Source of the DNA: Octopus sinensis
Lineage: Eukaryota
Length of the DNA: 64,000 bases
Reading direction: 5' to 3'
Assembly (NCBI RefSeq): GCF_006345805.1
Contig: NC_043002.1
Coordinates: forward strand, 116,746,001 to 116,810,000
Shown here: positions 1 through 64,000 of the stretch, piece by piece
How the letters are laid out: the number at the start of each line of letters is the position of its first letter
Position numbering within the stretch: the stretch's first letter is position 1
Translations under genes and position numbers: made by a program
Notes under the pieces: model-generated
Database searches by the model: none
What the model saw: the letters and a program-made list of their open reading frames with translations, nothing else
What the model was told of the DNA's origin: nothing

Positions 1-149
1 AACTATTATTATTTCTGAGGCAATTTTCATTGCCATTATTCTTGCTGATTTTCAGTTTTTACGAGTAAGCATAAACCATGACCCGTTGCAATAACACAGC
101 GGTCGAACTGCTAGTTTTTAGAGTGCTTTGTATATTGTTAGCATACTAT

Positions 150-1000
150 TATAGAAAAACATGAAAGACACTTGCTAGAACATTACTTCAGATATGATGG
201 CATCTATATTAGAGAAGAACAATGCACTATGTCACAGAATACAAAATATATCCAATAAGAGTGGGTACCATATCGATTAAAGATGTGTACCAGATACAGA
301 CAAAATAAAATAGCGTGTAATAGGCTTATTCTATGCGTATTATCAAATTTTGACTATAAAATTGATGAGATGCGTAGTACAATATTTGACACTCTGAGAA
401 TAATGTTATGAAATACATTTGTAAGCAAATACAATGAATATATGACAACAATAGAAATAGTAAATAAAGTCATTGCGAGGAATTCCATCATGTTTTTCTC
501 CACAAGTTTTCTTTCATTTCATACTGACACCTTCATATATATTGCTATTTAAATATTCAGAAATTGTGAAATCTTGTGATGAATAAGCTATGCAATAGAA
601 GTCATGGTAGAAACAAACTATTTTATAACACAAAAGACTATCGAGCAATTATATTCAATGTCTTTGTGAGAATGTGTTATGGATTACGCTCAGAGCCATT
701 CCCAAAACTTGAGACTATCTCTCAATACAATGAATTATCAACCACGGTTTCATTCAAAGATTTGTGACATGTGTATCACATACTCATATAGTTTTCAGTT
801 CTGCTTCTTATTCTACTATTTACTATTTAACAAATGACAGCTTCATGAATTCCATTCATTATAGAAGAGATAATATCTTCAGTGTCTTCAACAGCAATAT
901 TTATATTGTAAGATTTAACAAAACTGCGTTAAAAGAACAATTAGTAACCAAAAAATACTAATCAAGAAATTCTAAGCACATCAGTAGTTATAAAATATGT
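150..1000 (+). pseudogene. Highly degenerate Penelope-like RT remnant (tentative)
   Basis: Broken translations HYFRYDGHLY (~180-210) and NELSTTVSFKDL (~730-765) resemble PLE RT motifs NYFxFxGxxY and xLPFLDL; many stops and frameshifts. Confidence 0.3.
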
Positions 1001-1317
1001 TCGTACTAATATAACATTGTGCTACTGCATTATATACTCACATTATATTTATTACAAGTTATTTGATCATCCTTAACTGTTATCACGTTATAGTATCGAC
1101 GCAGTTTCTTGACATGCTAAAAATAGCAACCAAATCTGTCTTAATTTAACCCTCACTGTATTGAAGTAAGAAAGAACACATTGACCCCTTTATCTGAAAG
1201 AAGACGGGATAATTGCAAATAGATTTTTATGACCATAGATCTACTGAATCAAGGCTAATAGGGAAATATATTAATATAAAAAGAATAAAGAACTGCTATT
1301 ACGATGGTATATAAAGA

Positions 1318-1532
1318 GGCGATCTGACACAATCGTTACCGCGCCGGACAAAATGCTTGGCGGCATTTATTTCGGCTTCACAGTTTGGACTAAAATTCTG
1401 CTGAGGTCGACTTTGTCTTTCATCCTATCATAGTCGATAAAATAAATGCCAATTGTGCACTGGGATCGATGTAATCGACTAGCGTCCTCCTCATAAAATT
1501 ACAAGTCTTATGCTTGTAGTAGAAATGATTAT
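1318..1532 (+). mobile_element. SINE family 1 (tRNA-type cephalopod SINE), diverged copy
   Basis: Core gaggtcgactttg..tttcatcct..gtcgataaaataa..ctgggatcgatgtaatcgact is shared with copies at 8627, 19223, 31500, 57265 and 57460. Confidence 0.7.
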
Positions 1533-2685
1533 AATGAAATATGTTGATCATTCACCTCATCGCTCGAACCATTTTTACCTGTTTACTTCTGTCTATTGGA
1601 CTTACTTTCCTCTGCGAACCATTATCGCAAAATGTCAAATTTAAAACTCCATACTTCATACGAAGCCCACCAGTTCCACTCATCCTTCTATTACTTCCAA
1701 TATAAAGTATTTTCAAATAGCTATAAACAATCTGACATTTTCCATAGCCAGTAGATGCTCTCTGTTATAACGATTGAAAAATTTACAGTGATATATAGAA
1801 AGCAGTTAGACGATTTATACCGCTTTGATACGCCCAATAAATAGCATAATAATTATTGATTCGGTTGTCGTTTATTGTCACTTATCTTGAAATAAAGAAG
1901 ATAATAGAATACATTTAAGTACTTTAAATTAGATGTTTTTCTTTTTACTTTATGCAAGTTATTGATTTTCAGACATCTAAGGGATGTGAACTGTTCGAAA
2001 ACAACATTTATTTTTCCCAATATACTCTTTAGATAATATTTTCTCAGCTTTTTGTTTACTATGACAAAAATCTTTCTATGAAACAGAGTGTATTTCTAAG
2101 TTTTGACTTATACTCAATTATCTGCAAGAAATGAATAATTTTAGTTGAATCACATATATGCTTAATCTCTACAAAATAATTTATGTTGTGAAATATTCAT
2201 TAACTTATAAACTTTATACAATACATTTTCAAACTTTCCATTCAGGAATAAAGATATATTAATTAAAAGATTTTACCATTGTTCCATGTAGCTCCTTTTA
2301 TCATTAATCTTACAGTCGTTAACATACCGATATTTCACATCTCTTGCATGACATAACTTTAATTAAGCACAGCAAGGAATAAACGATTCTCTTCAGTTGA
2401 GTGGGTCGGGGCAGGCATAATGGTGCAGTGTAATATAATTCGTTCACTCAGTTTCAATCGTCTATAATGATCCGAAACTCATCAGAATACACTTTAGACA
2501 GATTTTCCGCATTCAATCAATAACTGGTCCTGGCGGAAGAAAATTATTTAGTGTGAGTTACAGTAAATATTGGAATAGTCTTAAGTATACAGCAGAATGT
2601 TGCATATACTTATAACTTGAAACAAATGAATACGATATATTAAATAAAATAAAATAACAGAGGCCATCGGAGCATATAAATATAT

Positions 2686-2720
2686 ATGTGTGTGTGTGTA
2701 TATATCTATATCTATATCTC

Positions 2721-2754
<34 letters not shown>

Positions 2755-2794
2755 TGTATGTATGTATGTACGTATGTGCGTATCTATCTATCTA

Positions 2795-2880
<86 letters not shown>
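2686..2880. repeat. Compound microsatellite (TG)n/(TATG)n/(TC)n/(TA)n
   Basis: Directly visible; explains ORFs 2686 and 2688. Confidence 0.95.
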
Positions 2881-2881
<1 letters not shown>

Positions 2882-2884
2882 TCA

Positions 2885-3091
2885 AAATGTGACCGCGTGT
2901 GTACCATTGGCAATTCTTTTCCTCCAACTTCCCTTCCTTGGATCTTTCCTTTTCCTATGTTTCAGACGAAGAGCTCCGCTCGAAACGTTAAACCCTCCTT
3001 CTTTCTTTCCTTTCCTGAGCGTCCAATAACACTATACTTGTTCCACGTCCTCGCGTTGTTGTGTTTTCTCTTTGTATTTTCATCTTTGGAT

Positions 3092-3095
<4 letters not shown>
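2885..3095 (+). mobile_element. Short Penelope-type element between TA-rich microsatellite tracts, carrying a minimal hammerhead-like motif (2959-2993)
   Basis: GTTT-CAGACGA-A-GAGC-TCC-GCTC-GAAA-CG-T-T-AAAC; flanked by (TA)n on both sides; related to 11455, 57000 and 61130. Confidence 0.6.
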
Positions 3096-3145
<50 letters not shown>

Positions 3146-3532
3146 AAGATATGATAATAATATATTAATATTTTAAATACTTTATAATATAGGTGGCTAA
3201 AGCAAATTAAAACTGAAATGGTAAAATTAATAAATTTCGAAATCACGTGATAGAGTTTTATCAACCTACGAAATTCTGCGAGTGTATCTCGGCAAAGAAA
3301 GATGTTGTAGCTTGCTGCTCGCAATCCCAAATATTTCATGAGGTTAGTGATTTTGATTGGTTGTTTGAGTTAAATTTTGCTTTTCATTTCTAGCAATCGT
3401 AGGCGCTATTTTGCACCCTCATATATATAAAGAATGGAGTAGATAAATTTCGGGCTACGTACGTTTCATAATAAACGGAACGTCAGGAGTGGTAAATATC
3501 CAAGCGAGGTGTATACCGCAGGCTACTCTTCA

Positions 3533-3715
3533 AGGGTGGTGGCGATCCCTGCTGTACTCTTTCGCCACAACTTTCTCTAACTCTTTCTTCTGTCGGCCTG
3601 CTCATTTAGCCAGCGGGGGGTGGCGTCATTTGAAAGCTAAAACAATGCAAAGCGCATTGTGACCAGCGATGTGCAGCAACATCTGATAGCCTGGTCGGTC
3701 ACGGTGATCACGGTG

Positions 3716-3717
<2 letters not shown>
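3533..3717 (+). mobile_element. SINE family 3, 5'-truncated copy
   Basis: Matches the reverse complement of the 3' two-thirds of the copy at 60712-61009. Confidence 0.75.
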
Positions 3718-3763
<46 letters not shown>

Positions 3764-3961
3764 ATATATATATAATATATATATATATATATCAATTAAA
3801 TAGAAAGATACTATTGACAATCCAATGATTTATTTATATTATAATATTACATGATATACTATGAATATGATATAGCCTAATATTATGTAACAAACAATGA
3901 TTTAAAAAAACCCATAAAAAGCCCAACAAATTGCTTCGAATTATATACATTTTCTGATATA

Positions 3962-5139
3962 TTGGGTTGGCAACTAAGTTTCTGCTGTTTTTTAAATTTT
4001 GGAATTCGAGAATTCTATTTTTGAATCACTTTTGAATCTTTTTTTTTCTAGTTAAGTTTAATTAGTTTTTGTTTATTGTCAGATCATTAAAATGGAATGT
4101 CAAGTTAAAAAAACGAGCATTTTCGACACCTACTTCTTTTCGCTTTTAATAAAGGTTCTAAGGCTGCAAAAGCTGCTCGCGACATTTGTGTTGTTTATGA
4201 AGACGGTGCTATAGTTGAAAGAAGTGCTTGTGATTGGTATGCCAAGTTCAAAAAGGGAAATTTTGACCTCAAAGACGCACCTCGTTCTGGCCGTCGAGTC
4301 GAATTCACTGAAGAGCGATTAAACCAACTTTTGCATGAAAATTCTCGTCAAACGACAAGGGAACTGGCAGTGAAAATGGAATGCTCCCACACTGCTATAG
4401 AGAAGCATCTTCACTCGATGGGAAAGGTTCAGAAGCATGGGTTCCGCATGGGTTCCGCATGGTTTATGTGACAACAATAAAAATCAACGATCCACAATCT
4501 CCGCTGGTTTGCTTGCACGTCACCGCTCAATTCATGGACACAAGCAACGATTTCTTTGCCAAATCGTTACTAGCGACGAAAATGGTGCCTGTACATCAAT
4601 ATGAAGCAGCGTAAAGAATGGCTTAGGCCCGGTAAACAAGCGACACCGCGCGTGAAACAAGATCTTCATCCGCGTAAAACGATGTTGTGCGGATGGTGGA
4701 CTAGGAAGGGATTATCCATTACGATTTGTTTGAACGGAACCAAACGGTCAACGCAGAACTCTATGTTCAACAGATGGAACGACTCAAGACGGCTATTCAA
4801 GAGAAAATACCTAATCGGCAGCATGGAGTTCTTCTGCTGCACGACAACGCCCGCCCTCATATCGCCAATATGACCAAGGAAGCCATTCAAACGCATGGCT
4901 GGCAAGTACTTCCATACTCGCCGTACTCTCCTGATTTGGTACCAACGGATTTCCACCTCTTCTGAACTCGTTCAAATGCTATGCGCGGAGTTTCGTTCAA
5001 TACTGAGGCAGAATTGAGAACTTGGTTGGATCAATATCTCGAGTCGGATTCGGGTGATTTTTACCAACAACGTATTGAACATCTTGTTGGACATTGGGAA
5101 GAAGTTGTTGACAACAAGAGTGAATACATTATTGATTAG
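3962..5139 (+). mobile_element. Mariner (Tc1/mariner D,D34D) transposon, frameshifted transposase; left TIR present, right TIR missing
   Basis: TA+ttgggttggcaactaag TIR at 3962; ATG 4092 MECQVK..; DAPRSGR; WVPH motif with 11-bp duplication (4436-4457); LLHDNARPH; YSPDLVPTDFHLF; ends EYIID* at 5139. Confidence 0.92.
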
Positions 5140-5244
5140 AGGAAAAGATATCCTTCAAAGGGGTGTGTTAAACGGAATTTCGTCTATCTTTAAACCATGT
5201 CCCTGAAGTGACATATATATAAGGGAACTATTATTTTGTATATA

Positions 5245-5350
5245 TTGGGATGGCAAGTAAGCTCCCACCGTTTTTTAAGTTAAATTTTTTTAAAAGGTTT
5301 AATAAAAATAAGAAATCTGTAAAACTTTCCAGAAGTTTATCATTAAAATA
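5245..5350. mobile_element. Isolated mariner terminal fragment
   Basis: TA+ttgggatggcaagtaagctcccaccgtttttt resembles the TIR at 3962 in the same orientation. Confidence 0.5.
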
Positions 5351-5354
5351 TATA

Positions 5355-5658
5355 TGAGCATGTCTAGATATGTAACTATATGCATGAGAATACATACATG
5401 AAACATACAAATCTGCACATACATACATACATACATACATACATACATACATACATACATACATACATACATGCATACATGCATACATACATACATGCAT
5501 GCATACACAAATACCTGTTGTTGATGTTGAAGTTTAAATGAACGAGCCCTGGATCTGGGATAGAAACCGGTTTTTTTCTCTATTGGCAAGAAATCTTGAT
5601 ATAAACTAAAGAAAGACATACATACATGCATATAAACATATATATATATTATATATAC

Positions 5659-5691
<33 letters not shown>

Positions 5692-5778
5692 ATATATATA
5701 TATATGCATGTATGTATGTATGTATATGTATGTATGTACATGTATGTATGTATGTATGTATGTATGTATATATATATA

Positions 5779-5840
<62 letters not shown>
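5355..5840. repeat. Compound (ACAT)n/(TATG)n/(TA)n microsatellites
   Basis: Directly visible. Confidence 0.9.
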
Positions 5841-5845
<5 letters not shown>

Positions 5846-6151
5846 GTATGTGTAAGTTAATGCATGTTTATTTTCTGAATATAGAATATATTATTTGTGC
5901 GTACATATGTTTTTGAATGTGTGTGCGCATGTGAAGATTGTTTTATTTTTATGTATAACTACGTATGTGTGCGTGCGTATATATAAATGTGCCCGAGTGT
6001 GTATGTTTGAACTACAGTCCCCTGACAACCAATCTTTTCTTCATCACATTAATTATCTTGAAATCTCGCTGAATTTTCAACCACATCTCTCTTTAATGAC
6101 CACAAAAGTCTCTTCTCTAAATCCGTCCCTATACACCCATACACATATAGT

Positions 6152-6182
<31 letters not shown>

Positions 6183-6599
6183 ACACACAAACTTTTATAC
6201 ATACACACATTCGTATGTACATATTCATGTTTGCATATATTTGTGTGAGTGTAGATATACATTAACCAGGCTGTATCCATACATACTCTAAGTCCCCAGA
6301 CAACCAGCTTTATTTATATTACATTTATTATCCTGCAAGTTCTAGCTCTTTTCTTACAACAATGTGCTCCCATGCCATTTTTAATTGTAATCTATTACAA
6401 TCTTGCTCTGTTCCTACAGCTCATTTTCCTTCCTCATTCTCATTGTTTTAATTCTCATCTCCTTTTCTCTGGTATGGTTGATCTCTAATCTACCTCCCTG
6501 ACAGAATTCCCTCTGCAAAGTGATCTACCTAACTTGTTGACCGACAGCCACTAATTTATTCATGCACGAATATGCTTTATGCGAAAAAAGATTCTAAGG

Positions 6600-6850
6600 T
6601 GCTGGAATGACTGTGTAATGAAGAAGCTCCTTTTACAACCTCGTGGTTCCCTATTCAGTCTCACTGCGCAGCACCTTGGGCCGATGTCTTCTACTATAGC
6701 TTCGGGCCGACCGATGCCTTATATTAGAATTTAATATATGGAAATTGTATGGGTGCACATCGTATATATTTATATATGTGTACGAGCAAAACGCCCCCCG
6801 TCCAATTGACGGTGCTGAGTTGTCAAACATTTAAACCAAATTTTCTCAAA
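6600..6850 (+). mobile_element. SINE family 2, diverged 5' part
   Basis: caccttgggc..tgtcttctactatagc.tcgggccgacc shared with copies at 10195 and 11250. Confidence 0.6.
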
Positions 6851-7169
6851 ACAACTTGTCCGACCGTCCCATAGGCCTCCCCTTTGAGAAACACTGATTT
6901 AACCTAAATTTGAGACACCAGCAAAAGAAGAAATAAAGATAGACATTTTTTCCATTCCAAAGAAAAACGATTTTATTCACACAAATATGCAACCGTTTAA
7001 CGTACCAGTAATGATAAGCCTGTTGACTGGGAGAACACAAACATGGTTTAAACAATAAGCTTGGCATTTAAGCAGTACAAAAACAACAAAAAATGGAAGG
7101 TGCAGTTATGTACAGGTTGACGGAAGAAAAGCAGAACAAAAACGGTTTTATCGATTGCATTCTAACCTG

Positions 7170-7320
7170 GAATCGATTTTTCTAATTTTTTCAAGAATTA
7201 TACACGCCCTGATACCGTCGGTATCTACATATCAAATCCGAGCGCAATCGGATGGAGGATGCCCGAGATCCGAGAAGACACACAGACAGATAGACAGACA
7301 GAACGAATTTTATATGAGAT
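7170..7320 (+). mobile_element. Possible non-autonomous Helitron/Helentron (DINE/Lep1-like) end
   Basis: caaatccgagcgcaatcggat (6-bp stem) followed by (GACA)n and ttttatat resembles DINE-1/Lep1-type ends; by resemblance only. Confidence 0.3.
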
Positions 7321-7651
7321 GTGCGTGCGCGGGCGCGTATGTATGTACGCGTTTGCGCATGAGTGGGTGTGTGTCCATGCACAAGATTTAAAGTTTCGTA
7401 GGCTCCTGACAGGAGCCGTCTCTTTCAGGGTTTGATTGCCGAATGGAGAGATACAGGAAATCCAGCAGGATTACCGGAAGATAGGCTATTATTGGTGAAG
7501 GCAGGCCACATGGTGTTTTCAAAGAATATTGACAAAGAATATCAGGTCCTTTACGGCAACAGTTACATTAGAAAGAAGAATTTCTTTGACTGCGTGGTTG
7601 GACAGGAAGCTGGTGGCATCTTGGTGCTTGGATATGGTAGCAATAAGGCCG

Positions 7652-8300
7652 GTGAGTGTGTGTGTGTGTGTGTGCTTGATGTATATATATACGCGAGATG
7701 TATGAATGCCTGGTCATATGGGTGTACGTGTGTGTATGATTGTGTTTGTGTTTGTGCGTTTTGGTTGTTGGTATGTTATTGGCTGGATGGGTGTGCGTGA
7801 GTGTGCATGCGAGAGTGTGTGTCTATGTGCATGTGTGCGTGCGCGTATGTATGTACGTCTGTAAGAGGATATGTGGTGCGTGTGCGTTTGTGTGTGCCTG
7901 TATGTGTGCGTGTGTGCGTATATATGCTTCTGTTAATGTATTCGGGTGTAATGTACACTAGTGTACCTACATTTACGTATGCGTGCGTATGTGTGTGTGT
8001 GTGGGGGGCTGCGTGTGTACGTATACGTGTGCGTATGCGCATGCATGTTCATGTGTGTGTGTGTGGGGGGGTTCATGTGAGTATGCGCACGTGTGTTCAT
8101 ATTTGTGAGTGTGCGTGTGTGGTGAGTGCAAGATCTTCGCGTGTGTGTATGTGTGTGTGCGTATAGGCGTGCATATATGCGCGCGTATGTGTGTGGACGT
8201 TTGTGGGAGTACGTGAGCGAGCATGTGTAGGGTTGTGAGTGCACATAAATGCTTGTGTGTGTTTATATGTGTTTATTTATGTGGAGGTGTAGTTAGGGGT
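7652..8300. repeat. Degenerate (GT)n-rich low-complexity tract
   Basis: Directly visible; source of ORFs 7740-8244. Confidence 0.9.
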
Positions 8301-8626
8301 TTGTAGGGAATGCATAGGGCTGCTGGGTTCACTGTGCGTAGGTCAGTCTGTTGGTGGTTGGTAGCTATGTCCCTCATGGTTGGTAATCCTGTCCTTGTTT
8401 GTGGAACAGCCAAGGCAGGACAGCGGCCGATGTTAAAGTGTTATGTCTGGATTGTCGGTAGCAAGGAGGGCATACCTCTGGTGTCAGCAATAGGACAGTT
8501 CATATTTCGTGTTGATAGATACTGTAGGTTGATGGAAGATGTGCTGTCTTTCATGGAGGCAGAGCTGGGAATTGCGATCGCCGGGTGAATAGGTTGACCT
8601 CCACTTTGTCAATATTCTTTGACAAA

Positions 8627-8838
8627 AGGCGGCGAAGGAGCAGAAACGTTAGCACATTAGGCAAAACGCTTAGCGGTACTTCGTCTGTCTTTACGTTCTG
8701 AGTTCAAATTCCACCGAGGTCGACTTTGCCTTTCATCCTTTCAGGGTCGATTAATTAAGTACCAGTTGCGTACTGATGTCGATCTAATCGACTGGCCCTT
8801 CCCCCAAAATTTCGGGCCTTGTATCTAAAGTAGAAAAG
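8627..8838 (+). mobile_element. SINE family 1, full-length, with 15-bp target-site duplication
   Basis: TSD aatattctttgacaa (8611-8625) / aatattctttcacaa (8839-8853); B-box-like gagttcaaattcc. Confidence 0.85.
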
Positions 8839-9012
8839 AATATTCTTTCACAACGCCATATGTCCTGCCTTGACCAGCAGTAACCTATCTTCCGATAGCC
8901 ATCTTCGACTTCTTTTGCCTCTCCATTCGGCACTCCAAAGACTGAAAGAGTCGGACTTCTGATAGGGGTCTGTGAAACTTTAAGTCACACGTAACCGAAT
9001 AAAACTGCTTTA

Positions 9013-9084
<72 letters not shown>

Positions 9085-10194
9085 TACATACATACATATA
9101 TACATACATACATACATACATACTACATACATACATACATACATACATACATACATACATAAACACACACATACATAAAACAATTGCTTTCAGTATTTAT
9201 TATACTATCTGCTTTTTATCACAGTAGCTTGCATCTTAACATTCTATTGTTATTTAATAGTATATTCCACTACTTTGATATTTTTCTCAATCACAATTGC
9301 ATATCCCTCGAATAACAATGAATATTATTTTTCTTATTCCCATGTAATTTTAGAACCATCATATCTACCACGATATTTAATTTACTAGATTGGTTACATA
9401 CAATTCTGATGTTATCTGGCCCTCTGCTATTCATATATTGCACACATTTATAGGTTTTTACATTGAATTGTCTTGTGAACCTCATTCAAATTATATGCTC
9501 AGGGAATATATTGATTATTTGAAAGACAGTTACATCTCCCTAAGTCTTATGTGATCTTTATACGATGCGATTTCACCCTTCTTATAGTATATATAGCTTA
9601 TAGAAAAATCAGTGTATGTACAACTCGCTTTGATTATCAAATTGTTTTGCAATTGTTTGTGTCGTTCATTTGAAATCTGGGAGAAAGTACGAGTGTCTAC
9701 ATTTGCACAAAATTCATTTATTCTACCATGTTGAATTACAGATGAATTTCTTAGTTTCAAGCTATATGTGTTTCAAGGATACAATTGTCTAAGATGAGTA
9801 ACTGATGTTTTAAGATCAGTATGTTATCTGTCTGTCTGTTCTGTTCTGTTCTGTCTATCTGTCTGTCGTGCGTGAATGTGCGTGTGTTTTTTTAAATTAT
9901 ATTTATATTTATTTATAAGTGTGCTTAAATGTCAGATGAAAACAAAATGTAAGTCTTGAGTGTAATAGAAAGAAGGAGGCAAGAGAAAGAGAAAAGGAAA
10001 GAGAGACAGGAAGAGTGAAAGGAGTTATAGATTAGTATTAAAAACATGGGTCGAGAGAACAATGTGTGAAGAAAGTAAGAGGAAGCTAAAAGTTCAGAGC
10101 ATCCAGAAAATTCAAGTAATTTAGGGCAAGGTCGATTGTTAAGGGAGTATATCTCCACAGCTCTTCTCTTGGTAGAACCTGTACTTTTTACCTT

Positions 10195-10411
10195 TCTTTT
10201 ATCTGTTATCTGTTATCTTTTATCTTTTTCTTGTGTCAGTTATTAGACTGCTGCCATGCTGGGGCACCATCCTGAAGCATTTTTGGCCAAATGTATCGAA
10301 ACCAGTAAAAGCCTGATACTTATTCTATCGTGTCTTTTGCCGAACCGTTATTTTACGAGGATGTAAACACACCAGCAATGGTTTTTAAGCGGTGATGGGT
10401 GGACAAATACA

Positions 10412-10484
<73 letters not shown>

Positions 10485-10655
10485 ATGCACACACACATAT
10501 ATGACGGTCTTCTTTCAGCTTCCGTCTACTAAATCTACTCACAAAATTTTGATCATCCTGAGGTTATAGTAGAAGACGCTTGTGCAAGGTACCAAGCAGT
10601 GGGACTGAACCCCGAACCGTGTGTTTGGGAATTAAGCTTCTTACCTACACAGCCA
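10195..10655 (-). mobile_element. SINE family 2 with internal (CA)n
   Basis: Reverse complement reads ..gtaagaagcttaattcccaaacacacggttcggggttcagtccc..(TG)n..aaagacacgatagaataag..(gataaaa) tail. Confidence 0.8.
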
Positions 10656-11249
10656 TTCCTGCACCATTAGTTAATTCTTCCAGTGCATCTAGCAGTTCTA
10701 CTAGCAATTATTATGCGACATTGTTGCATTTAAATTCATAAAACTGCATTTTATCCGTGTAGTTCATTGCCAGTTTGGTTACTCCGTGCATTCTAAGATA
10801 GATATTATCTCTGAAAAAAAAATCACCATTGTATCATTGTCATGGAATAATACGAAACTATATCTCGAATGCCATGGCAGAAACAATGTCGATAATTCTG
10901 CTCAGACTTCTAAAGAAATATTATATAACTCTACTGGAATGAAATGAATTTATATGAAAATAATTAGTATTCCAGAATGCATTGATATGAGTTGTTGTTG
11001 CTCTGTGCCTGGTCATTTCTGAACTCAGAGCTCCTCGTCTGAGATATTCCAGATCTTTTTTTTGTTTATAGATACTGCACTACATTATGAAACATATTCA
11101 TTCTTTTCCGGTGCGGTAGGTTTAATTTGAGAGATTTATCTAATGCTTCTAGAAGGTCGATCGATGATGTAGATAATCCCTTATTCGTTTTAGATTGCAG
11201 TAATCGAAGTTACGACTGAATGTATGGATATATGTGTATGATCATGGAC

Positions 11250-11895
11250 AGGGGAGGCTGTGTGATAAGAAGTTTGTTTCCCAACCACATGGTTCCGGGT
11301 TCGTTCCCACTGCTTAACACTTTGGGTAAGTCTGTTCTATTATAGCCCAAGGCAGACCAAAGCCTTGTGAGTGGATTTGGTAGACGTGAACTGAAAGAAG
11401 TCCGTCGTATATGTGTATATACTGTATGTTCGCCATGCTTGATCGCTAAATCCACATTTTTTTTGTTATTCTCCCTCTGTTTATTTTCTCATATTCCTTT
11501 CTGCTGAAGAGCACAGGCATGAAGCGTAAAAAACATTCTCCCTTTCCCGTGCGTCAAACTAATACACCTGCTTAATGTCTTCGTCTTTTGTTTTTTCTCT
11601 AAATTTCAACTACACACACACACACACAAACACATATACACACATACACATACACACACACACATACACACACATATATATACATGTATATACGCGTGAG
11701 TGTCTTTGTGTCTGTGTTTGTTTCCCATCACCGCTTGACATCCGGTTTTGGTGTGTTTACATCCCCGTAACTTAGCGGTTCTGCAAAAGACACCGATAGA
11801 ATAAGTACCAGGCTTAAAGTAAAGAAACCTCTGTACGGCGGTGCCCCAGTATGGCTGCGTCTAATGATTGAAACAAGAGAAAGATAAAAGACAAG
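11250..11895 (+). mobile_element. SINE family 2, interrupted by a short Penelope-type element (~11455-11600) and (CA)n
   Basis: 5' half ttcccaaccacatggttccgggttcg..; 3' half gtaacttagcggttc.gcaaaaga.accgatagaataagtac..gaaacaagagaaagataaaaga; insert carries ctgctgaagagcacaggcatgaagcgta. Confidence 0.8.
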
Positions 11896-11906
11896 AGATG
11901 TATATA

Positions 11907-11997
<91 letters not shown>

Positions 11998-12027
11998 AAA
12001 AAAATACAAACTGGGACAAGAACGCAA

Positions 12028-12553
12028 AACAGAAAAAAGATGGTATAGGCACACACCAGAAAAGGTCACAGAAAATGAGAAAGCAACCATACTCTGGGAT
12101 ATGCCGATACACACAGATAGAGAAATTAAGGCTAACAGACCAGATATAGTTGTCAGAGATCATGAAGGAAAAAAATGCTTTCTAATTGATGTATCAATAC
12201 CGGCAGATGACAACGTGTCTCTAAAAGAAATGGAGAAACTCTCAAAATACAAAGACCTGGAAATAGAGGTAACTAGAATGTGGAATCTGAAAACAGAAAC
12301 AATTCCTATCATAGTAGGTGCATTAGGCATGATAAAAAAATATTCAGACAAATACATAACAAAAACACCAGGACTTACAAACACATATAACATACAGAAA
12401 ATTGCACTACTAGGCACTGCACACATCCTACGCAGAACACTTTCCATACAATAACCATCAGAGCATCACAACAAATCACAGCACATACCCAAGGCACACA
12501 GAGCTGCGCTCGGTAGTGAAGTGAAAGCACGCTATAAAAATAGAACTACTGAA
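12028..12553 (+). mobile_element. Dong/R4-clade LINE, 5'-truncated copy (RLE endonuclease domain + 3' UTR)
   Basis: ORF 12101-12454 RPDIVV..IDVSIPAD..KEMEKLSKYKDL..PIIVGALG; near-identical to 46585-47151; followed by (AAT)n. Confidence 0.92.
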
Positions 12554-12604
12554 TAATAATAATAATAATAATGATAATAATAATTATTATAATTATAATA
12601 ATAA

Positions 12605-12645
<41 letters not shown>

Positions 12646-12672
12646 TAATAATAATTATTATAATTATAATAA

Positions 12673-12737
<65 letters not shown>

Positions 12738-12740
12738 TAA
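12554..12740 (+). repeat. (AAT)n tract
   Basis: Directly visible. Confidence 0.95.
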
Positions 12741-13507
12741 CAGGACATCAAAAACAGGCGTCTTTCGACTAGGACGAATTAAACTCAGCTGGCGTGTTAG
12801 GAATGTGCCTTGGGGCAGAGAAAAAATGTTGATATAGAGAGTGAGAGAGAGGGAGCGAGAGAGAGGTTGAGAAATTAGGTGGAGAGAATGAGAACAGACA
12901 GCATACAATAATATTCCAGAAATGCACAATTACACTTATCACTTCATCCAGAGATTTTCGCGGTTTCAACGTTTGACTACAAGTCTTTTACGTTAAGGCT
13001 GTCACCAACCGTCAGATACCGTTGTTAGCAAATTATACAGTGGACAAAATGTATAAAAATGATACCAAATTTGTAGTTAAGTCTTAACAATGGATCAGAG
13101 AAAATGAAGAAAAGGAAAATATATGGTTAAGCTCTATATGTATTGTAGAAAAAAAATGTTAGTCTCTTGTGATCAAAATAAGACGAAAGCAAAATAGCAC
13201 AATAGAGTATATAGTCGACCTAAACACATAAATACACACACACACACACATACACAAACACACACATACACAAACACACACATACACAAACACACATACA
13301 TACACACACACATTGGTATGCAGATTCTTGAGAATCAAGGCACATCATCTTGCAGGACGCCAGAAGTGGCTAGGTATGGTAATCTGGAGCTCACGATGAA
13401 ATTAACTATGTTGAAGACTTCAAGTGTTGGCAGGACACCGCAAATACCGGAGCACCAAATCTAATCAAACGCGTAAGTTTTATATTTACTTTTTATTACA
13501 CACACGT

Positions 13508-13576
<69 letters not shown>

Positions 13577-13721
13577 TATATATATATACATATGTACACA
13601 GACATAGATACAGTCACACCGACACACGCGCTCACACACACACATATATATATATACACATACGTATATATACGTACATACATATACATACATCCCACCA
13701 CACATGCATATTGTATATATA

Positions 13722-14100
13722 CTAGCTGGTCAAAAATTGTATATATACTAGCTGGTCAAAAATGACGGCTAATTGTAGTATTTCATATATAAATAATGTA
13801 CAAAACCAAGTGTTTTGTTTAATAATTCTTTTATTACGAAATTCTTTTGTGAAAAATCTATCTGCAATTAACATCCATTGACTGCTTGTTTCCTACAAAA
13901 GAATTTTAAAGTTTTCCTTCCTTCTTGTGCAAATTAAGGCTACATAAAGCTGGTCGTGACTAAATACGGGAGCTGGCAAGTAAATACCAACTTTTTTCGA
14001 AGCGTCGTTTCCTATCAACTGCGCTCCCCATCACTGAAACCAATCGAAACTCATACGACTTAAAGCCACAAAAAGCCGTCCGTGACTTATAGTTGATGTA
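13722..14100 (-). mobile_element. Helitron 3' fragment (PIF1-type helicase C-terminus, CTAG end)
   Basis: Minus strand KKVGIYLPAPVFSHDQLYVAL (~13997-13935); terminus ..gccgtcatttttgaccagCTAG followed by T at 13748/13747; terminus duplicated at 13722. Confidence 0.75.
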
Positions 14101-14736
14101 AAAACTCCCTATTCAAAATTAATTTCATAAATTTCTTAATATAAATAAATTAGGCACATGTATGATCTGCTAAAAGTTTATTTATAATATACTTTTCAAT
14201 TGTAGTTGTTTTATATATCCTTGATGCACTCAGGCGATGATTATATTCTCTAATGAGTTTGTATATGCATATATTTGTGTAGATGTGTGTGATTGTAATA
14301 ACTATGTGTAACACAACAGATAGAATGTGGATGGTAAATCAAATCAATACACTTGTCAATGTTATCTAGTTGTTTTCTTTGAGATGTAACAACGATCATC
14401 GTTTGTTACTGAAACAACGCTGGCTCACACACACAATAACATACTTCTCTTGTGCACGACACGCATACACACAGAGTTGAAACGCTGTTTGATTTTTTTC
14501 ACCCCTTCATATCTTATTCATCTATCACTCCTTCCTTTCTCATTCATATGTTGTGACGGAGAAAAACACAACATATAGTAGAAGATACACGACGCTCTCT
14601 TTGCCACTTCCTCTCTCTCTAATACTTTCTCTAACTTCCTCTCAGTCATGGCTATTACTCTCACTACTTCTCCTTCACTGAATTACTCTCCTCTCCTTTC
14701 TCTTACACTATTCTCTCTCCTACTCCGTGATTTTGG

Positions 14737-14771
<35 letters not shown>

Positions 14772-14875
14772 AATATATAACAACACCACGCTCATTATTA
14801 TATTAGGAGATTATGTATGTATAACAGACGTGTACAAACCCGTACAATCACAGACACACACATACATACCTATAT

Positions 14876-14929
<54 letters not shown>

Positions 14930-14940
14930 TATAATATATA

Positions 14941-14980
<40 letters not shown>

Positions 14981-15000
14981 CCCCAAGTGTACTTACGCCC

Positions 15001-15052
<52 letters not shown>

Positions 15053-15879
15053 TATATAAAATACAAAATGGGACAAGAACGCAAAACATCCATAGAAACG
15101 ATCAGTATATAATGACTTTTATTCTCGCATGTAGTTATTTTGTATGTATGCTGATGAGCTCTAAATAGTTGAAAATATCTTTATAATGTGGTTTCAAGAT
15201 ACATCTTATCGCTTCTCTGATATTTAATGTCAAAATATTCTTGGAGTCTTAGGAAGTTTCGAATGTTTCTATATTTGCCCTCCATGTCTTGTTAACCCAG
15301 CTAGGAATGAGCAAGCTCGAGGTTGTGTAGCAGAAGCAAGAAGTTTAGATTATTCCTTCTATCGAATAGATCTCTCTCTTTCTCTCCCCCTCTCTCTCTC
15401 TCTCTCTTTCTCAGCAGTTTCAGTGATGAAATGTATGCTTCTCAGCTCTGCCGTACCGGTAACTACAAATATTAACTTTACAGACATACCAACAATACAG
15501 GGGAGGTAACTCATTCATCCGGTTGGGATTTAAGCCTTAAAGCATATTGCCATTGACGTAAAGCATTCATCATAGTGAAATATATTGTTCATAAAGTGGC
15601 CTGAGATTGCACGTAAATCAAGTGGATATAACAACAATCACGTGTTATATTAATTCTGCTGTTAAAATATGAGGAACCGCCTTTCAATAAAAGGCTATTT
15701 GTTATAATGGCTGACACATTAATAAAATATTTGTGTACTAGCGATGATTATAACTATGACAACAATAGTAGTTGTCGTTTTCGTCCTTGTCGTCGTTGTA
15801 ATAAGTAGTAATGACAATAACAATAACGATGATGGTGATGATGATGATGAGGAGGAGGAGGAGGAAGAGGAGGCTAATC

Positions 15880-15958
15880 GGGTAATGAAATGGTTATTTT
15901 GGGTTTCGTATATTTGTACCCCAGTCTCACTTTGATAGTATGCGCTGCTCTCTCAGTC
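15880..15958 (+). mobile_element. Terminal fragment of the (AAT)-tailed element seen at 17884
   Basis: cgtatatttgtaccccagtctcactttgatagtatgcgctgctctctcagtc+AAT matches 18290-18344. Confidence 0.7.
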
Positions 15959-16049
15959 AATAACAATAATAATAATGATGATGATGATGATGATGATAAC
16001 ACCACCACCACCACTAACAATAATAATGATAACAACAACAACAAAATGA

Positions 16050-17720
16050 AGAAGAAGAACCGGAGTTAGAGCCAGTGGAAGGTTACAAATATTTAGAGGT
16101 ATAAGAAGGTGATGGAATCAAACATTCAACAATGAGGGAAAAGATCAGAAAAAAAAAGAATGTTATCGCAGAGTAAGGGCAATACGCAAGACAGAGTTAA
16201 ATGAAAAATATAGGATCGAAGCAGTTAATACTTTAAGCCGTACCGGTCGTGACGTACAGTTTCAATATTAGCGAAGCAGTAAGATTTCCAAGCTTGGTAG
16301 AAATATCAGAAAATTGTTGTCAATGAGTAGAATGTTCCATCCTAAGGCAGATGTGGAACGACTTTACTTGCCAAGAAAAGGTGTTCATGGACTTTTACAA
16401 CTTGAATTGACACTGAGAATTGACACGATTGGCCTAAACATTTATCTGAAACATTCTGATGACTGGATGCACGAAAACAAGAAAAACCTCATATTCAGTA
16501 ACAAAAGAGGCAATGAAATATCAAACTAAATTCGAAATACAGCAAGTCCAAGAACTACATGAGCTGAGAAAAAGCTAAGTGTATGAAAACCCTTGCTGAA
16601 AATACTACCTTAAGTATTTTCATTGAAAAATAGCGGGAAAAACCACTCAGTGGCAAATACCCAGAGTTAACAATGCTTATATTAACAAAGCTCTTATCCA
16701 TCAATGGTTAGCATCTTCTGGCTTAAAATCAGAGACAGAAGGGTTTATCATAGCAGCCCATGATCAATGCCTACCTACAAGAAGCTAACAGGCCAATACC
16801 TTAAAGAACAGCAGTGGCCCAACATGTGTATGAAGACAACAAACTGAAAACATCGATCATATTGTCTCCGTGAGTAGCCTTCTTGCACCTACAGAGTATC
16901 TCAACAAGCATGATAGAGTGACACAGTGTGTTCACAGAGTAATTTACAAGGATATGAACCTGCCACATGACAAGAACTGGTGGGAATACAAGCAAACCAC
17001 CTCCAATACTTGAAAATGATCGTATCCTACTCCTTTCGCTTAACTAACAGAAAAATAAATGAAAATAAGTCACACAATATATTGATTTATGTCAGACAAA
17101 AAACCATGCCTTTTCATCGTTCTGATTGTCCCAATCGACATAAATGTATCTGTCAAGGTCTACCAAAAGCTGAGCAAGTATAAAGAACTTGAAATAGAAA
17201 CTGGCAAAATGTGGAAACTCAAGACAAGAACAATACCTGTTATCATAGGTGCTCTAGGAATGATAGCAAAATGGGCTGATAGTTACCTGCCACAGATTCT
17301 AGGTAATCCCCAAATGAAAGAAATTCAAAAAGTAGTGCTCATGGGAACTGCTCATATCCTACGAAAAATACAGTCTATATTTAGACTGTATTTTATCAAA
17401 AGTAATTTAAAGTCTGATAGCATTTTATCAAAAGTAATTTAAACGTACATAACAGTAAATATTTTTTTTACTGTCATCTTTTAAGATGTGTGATTTTAAT
17501 CACACTACCATCTTATTACCAAATTACTTTAAAACATTATAATTTCAATTTTAATTAAGTTTTGACAGATATTCTCTAGATCAGTACTTTGCACAAATCC
17601 AAATCATGGCAGTCATCAACCACCCTAGTCATAATACCGACTTGAACTTGTAACTTGTCCCATGAGGTCGCTGGTTAAGACGAGGAGTGAACTTATACAT
17701 TCACAAAACAAAATCCAAAT
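16050..17720 (+). mobile_element. Degenerate Dong/R4-clade LINE 3' half (same family as 47810)
   Basis: RMFHPKADVERLYLPRKG, GLKSETEGFIIAA, HDRV, PCLFIVLIVP..LSKYKEL..PVIIGALG, MGTAHILRKI; multiple stops. Confidence 0.85.
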
Positions 17721-17751
17721 ACAATTATAGTGATGACGATGATGATGATAG

Positions 17752-17850
17752 AGGAGAGGGCTAGTCGATTACATTGATCCCAGTGCGTAACTGGTACTTA
17801 TTTCATCAATCCCGACACGATGAAAGGCAAAGTCGACCTCGGCTGAATTT
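17752..17850 (-). mobile_element. SINE family 1, partial
   Basis: tagtcgattacattgatcccagtg..tgaaaggcaaagtcgacctcggc is the reverse complement of the family core. Confidence 0.75.
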
Positions 17851-17883
17851 CAATAATAATAATGATAATAATAATAATAATAA

Positions 17884-18344
17884 GATGGGCTGCAGCAAAT
17901 ATTCTGCTCAATACCACAGATTTGCTTATCAGTTGTTTGACCTTAACCAGTTGCGCATGTCCCTTAGTAGCTGACGATATGTGCATCTCTGATCACAAGC
18001 AGAAGTAGTGGGGCGCATCATAGCCATGTATTGAGAGCAATTCTTTGGAGGTTTGGATGATTCACCTTTGGAAACATGGGTGGTTCTTTCAACATCCTTA
18101 AACAACCCTTATTCAGGGACATCTTGAGCGGGATTGGTTCCTCGACCAGAAGAAAATTCTAACTGGGCTCCACCCGCAAAGTCATGTGCTGTTTATCTTG
18201 ATATGAGAACACCATGTCGCGCATATATGGTTGTGATGCATGTGCCTGGTGTACCCTTGTCAGACGGGTAGTCATGATGGGTATACTGGGCTTCATATAT
18301 TTTGCCCCAGTGTCACTTTGATGGCATGCTCTGCTCTCTCACTC
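17884..18344 (+). mobile_element. ~460-bp non-coding retroposon flanked by (AAT)n on both sides
   Basis: 3' part recurs at 57651-57838 and 15880-15958, always ending ctctctca(c/g)t(c/t)+(AAT)n. Confidence 0.7.
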
Positions 18345-18500
<156 letters not shown>

Positions 18501-19222
18501 CTACTAGGAACACAAAACAGAGGCTACTCCTCTCTTTCATGCACTAATACAACATTTATCTACTGAGGTTATTGCTTAGATAAAGTTATACTGCTTTACC
18601 TTAATTCTATTTCTATTTTCAATTTTTTCTCTATTCTTGTTTACATAATTATCTATCTATAAATAAACGAGGACTTGCATATTTATCCTTAATATGTTCT
18701 GGCAGATTCGAAAGTAAATACATATTCGATTCACGTATGCAAGGGATTCTAGATTTTCCAACATGTGTCTCATCAGCCAAAAGTATCCGGACTAACGCAA
18801 CTGACAATTTTATTTGCACGGTGAACAGCTAGAATCGCGTCGATACCTTAATACATCACCACAGATTCGAAGGCAAGCATGCAAATCACTCGTGTTCATC
18901 GCAGAACAGCTTTTCCTTTACAACGTTTTTGTGTTCATAACACTCCCGATTATTTATCCATAACACATATATATATATTGATAGTTTCATACCCATACCA
19001 ACTGCCGGTATCTTAGAGCAAACAAATCACACATAAGCTGTGCGACATTATAAAAGTTTCAGATCGCGTTTAAGAGAGTTTCTAAAAGAAAAGACTGGCA
19101 AAAATTAAGTTTCTAGTTAGAATATTTGTTTCTAAAACTTTTTACGTGGCAATCAATGGAGATGGCTGGCGTTACACATGAATTAATGTAGCAAAGCTTT
19201 AGCCAACATATCACGTATACAA

Positions 19223-19395
19223 GCGGCGAGCTGGCAGAATCGTTTGCGCGCCAGGCAGAATGTTTAAGACATTTCGCCCCATCTTTACATTCTGACGTGA
19301 GCTTTGCCTTTCATTCTATTCGGTGTGGATAAAATAAATGTCGTTTGGGCAGTAGGGTCGATGTCTTCCACGTACTCCTTCCCATACTCAGAATT
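19223..19395 (+). mobile_element. SINE family 1, diverged
   Basis: gcggcgagctggcagaatcg head; ctttgcctttcattc core. Confidence 0.7.
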
Positions 19396-19409
19396 AGCTG
19401 GTCTTCACT

Positions 19410-19870
19410 CATCTCCCACGAAAGGGGTTCTTGCTAAAACTAGGATCATATCAGTAGAAGCCATTCTTTTTAGGAATTAACTACGATGGACAGGCCATCA
19501 CATCCTCATACATGATGAGCGTATTTCCAAACAAGTGTATTATGGCAAGCTTATACTGGGAAAGAGAAGAAATAGTAAGTTGAGAGAAGATACAAAGACT
19601 TTTTAAAGTCAAATTTGAAATGCTTTATATTATGTTACAAAAGTCTTGAATCACTTGCTGCAGTAGGGAAGGGTAGAGAGGTAGGATTTAGAGTAGTTCT
19701 AAAGATTTTGTGTTTGACAGAGCTGAAATGAAAAGAAATGAAAAAAATCGCTGAAGTGAGATTAATATGAATAGCATTGTGAAAGTTTCTCATCCTTTCT
19801 TAAAACGTTATTTAAGTTCAAATTATGCATATCTCGCGCTGGTATGAGATCGCACCAGCGTACCCATGTT
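19410..19870 (+). mobile_element. RTE-clade (BovB-like) LINE 3' remnant
   Basis: Broken translation SVEAI..LRWTGH..DERISKQVYYGKL..GKR..RYKD.LKSNLK, ending SRAGMRSHQRTH (C2H2 remnant). Confidence 0.7.
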
Positions 19871-21299
19871 GGTAAAGCATACATAAACTATTGGAATTTC
19901 ATTCTGGATGACAAGTTCCATTGCAATGTCTGCAAAAAACACCTGCAAGTCATGCGGAGGATATTGGAGCGGAACTTCAACGTTCATAATAAACAAGCGG
20001 AAAATAGAGCCAATTTTGAAACGAGGCTCTTTTAATGCTTTTCAGGGAAAGAGCAATAACAGGCGCCAAAAAAGGTCAAGTTCTAAAAGGAGCAGACAGC
20101 CACCATAGAAAGATACTGACGGTTGAGTGTGTGTGAACAAACTTTACTGAGTCATAAATTGAAGGTTACTTAATGTAATTTTGTATGCTATTGCGCCTAA
20201 TGTTAACTCCCTCAATTTTATTTTAAACGTATCGACAGATCCAGTATAACAATTACGAATCGATCATAATAATGAAAAACATGTCGTACTAGTGTCTCAG
20301 GATACCAACCCATGAGGATCTATCCACTTTTTGAACGTGGACAATTTTCAGGAATGAGTTGTGAGACAAGAAAGGATATACTCAGTGGCCAGATATGACA
20401 GCCGAATTCCGGTAGCTCCAGCACATCGCCAACGCCAGCAGGTCGATAAAGGTGACCACCATGCAGCTGCGGTGGCGAAATATACAATTAAACGGGAATT
20501 GAACAGATTCAAGGAGAAATCGAGTGGGATGACAGGATAATTTAGGTTCAGCAACACCAGAGACAATCGTAGTATTTCCACCATCATTTGACCTTTGAAC
20601 TCTTCTGATTCGACCCCTTCGTCTCCTGTATTTGCAGGGACTTCATCTGAGTAACTAGTGGCTCTATGGGACCAAGAAATCTATGGGGAATACCATTGTT
20701 GGCGGTATGGGCATGGTACCACGTGATATTGGCATGTAGTCATTTCTGCGACCACATCAGGGTTAGAATTCAATTTAATGGTAGTTTTTTTCAATGCCCT
20801 GTTTTGGAAATAACTAGTTGAATGTACATTTTAACGAGGTATGTTGTTTTCTTCTGTTTGCCGTCTGTTTTCCCTTGAACTTCTTTGTTCTCAATTACAC
20901 GTGATAAATTAATGGTTGGTATCTTAATATTTGATTGAAGACATTATAAAGACTAAACTATTGAAATTTTTTAGAGTCTAATTTCACAGAAGAAACCGAT
21001 AAAACGACTGTCTCATTGTAAAGAAGAGCAGTTGTACTATCTCTGGTTTCTCGAATAACGTAACGTTACTAAATTATTTTAAATTCCACTATAATGAGTA
21101 CTAACATTTCTAATAACCAAATATTGCATGTTTCGTCCAACCCGGGAAAAGAGAAAGAAAAAAAAAAAGATGACTCGCCTTTAGAAATTTCAAATGCAAA
21201 GCAATGAAGAAATTCTGATATATTTTTTACAACAAAGATGTTATAAATATGTCTCCCTCAAACTTAATTTACGAGTGTATAAATTACCAATCAAGTTTT

Positions 21300-21790
21300 C
21301 CGCCATCACTGGTATAATATACTGAAACATTTTTTTAATGGTAAATAATACAAACGATAAAGTTTGATAAAATTTGTACACAATATTTACCAAGAATATT
21401 TCTGCACATAAGAAAGAAGGAAAGTTATTTGGAAGAAAGATGACTTTGAAGCACGGGGAAAACATTTATTTCATACGAGAAGAGATCTATTAAAGTTGCA
21501 TCAAAAAACCATAAACCTAGACATTAAGTTACCATTCCGACGTGCATTAGATTTATAGAATAGTAAAATGTAATAAAAATATTCTAATGCCGAAATCATA
21601 GAATGTTTGTGGTCCAGCATCTTGTGAACAATGTCTTTATATCCGAAATATTAACCGTCAGAAAGAACGGAATTCAACGATGTGTGGAACCTTGTGATCT
21701 CAAATGACGCGGCAACAAAAAATTAAAAAATGTTTAGCTGATGATGTTCTACTATGAGCAACTTCCAGTACATATTGAACGAAACTATAA
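21300..21790 (+). pseudogene. Possible very old Helitron Rep/Hel remnant
   Basis: Fragments LYTIFTKN, NVCGPASCEQ and CLADD occur in the order expected for LYxxFP..HVxGPxSFE..GLLxDD. Confidence 0.3.
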
Positions 21791-24063
21791 TTAATTGCCG
21801 CCTTTAATAAGAATGCTGTGTTTAAAAAAACTATGATGTATAAAACTCAAAATAAATATTAAAAAAAAAGACAGCGAAACCGTAAATTAGACAAGGGGCT
21901 TAGTCATTGAATAAGCATGTTGCTTGAATTACAAAATATATTTAAATAAAAAATGTAACATAACTGAGTTAGTGTCTAATTTACACCTTTTCATTTTAAA
22001 ATACACGGGATTAAGTGACTTTAAACAGAATATTTTATCGACAGAACGTATGTGTTTTAAAATTATTAGTGGGTGCTGATAAATATCGGCTGGGCAAATT
22101 TTGCGTGAATGATATAATCAATAGCTTCGTGAGTTACAGAAATATATGTATATATATTTTTTCTATGAAGTGAATTGCCTATGGCAAAAGCTATATGGAA
22201 AGCAATTTATACAAAGAATAAAACAGGTGAAAACACGACATTATACAAGGATATTAATATAAAATATACTGGTGGAAAATCCCGAATAAAGAGTCTATAA
22301 AATACACACACAACAGGCCGGATATTGATTTTTGGAATACAGAACAAAAAGCTAAGTGTCGAGGAAACCAGCTGTGCTACAGACGGAAATATGACATCAA
22401 AATCAACGAATATGATAACTTTTATGGCTAATTAATACAAAATGTTAGCGTTTTTACTAATGCTATAGATTCATGTACCTAACATCATTAATGCAGTCAA
22501 TGACGTCATTTTAATATTAATGACTGGAGGATAAAGGAGCAAAAACTAAATTAGAACGATTAATTTTTTTTAATAAGTTCATCTCTCATACACGCATCTG
22601 TATACTCCTAATTGATCTACGAAGATATTATGTTCAAAACAACTCTGACAGAGTAGACAGTCCTGTTCGGAGATCCCTAGTCATTCATTTAATGACGGGC
22701 TTTCAGCATATTAAATACATTGTTAGATACATTTATGCGGACAAACGTTTACGCTATATCATCTGTACGAGTAAACATATTCTGTCTGCTCATCCCATTC
22801 GTCACTATATTTATAGATACAAGCATATTTGATAAATATATAAACTACTTGCATTCAAACATTTCCCAACAATCTGTACACGACTTGATTCTATTTTAGA
22901 AAAAAAAAACTGACATTTTATAAGATCATGATTTCTTTGTTTTGAGAGAAAAACACTGAAGCAATCTACTTGGCTCTACTTAGAAAAAAATCACAAGCTA
23001 TCTGCATAGGATAACAGATGAATAAAATATGCCAGGCAACATTAAACGAAGAGTGTAAAACAGTATCATGCTGAGTGACACATTATTGATTTTCCGGCAG
23101 TGACTAACCTCCATAATAACATTGCCAAGAATGGCACGCTAGCGCATATTTTGTTTATTTATTTGTTTATATATTTATTTATTTATATTTATTTATTTAT
23201 TGTTGAGATCGGATTAAAGCAAACACACAAACTAAGCAAATATTCGAAACTTTACAGTATATGCATACGCACAAATGTGTATAAATCATCTAGCACATTC
23301 TGAGCGCTAGAATATATTTATGTCTGATCATGAGATATATTTAAATCTTATCAAATTGCCAAATATGCGTATATGTAGGCAAATTTGAAAGAAAGGTTAT
23401 ATGAGGACAAGAATATCTGCATTTATCTATGTAAAAACAACGCCATTATCTTAATACATTGCTGGTGCAATGTATAGATGTAACGTGACCGAATGTTTAA
23501 GAAGTTTATTCGCAATCAAGTGGCCTACGTAGTATCATGGGTCAACCAAAGTTTTGTGAGTGAAATCGTGCAGGCGGAAACTCTGTGCAAACCCATTGGA
23601 GTGAACATATCCGTAATTCAAAGATTCAGCCTTGTCATGTGTTGTAGAACGATAATTCTTCGCCATGGTTATGTTAAGGCTATAAGGGTGTGTGTGTTTG
23701 TGAAATACGCAGCCACTTCACATGTTAATTCACAAAGCATGCAACCGATTCAGTCCATCAGTTGAATCCTCATCAAAATTGACAGAGATCTATTTGCTTT
23801 TTTACAGTATTTGTGAGTGTGTGAGTGTGTGTGCGTGTGTGCGTGTATGAGTGTGTGAGTGTGTTTACGTGTGTGCGTTATATATATATAAATAGATGAG
23901 TGTATTTTTGCCTTGTTAACAATTAACACGGAAAACATAAATAACGAGTTACCAGGGTAGCAAAAAATCACACAAGTAAAGAGGTTCTTTTGAATAATAT
24001 CAGTGGAATCTTCGAAACATGTGTCGAAAGTAAAAGTATTGATTTATACCTGCGTTAAACTCC

Positions 24064-24116
<53 letters not shown>

Positions 24117-24134
24117 TATATATATATATATATG

Positions 24135-24196
<62 letters not shown>

Positions 24197-26478
24197 CATA
24201 TATGCAGATGTATGTATGTGCATATAAATAACTAACATAATCAACTTTACGTATGACAGATGCATGTTAAATTGTAGAAGACTTGCTTTTTACAACCACT
24301 CTGTGGAATTTCTGGTCGCCTTGATTTCCCAGAATTCTTCTGAATGTTTACTAGTTAGGTTTTCTCTTATAAAGTATTCATTAGATGAACTGAGAGAGTA
24401 TCTCTGTGGCTCATGCGTCTGCTGGGTGCAGTTTCCACTCAACCCCTGTTGTTAACGACGATTGCCCTATATTGCTGACGTGTAGTGTTCTGACTAGAAG
24501 ATTCCGGCATATTTAAACCCGCTTTCGTTGACAGACTCTCTATCGGCGAATGATTCAAGTTATCTGATCCATTTTGCAGAATATGTCCTTTCAGTAAAAC
24601 TTTTTAGTGGCGTCGGGGTGCATTTCCTCAGTAACTCTTTCCTGTAAAAGAGAAAGCTCCAGTGCCAAGAATTATTGAAGACAGCAGATACCTCCTCCTC
24701 CAAAGTGAAGGAGAATTCCAGAATTGCAGTCACCTTAAACGTGACCGGTATAAATTGTAAATTGTCATGCGATGTTACATGTCATAATGAGGAATCAGCA
24801 AACATGGGTCCAGATGAAATGAATTGAAAACGTGATGTGCATGGTTGGCGCCATTGGTACAGGATAGGAGAATATCAGAGCAGATACATAGGTCTATCGC
24901 AGACAGTGGGAGGCCATGAGTACAGTTCATGAATTTTGGGGAGAAAGAATGAAAAAATTGGTGGTTATAGATTAAATAAGAGGGTAGGAGATGAGCTACA
25001 GTACATTTATTAGTTAAACAAGACATTTACTATAGTGAAGCATGAAGAAGATGTAAGTCCCACTTATCAATGTCATTCATACAGATGATCTATATAAAGG
25101 CTGAGTGGTAACAGATGGGAAGAAAGGGGAGTAGATATATTTTGCGTTCGTCGTTTATGTCCTGGTAAAGAGTTGAAGCATAGTTTGTCCAAAAGTCCAT
25201 ACTTACCCTGTTTGTGTATGTTTATGTTAGTTTGCATGTGTACGAATAAATATAAATATGTGTGTGTTTATGTGCGTGCACGTGTGTGTCAACTTCATCT
25301 TCAAATATAATAATACATTTTCAATTGCTTTCACATGCTCTTTAGCAAAGTAAAATTTATATTGTTAAAAATATGAGATAAGGTATAGTCCAGAATCTAG
25401 AATATGAGATAGGGTATAGTCCAGATAGGGTATAGTCTAGAATTGGTGGTGGTCTGCGGTGGCAAACAGTCCTTAAGAGTGTCCATGAAGTGTTCGAGCT
25501 CTTTCCCTTCGTCAAAAATCGAGAAATACATTTCTAAGTTAGAATGACAATAGGTTAAAATTTTTATGATAGTAAAATTATTTTCAATAATCCATTAGCT
25601 GGTTCCAAGTCTTGGCCTAAAATGACTTCATCTACTGCATTAATGGTTTTCTGAAAACTATCAATGCAATGAGCCCTACGGTCTCTTCTATTACAGTTCT
25701 AAGTTATCATTTAGGTTTCAGAAAACATCAGTTCATATGTAGTACACATCACTATATAATTTGATGTGCATTAGAATAAAACACATTTGTCTCAAGTTTC
25801 TTGCATAATTAAATAACGTTAATTTGTTTTATACTCTTTATATACAGCGAATTGGCAGACAAGTTTTTTTTCTCATAGGTATTTTCTTATAGGTGTAGAA
25901 CAGAGCCTTAAAAAAACGGTTCAACAGTAAATATCACGTAAACAGACAATCGGTGACTAAAAATAAGAACAAGCCTCAGAAAATTTATGTATGTGAAAAC
26001 TGATAACACAAACATAAAGTCACAGGCTGCCACATTTCAATAATTAACATAGATACATGGAAACAGATCGGGAGACCTAAATATGATGAAGCCTCGAAGA
26101 TTACCTGTGGTATTTCAGAAGAAAACATACACTCTAAGGGCGAATTGATAAGTAACATTACATTTCGTGAGATAACATTAAAGGAAAAAAAAATAATGTT
26201 AAATAATACAACAAATTTATTCGGTACTGACTGGATGGATTTATTTAAGTTACGGGACCTCCCCATGTATCTACTCTGTAAAAAAGTGAATGGTTTCTTT
26301 CTCCCAGTACAAATATGATATCAGACGAATTGAAAAAGAATAATTAAAAAATATATTTCCTGAATTTCTGGCTGATAAATTAGGTCTGTGCACCAAAACG
26401 AAGGCGCGGTTTCAAATACAAGAAAACGCCATACCGACATTTAAGCAAAAACGAACTGTACCGTTCGCAGCGTTAAGA

Positions 26479-26560
26479 GAGAAGAAGAAGAAGAAGAAGA
26501 AGAAGAAGAAGAAGAAGAAGAAGAAGAAGAAGAAGAAGAAGAAGAAGAAGAAGAAGAAGA
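26479..26560 (+). repeat. (GAA)n microsatellite
   Basis: Pure tract. Confidence 0.97.
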
Positions 26561-26689
26561 TTTAGTTCACTTGTGATCTAAATGAATAGGTACGCTGAGT
26601 GCCATAGAATGTCGACCGTTAGGTTCCAAGATTATAGCTAAGGCTGGATCTAGGGATCCGTGTTAGGATTCCGTTATAGCATGTATATA

Positions 26690-27688
26690 TTATATTAGAA
26701 GAAAAATCAAAACTAAGGCAGAACGAATATCTCAAGTCATTTAGAATAATTTAATTAGGGTAAGGTGAATTTGATGTCATAGAGCCCTTTTTCTTGGATA
26801 ACCCAAGTGGTAAGTTAGCATGTCCGTGCACTGGGTATTCCGTCATCAGAGACAAGGTACGAATATTTTAGACGGGGAAGAACTTACAGTTTATAAAGAA
26901 TAAAATAAAAGGACAAAAGAGTAAGATTAGCTGAAAAAAATAGGTAGAGTTTTGTGAGTTGTGTACGAAAGAGAGAGAGAGAGAGAGAGAAAGAGAGATT
27001 GGGGATTGGAATAAAAATATTCTTATTTTTATTTTATTTTTATTTTTTCATTTTTATATTTTTATATTCTATGTATTTTATATATTTTATTTATTTTATT
27101 TTTTTATTCTTATTTTTACCCTTTTATCACTATTTTATTTTTTTATTCCTTATTCCCATTTGTGTTTCTCTCTTTCACTTCTCTCTCTCTCTCTCTCATA
27201 CATCCACTCACAAACTCATTCATGGCCATCATACTTTCTCGCTCTATATACACATTTACAACATGGATACAACATTCAGAACACTGCCAAAATATTGCCT
27301 GGATTAACCTGGGATTTTACCTAAAAACCTCTACTGTCATGGAAGTAACGAACAACATCCATATCCTCTGGAAAAAGATGAGCTGTGAACATTATTCTCC
27401 TGCCTATATTCTTCTAACTACTTTTACACTTTATTCTTCTATTTTATTCCTTTATTCTTTTCTTTTATTCCTTATAATCTGTGAATTTTATTCGATGTAA
27501 ACTGTAAATTTTCCCCCGTCTAAAATATTCATAGCTTGTCTCTGACGGAATACCCCTTTGCACGGACATGCTAACTTACCACTTGGGTTATCTTAGAAAA
27601 GGGCTGTAAGGCTTCAGATTCATCTTACACTAATTAAATTATTCTAAATGACTTGAGACACTCGATCTTCCTTTGTTTTGATTTTTCA

Positions 27689-27700
<12 letters not shown>
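26690..27700. mobile_element. Foldback-type element with long inverted arms, set in TA-rich flanks
   Basis: 26690-27020 is the reverse complement of 27135-27700 except for a ~175-bp gap; e.g. ggataacccaagtggtaagttagcatgtccgtgca vs tgcacggacatgctaacttaccacttgggttatc. Confidence 0.8.
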
Positions 27701-27725
<25 letters not shown>

Positions 27726-27760
27726 TACGTATGTGTCTGTTTTAGTTTAGTGGATTAAAA

Positions 27761-27814
<54 letters not shown>

Positions 27815-28513
27815 GACCTGTATAGATGACTACAAATATGTGTGCATTTGTGAGAAAAATTGCGTTTGTATTCACATTCCTGAATCCATTATTCCATTAC
27901 GATATGCATAATAATGAAAAACACAGAAATCGTAAAACTTTAACAATATATGACGTGTCAAGAAGAAAAATAGCAACAACGGGGAGGATCGTACAAGCTG
28001 ATGCGCACACATGACTGCGAGCGCGCATGAGCACACACACATATGCACACATTTTGCTCACACAGTCAATAAACATAACAATTTAAAAACTACCCACAAC
28101 AGCACCTCACTTGCCTCCACTCACACACATTCACTCACCTACACACTCACACACATTCACTCACCTACACACTCACACACATCCCTAAATATATAAATAT
28201 AGTTAACAGAATATTTCTCGACAACGAGACAGATCTAGACTAAGGGGGGGGGGTATGTCAATGATAAGGTCGCGAATGGCGACGAAAGGATTGAGAAACG
28301 AAACCAACTGATTGGTTAATTGATCAAATGATGCAAATTGCTAAAATGAAGGCATGCACATACGTGTATGCCCATTTACATGTATATGAATAATGAAATA
28401 TTATACATTGATGAACATGAACTTCACTTACATGTAATACATGGATGTACACATTCAGCAATCAGCTATTTAATTTGCTTATTGATTAATGTATCAATCA
28501 AATAACAATATTA

Positions 28514-28589
<76 letters not shown>

Positions 28590-28590
<1 letters not shown>

Positions 28591-28798
28591 TAATCCTAGC
28601 ATCCTCAAAAGAATCCTAGGGTTAGGATTTTGAGATTGGTATTCGGATGTTGAATGTCTCCCGCGATAATTCACAACCAAGTATCAAAGATTACAACGTG
28701 CGGAAAGAGACCTTGTGAGATCTCTGACAGCAGGCTGCTGTCCGCTCTCACAGAATCTATCAGAACAAACAAGACAGAACGTTCTGAGAAGTAAAACG

Positions 28799-28800
<2 letters not shown>
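28590..28800 (+). mobile_element. Short 3' end of a Dong/R4-like LINE between (AAT)n tracts
   Basis: SILKRILGLGF* resembles the terminal GTAxILRxxL motif; (AAT)n on both sides. Confidence 0.5.
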
Positions 28801-28860
<60 letters not shown>

Positions 28861-29049
28861 TATTATTATTATTATTATTATTATATCAAGGATATCAGAG
28901 ATGATAAAACAATAATATCAATGATATCAGAAATGATTAAAGTAATAATAATGAAAGGAAACGGGTGGGCCCTCTCCATGTCCTGATTAATGATACATCT
29001 AGTGATGGTATCACAATAAAAACACTAGTAATTGCGTAACCTGATAATC

Positions 29050-31495
29050 GCTACCTCATATGAATGTCAATGAAGAAACAAAATGTTGTGAATAACGGTG
29101 GTAATGGAACTGAAGCCATTGATGGTGACAGTGTTGCACCCGGCAGGCTCAGAGATTCTGGTCCGGCTCCAGCCTGTCGATATCCAGAAAGGGACCACCA
29201 CACACGGCGTAGATGAAGCAAGCAAATTAATGCTGTGGTCATGGAGTGTTACTATCTGAGCAACCCAGTAGATGAAAATGGTGCTCAAATGAGGGCTTAC
29301 CGACAACGTATGTATGATCATTGGAGGGAAAGGGATTGTTTCAACTCACGGAACAGAGACTATGTGATCAAGCTAGAACAATAAGAAAACATCGTTGGTT
29401 GACAGAAGTAGAGCTCGAAGCTACTTGAAAAGATGGGTCTTGGAAAATAGCAGCAAAGATAACGATGAAAATGCAGTTCTTACTAATAGAAGTAATCTCA
29501 TAGCACAGGAAAGGAGCAGTGGTAGTTTACTTGAGACACATATAGGTGATCTAGAAGAAGACAATAAAACTAATGGCAACATGACATGAACAAATGGCGA
29601 TCTACGACAGAATAAAGGCAAGACTACAGGAGAACGATAGCGACATTATTTGCAACCTTAAAAAACCTTTTGATCGGTGAAAATTGAGCCAAGAAACGAA
29701 AAATGTCAATGAAATTCTGAAATACATAAAAAAAAACGACATCACAAAAACAAATAATTTGATCAAGATAGCAAGTATTGTTGTAGCAGAAAAGGTAGGT
29801 GTTAGTGTCAAGAAAAAGAAATATAATGGGAGTGACAAAAGAAAAGATCCATGGTAGAAAAGAAGAATACAGGCAGGGTTAAATATACCCTCGAAAGAAA
29901 TTTCTGTGTTAGACCGAAAAGAGAAAGGGGAGCTGAAAAGTAAACAAAAATACAGGGCGCTGAAAAGGAAGTATAATATTGAAAGAAAGGGCCTGAAAGT
30001 GGTAATGGAGGAACTGAAATAGCGCCTCGTTGCAAAGAAAGCAAAGATGGTAAGATACGACCAAAGAATTAAGGGTTACCACCAGAATAGTTTATTCAGA
30101 GTAGATCAGAAGTCTATAAATAAATAAATGGAGAGTGTACAAATGAAAAGTGATACCAGATAACAATGACAGTCAAAAGTTTTGGAGTGACGTCGGGAGC
30201 AAAGACAAGGAGCACAAGAAGGATGCTGAATGGTCGCAAGAACTGAAACAAACAGTAGTCTGTAAAAAACAGGCAGAACTAGTCATTTCAGTTAGGGAAG
30301 TGAAGGAAATCAGAAAAAAGACAATCACAGGCCGATATCCTGTTTGCCATTGCTGTGGAAGTTATTGACTGTAATACTCGCAGAATCAATGTACGAACAT
30401 CTAGAAAAAAGATAAAGTCCTGCCACATAAGCAGAAGGGTTGCAAGCGTAAGTTCAGTGGTACCAAGGATCAACTCCTGATAGACAAACTGTACTTAGAG
30501 ACTGCAAGAGGAGGAAAAGTAACTTAGCCATGTCATGGATCGATTATTGTAAGGCATACGATATGATCTTACACTCTTGGATAATGGAATGTATGAACCT
30601 ATTTGGTATTGCATCGAATGTTGAGCGATTGCTTGGAAAAAGTATGGCGAATTGGAAGACAGACCTGACAGCATACGGAAGAAGTTTAGGGACAGTAGAA
30701 ATTAGGAGGGACATCTTCCAAGGGGACTGCCTGACCCCACTGATCTTTGTACTGTGCTTGATACAATTGACACTGATTCTGAGGAAAGCAAAAGCTGCGT
30801 ATGTATTCAAAAGCCGCCAACAAAAAGTCAACCATTTGTTATTCATGGATTACCTCAAACTTTATGGTAAAGATTCAGCCCAAGTCAGTTCATTCGTTGA
30901 TAAGGTGTATACTTTCAGTGTTGATATCAGAATGGTGTTCGGACTGAGAAAGTATGGTGTATTAGTCTTGAAGAGAGGCAAAATCAAATGTATGGACAAG
31001 CTATCTATACCGTCGGGGGAGGTTATGAAGCAGATAGAAGAGACGGGCTATAAGTACTTGAGGATTTTGGAAATGGATAAATTGATGGAGAAAGAAATGA
31101 CAGAAAAAATTAAGATGGAGTATCTATGCAGACTGAAACTGATCCTTAAGTCGAAATTAAATGGACGGAATAAAATTGAAGCTATCAATACCTGGACGGT
31201 TTCATTCCTTAGATAAGAAGCAGGGGTAATTGCAAGGACAGTAGACGAACTAAGCAGCTTAGGCAGAAAGACAAGGAAGTTGTTATCTAGATATGGGACA
31301 GTCCACCCAAAAAGTGACACAGACAGACAATTTATCGAATGAAAAAAGGGGGAAGAGGACTTATTGGATGCGAACACAGCATTAGAGCATATCATGTAAA
31401 AAATACTACAGAACCACTGTTATTAGAAGTAAGAAGGTCAGGCTTGTGTAGGATGAAAGATTGCAAAGATAAAGCACTGTACAAGCAACTGAAAT
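29050..31495 (+). mobile_element. Degenerate Dong/R4-clade LINE: N-terminus and RT, 3' end lost
   Basis: [30 protein letters not shown]-terminus; [14 protein letters not shown]; SWIDYCKAYD; IFQGDCLTP; HLLFMDYLKLY (ORF 30530-31216). Confidence 0.9.
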
Positions 31496-31499
31496 AATT

Positions 31500-31635
31500 G
31501 GTAATTATTTAATTGATTCCGAGAGGAATAAAGGCAAAGTTGACCTCAGTGGGATTTGAACTCACAATATAAAAACGAGCGAAATGTCACTAAGCATTTT
31601 GCCTGGCCTGCTGACGATTCCGCCGCATCGCCGAC
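31500..31635 (-). mobile_element. SINE family 1, 5' part
   Basis: aaaggcaaagttgacctcagtgggatttgaactc..gacgattccgcc is the reverse complement of the family. Confidence 0.7.
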
Positions 31636-33001
31636 TTATTTAACAATAACGATAATGATGATGAAGTGTAAAAGTGTTCCTATCATGTTACAACAAAATA
31701 CGTTTCAGCAATCTTAAAAAAATGTGCGAGAACTGTTATAAAACTGTTGTCAAAACCTTGAGTTTCTACGAGCCCCAATTATATTAGCGAAGGTACACAT
31801 TAGATACATATACTACTCATGCAACATCTAACAGTTAACATAGACACACTTTCCTTTATATACACTCATAGCTTATCTAGAGTTTGATTTCAGCTTCCAA
31901 ACATATCGTTTCCCTTTGGCCACTTTGTGACATTAACTTTCACAGCACCCTTCAAATTCTCCCCATTTTACAGTCTCACAGCTGATTCATCATAAGTAGC
32001 TGCACTTGAACTACGGGTGTTCTTTTTTTATATGCGTTATTTCACTCTACCCTCTTGCGGCTTAGCACTTTTTTGGTATGGCATTCCTCGTAAAACTGAT
32101 TTGCTTTTATTTGTTTTCGTATTGGGAGCTTTAGTATTTTTTGCTACTTTTCCCTCTTTTAACCTTCTATGATTTTAGTGCCCTTTTTTTGTTACTCTTA
32201 TCTAAAATGTCATCGTCACCAAAGACTAGTCTCTTTGTTGTATTTCCTTTAGTTTTCTATGTTAGCTTTTACACTAGTTCTTCAACACGTGCATGTTCTA
32301 TTGTCAAGAGATGAGCAAACCTTCGCTTCTCTTCTTAAGATGGAAAATGCTAGTGTTAAAGAATTTTTGCAATGAATATTTTTGCCAATTTCTGCGATAA
32401 ATGATTCGTTGATTACAGAAAATTTGTAATATTTGACTCTCGCTGTCTTTACTTTAATTATACGCTTCAATGTAATTATATGCTTCGACATAATTTTTAT
32501 GGTTAATATGATTAAATTGTGGCGACACCTCCTGTCTGCAAATGGAAAGGTTCTCATTTTATTTCCATTTATGCTGGTTGCATAATGCTTATTAATCAGA
32601 ATAAACATTATTCTGCGCGTGTGTGATGCCATCGAGAGCTGTCCATGTTACTTTGCTTAATGTCTTGCGTTGCTATTTTGTATTTATTTGTATTAAGTTT
32701 TGCAATTTGGCTAATTCTAGAAGCCTGAGACGCAAAAAAATGAACACGCGCGCGCACAGATATACTCACACCATACAGACACACAGACGGACACACAGAC
32801 ATACATACACACTACACACATACACGCTTTCTTTGCATAGTATATTAGTTTATAAGAAGAATTAAAATATTGTAAATATGGTAACCGTGGGTGAAATAAC
32901 GAGATACACACACAGGTATGTTACATATATTTATGATATATATATTTATGCGTGCGTATTTGTGTGTGTGTGTGAGAAAGAGAGAGAAAGAGTGAGAGAG
33001 A

Positions 33002-33041
<40 letters not shown>

Positions 33042-34199
33042 TTGAGAGAGAGAATGTGTGTGTTTGTCTGTGCGAGTGTGTCTTTGTGCAACAGGATCTC
33101 GTATAGTTTCCGTTGTTAAAAGTCAATTCATATTCATGTGTCAACCCGATGCTATATTTAGGAGAAACATTGCTGGAGTGCAGTGTGGACGGAGCGAACT
33201 GAAAACTTGGAGATTGCGAAGGGATCTTCTTCACCACGCAGTTGTCTGCTCCTGTTAGCTTTATAACTTCAATGATTTTAGCTGCAGGCATAACTTTTTT
33301 CTGAGTATTCATCTATCAATTACAATGATTTAAATGCATTCTTCCAAACGTACGCACTTCTTCTGTGTTGAGAAGGCTTTTAAAGTTTTAATAAACGTTT
33401 TAGACATTATAATTATGTTTATAGCTCCTGACTAAAGTTTTAAAATAGATCAGAAATTTAACAAAAAATAACAATTTAAAGTATGCAGAATATATAAAAT
33501 GAAAACTTGCTTTCTTAGATCAACAGATTTCCTCAGAATATTTCTCATAAAATTAGATTTGAACAGCGTCTTGAATACCACTAAATTTCTTTCAGCAATT
33601 TGACAATATTATACATTTAAATCGAATTATTTTTACTAGTACTAGTTAAATTATAATTATTCATCAATTAAAGTAATCGAAACGAATTTAATAAAGCTGA
33701 TCAATATTCTGCCCAAGTATGTTCAGTTCTCCTAAACACACATGCAATGTGAAAGAAGTGCAATTTAAAAATCAATCAGAATACTCGATTGCTCTTTCAC
33801 CGACTTCAGAGTAGCCAATAAAAAATAAAATATGCAATGAAGGGTATAACAATTTTCAGTTGAACACAACTTTGACAAAGTAAAATATATAATACATTGT
33901 ACACGATCTGTAAATAGTATTTCTAATCTTTCAAGCAAAATTGTTCCTGAATTTCTCACTATCTTGATAATGCTTATGATATATTTCTTGTAGAATGGTC
34001 TGCTGAGAATATGTAATTCCCAAGGAGAATACGTTGCTCTGCTAACTGAGACGGCACTGAATAATTAAAAGAAGGATTTCTAATTTGTATTGGTCAGTCA
34101 TAAATGGCCTTTCACTTTTTGTCGACACTAAACGTTAAAGTAGCTGACTTCAGTCTGTCCCTTGTGCATACGCACTCTTTAGGTACTTGGCACTTCGAT

Positions 34200-34990
34200 G
34201 TAGTTCGACGCGAACTTTGTACGGGACAGGTTATATTTTGTGTGCTTGGAATCAGCTTGAAAATGGGAAGCCAAAACGGATATCGACACCTAATGCTTGA
34301 ACCCCGCTGGTTAACTGAAATTAACAGCGACAACCCAAGTTATACGACTAGGATGATTGCAGCAATTCACATTGCGTGTTGAAAATCATCTGCATTAACT
34401 TAATTACCTAAGTAGACTCGATATTTGGGTTCAGCATCTGTTGAATAAAGCTAACCTTTCCCAACAAATTTCCATATCTGATTGGTTGTAGAAAGGTGGG
34501 GATAACGATTCATTTTTTAATAGAATGATGACATGGAACAGAAATATATCATTTATAGCAATGTGACGACGAAACAATCATGGGGAAAAGTTATGTTTCA
34601 AATTTAGTGGGATTGGAAGGGTGCTGTCTTTTACAAACTTTTTTGTACGGACAGGACCGCCAAGTCGGACGCGTACTGTGACCAACTGGAGAAATTAAAC
34701 TCAGCGATCCAGCCATGGCAATGCCAGACTGCACACTTCTTTGCTGATGAAGCACAAGTTACTGGGACCTGGCTGGGAAGTTTTGCCGCACCTTCCATAT
34801 TCGCGCCTTTCAGGTATCCACTTGTCTCAGTACCTTCAACTCTGAAGAGGATGTATAAGTTCACCTGGGACAGCTTTCGTAAGTAAAGACGGAAATTCCT
34901 GGAGTAAGATAGAATATACTTGAACGAAACCAGATAGTTATAACATTGATTGAATAAATTGCTCTGTGCTTTCAAACTTGCTTTAAAAAG
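34200..34990 (+). mobile_element. Degenerate mariner transposase remnant
   Basis: SRLDIWVQHLL, NDSFFNRMMT, WKGAVFYKL, YCDQLEKL, HGNARLHT, GWEVLPHLPYS in correct order. Confidence 0.8.
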
Positions 34991-36756
34991 TTTCATTGTT
35001 TAATAAATTATCACTCGTATTAAATTTGTGTCCAATGGAACAACTAGGTGTAGAAGAGCCCATGCGACTACAAAAGTCAGCTACTGAATACAATATTATT
35101 TATGGTCTATATTTAGGTAATTTAATGTTATAGCATTTGATATACAGCTCATTAAAGCAGCTAATTTCCATTTCTTTTTCGGAAAGAATCAGAAGCGTGT
35201 GACATGTAATGACTTTATTCTCATCTTGTCGGTGAAGCATAGACTCTACCTTACCGAACTAATCGTGAGTCACTTCGTAAATGCATTGGCTGGCATAGAA
35301 AATAGATTTATAGATTGAGTTAGAAAATAAATAATTTAGAGACAATGAAGTTAAATTTATGCAGACATATTTAATGCACGAAGCATTACAACTGACTAAG
35401 CCAACATTCTGACAGCAGATACTACCAAAAAATCCTGGATAGCTTTCTGCATTCATGGATATTCAATCAATGTAGTTAAATTAATTATCACTATAAATAA
35501 TCTCTATTGGTTATGGTGTTCATATTATAACTGGAGAACGGAATTAATATTGCATCACAAGGAATGATTCCTAAAACAAACATTTTATTCCGGAAATAGA
35601 ATATTCAAGTATAATTTGCTCTCAGCGTTTCTGTTCAGTTTGGCACTTGTCTAGTTTACTACTCTTAATTTCATTGGAAGTCGCTGAGACCAAGATCTGT
35701 TGCTCACTATGCATAGACGATAAATCAAAGACTAATTCCGTAAACAGTAGCATAGAATAAAAAAAAAGAAAAAAGAAAAAGCTAGAAAGCAATAAAATCC
35801 CTAACGTTCTCAGAAGCCGAATATTCAATATAGTGAACAAGATTTTACCAGAAATATTATATATATGTATCTATTGACAAATCAAATTATATAGAAATAC
35901 TTGAACATGCATGCAAAAACGGACACATGCTTCACACAGGCGTTAAAAATTTACTTCACAACAATTGAAGGTCTTGTCAATGTCTTTAATGATCAATTGA
36001 ACTTTCTGCAAGGGGATACCTCCAGGGAAAGTATGAATTGAACGGGTTGCAGTAAAAGATTTTGAGTCATAATAAGAAAAGAAAAAGGAAATTTTGTGAT
36101 TCGGATGGAAATGTTTAAGTTTGTGCACGACTTTCTCATACAGTGCAGCGGAAACTGAAGCACCCGTAACAGTGTCAGGGACAGAATACAGGGTCAGTTA
36201 AAGTGTTTGTAAGTAAAGATTTGCTAATCCCTCAGATGACCTGTTATTTGTTTTAGAATGTCTGTTCCTATAGCAGCTGCTTTTTCCATTTATGTGAACA
36301 TTACTGCAATATGGGTCTGACATTAAGATTTTCGGTGAGAAGCTCTTCAATACTGAAATGGTTTCTTGACATAATGTCGAAATATGTCCTTTGCAACCAA
36401 CCTTTCATATATAGTCACCTCAAAAAACCACCTGAGACTATGAGGCTTAAAATTATGGTAGGTTTTGGTTGTGAGTGGTTGATGAGAAGAGACCATAGTT
36501 TCCTTAACATCTATTGTGGCATTTCAAAGAAATTATGTTGCTATATTCCAATTAGGAAATGTTTCCATAAGTCTTTGTCTGTGCGTGATGAATCTACACA
36601 TCGGTGGGGTAGCGTTTATGTGAGAGCAGTTAGGGACGATCGAAAATCATATTATCTATATCGGAGGGAGAAGTTTACAAAGATGAAACCTGAACCCTTC
36701 CCGGAACGATCTAACAAGTAACTTTTATTCCCAAAGTTGAGAGCCATTAGGGCTAA

Positions 36757-36906
36757 TAACGCCTGGGATAAATTTTGAAAAATATAGAATAAATAGTAGA
36801 GAAGAAAATAAAACAAAAGAGAAAAATGTCAAGAGGCGAGGGTCAGTGGGATCGATGTAATCGACTTATCCCCCTCCCAAAATTGCTGGCCTTGTGCCAA
36901 AATTTG
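36757..36906 (+). repeat. 150-bp direct repeat, copy 1 (unique A-rich segment + SINE family 1 3' end)
   Basis: Three substitutions versus copy 2 at 39536-39685. Confidence 0.9.
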
Positions 36907-37317
36907 GAAGACGTCTTTTTATGGTAAAATGCAATAAAATTCCTTACGCCGAAATTCTAAAAGATTTGACGACACGTGTGTGATGTAGTAAGGGAGATGT
37001 ATACACCATGAATAGAAATTGTATAGAGGCTTATTGGAGAGGACATCACAAGTGATAAATTATTGTTTCTTTCTGAGCTCAACAACTCTGTGATCCGTGT
37101 CTCACTAGTTGACAGATAGCCATTTTAGGGTTGTTGAGAAAAAGAAAATACAAAGTCGTAAACTCAGGAGCAAACTGTCGAAAGGGGATAGAAATGACGA
37201 GAGAAGTTTATACAGTCAGTGACTGGGCACAAGATGTTCACAACTTTATCTGAGAATTGTTGCAAAGTTATGTATATATATATATATATGCATATAATAT
37301 ATATATGTGTGTGTGTG

Positions 37318-37348
<31 letters not shown>

Positions 37349-37786
37349 GCATGAGTTCAATTACGCACATCTAGAAACTTATCTATAGCCAGATTTTGTT
37401 ATTGTAAACAATGCTAATAGTCATAACAGACGTTACAAGAAATTTCTTTTCTTCTAAACCGCAAATATTTCGAAAATATATATCATGCAGAGGGACAGCT
37501 TGATTCTATTTTCTCTTACCATCGCGAACAGCAAAATGCACTTGAATAAAGATTATAGTGAGCCCCCCACCACACACACAGAGGCACGCGCACGGCCACT
37601 CCACCCCCACAATACACAATCGAAAATTACCGTTTTACCGGTTTTCATTTAACCTACTAAAGTCTCAAAATCACACAATGTTATCTTAGAAAAGAAGGAA
37701 ATCTTAGATAATGTTTTCCATATACTGCCTAAAATATTAGACAAGATAAGTATTACAGGTCTATATTTGAGAGATGAAGAATTAAG

Positions 37787-37935
37787 TACATTACTTACAT
37801 TTGACGGATATTTGTCATCATCTTGTTTGTTGTTAACACAACGTTTCAGGTGATGTCGGATGGAGAGTACATCAGCCGAAACGTGTTAACAACATATAAG
37901 ATGTGGACAAATATCCGTCAAATGTAGATAATGTA
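37787..37935. repeat. ~150-bp imperfect palindrome (MITE-like or inverted pLTR ends)
   Basis: acatttgacggatatttgtc..gttgttaacac..cgtttc pairs with gaaacg..gtgttaacaac..gacaaatatccgtcaaatgt. Confidence 0.85.
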
Positions 37936-38199
37936 AATAATGAAGGTAGGTATTGTTCATAGAACTTCTCGACTTGAGTAGCTAAACGAAAGCCCGTTTA
38001 ATAACAACGGACCTACTTCTAACAGGTGGTAGTGACTGTACTAATGGTAGTGTTCGTGGTGATGGAGACGGGTAAGAGTTATGAAGGTGATGATTACCCG
38101 CTATGAAATATTGATACAAATATATTCGAATAACGTTTTTGAAGCAAATGACATCAATGTCATTTCTTATCAAGTTAATTATCTAATGAATTTTGGTGC

Positions 38200-38317
<118 letters not shown>

Positions 38318-38689
38318 CTATAAATCTTGATATCATGTCATTTCCTGAAATGTTATATACTGTTATTGCTCAGAATTTGCATATTGACTGCTTTCCGTTG
38401 CAGTGTCACGCCAACGTGTAGTTTAAGAGAAGGATCTCACGTCTATCAGAAAATATACAGGCACTAAGAATAAGACTGGTGAGAAGTAATCATTCTCTCT
38501 CTTCTGAACGTGAACAGATAATGCATTGAATAAATTAGTTGCAGATGGGTTATAAATTCATCTTTACATCTTTTCATCACGATTATATTAAAGTACGCTG
38601 CTCGACTTATATTGATCAGAGAAGGATAGAAAATAAAATCAAAAATAAGAGACCATTAAGTCTGAATCATATGAAAGTGTTGTCTTTCT

Positions 38690-38880
<191 letters not shown>

Positions 38881-39535
38881 TGTAAGCTGTGTAATTTTCC
38901 TTTCCTCTTTGATGATGCCTCGCTTGTTTCAATTGATAGGTAATATTTGATTTTCTCTTCCTTTTTGCTTTTCTCTATCACTGTCCTTTGTTTTCTGCAA
39001 AGCTTTTGGTGTTAGAATTTGCTGTAACTCTTAATCTTTGTAAACACGTGACAATGTACTCTCTATAGGGAAAGTGCGATCTAATTTTTGCATATATATA
39101 TACACACACACACACACAATATATATATATATGTATAAGAAAAAGTGATGACAGGAGAAGCAATAGTTATGTTATGAACTTCATTAGCTTATAGCTATGC
39201 TTCTGCTATAAGCTGCAGTGGACTCGTAGCTGAGTGCTTGAATAACATCCTATAGCTTCATCGGAGCCTCGAATATGAAGTGCAATATACAGGGAAGGTA
39301 TTACCAATGAGAAAGTTTGAATAAAACACCAGGTTATTAGTCTCGCAGTGCTTAAGCGAAAATGTATATATATACAAGATGGGAATACTTCATAAGGCTG
39401 CAGCATCCAGAAATTCAAAATATATTAAATTTGTGGTGAGTTAGGTCTTCGAACGAACAAACCAGAACAGAGTGGACGTATAAACTGACGAAGATAAGCA
39501 TTAAGGGCCGTTAGGCCAAGACGAATTCTCATGGG

Positions 39536-39685
39536 TAACGCCTGGGAGAAACTTTGAAAAATATAGAATAAATAGTAGAGAAGAAAATAAAACAAAAGAG
39601 AAAAATGTCAAGAGGCGATGGTCAGTGGGATCGATGTAATCGACTTATCCCCCTCCCAAAATTGCTGGCCTTGTGCCAAAATTTG
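39536..39685 (+). repeat. 150-bp direct repeat, copy 2
   Basis: See 36757-36906. Confidence 0.9.
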
Positions 39686-40759
39686 AAACCGATATTTAGA
39701 TAAATCTACCATGACAGAATTTACTCACATACTTCCCACCTAATTCTTAAGAATTCACTAATCAACTGAGGCTGGCTAGTTTTAGTAAAAATGATATAGT
39801 CCGAGTCATAACTATATGTTTTTCGTTCGGATTTGAAAGATCACAGATTTGACTAGATCACAGAGCTTTTCGACAGGAATCGAACCGACTAATTCTGTCG
39901 ATAATACTTACCTCTCCATTTGAAGTCACCGAAATATTGTAAGAGGAAGCTACTTAGAAAATTACTATCACGACTGTGAATAGTATAACACGCTTGCAAA
40001 ATAGTACAAAATTGTTGCTAAAGTACAATGCAACGTGGATGAGTAGACTCGGGAATACGACGCCGATGAGATAAAGTATCCCTCGTTCTCGTTCACCTAC
40101 GAAGAGAGTTGTCTCGCCTTATTTGAAGTTTTCAAGGATTTTTAAAACTTAGCATCTTAAAGGGACTTAAGACACAATTCCACAGTTAATAGCTGTATAA
40201 ACAAAACGCTTACATTAAATGACCTCGGTGAAAGATAAAATATATATTCTTATCTATGCTTGAAGTGCTACGAAAATGTAAATATTTTTAACTCATGAAA
40301 TATCACCACAAAATGTCAACTTCAGAGTTATTAATTGCTTTGCATTGTTTACACAAGTGTTGGACGGTCAGACACGCGGATCGAAGATTTTTTCCATATA
40401 TAGGTACCTTAGTTTCTTTACATAAATTTCATAATACAACTGTTAAATTTCATTTTTATTCCCGATAATGTGCATGTAGTTGGAAAAAGATTCTGAAATC
40501 TTAGGTAGAGTCAAAGTGTAGATATGGTAAAATATATAGGCGTAGATATATGGTAAAAGAAGTTGCTTTAACAAAATGCCAACCTTTATGAAACGCATCA
40601 ATTTATGGAGACATAAATATATTCTCTATATGAATCGTTTCGATATTGAATTGTCAATAGTCTAACAGACAACACCCTTCACAAACGATAGAATAAAGAA
40701 AAATTTAATTAAAAAACATCGATTTGACTTTAATCTAAAAACTTGATAATAATAATAAC

Positions 40760-43250
<2,491 letters not shown>

Positions 43251-43970
43251 GGATCTCTGATACCAGTGGAATCGACGTAGTTAACACTCCTTTTTAACGG
43301 CTGCAAATTAAACATATGTAGGGTGGAAAGTACAGAAGTCAGACGTGTGTGCCAGAGATTGGAATGTTATAGTGAGTGAGTGTATGTATAGCGGTACCAA
43401 AGTCTGAAATGTAAGAATCGTACTTCAATGAGGTAAGTAGTTATCAAGGGTGGAAGTACTCTCTAGCTCTGCAGAGGAAAGTCAGTAATGTAGCTTTAGC
43501 GATGTCGAGAACTTGCGTTCGATAGAAGACACCGAAAATGATAGTTTTGCAACGACCGTGAGAATCCTAGAACCGGTTTTTTTACTTTTTAGGAGCGATA
43601 AGGTACAATAATAATTCTTCTTGATATGTGTAGTGATGATGTCTTTGAGAATTTGAAGATAAGTAGATTGATATGATCCAATTGAAGGCTGTTTCCGGGG
43701 TCTCTATTCAAGTAGTCAGTTGGGATATTTTATAGTGGACCCTTTGAAAACACTTGAGTGCAGCGAATTGGAGTTAAAAATAAAGGGTGCTATAATGTGG
43801 ATCGAAGTGTTGTGCGGGATCTTTGTAATCTGCTTTTAACACTCCCCAAGGTCGATAAAAGTGATTTTAATAAAATATTTTCATTCTAAAATTTCCTGGT
43901 ATTGCGCCAAATTGTCATGGTATGAAATAGTATGGGATACAATCAATTCAATTCTTTATTACAATTGTTT

Positions 43971-44046
43971 GCACTTGTCGAATAACAGCACTTGTCGAAT
44001 AACAGCACTTGTCGAATAACAGCACTTGTCGAATAACAGCACTTGT
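43971..44046 (+). repeat. Tandem repeat, 4.5 x 17 bp (gcacttgtcgaataaca)
   Basis: Units at 43971, 43988, 44005, 44022 and a partial unit at 44039; no spacers. Confidence 0.95.
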
Positions 44047-44610
44047 GGTAGTCATAGCCGCAGTGAGTACAGGATACTAGGAAAAGAAAGTATCAATCAC
44101 ATTTTAAGTGAGTGCAGTATACTAGTACAAAAGGAGTATAAACTCAGATATGACTGTATAGGCACAAATATGCGATGGGCTGTTAGCCGAATGTATGGCT
44201 TCAAAACAACAGAAAAGTGGTCTGAGCACGTACATAGGTTGTAAGAGAAAGTGATAATTATAAGATCCTGTAGGATTTCCCCATAAAGACTGGCCATATA
44301 ATTGAAGCAAGAATACTAGATATGATCATAGAAGACAAATAACAGATCGATAGCGAAGAAACTGAAGGAAATAGTGGAAGAGAGCTGAGAAAACAGTGGA
44401 AGATTAAGATAATAATTATTCCCGTAATAATTGGTGCACATGGCACAGCACCCAAAATGGTACCTAAAAGAATGAAAAAGATTGGAATAGACACTCGCAT
44501 TGTCGATTTGCAGAAAAGCACCTTCCTATATACTGCAAGAATCTTAAGGAAAACTCTTGAGATTAAAAGAGACTTGTTACCTAACCACAAGGTAAAATAG
44601 CTGTTAACTA
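44047..44610 (+). mobile_element. Degenerate Dong/R4 3' end (zinc knuckle remnant + RLE)
   Basis: KESINHILSEC..QKEYKLRYD; KIIIIPVIIGAHG; LQKSTFLYTARILRK; then (AAT)n. Confidence 0.8.
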
Positions 44611-44659
<49 letters not shown>

Positions 44660-44704
44660 TAATAATAATAAAATAATAATAATAAAATAATAATAATAAT
44701 AATA

Positions 44705-47151
44705 AGGTCACCCAGGCACTGAGGTCACCCAGGCACTGCAAAGACTAAGCAACTGGAAGGCACCTGGGCATGACAAGATCCCCAACTTCTGGTTGAAATA
44801 TCTAACAGGAATGCACAAAAAGCTGACTGAAAACTTTAACAAAGTACTAGCAGAGCCAGAGACAATGCCTGAATGGCTCACGAAGGGGAAAACCATCTTA
44901 ATTCCCAAATCAAATGAAACAGAAAAACCAGAAAACTACAGACCAATAACCTGCCTCCCTACTATGTTCAAGGCATTTACTGCAGTGATATCACAAAGGC
45001 TGAACAAGCACCTGGACGAAAACAAACTGTTCCCAGAAGAGCAGAAAGGATGCCGCAAAGGCTCATATGGCTGTAAAGATCAACTAATGATTAATAAAGC
45101 CATAACTGAAGACAGCCACAGAAAGAAGAAAGGCCTCAGTATGGCCTGGATTGACTACAAAAAGGCGTTTGATAGCATCCCCCACACATGGATCCTCGAA
45201 ACACTAGCCATTAACAAAGTAGCACCAACAATCATAAAATTCTATGAATAAATGGCAAACAGTCCTACACCTCCAAACAAAAGAGGGACTCATGAAAACC
45301 AAAGACATCCCCATTAGAAGAGGAATATTCCAGGGAGACACGCTCTCTCCACTCCTTTTCTGCTTGGCACTGTCACCTCTATCTGATATGCTAAATAGAA
45401 CTGGATGCGGATATAAATGTTACGGCAAAACGATCAGCCACCTTTTATATATGGATGACCTAAAACTATACGCTGCAAATGACAAACAGCTGGAAACACT
45501 ATTAAAGACAGTTCATGGATTTACCAAAGAAATAGATATGAAATTTGGATTAGAAAAATGCGCCAAAGTAACCCTGAAAAGAGGAAAACTAGTTAAGAGT
45601 AACAACATCACACTAGATAAAACCAATGAAATAAAAGAATTAGACCAAAGCGAAACTTACAAATACTTAGGAATCCATGAACTAGATAAGACACAACACA
45701 CACAAATGAAAGAGAAAATAAAAAAAGAATATTATAGACGAGTTAGATCAATACTAAACACAGAGCTCAATGCTAAAAACAAGATAATAGGTATCAACAC
45801 TTTAGTTGTCCCAGTTATAAGTTACAGCTACAATATCCTTAACTGGACACGAAATGAACTAACCAAAATAGATAGGAAAACAAGAAAAATAATGATAGGA
45901 TCTAGGATGCATCACCCAAAATCTGACATAGAAAGACTATATATACAACGTATAGAAGGTGGTAGAGGCCTTATACAGCTGGAAAACTACTATAAAATAA
46001 CCACCATAGGACTGCAAAAATATCTACTTCAGAAGGAAGGAAAACTGATCCAGATAGCGGCAAAACATGAGCAAAGCAAGAAACTGTTCTCAGTATTTAA
46101 GGAAGCTGACAAATACAAACAAGAAATCATACCACCTAATAAACATGAAGAAGAAGAAGAAGAAGATGAAGAAACAACAAAAGCTATAAAACAAATGAAA
46201 TCCAAACTAAAAATAGAACAGCAACGAACCATGATAAAACGATGGCAAGAAAAGCCCCTTCATGGTAAATACTGCACTAAACTAAACGCAAAAGAAATAG
46301 ACAAACAAAAATCCCAGCAATGGTTGAGAAGCTCAGGACTCAAAGCAGAAACAGAGGGATTTTTAATTGCAGCACAAGACCAAAGCCTCCCCACCAGAAA
46401 TTACCAAAAACATGTAATGAAAAGAAATATTACAAGTAACTGCAGAATATGTGGAGATGGACAAGAAACAATAAATCATATTATCTCTAGCTGCCCAGTC
46501 CTGGCTAAGAAGGAATATATTCACAGACATGACAGAGTTGGAACTACATACATTGGAAGCTATGCCAACATTATGGAATAACAACAGAAAAAAGATGGTA
46601 TAGGCACACACCAGAAAAGGTCACAGAAAACGAGAAAGCAACCATACTCTGGGATATGCCGATACACACAGATAGAGAAATTAAGGCCAACAGACCAGAT
46701 ATAGTTGTCAGAGATCATGAAGAAAAAAAATGCTTTCTAATTGATGTATCAATACCGGCTGATGAAGGAAAAAAATGCTTTCTAATTGATGTATCAATAC
46801 CGGCAGATGACAACGTGTCTCTAAAAGAAATGGAGAAACTCTCAAAATACAAAGACCTGGAAATAGAGGTAACTAGAATGTGGAATCTGAAAACAGAAAC
46901 AATTCCTATCATAGTAGGTGCATTAGGCATGATAAAAAAATATTCAGACAAATACATAACAAAAACACCAGGACTTACAACACATATAACATACAGAAAA
47001 TTGCACTACTAGGCACTGCACACATCCTACGCAGAACACTTCCATACAATAACCATCAGAGCATCACAACAAATCACAGCACATACCCAAGGCACACAGA
47101 GCTGTGCTCGGTAGTGAAGTGAAAGCACGCTATAAAAATAAAACTACTGAA
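44705..47151 (+). mobile_element. Young 5'-truncated Dong/R4-clade LINE (RT + CCHC + RLE) with about three frameshifts, flanked by (AAT)n
   Basis: ORFs 44793-45251, 45244-46581 and 46656-47012: NYRPITCL, WIDYKKAFDS, IFQGDTLSP, LYMDDLKL, CRICGDGQETINHIISSC, RHDRV, RPDIVV..IDVSIP..EKLSKY. Confidence 0.97.
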
Positions 47152-47183
47152 TAATGATAATAATAATAATAATAATAATAATA

Positions 47184-47279
<96 letters not shown>

Positions 47280-47295
47280 TAATAATAATAATAAT

Positions 47296-47336
<41 letters not shown>

Positions 47337-47339
<3 letters not shown>

Positions 47340-47508
47340 GAGTCCATGAAACAAATAGGGCGGAGCACTTGCAGAAAACAGTACTGCTTGGAACCGCTCG
47401 AATACTCCGGATAGTGCTCGGAAAATAAGGGCTGTTACCTTAGTTCACTGGTAGTGAACAGCTGACACCGTAGTACATCTCCAGCGTTAGAAACTGTTCA
47501 AAGACAAT
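47337..47508 (+). mobile_element. 3' end of another Dong/R4 family between (AAT)n tracts
   Basis: EHLQKTVLLGTARILRIVLGK* plus UTR. Confidence 0.8.
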
Positions 47509-47509
47509 G

Positions 47510-47566
<57 letters not shown>

Positions 47567-47567
<1 letters not shown>

Positions 47568-47640
47568 GCACATACCCAAGGCACACAGAGCTGCGCTCGG
47601 TAGTGAAGTGAAAGCACGCTATAAAAATAAAACTACTGAA
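47567..47640 (+). mobile_element. 74-bp terminal copy of the young Dong family
   Basis: Nearly identical to the last 74 bp of 44705-47151 and 12028-12553; (AAT)n upstream, (TAC)n(AAT)n downstream. Confidence 0.9.
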
Positions 47641-47711
<71 letters not shown>

Positions 47712-47809
47712 GCAACAGCAACAACAGCAATAACAACAACAATAATAATAATAATAATGATAATAAAAATATTAAAAAAATTATAGTAAAAATACAAAAT
47801 ATAAAATAT

Positions 47810-49100
47810 TTATCAACTCATTTGTATGGATGATTTAAAACTTTTTTAAAACATGACCAACAGCTCAACGGCTTACTAGCGATTGTTAAACAATTTAGTG
47901 ATGACATCAGAATTCAATTTGGCCTCGATAAGTGTGCAAAAGCTACCTTTATCAAAGGAAAAATGACAGAAACATCTAACGTTAACCTTGATCAGCAGAA
48001 TGTCATAAAAGAATTAGACCCAGCGGAGAACTGCAAGTATCTAGGGGTAATTGAAGGAGACGGAATAAGGCATTCAGAGATGAAGGAAAGGATCAGGAGA
48101 GAATGTTATCGCAAAGTAAGAGCAGTATTCAAGACAGCTGAATGCGAGAAACAGGATCGAAGCGATCAATGCATTAGCCATACCAGTCGTGACTTACAGT
48201 TTCAATATCGTTAACTGGTCAATTACTGAAATATGTAATCTTGACAGAAAAATACGAAAACTGTTGACAATGCATAGAATGCACCACCCTTAGTCAGATA
48301 TAGAAGGACTTTATCTGCCGAGAAAAAGAGGGTGGCTGTGGACTTTTACAACTGGCATTAACAATGAGGATTGCCACAATTGGCCTAGACACCTACCTGA
48401 AAAACTCTGAGGACTGGATGTTAAAATTTGTCTCAAAATACTCATACTCAGTAACAAAACAGGCAAAGGAATATCTAAGTGAATTCCAAATACCACAAAT
48501 TCCGAAATTAGGCATGCGAGAAACAAGCGCATGAAAACCCGTGCTAAAACTGCTGCCCTAGATATTCTGACTGATAAATGGCAAGAAAAACCTCTCTATG
48601 GCAAATACCCAAAGAGAGCGAATAATACTGAGGTTGACAAAGCCCTTACCCATCAATGGCTAATGCCTGCTGGCTTAAAATCTGAAACAGAAGGGTTTAT
48701 CATAGCAGTCCAAGATCAATGCCTACCTTCAAGGAACTACCAGACCAACATATTAAAGAACGGCAGTAACCCAACATGTGTATGTCAACAACAAAATGAA
48801 ACCATTGATCATGTTGTCTCCAAGTGCAGTCTTCTTGCGCCTACAGAGTGTCTCAACAGGCATGATAGAGCTGCACAATATATTCACTGGGTAATTTTCA
48901 AAAGCCTGGACTTGCCCCATCATAAAAACTGGTGAGAACACAAACCACCTCCAGTGCTTCAAAATGACCACATCTCACTCCTCTGGAACTTCCCCATTCA
49001 AACTGACAGAAAGGTAGATGCGAATAGGCCAGACATCATATTGAAAGACTTCAGACAAAAAACATTGCCTCCTCACTGATATGACTGTCCCAATCGATAT
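47810..49100 (+). mobile_element. Degenerate Dong/R4 LINE (RT end to RLE), cut within the RLE by the next element
   Basis: HLYMDDLK remnant, FGLDKCAK, WQEKPLYGKYP, GLKSETEGFII, RHDRAA, ANRPDII..DMTVPID then abrupt end. Confidence 0.88.
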
Positions 49101-49855
49101 ACAATGGTAGAAAGAAAGAGGAGCAATGTGGAATCTCCACCTAAAAGCCCCAAGAAGAAAAGAAAGGCAGAGGAGAACAAGAACGAGAAAAGAAAGAATG
49201 AGGACCCAAGTGAGGAACGAACACAAAGACTGTTGCCTTCAACTAGTAAGGAGGAGGGAGGACGGAAGAAGACGAGACATAAAGTGAGAGGGAAGGACAA
49301 ACAGAGAAGGGAATACCAGTAAGAGAGGAAGAGAGTGGTGAAGAAGAGCAGAGAGAGCCACCGAATGGGAGATATGAAAGAACAAAATAAGTTACAAAAA
49401 GAGTAAAAGAGATAGAAAAGAAAATGTCAAAAAATGAAACATGTAATAAGGGTTAAAGTGGCTGATAGTGAGTAGAAGTGAGAAGAAGGAGCGGTTGGAG
49501 GAAGAAAGAGCAAGAAGGTTGCAGGAAATATTTGGCGACTGGAATTCGATTTCGATACGATTTCGAACTGCCACCAGTGGTAATATTTGACAATTTGATG
49601 AAACATATGGTGTGACTTTGTGTGGATTTTTAAACAAAAGGAAAACTAACAAGACACAAGACTGATAAGCAAAAACTTTATATAAAAGCAGTAAAATGAA
49701 ACTACTTGCGTATGGGGGCAAGTAAGTGTTTCCATCTTCATTTTCATTTATATTCATAATTCATTCGTTACATGTTTTTAAGTACCCCAATGTATTGTTC
49801 TGTCTGTCTTTTGTGTTGTCCCTTCTCTATGAGGCCTTGTGCCTAATGAAAGAAA
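49101..49855 (+). mobile_element. ORF1-only L1/Tx1-like unit 0 (5'-truncated: K/E-rich ORF1 tail + 3' UTR)
   Basis: MVERKRSNVESPPKSPKKKRK.., RLQEIFGD, FELPPVV..*; AT-rich UTR; terminal motif gaggccttgtgcctaatgaaagaaa shared with unit A. Confidence 0.7.
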
Positions 49856-51220
49856 TCAGGACGTTGGTGTTCTAGTCGAGTCGTTTGATTCACTGTTGCA
49901 TTTGATGTGTGTTCGCTCCATAAGAGTCTTGTTATTGTTAAATTGTTGAAGGTTTACCGCACCTAATTTTTGTCGACTGAATTGTTAAATTTATTGTTAC
50001 CTAAATTTTTATTCTTCTTCCAGATTTATGGGTGAAGTTGTGGATAATGTCGTTATGGAATGTCTACGGGTTCCAACAAGCAGTTACGCTGCAGTGACTG
50101 GGAAAAGTCTAACAGCAGATATACTGGAAGAGACAAATTTCAAGAAGGGAAAGGAACTGTTAAGAAAGGGAGACAGTATGAGGCTGACGCCGCCTAGGGA
50201 AGTTATTGAAAGGACAGAGAGAGAGACAATAATAGGCAGAACGGTGTCTATTGCAACAAAAAGAGTTGAAATAGCAGCAGTAGAGGCAGTGGAAGAATGA
50301 TTGTGAGAAGTCAAAGATCTAGCGACATGCTACACCAGAGGAAGGAAGTGTGGCACAGTGGAGGTGCGCTTCGTGAGCGAACAAGGAGCGATAAAGCGCT
50401 GCAGTTTGACTTTGAGATCAACTGAGTGGGTGCTACTACCAACCTGCTGCGGCAGGCGTGCAGCCAGAGTGAGGATTGGAGGAGTGCCCCCAGAAATTGA
50501 CGAGGCGTGGCTGGTGGCAGCCGTTCTCTATAGTGCAGAGGAGGACACCAAAATGTTGAAAATTGCAAGAACTACGGAGGTTAACTGCTGCGGATACGGC
50601 CTTGAGATGTTTGTTCACATCAGTTTGTTAGACCTCCACAAAATTGCAGAGGAATTGGTGTTGCCGGATGAGACTAGGCTGAGAGTTGTAGTGGAGGGAA
50701 GACCTCCAGTATGCTATCAATGTGGAGTACGGGGACACATCAAACCTAAGTGTCCACAAAAACACGAAGGGAAGGTAACGGATATGGAACAACAAGAAGA
50801 GGTAGACGTGAAAGGCATAGAGGAGCAGAACTGATGCAGTCTTGCTTGTAAATGAGAGGTGTGGAAGGTTGAAGGAACTATTCGGGGAAATGATAGAGAT
50901 ATTACCGTTGCAATTTCGAATCAATGAGTTGATGACATAATGGAATATCTAATATAAAGGAAAGTAAGTGAAATATTTACAATTTTAAAATAGAGACTTT
51001 TTTTTAAATGATGAAAAAGAAAAGAATCATGAACTGTGTGATTCATAAACAATAAAATGGAACTGCCTGCTTTGGGGGGGGGGGACAGGTAAGCCATTTC
51101 ATTTCATCAATCATTATTCATAATTTCATACTTTATGTGTTTTGTGTGCCCCTCTGTATTGCTTTGTCTGTCTCTGTATTGTCCCATCTTTATAAGAGGC
51201 CTTTTGCCTAATAAAAGAAA
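49856..51220 (+). mobile_element. ORF1-only L1/Tx1-like unit A, apparently full length (~1365 bp)
   Basis: 5' tcaggacgttggtgttc; ORF1 50028-~50940 with SYAAV, RVRIGGVPPEI, VVVEGRPPVCYQCGVRGHIKPKC; no ORF2; AATAAA at 51210-51215. Confidence 0.85.
50028..50834 (+). pseudogene. ORF1p/gag-like nucleic-acid-binding protein (RRM-like + CX2CX4HX4C), disrupted
   Basis: ORFs 50028-50300 and 50358-50834 share a frame, separated by stops; intact CCHC knuckle. Confidence 0.8.
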
Positions 51221-52915
51221 CCAGGTCGTTGGTGTTCATTTCGCGGATGTTTGCCACAAGTGGTTTGAGCTTTCTTTTGTCGTGTTAGACGTAAGTCCTA
51301 GTGTTAAATATTTGATTGATTGAGTATTACTGTTCAAATTCTTGCTAGTGTTATTTTGAATTGTTGTATTTCCCATTGTGGGAAAATGGAGAAAACGCCA
51401 GCAGGTGGCCACAGTTACGCGGCTGCAACTGTAAAGGGGATAGACATGGAAACGTTGGAGGTATGAGAAATAAAGGTTGAACCTCGAAATATGAAAGAAT
51501 GCGAGAAGTTGCTGGAAAGAGAGGGAAATACCCTGGAACTAACGATCAATGTAATGAAAAAACAGTGATATATAAGACAATGAAGATAGCAACAAGGAAA
51601 ATAGATATATCGACAATAGAGGCTATTGAAGAATGTTTGCAAAAGATTAACCACATTCATAACAAGATGGAGAAAATACGCTACTGTGTAGGTGTGTTTT
51701 GCATCAGAAGAGGACGCAATTAAGCACTGCACGGAGGCAATAAGAACGGAAGAATGGGTACTTTTGCCATTGTACTGTGACAAACGCGTGGCCAGGGTGC
51801 AAGTTGGCAAAGTGCCCCCAGAGCTGAAAGAAGCATGGAATATGACAGTCATAATGTATGACATGATTGAGGAGGCCAAGATACTGAAGGACACAAGAAC
51901 ACAAAGAATTAACTACTGGGGATATGGAATACAGTTAATCGTTCAAGCAACAGTGGAAGACCTAAACAGGATTGTGGAAGAGATAGTACTGCCCGATGAC
52001 GTAAAATTGAGAGTAATGGTGGAGGGCAGGCCGCCTATATGTTATACATGCTGGGGAAAGGGTCACATGAAGGTGATGTGCCCCCCCCCCCCCGAGGGAA
52101 CAACAAACAAAGCAGACCGAGAGGCAGGAGAGCACGGACCAGGTGATAAGGGAGAGATAAAGGAGAAATCAACAGAGGAGGGATTCACGGTATTTAAGAA
52201 AAGAAAGAGAAGTGGGAGGGTCAGTCCTCCACCAGAGCAGCAGAAAAAGAAGAAAGAAGAGATGGAAAAGTAGAAGATTAGAAGGAAGGAAGATGAAATT
52301 TTGGTGGCTAAAATAAACGAAAAGGAACTCGAAGAATTGTTCAAGAAGGAGATGCATAAGGAAGAGCCAGTGGTGGAGACACCGGTTGTTCCATTGGAGG
52401 AAGAAAATTTAGAAACGCAATTGGAGAGACTGTTCAGAATGGCGGAAGAAAAGAAGAAGGTACCAGGAGCGGAGCAGGGAAAGAGAAAACTAATAAGAAA
52501 AGGAAAATTTCGATGGAATTTTGTGACATGCGCAAAAGGCAAAGAAACTGAAAAGAAAGTATTCAAGTTTAAACATATAAGAGTAAAGTTGCCCACGGAT
52601 GTGTATTCCGAGAATGTAAAAAGCCATTGTGGTTCACAAGGACCTCTACAACAGACTAAAAGATATGTGTGGAGAAGGGATTGACCTGCCAGGTGTGATG
52701 GTGGAGTTCGATGAATTTCCACCTGTAGTGGAGCTAAAAGGTTTAGAGTCTTTCATGAGATATTAAATAGGAAAAAATGTAAGTAAAATTGTTTTATTGA
52801 AGAAAGAAGGGAAAAGTAAAATTATTTCATTTACAAAAGAAAATAGAAAAAACGAGATTAAGAAAAAACAATACGATAATAGAACGATTATAAATAGTTT
52901 ATATAATCGTTCAAA
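51221..52915 (+). mobile_element. ORF1-only L1/Tx1-like unit B (3' terminus missing)
   Basis: 5' ccaggtcgttggtgttc; ATG 51386 MEKTPAGGHSYAAA; VMVEGRPPICYTCWGKGHMKVMC; K/E-rich tail; RLKDMCGE..FPPVV..* at ~52766; AT-rich UTR; no ORF2. Confidence 0.85.
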
Positions 52916-52919
52916 TGAT

Positions 52920-54465
52920 ACTGTATGGGAGTGGGGCCCACGCAGCCATTTCAGCCTATCTTCTGGCTGAAACCCGGTTCCTTTTCAATAGGACCAACAA
53001 CCCGCTCCCACCTGCAGCCAGACACGGAGAAATGTATTTCGTGTAGCCGTTCAGCAGAGGGAGCAGATCTCTTTGGTCCCTTCAACCGGGTTTCTGTAGC
53101 AACGATTACATCCAAATCCGCAACCTGATGTCATTTAGGAAACGCCCTTGCTTCCAGCTTGACATCAGGCAACGTACATTTATACAACCGATACGAATAG
53201 CCATAATGTCTACCTTAGCTATTCTATGGTATCAGGTGGAGAGAAAATCTTCTGTTTTTTCCTGCCCGCAGGATCGGAGCTGGTAGGTCATTAAAAATGG
53301 AAGGATGAAAGTGTTTTCTCATTGTCCCAACTGCTTTCCTGAATTCATTCTTCAGGATTTTATGACTTTTTAAATCTATATCGTAGATTTCGTAATTGCC
53401 ACACTTGTCTGAGTGTTCATCTACCCTTTCGCTGTCTTCTTCAAATTTTATTCTCTCTGTATTAAACGCTGCCAAAACCTCCCCTTCATTCTCTCTCTTA
53501 GCTGTCTTCTTCGGTTTCTTGTCTGCAGGCACCGTTTTAGCTGGTACTGTCTGGAGTATTTTCCTTTTACTTCCTATTGGTTTTCTCTCTGGTTTTCTTT
53601 CTTCTCCTTTCCTTCGTCCTCCTCTTCTTCCTCTCCTTCTTTGCATTCCGAGTGGATATGTCCTAGCTGGCCGCACTGGAAGCACCTTGGTTTTCGTCCC
53701 TTCACAAGCACTATGAGGGACTCCTCTGCTATTTCTATTTTCTCTGGTATTTCTGCGAGAGCTTGGGACTCTGTCTGTACGACCATATTAATTGTCTGGC
53801 CGTGCCAAATCAGTTTATCTGTAACTGTCACCTGGTGAAGAGTGATTTTCTCCTCCAGGTTCATGGTTACGGCTACTATCAGCCATATGAGGTCCACATC
53901 TGGTGGAATTCTCCCTGTTCGAATTCTTCATCTCCGCCTTCCCATATATATGGGTATGAGTTCCACGTCGTCTTTATAGTTTCAACTGAATGGTATTGTG
54001 CCTTTTCCTCGATTACCATTGTGCCAAACTTTTTGCTGCGAGTTATGTACTCAATATCGGACCATGTTTGTTGTAAATCTTTTCCACCGTTTCTTTAGCC
54101 ATTCTGTCCATTTTTCTTCTGTTAAGATTATACGTTTTGTATATTATTGTTTTCCTTTTTTCCGTTTCTAACACTCTCTGTGGAGGTTCCTTCTTTTTGT
54201 AACATATTAGTGTACTTTTTTAATTCTTCTTTTTCTGTATTGAGTTGCCGGGTTCGACTCCCGGCTGCTGTTGCAAAACATTTTTTCTCTTCTTTTTGTA
54301 AACTTTTCACTGCTATATTTCTTGTTGATACAATTCTTGGGAGACTTGGAAAATCTTGTGGCGTCATTGGTTGGGGTGGCATAGGTGTGGTTGATGAGCT
54401 TTCTTTTGGGTTCGTGTCCGACGTGCTATTGTCTACGTGGCCGCACAACACGATTTTCTAAAGTA
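52920..54465 (-). mobile_element. L1/Tx1-like LINE with ORF1 and the first ~90 codons of ORF2 (APE endonuclease); rest deleted
   Basis: ORF1 ~54367-53224 with GRIPPDVDL and VLVKGRKPRCFQCGQLGHIHSEC; ORF2 ATG at 53204 MAIRIGCINVRCL..DLDVIVATETRL..GGSGLLVLLKR (frameshifted). Confidence 0.85.
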
Positions 54466-54514
54466 ATGGGCGAATAAAAAAAATGCTTTCAAAAAGCAAT
54501 TAACAGTCTTTAAC

Positions 54515-54535
54515 AGAAAATTATTATTATTATTG

Positions 54536-54579
<44 letters not shown>

Positions 54580-54590
54580 GATTGTTGTTG
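54515..54590. repeat. (ATT)n tract
   Basis: Directly visible. Confidence 0.9.
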
Positions 54591-56399
54591 TCTGTTTTGT
54601 TGATGCTCTTATTATCTATAATATTAATGATATGTTACATGGGGAAATGGCTAATTGAAGGAAGAAGTTAAGAGAGAAAGAGAGAGCAGAAATAGTGTGT
54701 AGCGGAGGGTAAAGTCGTAGCAGTTAGGAGCAGTAGATAAGGAACATTATTATGTTCAACGCTTAAAAGCTTGGGTTCAGAAAGAGGGATAAAACAGAGA
54801 GAGTGTGTGAGGGCTAGAGAGAAATAAATAGTACCAGTGAGGAAAGGGGGCGCTGCAGTGATATCATCATATGCGCACATGTGCCATATACTGACAAGCG
54901 TTAATAGCCGTTAAAATGGTGGTGCTTTCATCAGCAGGGATATTAGTTAATGAAGATGAGGACGATGAAAAGTGTACATCATTATTACCGTGTGCTTGAG
55001 TCTGCATTTTTATATGTTGTGACATAACCAGGAATTGATTACTTAGTGTTAGTGCATCTTTGTTTCTTGTTGTGATTGTCTTTGTCGACGCATATTGCTT
55101 CTTCATTTGTTACATCTATAAACTTAACGTCTATTTTTCCAGCTATATTACCTTGTAATAAATTTTGACACTTGCATCCATCGTCACACGATTTTCTAAT
55201 GTTCCATCACCAGTTTTAAGAAGCCACGTCGAAAATTCATTCTTCTCACTACATTCATGTCACTGAGATTTAATTTTTTTCTTCTCCAAATTGGTAAACG
55301 CTGATATAATCAAGTGCTGATGATATCAGCATTTGAACTTGTTCAAATAACGTATACCGTTTAACAGAAGTCCCCGCCAGGATTGTCATTTCCTATTATC
55401 TCTTTTCTAGGTGTATTAATTACTCTGAAAGCAATTGATGATAACAGAACCTTATCGATTATGAGGAAAGAGACCTGAAGGATAAAATTAGAGTGAAAGG
55501 AAGGAATTTTCGTGGAAACGTTGATGTATCCAGGGTAGGCATCGTTATTATTATTGTTATTGTTGTTCTTATTATTCTGATTGCTCCCGCGGCCTACCTA
55601 TTTTGCCTGTGTTTTGTGTGCCGTACATCCTCATATAAATCTGCGGATATTTCTGTGGTTTTAAAGGGGAGAACTGTTTTCTGCTCGCCTCAAGTAGCCA
55701 GTTAATTTATTGTAGAAACATATTTTTGCCAGATTCTCCTGTCCTGTCAATAAGGAAAAATATTTGATCAACAGTTTCATCATTGACCACAAAGATAATA
55801 CATTGCAATATTTTCCTGTTCACTAACATTTGAGCTTTCGTAGACTTCCTCAGTTAAACGGAATAAACAAATGGAAAAAGGAAGCCCCAGAGAACATGAA
55901 TAGGAAAACAAGCAAATGTGTGATAATCTATCGGTTCTATATATTTATCTATCTGTCTGTTGATCGATCCACCAATCTATTTGTCGGTCTAATTAACTAT
56001 CATATCTACTTTCCCTTCTGCTAATGCAGTGTACTTGCCTACTCTCAGTAACAAACCCAATAACAATAACAAAATAAAAAAAAAAGAAAAATGGTACGTG
56101 GTGGTGATCTAGCATGGTTACAACCTTTGTTCTGGAACTGGTAAAATTTAAAAACGCAACATTCATAGCTATTTGCTAACTAAGGTTATTTCACTTTAAT
56201 TTCTTTATCCTCCGATATCTCTTTCAATGCATAAATTTACAGATCTGCATGACATCGCTTCATAATGTTAAACATTTCGATTGGGCGTGCGATGTGAACA
56301 CACACATTCAGTTGGCATCATCTTTATTTAACTCTATTTCATTCTCTTTCACCATCTCTCTTTCTACTTTTCCAGTTATTTCACCATTTCTGTTTCCCT

Positions 56400-56950
56400 C
56401 TTTGTCTCTCCATCTCCTCTCCTCTCTTTCTCTCTCTCTCATATACCCACCTTCCCCTCCCACCATAAACCCACCCACCCCTACTTCACCTTCCCTATTC
56501 TTCCCTCCTCCCCCACTCTACCCCCACTCTCCACCACATACCTCACCCCTATCCCACCCCCCTGCCCCACATACCTCACCTCTAACCCCACCCTCACCCT
56601 CTACCTACCCACAACCCCCACTCTACCCCAACCCCCAGCCGAACACACCCCCCACCTGTGCTTTCCCTACTCTTGCCTCCCCCACCGCCCCACAACATCA
56701 CACCACACCACACTACACCCTACAACATCACATGCCTCCCTCACCTCCCCACAACACCACACCACACTACACTACACCATACAACATTACACATCACATC
56801 ACAACACACCACCCACACACCCATCCCCACATCTTTACACCTACACGTACATACACATACACGTCCAGATCATCAGCCCTCTTTCACACGCACATACATA
56901 CTCTCTTATACACACACACACCTGACCCTGTTATCTCCCCTACTGTCCCT
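56400..56950. repeat. C-rich, G-poor low-complexity tract
   Basis: C/A/T runs and (CACAC) motifs; source of ORFs 56249 and 56658. Confidence 0.85.
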
Positions 56951-56999
56951 CTCGCGTCTGACCATTGTCCGAAGTCAGGCCGCCATGATAGATCGTTAG

Positions 57000-57190
57000 C
57001 TACTATACGCATTTTTTCTCTCCTTGTTTCTCTCCTTGTTTTTTTTCTGTGTATCTTTCTGTCGAAGAGCGTAGGCTCGAAACGTAAAAGACTTTTTTCT
57101 ATTCCTGAGCGCTATACTAATACATCTGTTTGTTTGTACTCCACCTGCCTTCGTCTTTTGTCTATTTTCGTAAACTTTCCCTTTATATAT
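57000..57190 (+). mobile_element. Short Penelope-type element with minimal hammerhead-like motif (57054-57091)
   Basis: TCTTT-CTGTCGA-A-GAGC-GTAG-GCTC-GAAA-CG-T-A-AAAGA. Confidence 0.65.
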
Positions 57191-57264
57191 ATATAATTAG
57201 TCATTAGCTCCCTTAATGTAAGACAGCGATAGAATAGATACTCTACAAGACCTGAAATATTGGA

Positions 57265-57445
57265 GGAGGAGGGTAGTCGATTACATCGAGCCCAGTGCTC
57301 GACTGGCATTTATTTCATCGACGCCGATAGGATGAAAGGCAAAGTCAACCTCGATGGCATCTAACTCAGAACCTGTAGACGTACGAAATATCATTAAGCA
57401 TTCTTTTTTTCCGGAGTGCTAATGATTTTGCCAGCTCGCCGATTT
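57265..57445 (-). mobile_element. SINE family 1
   Basis: Reverse complement of family core; ends gccagctcgcc. Confidence 0.75.
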
Positions 57446-57459
57446 AACAATGATAATAA

Positions 57460-57650
57460 TAATCATTTCTACTAAAGGCACAAGGCCTGAAAATTTGGGG
57501 GAGGGGACTAGTCGAAAACATTGACCCTGCAGGGCTCCACTACTTAGTTTATCGAACCCGAAAGAATGAAAGACAGAGTCGACCTGTGGAATTCGAACTC
57601 AGAACGTAGCGACTGGCTAAATACTGCTATGCATTTCGTCCAGCGTGCTA
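57460..57650 (-). mobile_element. SINE family 1
   Basis: ggcacaaggcctgaaaattt..gtcgacc..ttcgaactcagaacgt is the reverse complement of the family. Confidence 0.75.
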
Positions 57651-57838
57651 ATTTTACTGGGCCCCACCTGCAAGGTCAAGCGCTGTTTATGTTGATGTCA
57701 AAGCACCATATCGCACAGATATGGCTGTGATGCATGCTCCTGGTGTACCCCTATCAGACGGGTAGTCATGATGTGTGTATTGGGCTTCGTATATTTTATC
57801 CCAGTGTCACTTTGATGGCATGTGTTGCTCTCTCACTT
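57651..57838 (+). mobile_element. 5'-truncated copy of the 17884 element
   Basis: ctgggccccacctgcaaggtca..cagacgggtagtcatgat..cagtgtcactttgatggcatg matches 18160-18344. Confidence 0.8.
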
Positions 57839-57848
57839 AATAATGATG

Positions 57849-57894
<46 letters not shown>

Positions 57895-57923
57895 TAATAA
57901 TAATAATAATGATAATAATAATA

Positions 57924-57968
<45 letters not shown>

Positions 57969-58010
57969 TAATAATAATAATAATGATAATAATAATAATA
58001 ATAATAATAA

Positions 58011-58048
<38 letters not shown>

Positions 58049-58102
58049 TAATAATAATAATAATGATAATAATAAATAATAATGATAATAATAATAATAA
58101 TA

Positions 58103-58135
<33 letters not shown>

Positions 58136-58168
58136 ATAATAATAATAATGATAATAATAATAATAATG

Positions 58169-58214
<46 letters not shown>

Positions 58215-58231
58215 TAATAATAATAATAATG

Positions 58232-58289
<58 letters not shown>

Positions 58290-58320
58290 GAAGAAGAAGA
58301 AGAAGAAGAAGAAGGAGAAG
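57839..58320 (+). repeat. Long (AAT)/(GAT)n tract ending in (AAG)n
   Basis: Directly visible. Confidence 0.95.
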
Positions 58321-59700
58321 CATATGACATGGTCCCACACTCGTGGATTATTGAATGACTTAAAATGCTTAAGGTTTCCCACAATATCCTGAAGTTAATA
58401 CAAAACTCAATGGCAACGTTGCGAACTGAACTCATAGCATAGGGAGATAAGCTGGTGGAGTTAAATTTCAAAAGTAAAAACTATGGGATCAAGCTGGAAA
58501 GTGGTGAAACTATAAAGGAAGTCAGATAGGGAGCACGCATATACCTGGGTATCATTGAAAGAGATAAGATGACTGTACACAAGATGAAAGAAATGTATCG
58601 GAAAGAATATGTGAGGAGAACTGGGCTTGAACTCCAATCGAAGCTAAATGGCCGCTACAAGATTAGAGCTTTGATGAGATAAGGGGCAGGAATGGAATCT
58701 TGGAAGAAGCATGAATTACAAGAGATAGACCCGAGAACACGTAAATTAATGACAATGAACAAGGAACTACAGCCCAAGAGTGATGTGTCGAGATTGTATG
58801 CAAAGAGGAAACAAGGCGCACGGGGATTGGTGTGTGGTGAAGGTTGTGTCAGGGAAGAGGAGAATAGCCCGGCTTGGTCTGTCAAGGGAAGTAAAGAAAA
58901 AGATTATTGAAGCAGGAAACCTAAAAGTGACAATTTAAGAAAGACTAGAGAGAGCATACAGATGCAGAAAATTTGGCAGGAAAAGAAAATGTACAGTGTG
59001 TTTTTGAAGAATAAAGATGAGATTGATTGGAATAGAATCTGGCAATGGCTACAGAAAGGAGACTTAAAAGGGCCCACTGAGGCATTTGTGTGCAGCGCTC
59101 AAGAACAAATTCTCAGAAAAATCTACTCCAAATAGCATATTGATAAAAGCACTGACTCGCTACAGAGTAGGATGTGCACTGAGAAGGGAGAAAGTATAAG
59201 CCATATAGTTAGTGTGTGCTGTAAGCTCGCACAACGCGAATACAAAAGGAGACACGACAACGTGGCCAGATATATCCACTGGTTGTTTTACGGTAAAGCA
59301 AACCTCGAGAGAGCCGAACAATGGTATGAACACAATTCAGAGAGAGTAAAGGAAAACGAACATTAGAAAATACTGTGGGATTTTAACATGCAGTTCAACC
59401 AAGTCATAGAGGCGAGACAACCAGATATCGTACTCATCCATAAAGATGAAAAAGAAGTAAAGATAATAAATTTTGCATTAGTGAAATGTAAAGAAACAGA
59501 AAAGACTAAGAAATACCAGCCACTGCGGGACGCGATAGGAAAGTTATGGGACATGAGGAAAGTAATGGTGATACTTGTGGTAATTGGAGTATTAGGAGCA
59601 GTTTCCAAGGGCTTTGAAAAACATATTAAGAATATTGGAGCTGCTGTCAGGCTCGAGGTGATCCAGAAGAGATACAGCTCGCATTCTTAGACGAGTATAG
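58320..59700 (+). mobile_element. Degenerate Dong/R4 LINE (RT to RLE) with internal deletions
   Basis: AYDMVPHSWII, PKSDVSRLYAKRKQGARGL, ESISHIVSVC..EYKRRHDNVA, RQPDIV, VVIGVLG. Confidence 0.85.
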
Positions 59701-59859
59701 TCAGTAGTTATGTCTTTAAATCAACTATATTAATGAAAATAAATAAAGGCTTAAGTCTTAATCTTATAAAGACACAAAGTAGTAGCCAAGTAGCTAAATT
59801 GATGGATAGATGGATGGATGGACGGACGGTTGGATGGGTAGGTTTTGGGTGGCTAGATG

Positions 59860-60095
59860 CATGATAGGAACACTGTATCTTTTTATATGTTTCAGTCATT
59901 GGACTGGGGTCATGCCAGGGTACCACATTCAAGGGTTTAGTCGAACAAATCGAAACCAGTACTTATTTGTTTAGGCCCGATACTTATTCTGTCGGTCTCT
60001 TTAACGACAATTTTAAGCTACGGGGACGTACACAAACCAGCATCGCTTGCCAAGTGGTGGTGGTGGTGGTGGGCTACAAACACAAAGACACACAA
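59860..60095 (-). mobile_element. SINE family 2, 3' part
   Basis: cagtcatt.gactg.g.tcatgccaggg.acc..tacttattctgtcggtctct..aagctacggggacgta is the reverse complement of the family. Confidence 0.75.
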
Positions 60096-60584
60096 TCATA
60101 AATATATTCGTATATGTATGTATGTATGACTAAGGACAGGAAGAGAGAAAGGCAAAGAATATAATACATAATCCAGATACAAGACACACATACACATACT
60201 AAAGATGTGGCGAGAATATAACATGAATAAATAAATATGTAAGCAAAAGAAAAAAACCTGAATGACACGGGTACAAACAGTGTAATAAGCAAAGCCATAT
60301 AAACGCACTCAAAACACACACATACTAAACACGCACACACGTGCATCCACGCACGCACACACATGCATACACGCACGCACACACAGAAATACTGGCGCAA
60401 ACGCGAATACAGACGCATGTAATTCTTTAGAATCCATTACATGTCCTCCAGAGTCTGTTCTTCAAGTGCACAATCATCTGAGAAGGGCAAATCAAAAGTC
60501 CATACATACAGCAAAATGACAGCCGTAGATGACCCTTTAAGTTTGCTTGCCAACAGCATACTTCACTAAAATAATGTGTATATG

Positions 60585-60668
<84 letters not shown>

Positions 60669-60711
60669 AATATATATATATATATCCACCACCACCACCA
60701 CCACCACCACC

Positions 60712-61009
60712 ACGTAACCGACCAGGCTATCAGATACTGCTACATCGCTGGTCACAATGCGCTTCGCATTGTTTTAGCCTTTAAATGACCCCACCCCGCC
60801 GGCTAAGTGAGCAGGCCAACAGAAGAAAGAGTGAGAGAAAGTTGTGGCGAAAGAGTACAGCAGGGATCGCCACCACCCTCTGCCGGAGTCTCGTGGAGCT
60901 TTAGATCCTTTTGCTCAATAAACACTCACAAAGCCCAGTCTGGGAAGAATCGAAACCGCTATCCTACGACCGCGAGCCTGATGCCCTAACCACTGGGCTA
61001 CTGCACCTC
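60712..61009 (-). mobile_element. SINE family 3, full length, tRNA-derived head, (GGT)n tail
   Basis: Minus strand gaggtgcagTAGCCCAGTGGttagg (A box) .. gGTTTCGATTC (B box); body matches 3533-3717. Confidence 0.85.
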
Positions 61010-61015
61010 CACACA

Positions 61016-61127
<112 letters not shown>

Positions 61128-61129
61128 GA

Positions 61130-61290
61130 ATTTGCAAAAAGAAAAACAAAAGGCGAAGACGTGTGTGTAAGCAATAAACAGATGTATTAGTTTAACGCTT
61201 AGGAAATGAGAAAATATTTTACGTTTCGAGCCTACGCTTTTCGACAGAAAGGAACACAGAAAAAAAAAAAGGTTTAGTGGCTAGCGATCT
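61130..61290 (-). mobile_element. Short Penelope-type element with hammerhead-like motif (61216-61252)
   Basis: Reverse complement ctttCTGTCGA-A-AAGC-GTAG-GCTC-GAAA-CG-T-A; same family as 57000. Confidence 0.6.
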
Positions 61291-61294
61291 ATCA

Positions 61295-61336
<42 letters not shown>

Positions 61337-61636
61337 CAAAGACGATCACACTGATGAGTTGTGGATAATTACGCAAATGAAATCTAGTTTGTGATTAATC
61401 TATACTTTGTATATTTTCATTCGTCTTGCTCGCTTACGTTTTGGCGTCTGCTAAATTTTCTTGAGAACATTCCTTTCATAGTGGTAAGACCATAGCGGAT
61501 CATCTAGTATAATGGATTTCCATTTACAGGTCATCCCTCTTATATGCATGTAATATGATTTTTTCTGAAAGTTCAGAATTTTCAATATGCTAGACCAATA
61601 TTCAATTTTTCATTTTCACCTTATTATTTTAAATTT

Positions 61637-61757
<121 letters not shown>

Positions 61758-62235
61758 GCATAAATGGGCACAGAACGTTACCAACGGTGCAGATAATATG
61801 AAATACGTAGACAAAGGAGTTAATTATTCGTAAAAAACGAGGAAAATGGAAAACAGGACAAGTAGACACAGAAACGGTCCTTCATCAGTTGTCAGGTGTT
61901 TATCTATTTCTCATTTCGAGCATTCAACGACAACACGAGTCTTCAAAGACAGTTGCTCCCATAAATTCTAAAATGAAATTTAGGATTTATGACGGGTCAA
62001 ATTTGGGAATAAAAACATGACAGTGGAGACAGAAGAAAACCGAACGTTAGACCAGAACGAGAGGAAAATAGTGAACGCTGAGAGAGACATTTTTTAAGAG
62101 AAAAGATAGAAGACAGAGATAGAAACGCATCCACTCTTTTGAACGTCCGTGCAGGAAAAGAAAGACGGTCACGTGAGGAAAAGAAAGATGAATTATGGTT
62201 ACGTGTGAGCAACGAGAGATCGTTGCTCACACGTA

Positions 62236-63140
62236 CGGCGTACAAAAGTTTCAAATCGCCTAAACAAACACATTGAAAGCAGTGAAAAGTCCCGCCTGAA
62301 AATAAAACTGTTAGAAATTGAAAATTGTCTGCAACTCTCCCATGAAAAAGAAAGAGCAGACAAAGAAGCCTGGGCTATAGACAACATAAAATCTAACCCC
62401 AGAGCTTTCTACAGGTATGCCAAAGAAACAGCTACGGTGCACTGTAGGATAGGGCCACTCCTAGAAAAGGATGGCACACTCACAGGAAATCCAATGATAG
62501 TAAGTGAAATACTAAATGAGCAATTCAAGAGTATTTTCACTCCACCCCTTGGGCATTTTCAAGTCAGCAATCCAACTGACTTCTTTACCACTGCAGATAT
62601 AAAATCAGAGGCAGCGATGATTGATTACATCAATATAAAGGAAGACGATGTAATAAAGGCTATAGATGAAATGAAAACAAACCAGCTACTGGCCCCGATG
62701 GATTCCCAGCAATACTTCTAAATGTATGTAAGAGAGTCCTAGCAAGACAACTGCTGTTCCTCTTTCAGAGCTTCCTTGCAGCTGGCAAACTTCCAAGAAA
62801 ACTGAAGGAAGGTAAAATATGCCCTATTCATAAAGGAGGTAGCAGAGCGGAGGCCAAGAACTACAGACCTATCTCTCTCACCTCACACATCAGCAAGGTC
62901 ATGGAACGAATAGTCAGAAGGAAACTAATCACCTACCTTGAAGAAAATGACTTGCTGCCTGACACCCAACATGGTTTCCGACCGGGAAGAAGCTGCTTAA
63001 CTCAGCTCCTACAACACTATGACTGCGTGCTGAAACGACTGCTCAACCACTCAAATGTGGAAGTGATATATCTCGACTTTGCAAAGGCCTTTGATAAAGT
63101 CGATCATGGAATGATATGTCACAAACTGCGTGATCTTGGC
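62236..63140 (+). mobile_element. CR1/L2-like LINE ORF2 fragment (pre-RT region to RT motif A)
   Basis: IKSNPRAFYRYAK, GPDGFPAILL, NYRPISLTSHISKVMERI, QHGFRPGRSCLTQL, IYLDFAKAFDKVDH. Confidence 0.9.
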
Positions 63141-63815
63141 AAAGTGGTAGTCGGTAGGAGAAAGGTCTGGAGAATAAGCTGGGTGGGGAAGAACTTCGTA
63201 GCCAAGTTCCCTCAACTTCTGGAGTGTCATTAGATCAGATTTAGGGAAGCTTTTCAGTGCATCATTTTGGTCCAACCACTGCGAAGAACGTTTTTCATTA
63301 TTGTACAGAACCCAATTTTCATTGTGAGTTACAATAAAGTCGAGAAATGGATTGGTCGGGTTACGGAGAAGAGACGAGCAAGCTTCATATTTGCACATTT
63401 CCTGATTTATATTCAAATCGTGTCTAGCTTTTCTGATTTTCCAATCGCATGTAAATGGCTTCAGGCAGTTTTCTGGATAACCTGAAGTTCTTTTGCTAGT
63501 TCTCGAGTGGTATTATGTGAATCTTTCTCAATGACGGTCTTTTTATTGACCGCCATCGATGACAGATGGGCGTCCACTATTCTCATGATCTTGAAGGTTC
63601 AGGTCAGCTGCTTTACGTCCTTTCTTAAAGTTGAATAGCAAAATTGCTCGAATAATATGCTTTGACAGTTCCATTTTAGATGATTTTAACAACGGTGAAA
63701 AAATATCAATGTTAATTTATTGATGCATCTGGGCAAATCTATGTCAAAACTCTGCAAAAATCCGGTACAAATTCTTCATGTCTCAAAACGTTGCTTACTT
63801 TTTACTCAACCTGAT
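63141..63815 (-). mobile_element. Internally deleted mariner, one TIR at ~63815, fused to the LINE
   Basis: MELSKHIIRAILLFNFKKG, SGRPS, IVTHNENWVLY, LGYEVLPHPAYSPDLSPTDYHF; TIR-like tatcaggttgagtaaaaagtaagcaacgtttt. Confidence 0.88.
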
Positions 63816-64000
63816 ATATTCTGAATAGAAATATATTCTGATCATAAGTATATGAGATAACACACAAACCACTCGAGCATTTGTTATATTAGGTTGAGGA
63901 AAACGTTCGTGCCCCGTGTTAAAATAATACTTTATATATATATTTTTGGGGTGTGTGTGTGTTCATTCAGTTCATGCTATGTTCAGTGGTGACTGTTCGT

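What the first reader, a model, noticed from the sequence alone, without database searches (positions are those of the whole stretch)
49101..52915. Head-to-tail array of divergent ORF1-only (gag-only) non-LTR retroelements
Seen: three consecutive + strand units (0: 49101-49855, A: 49856-51220, B: 51221-~52915). A and B each have an L1/Tx1-type ORF1 (SYAA N-terminus, RRM-like RVxxGxVPPE, VxVEGRPP-CX2CX4HX4C); unit 0 keeps only the tail. All three go from a K/E-rich tail into a short AT-rich UTR with no room for endonuclease or RT. The ORF1s are clearly diverged from each other, so this is not one deleted copy duplicated locally. Known: ORF1-only non-autonomous LINEs exist (mammalian HAL1; Drosophila HeT-A in head-to-tail telomeric arrays). 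Inference: an old lineage of ORF1-only parasites that borrow ORF2 in trans and insert next to their own kind. I do not know of such a system described in cephalopods.
Basis: partly seen in the sequence, partly recalled or inferred. Interest (0 to 1): 0.9.

Follow-up and report, generated by a model that had tools for sequence, protein, structure and literature searches.

The report
Octopus ORF1-only LINE copies in arrays
This stretch of an octopus genome holds a head-to-tail row of dead copies of an L1-like jumping gene that kept its RNA-binding gene (ORF1) and lost its copying enzyme (ORF2); the same rows recur elsewhere in octopus genomes, so this is a "half-LINE" parasite like mammalian HAL1 that also builds arrays.

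Summary
Three + strand units (0: 49098-49859; A: 49860-51224; B: 51225-~52956) are diverged copies of one ~1.9-kb element: 5'UTR, one ORF1, ~330-nt 3'UTR, no room for ORF2. A and B share 42-48% of amino acids.

- All three copies are dead (stops, frameshifts, a deletion, a 5' truncation).
- ORF1p has a conserved C-terminal domain after the K/E-rich stretch.
- A ~130-nt 3' terminal segment ending AATAAAGAAAC is more conserved than the coding DNA.
- A fourth, inverted unit C (52958-54520, minus strand) runs from ORF1 into the start of an endonuclease.

Relatives were found only in octopods, apart from a distant group in one unidentified ENA assembly. There the homologous ORF1 precedes APE, RT and zf-RVT, and the ORF2 is L1-like. 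In O. bimaculoides, an ORF2-bearing relative with the same 5' head and 3' end sits inside a five-unit array.

So these are ORF1-only L1/Tx1-like elements, probably mobilised in trans. dN/dS among copies is 0.18-0.39. The claim that no relative carries ORF2 fails. How arrays form is unresolved. I rate it a new variant of a known kind, of moderate interest.

The parts
48531..49097 (+). Flank: the tail of ORF2 (zf-RVT) from an unrelated LINE, truncated at its 3' side exactly where unit 0 begins.
   Evidence: Pfam zf-RVT. The tail matches other copies at 46656-47012, 12101 and 17101, but the match stops at ~49061-49097. The remainder is not found downstream.
49098..49859 (+). Unit 0: a 5'-truncated ORF1-only element. 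It keeps the K/E-rich region, the C-terminal domain (to ~49600, with stops), the 3'UTR and the terminal segment X (49715-49859, ending gcctaatgaaagaaatcag).
   Evidence: Translation. Homology to the tails of P0003, P0004 and P0005. X aligns with unit A and with copies at other loci.
49860..51224 (+). Unit A: 5'UTR 49860-50027; ORF1 50028-50834 (TGA stops at 50298 and 50304); an internal deletion of ~500 bp; a remnant of the C-terminal domain at ~50860-50935; the 3'UTR; X at 51080-51224, ending gcctaataaaagaaaccag.
   Evidence: The remnant 'LKELFGEMIEILPLQFRINELMT*' aligns with the P0003 C-terminus.
51225..52956 (+). Unit B: 5'UTR 51225-51386; ORF1 51387-52766 (stops at 51465 and 52271, at least three frameshifts), ending ...LESFMRY*; an A-rich 3'UTR; only the first ~14 nt of X (gcagccatttca, 52943-52954).
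   Evidence: It is collinear over 1.4-1.6 kb with L001, L002, L003u1/u2 and L004u1/u2 at 62-70% nucleotide identity.
49686..49872 (+). Conserved non-coding block, copy 1: the end of the 3'UTR, X, and the first ~13 nt of the next unit's head.
   Evidence: 75% identity to 51047-51237 (E = 1e-25). The ORF DNA of A and B gives no blastn hit at the same settings.
51047..51237 (+). Conserved non-coding block, copy 2.
   Evidence: The alignment with five external 3' ends, including that of the ORF2-bearing L003 unit, is.
53224..54451 (-). Unit C ORF1, inverted and frameshifted: CFATAAG N-terminus, RIRTGRIPPDVD, VLVKGRKPRCFQCGQLGHIHSEC (53577-53927), a K/E-rich part, and a C-terminal domain ending at 53224.
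   Evidence: tblastn against A and B: 29-35% identity, E = 1e-11 to 1e-17. Pfam zf-CCHC. Translation.
52958..53213 (-). Start of unit C's ORF2: about 82 aa of an APE endonuclease N-terminus read across two frameshifts (MAIRIGCINVRCL..DVIVATETRLKG..LLNGYTKYISP..GSGLLVLLKRNRVS). It is cut where B's 3' end is cut.
   Evidence: tblastn with the L003 APE, E = 0.003. BLASTP of the frameshift-corrected peptide against the L005 APE N-terminus, E = 6e-4, collinear from residue 1. Pfam finds nothing in this short piece.

Best explanation
The units are copies of a non-autonomous, ORF1-only branch of an octopod L1/Tx1-like LINE group.

Anatomy. A full unit is about 1.9 kb.
- It starts with a ~160-nt 5'UTR that has a defined head (GTTGAGCAGCAG... 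or G(A/T)CGTTGGTGTTC...).
- It has one ORF of 400-480 aa: an SYAA N-terminus, two tandem RRM folds, one CCHC knuckle, a K/E-rich linker and a conserved C-terminal domain.
- It ends with a ~330-nt 3'UTR whose last ~130 nt (segment X, ending GCC(A/T)AATAAAGAAAAC) are conserved across families.
- There is no poly(A) tail and no ORF2.

Mobilisation (inferred). The RNA is reverse-transcribed and inserted by the ORF2 protein (APE + RT) of related autonomous elements. These share the 5' head, the ORF1 type and X. X is the likely recognition site for that enzyme.

Arrays. Autonomous and ORF1-only members of different families lie head to tail. The 3' end of one abuts the 5' head of the next with nothing in between. 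Two routes fit best. In the first, the RT jumps end-to-end from the 5' end of one RNA to the 3' end of another during a single insertion. In the second, new copies insert at the 5' head of resident copies. I cannot tell these apart.

This window. The copies here are dead relics. Unit 0 is 5'-truncated at the upstream edge of the array. B's 3' end and C's ORF2 were lost in a later rearrangement.

Shown: the anatomy, the homology, recurrence of the layout and of the arrays, purifying selection, and the existence of ORF2-bearing relatives. Inferred: trans-mobilisation, the role of X, and how the arrays form.
For: 1. ORF1-only anatomy. It is seen in window units 0, A and B and in L002, L003u1-u3, L004u1 and L008, where the distance from the stop codon to the terminus is ~330 nt or the terminal segment X is present. 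L001 and L007 show no ORF2 hits downstream of ORF1, but their 3' ends could not be read.
2. Distribution. Relatives are in O. bimaculoides, O. sinensis, O. vulgaris and Argonauta hians. A profile search found 973 cluster representatives at E <= 1e-3 and 233 at E <= 1e-10. The 10 long ones scanned are chimeric gene models (RGS, WD40) or carry only a zinc knuckle; none has RT.
3. Outgroup. In ENA assembly ERZ21867824 the homologous ORF1 is followed on the same strand by Exo_endo_phos, RVT_1 and zf-RVT. That ORF2 matches human L1 ORF2p at E = 1e-54, against 1e-27 for R2.
4. Fold. The predicted ORF1p core (pLDDT 80-96 over residues 50-230) is best matched by tandem RRM1-RRM2 proteins.
5. ORF2-bearing relatives. 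L003 unit 4 has an ORF1 N-terminus, then APE (Pfam E = 9e-9), a sequence gap, zf-RVT (E = 5e-10) and a 3'UTR ending in X. The head of a further unit follows. Window unit C runs into an APE N-terminus.
6. Defined termini. L001 and L003u1 start at the same head after unrelated DNA. L002 and L008 end with X.
7. X is conserved. It is 75% identical between A and unit 0, while the ORF DNA of A and B gives no blastn hit.
8. Selection. dN/dS is 0.18-0.39 among B-type ORF1-only copies.
9. Arrays mix families. A and B share ~45% of amino acids. L003 has B, B, an A-like unit and an ORF2 type. Adjacent units (88% identity) are no closer than units on different chromosomes (85-87%).
10. Partners exist. L1-Tx1 LINEs are reported as recently active in O. 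vulgaris: 13 families, 421 insertions (PMC13282606).
Against: - No intact ORF1-only copy and no intact autonomous partner was recovered. L003 unit 4 has an internal deletion that joins the ORF1 N-terminus to APE, plus a 1.3-kb run of N.
- The APE call in unit C rests on weak scores (E = 6e-4 and 0.003) and a frameshift-corrected reading.
- No target-site duplications or poly(A) tails were seen, so retrotransposition of these units is inferred from family context, not from insertion hallmarks.
- No conserved RNA fold was found in X.
- Only five octopus loci plus this window (about 16 units) were examined. Genome-wide proportions are unknown.
- One deletion or several independent ORF2 losses are both possible. 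The NJ tree has no support values.
- All seven internal array junctions have full-length heads, but with ~27% of units truncated overall this would happen by chance about one time in nine.
Confidence: 0.72

Rival explanations
1. These are ordinary autonomous L1/Tx1-like LINEs that each lost ORF2 by deletion after insertion. On this view there is no replicating ORF1-only lineage, only decayed copies.
For: ORF2-bearing relatives exist and lie in the same arrays. Internal deletions are common in these copies: unit A lacks ~500 bp, P0008 lacks part of the RRM region, and L003 unit 4 joins ORF1 to APE.
Against: The same layout, an ORF1 stop followed by a collinear ~330-nt 3'UTR, is found in B-type copies on three O. 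bimaculoides chromosomes, in O. sinensis and in this window. These copies differ from each other with dN/dS of 0.18-0.39. That means they were copied while already ORF1-only and while the protein mattered.
Confidence: 0.1
2. The arrays arise from local tandem duplication or unequal crossing-over after a chance double insertion, as described for Drosophila TE dimers. No insertion preference or template jumping would be involved.
For: TE dimers that expand by unequal exchange are documented (PMC5932611). L003u1 and L003u2, and L004u1 and L004u2, are same-family neighbours.
Against: Neighbouring units are often from different families: A and B share ~45% of amino acids, and L003u2/u3/u4 differ. 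Same-family neighbours (88%) are no more alike than copies on other chromosomes (85-87%). [quoted passage not shown] Here seven of seven are tail-to-full-head with nothing in between.
Confidence: 0.1
3. This is a tandemly arrayed host gene family derived from a retrotransposon gag (a domesticated CCHC/RRM protein), not a mobile element.
For: Each unit has an AATAAA at its end and a defined start, like a small gene. ORF1 is under purifying selection. RefSeq annotates some copies as 'uncharacterized protein LOC...'.
Against: - The copies here and elsewhere carry stops and frameshifts.
- 5'-truncated copies exist (unit 0, L002, L004u1).
- Copies are scattered over many chromosomes and inside other genes' models, fused to RGS and WD40.
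- Several hundred relatives fall into separate clusters at 50% identity: 233 at E <= 1e-10.
- The termini are shared with ORF2-bearing LINE copies.
Confidence: 0.03
4. It is a Penelope-like or retrozyme-type element, whose partial head-to-tail tandems (pseudo-LTRs) are a hallmark.
For: It shows head-to-tail arrangement with direct abutment and no poly(A). Penelope elements are abundant in octopus, and non-autonomous PLEs produce multicopy head-to-tail insertions (PMC8557442).
Against: There is no hammerhead ribozyme or any other Rfam match in 46-56 kb. The linked ORF2 has an APE endonuclease, an L1-like RT and zf-RVT, not GIY-YIG.
Confidence: 0.02

Closest known systems
HAL1 ('half-L1') of mammals
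   Same: It is a non-autonomous derivative of an L1-type LINE that keeps the 5' part with ORF1 and lacks ORF2, is mobilised in trans, and forms its own replicating families (PMC5753468, citing Smit 1999 and Bao & Jurka 2010).
   Different: The octopus ORF1 is of the RRM + CCHC type with an extra C-terminal domain, not the coiled-coil/RRM/CTD type of mammalian L1. The 3' end is a conserved ~130-nt segment without poly(A). The copies form heterogeneous head-to-tail arrays. Whether ORF2 was lost once or several times is not known here; HAL1 arose several times.
Drosophila HeT-A, with TART and TAHRE
   Same: A gag-only non-LTR element that depends on the RT of relatives and lies in mixed head-to-tail arrays with them (and my own knowledge).
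   Different: The Drosophila arrays are at chromosome ends and are built by end-addition. The octopus loci are internal (for example 51.4 Mb into a 94.6-Mb chromosome). HeT-A belongs to the jockey clade, and its array junctions are often tail-to-internal.
L1-Tx1 LINEs annotated in Octopus vulgaris
   Same: They have the same host group and the same general type (APE + L1-like RT + zf-RVT, ORF1 with RRM + CCHC). They are reported as recently active, with 13 families and 421 insertions (PMC13282606). They are the likely autonomous partners, and repeat annotation probably files these units under them.
   Different: That paper's text does not mention ORF1-only members or head-to-tail arrays. I could not compare sequences with its library. 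My clade assignment rests on domain order and on a PDB sequence match to L1 ORF2p, not on an RT phylogeny.
Internally deleted R2/R1 non-autonomous elements and R1 tandem arrays
   Same: They are non-autonomous elements made by internal deletion that keep the 3' end needed for RT binding. They also show tandem arrays and RT template jumping in a non-LTR system (titles and abstracts of PMC3414825 and PMC2718515; PMC5932611).
   Different: Those elements are specific to rDNA sites, use a restriction-like endonuclease (R2) and do not retain a selected ORF1. R1 tandems carry a 33-nt target duplication between units, whereas no spacer is seen here.

Membership tests
APE-type non-LTR retrotransposon of the L1 group (L1/Tx1-like) | ORF2 with an N-terminal APE endonuclease, an L1-type RT and a C-terminal zinc-binding domain | tested here: met
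   Met for relatives, not for units 0, A and B. The outgroup loci L005 and L006 have Exo_endo_phos, RVT_1 and zf-RVT, and that ORF2 matches L1 ORF2p at E = 1e-54. O. bimaculoides L003 unit 4 has APE and zf-RVT. Window unit C has an APE N-terminus with weak scores.
APE-type non-LTR retrotransposon of the L1 group (L1/Tx1-like) | ORF1p of the RRM + CCHC zinc-knuckle type, as in Tx1 and plant L1 | tested here: met
   One CX2CX4HX4C knuckle, with Pfam zf-CCHC borderline at 19-21 bits. The predicted core is two tandem RRM folds. It is homologous to ORF1 of the ORF2-linked outgroup elements.
APE-type non-LTR retrotransposon of the L1 group (L1/Tx1-like) | Placement inside the Tx1 clade by RT phylogeny | not tested
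   No reference RT set (Repbase/Dfam) was available, and the only octopus RT stretch recovered is mostly a run of N.
APE-type non-LTR retrotransposon of the L1 group (L1/Tx1-like) | Insertion hallmarks: target-site duplications, 5' truncation, and a poly(A) or defined 3' tail | tested here: inconclusive
   5' truncations are present (unit 0, L002, L004u1), and there is a defined 3' terminus without poly(A). No target-site duplication was identified at the few solo copies.
ORF1-only non-autonomous LINE (HAL1-like) | Units keep the 5'UTR, ORF1 and 3' end of a LINE but have no ORF2 | tested here: met
   The distance from the ORF1 stop to the terminus is ~330 nt in unit B (as far as it is preserved), L002 and L004u1, and L008 has the same layout. 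Full units measure ~1.9 kb.
ORF1-only non-autonomous LINE (HAL1-like) | The deleted form itself replicated: many copies with the same layout that diverged from each other | tested here: met
   B-type copies on three O. bimaculoides chromosomes, in O. sinensis and in this window are collinear. Their dS is 0.27 to >1 with dN/dS of 0.18-0.39. The sample is small.
ORF1-only non-autonomous LINE (HAL1-like) | An autonomous partner that shares the 3' end | tested here: met
   The ORF2-bearing L003 unit 4 ends in the same X segment (TGTCTGTCC..GTCCCCTCT..AAATAAAAGAAA). That copy is itself defective. An intact partner was not recovered.
ORF1-only non-autonomous LINE (HAL1-like) | Mobilisation in trans by the partner's ORF2p | not testable with these tools
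   This needs a retrotransposition assay or polymorphic insertions.
Telomeric retrotransposon arrays (HeT-A/TART type) | Arrays located at chromosome ends | tested here: not met
   The loci lie at 51.45 of 94.6 Mb, 28.1 of 58.2 Mb, 153 of 215.6 Mb and 86 of 135.6 Mb. The nearest to an end is 0.94 Mb into an 18.6-Mb chromosome.
Penelope-like elements / retrozymes | A hammerhead ribozyme in the terminal repeat and a GIY-YIG endonuclease partner | tested here: not met
   There is no Rfam match in 46-56 kb at E <= 1. The linked endonuclease is of the APE type.

The most novel reading that the evidence does not exclude
An octopod L1/Tx1-like superfamily targets itself. Autonomous and gag-only members of many diverged families are concatenated precisely end to end, either by RT template jumping between co-packaged RNAs or by insertion at the 5' head of resident copies. 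This builds chromosome-internal mixed arrays, a non-telomeric counterpart of HeT-A/TART. On this reading the ORF1-only lineages have persisted under selection since before octopus species diverged, which implies that their ORF1p is needed in cis for hijacking the partner's ORF2p.
Probability: 0.3. Interest if true: 0.65.

Novelty: new variant of a known kind. Interest (0 to 1): 0.5.

Why it matters
ORF1-only LINE parasites are documented mainly in mammals (HAL1) and in Drosophila telomeres (HeT-A). A diversified lineage in octopods would be a third, independent case. It would be the first with an RRM + CCHC type ORF1, and it would show that keeping ORF1 while borrowing ORF2 is a recurrent and stable strategy.

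The precise tail-to-head joints between different families could inform how LINE reverse transcriptases switch templates or choose targets, and how transposons seed tandem arrays.

There is also a practical point. These units are annotated as 'uncharacterized CCHC-type proteins' in octopus gene sets and get fused into host gene models (RGS, WD40). They should be masked. Octopus LINE activity has been linked to the brain, so separating autonomous from half elements matters for expression studies.

Tried and rejected
- Pfam on the ORF1 translations found only a borderline zf-CCHC and no L1 ORF1 family.
- Exact-sequence look-ups of ten window ORFs, and of P0001 and P0003, found nothing in the collection, so no second copy of this very locus was obtained.
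- Rfam at E <= 1 over 46-56 kb gave no hits. I therefore dropped the hammerhead/Penelope idea.
- RNAalifold on seven 3' terminal segments predicted no pairs, so there is no evidence for a conserved 3' stem-loop.
- I considered a GT...AG 'intron' spanning X and the next 5'UTR (caggtaag at 51088, ttccag at 50020). The GT is not conserved in B-type copies, so I rejected it.
- I considered an LTR-like reading of the 190-nt repeat that flanks unit A. Solo units (L001, L003u1) have no X upstream, so X is 3'-terminal only, and I rejected it.
- The remainder of the LINE ORF2 tail interrupted at 49098 is absent downstream of the array, so an empty-site or target-duplication reconstruction was not possible.
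- The upstream flanks of L001 and L003u1 share only 'gagayagtct', too little to call a target motif.
- Pfam on the 82-aa frameshift-corrected APE piece of unit C found nothing. Support for it comes only from pairwise matches.
- The NJ tree of ORF1 cores has no support values and cannot decide between one and several ORF2 losses.


Full report
**1. What is in the window**

The window is AT-rich animal DNA (GC 0.30-0.42). Every close protein match is to octopods (Octopus bimaculoides, O. sinensis, O. vulgaris, Argonauta hians).

- Unit A (49860-51224) has an ORF from 50028 to 50834.
- Unit B (51225-~52956) has an ORF that begins at 51387.
- By tblastn the two proteins match at E = 1e-46 to 1e-49, with 42-48% identity. 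The similarity is real, and the copies are strongly diverged.
- Unit 0 (49098-49859) begins in the middle of the K/E-rich part.

**2. Corrections to the description**

- All copies are dead. A has two in-frame TGA codons (50298, 50304) and lacks about 170 codons. B has in-frame stops (51465, 52271) and at least three frameshifts.
- The protein does not stop in the K/E tail. Alignment with O. bimaculoides proteins shows a conserved ~70-residue C-terminal domain (IRVKLP...LK..FG..I...G....(Y/F)DELPPVV.....L..(Y/F)M..*). It is present in unit 0 (with stops) and in unit B (ending FMRY* at 52766), and survives as a 25-residue remnant in A.
- After the stop comes a ~330-nt 3'UTR. Its last ~130 nt, which I call X, end in GCC(A/T)AATAAAGAAAC. 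X plus the first nucleotides of the next unit is the only part of the units that blastn detects as repeated within the window: 49686-49872 against 51047-51237, 75% identity, E = 1e-25.
- A fourth unit, C, lies inverted at 52958-54520. It has the same ORF1 architecture at 29-35% identity.

**3. What kind of protein ORF1p is**

Pfam sees only a borderline zinc knuckle. An AlphaFold model of P0001 built on a 48-sequence alignment is confident over residues 50-230 (pLDDT 80-96). Its best PDB matches are tandem RRM1-RRM2 proteins such as HuC, IMP3 and U2AF65. The core is therefore two RRM folds followed by one CCHC knuckle.

A profile search of 1.84 billion cluster representatives found 973 relatives at E <= 1e-3 and 233 at E <= 1e-10. 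The 10 long hits I scanned with Pfam either carry only a zinc knuckle or are chimeric gene models in which a unit is fused to host exons (RGS, WD40). None contains a reverse transcriptase.

**4. Link to LINEs**

A profile restricted to the RRM-CCHC core found a distant group of homologues in one unidentified ENA assembly. In both loci I fetched from it, the homologous gene is followed on the same strand by ORFs with Exo_endo_phos, RVT_1 and zf-RVT. That ORF2 matches human L1 ORF2p at E = 1e-54, against 1e-27 for R2 proteins.

The outgroup ORF1 region also has a C-terminal extension with the same ...Y..LK..(F/Y)P..VGG motif. The octopus protein is therefore a true LINE ORF1p of the RRM + CCHC kind, and the parent elements are L1-like. 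I could not run an RT phylogeny, so 'Tx1' remains a likely but untested label. A 2026 repeat annotation of O. vulgaris lists 13 recently active L1-Tx1 families (PMC13282606).

**5. Other copies**

Five octopus loci could be fetched.

| Locus | Species | Content |
|---|---|---|
| L001 | O. bimaculoides | B-type unit |
| L002 | O. sinensis | B-type unit |
| L003 | O. bimaculoides | Array of five units |
| L004 | O. bimaculoides | Two units |
| L007, L008 | O. vulgaris | Units of a more distant clade |

- Collinearity. L001 and L002 are collinear with window unit B over 1.4-1.6 kb.
- 3' ends. Where the 3' end can be read (L002, L003u1-u3, L004u1, L008), nothing but the ~330-nt 3'UTR follows ORF1. 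L001's 3' end falls in a run of N, and L007's is disrupted.
- Unit termini. L001 and L003u1 start at the same head (GTTGAGCAGCAG...) after unrelated DNA. L002 and L008 end with X.
- Array junctions. Within arrays the 3' terminus of one unit abuts the head of the next, with no spacer, no poly(A) and no visible target duplication.
- Array composition. Arrays mix families: A next to B here, and B, B, an A-like unit and an ORF2 type in L003. Same-family neighbours (88% identity) are no closer than copies on other chromosomes (85-87%).
- A further junction. The gene model P0017 spans one: a B-type C-terminus joined to a 5'-truncated unit of the unit-0 type.
- Location. The loci are chromosome-internal.

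**6. ORF2-bearing relatives**

- In L003 the fourth unit has a head and an ORF1 N-terminus of this family. It then runs into an APE domain (Pfam E = 9e-9), a run of N, a zf-RVT domain (E = 5e-10) and a 3'UTR ending in X. The head of another unit follows.
- In the window, unit C continues past its ORF1 stop (53224) into about 82 residues of an APE N-terminus. This reading crosses two frameshifts and has weak scores (BLASTP E = 6e-4; tblastn E = 0.003).
- Autonomous-type relatives with the same ends therefore exist, and they share the arrays.
- C's ORF2 and B's X are both cut at ~52956. Unit 0 abuts a 3'-truncated ORF2 tail of an unrelated LINE whose remainder is missing. The locus has suffered later rearrangement.

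**7. Selection and age**

Nei-Gojobori estimates among B-type ORF1-only copies give dN/dS of 0.18-0.39, with dS from 0.27 to more than 1. For A against B, synonymous sites are saturated (pS ~0.8) while pN is 0.32. Post-insertion decay pushes these ratios towards 1, so ORF1 was clearly constrained while these ORF1-only families diversified. A rough NJ tree places the confirmed ORF1-only units apart from unit C, but it has no support values.

**8. Interpretation**

The best reading is a HAL1-like, ORF1-only branch of an octopod L1/Tx1-like LINE group. It would be mobilised in trans by ORF2p of relatives, which recognise the shared 3' segment X. This last step is inferred.

Array formation is a property of the whole group, and its mechanism is open.
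- Seven of seven internal junctions are tail-to-full-head. The truncated units seen in arrays (unit 0, L004u1) are the upstream-most ones.
- That pattern fits end-to-end template jumping, or insertion at resident heads, better than serial insertion at 3' ends.
- It also contrasts with Drosophila, where non-LTR tandems are mostly tail-to-internal (PMC5932611). With this sample the pattern could still arise by chance about one time in nine.
- The 33 nt of head-like sequence after the L002 unit suggests transcripts that end just past AATAAA, inside the next array unit.

**9. Rejected alternatives**

- A host gene family: the copies are broken, truncated and scattered, and they share their termini with LINEs.
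- Penelope-like elements or retrozymes: there is no ribozyme, and the partner endonuclease is APE.
- An LTR-like structure: X is found only at the 3' end.
- Purely local duplication: neighbouring units are heterogeneous.

**10. Novelty**

HAL1 and HeT-A are the known analogues (and my own knowledge). Four full-text searches turned up no description of ORF1-only LINEs or of such arrays in cephalopods; the only repeat paper I opened, the O. vulgaris annotation, mentions neither. I rate this a new variant of a known kind, of moderate interest. A genome-wide census is the obvious next step.

Noticed in passing
window 44793-47012 (+) and 47963-49097 (+); also 12101-12403 and 16955-17304: These are copies of a different LINE (RT ORFs, zf-RVT, and a tail with ...RPDIVV...IPIIVGALG). 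The tail ORF at 46656-47012 contains an internal 13-aa duplication (KKCFLIDVSIPAD). The second copy is cut exactly where unit 0 begins, and its remainder is missing.
   Followed up: partly
window 52943-52960: Unit B's 3' segment X and inverted unit C's ORF2 are both truncated at the same point. This tail-to-tail joint between two incomplete elements points to a deletion or inversion after insertion.
   Followed up: partly
window 54520-54600, also 47440-47800 and many other sites: An (AAT)n-type microsatellite bounds unit C's 5' side. The same repeat gives dozens of matches across the window.
   Followed up: no
L002 11304-11340: After the unit's AATAAAGAAAC terminus come 33 nt that resemble the 5' head of an A-type unit, followed by (CA)n. 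This could be a 3' transduction from a source copy that sat in an array, or the stump of a deleted neighbour.
   Followed up: partly
L007 9710-9790 and 11718-11790; L008 11915-12000: A SINE-like repeat (..tagggctaaata..ttcccttcatgggactgtta..) lies on both sides of the L007 unit and downstream of the L008 unit. It could be a preferred target or a coincidence.
   Followed up: no
L003 14544-15430: In the ORF2-bearing array unit, about the first third of ORF1 is joined directly to the APE domain, which lacks its own first ~30 residues. This is an internal deletion of a different kind from the ORF2 loss.
   Followed up: partly
proteins P0049 and P0130 (octopus gene models): ORF1-only units are fused into annotated host proteins (RGS-domain and WD40-repeat genes). 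Public octopus gene sets are therefore contaminated by this family.
   Followed up: no
L001 14863-15122: This fragment is 56-72% identical in protein to the ORF1 N-terminus of the ORF2-bearing L003 unit 4. It lies 4 kb downstream of the B-type unit in L001, with no APE or RT hit nearby.
   Followed up: no
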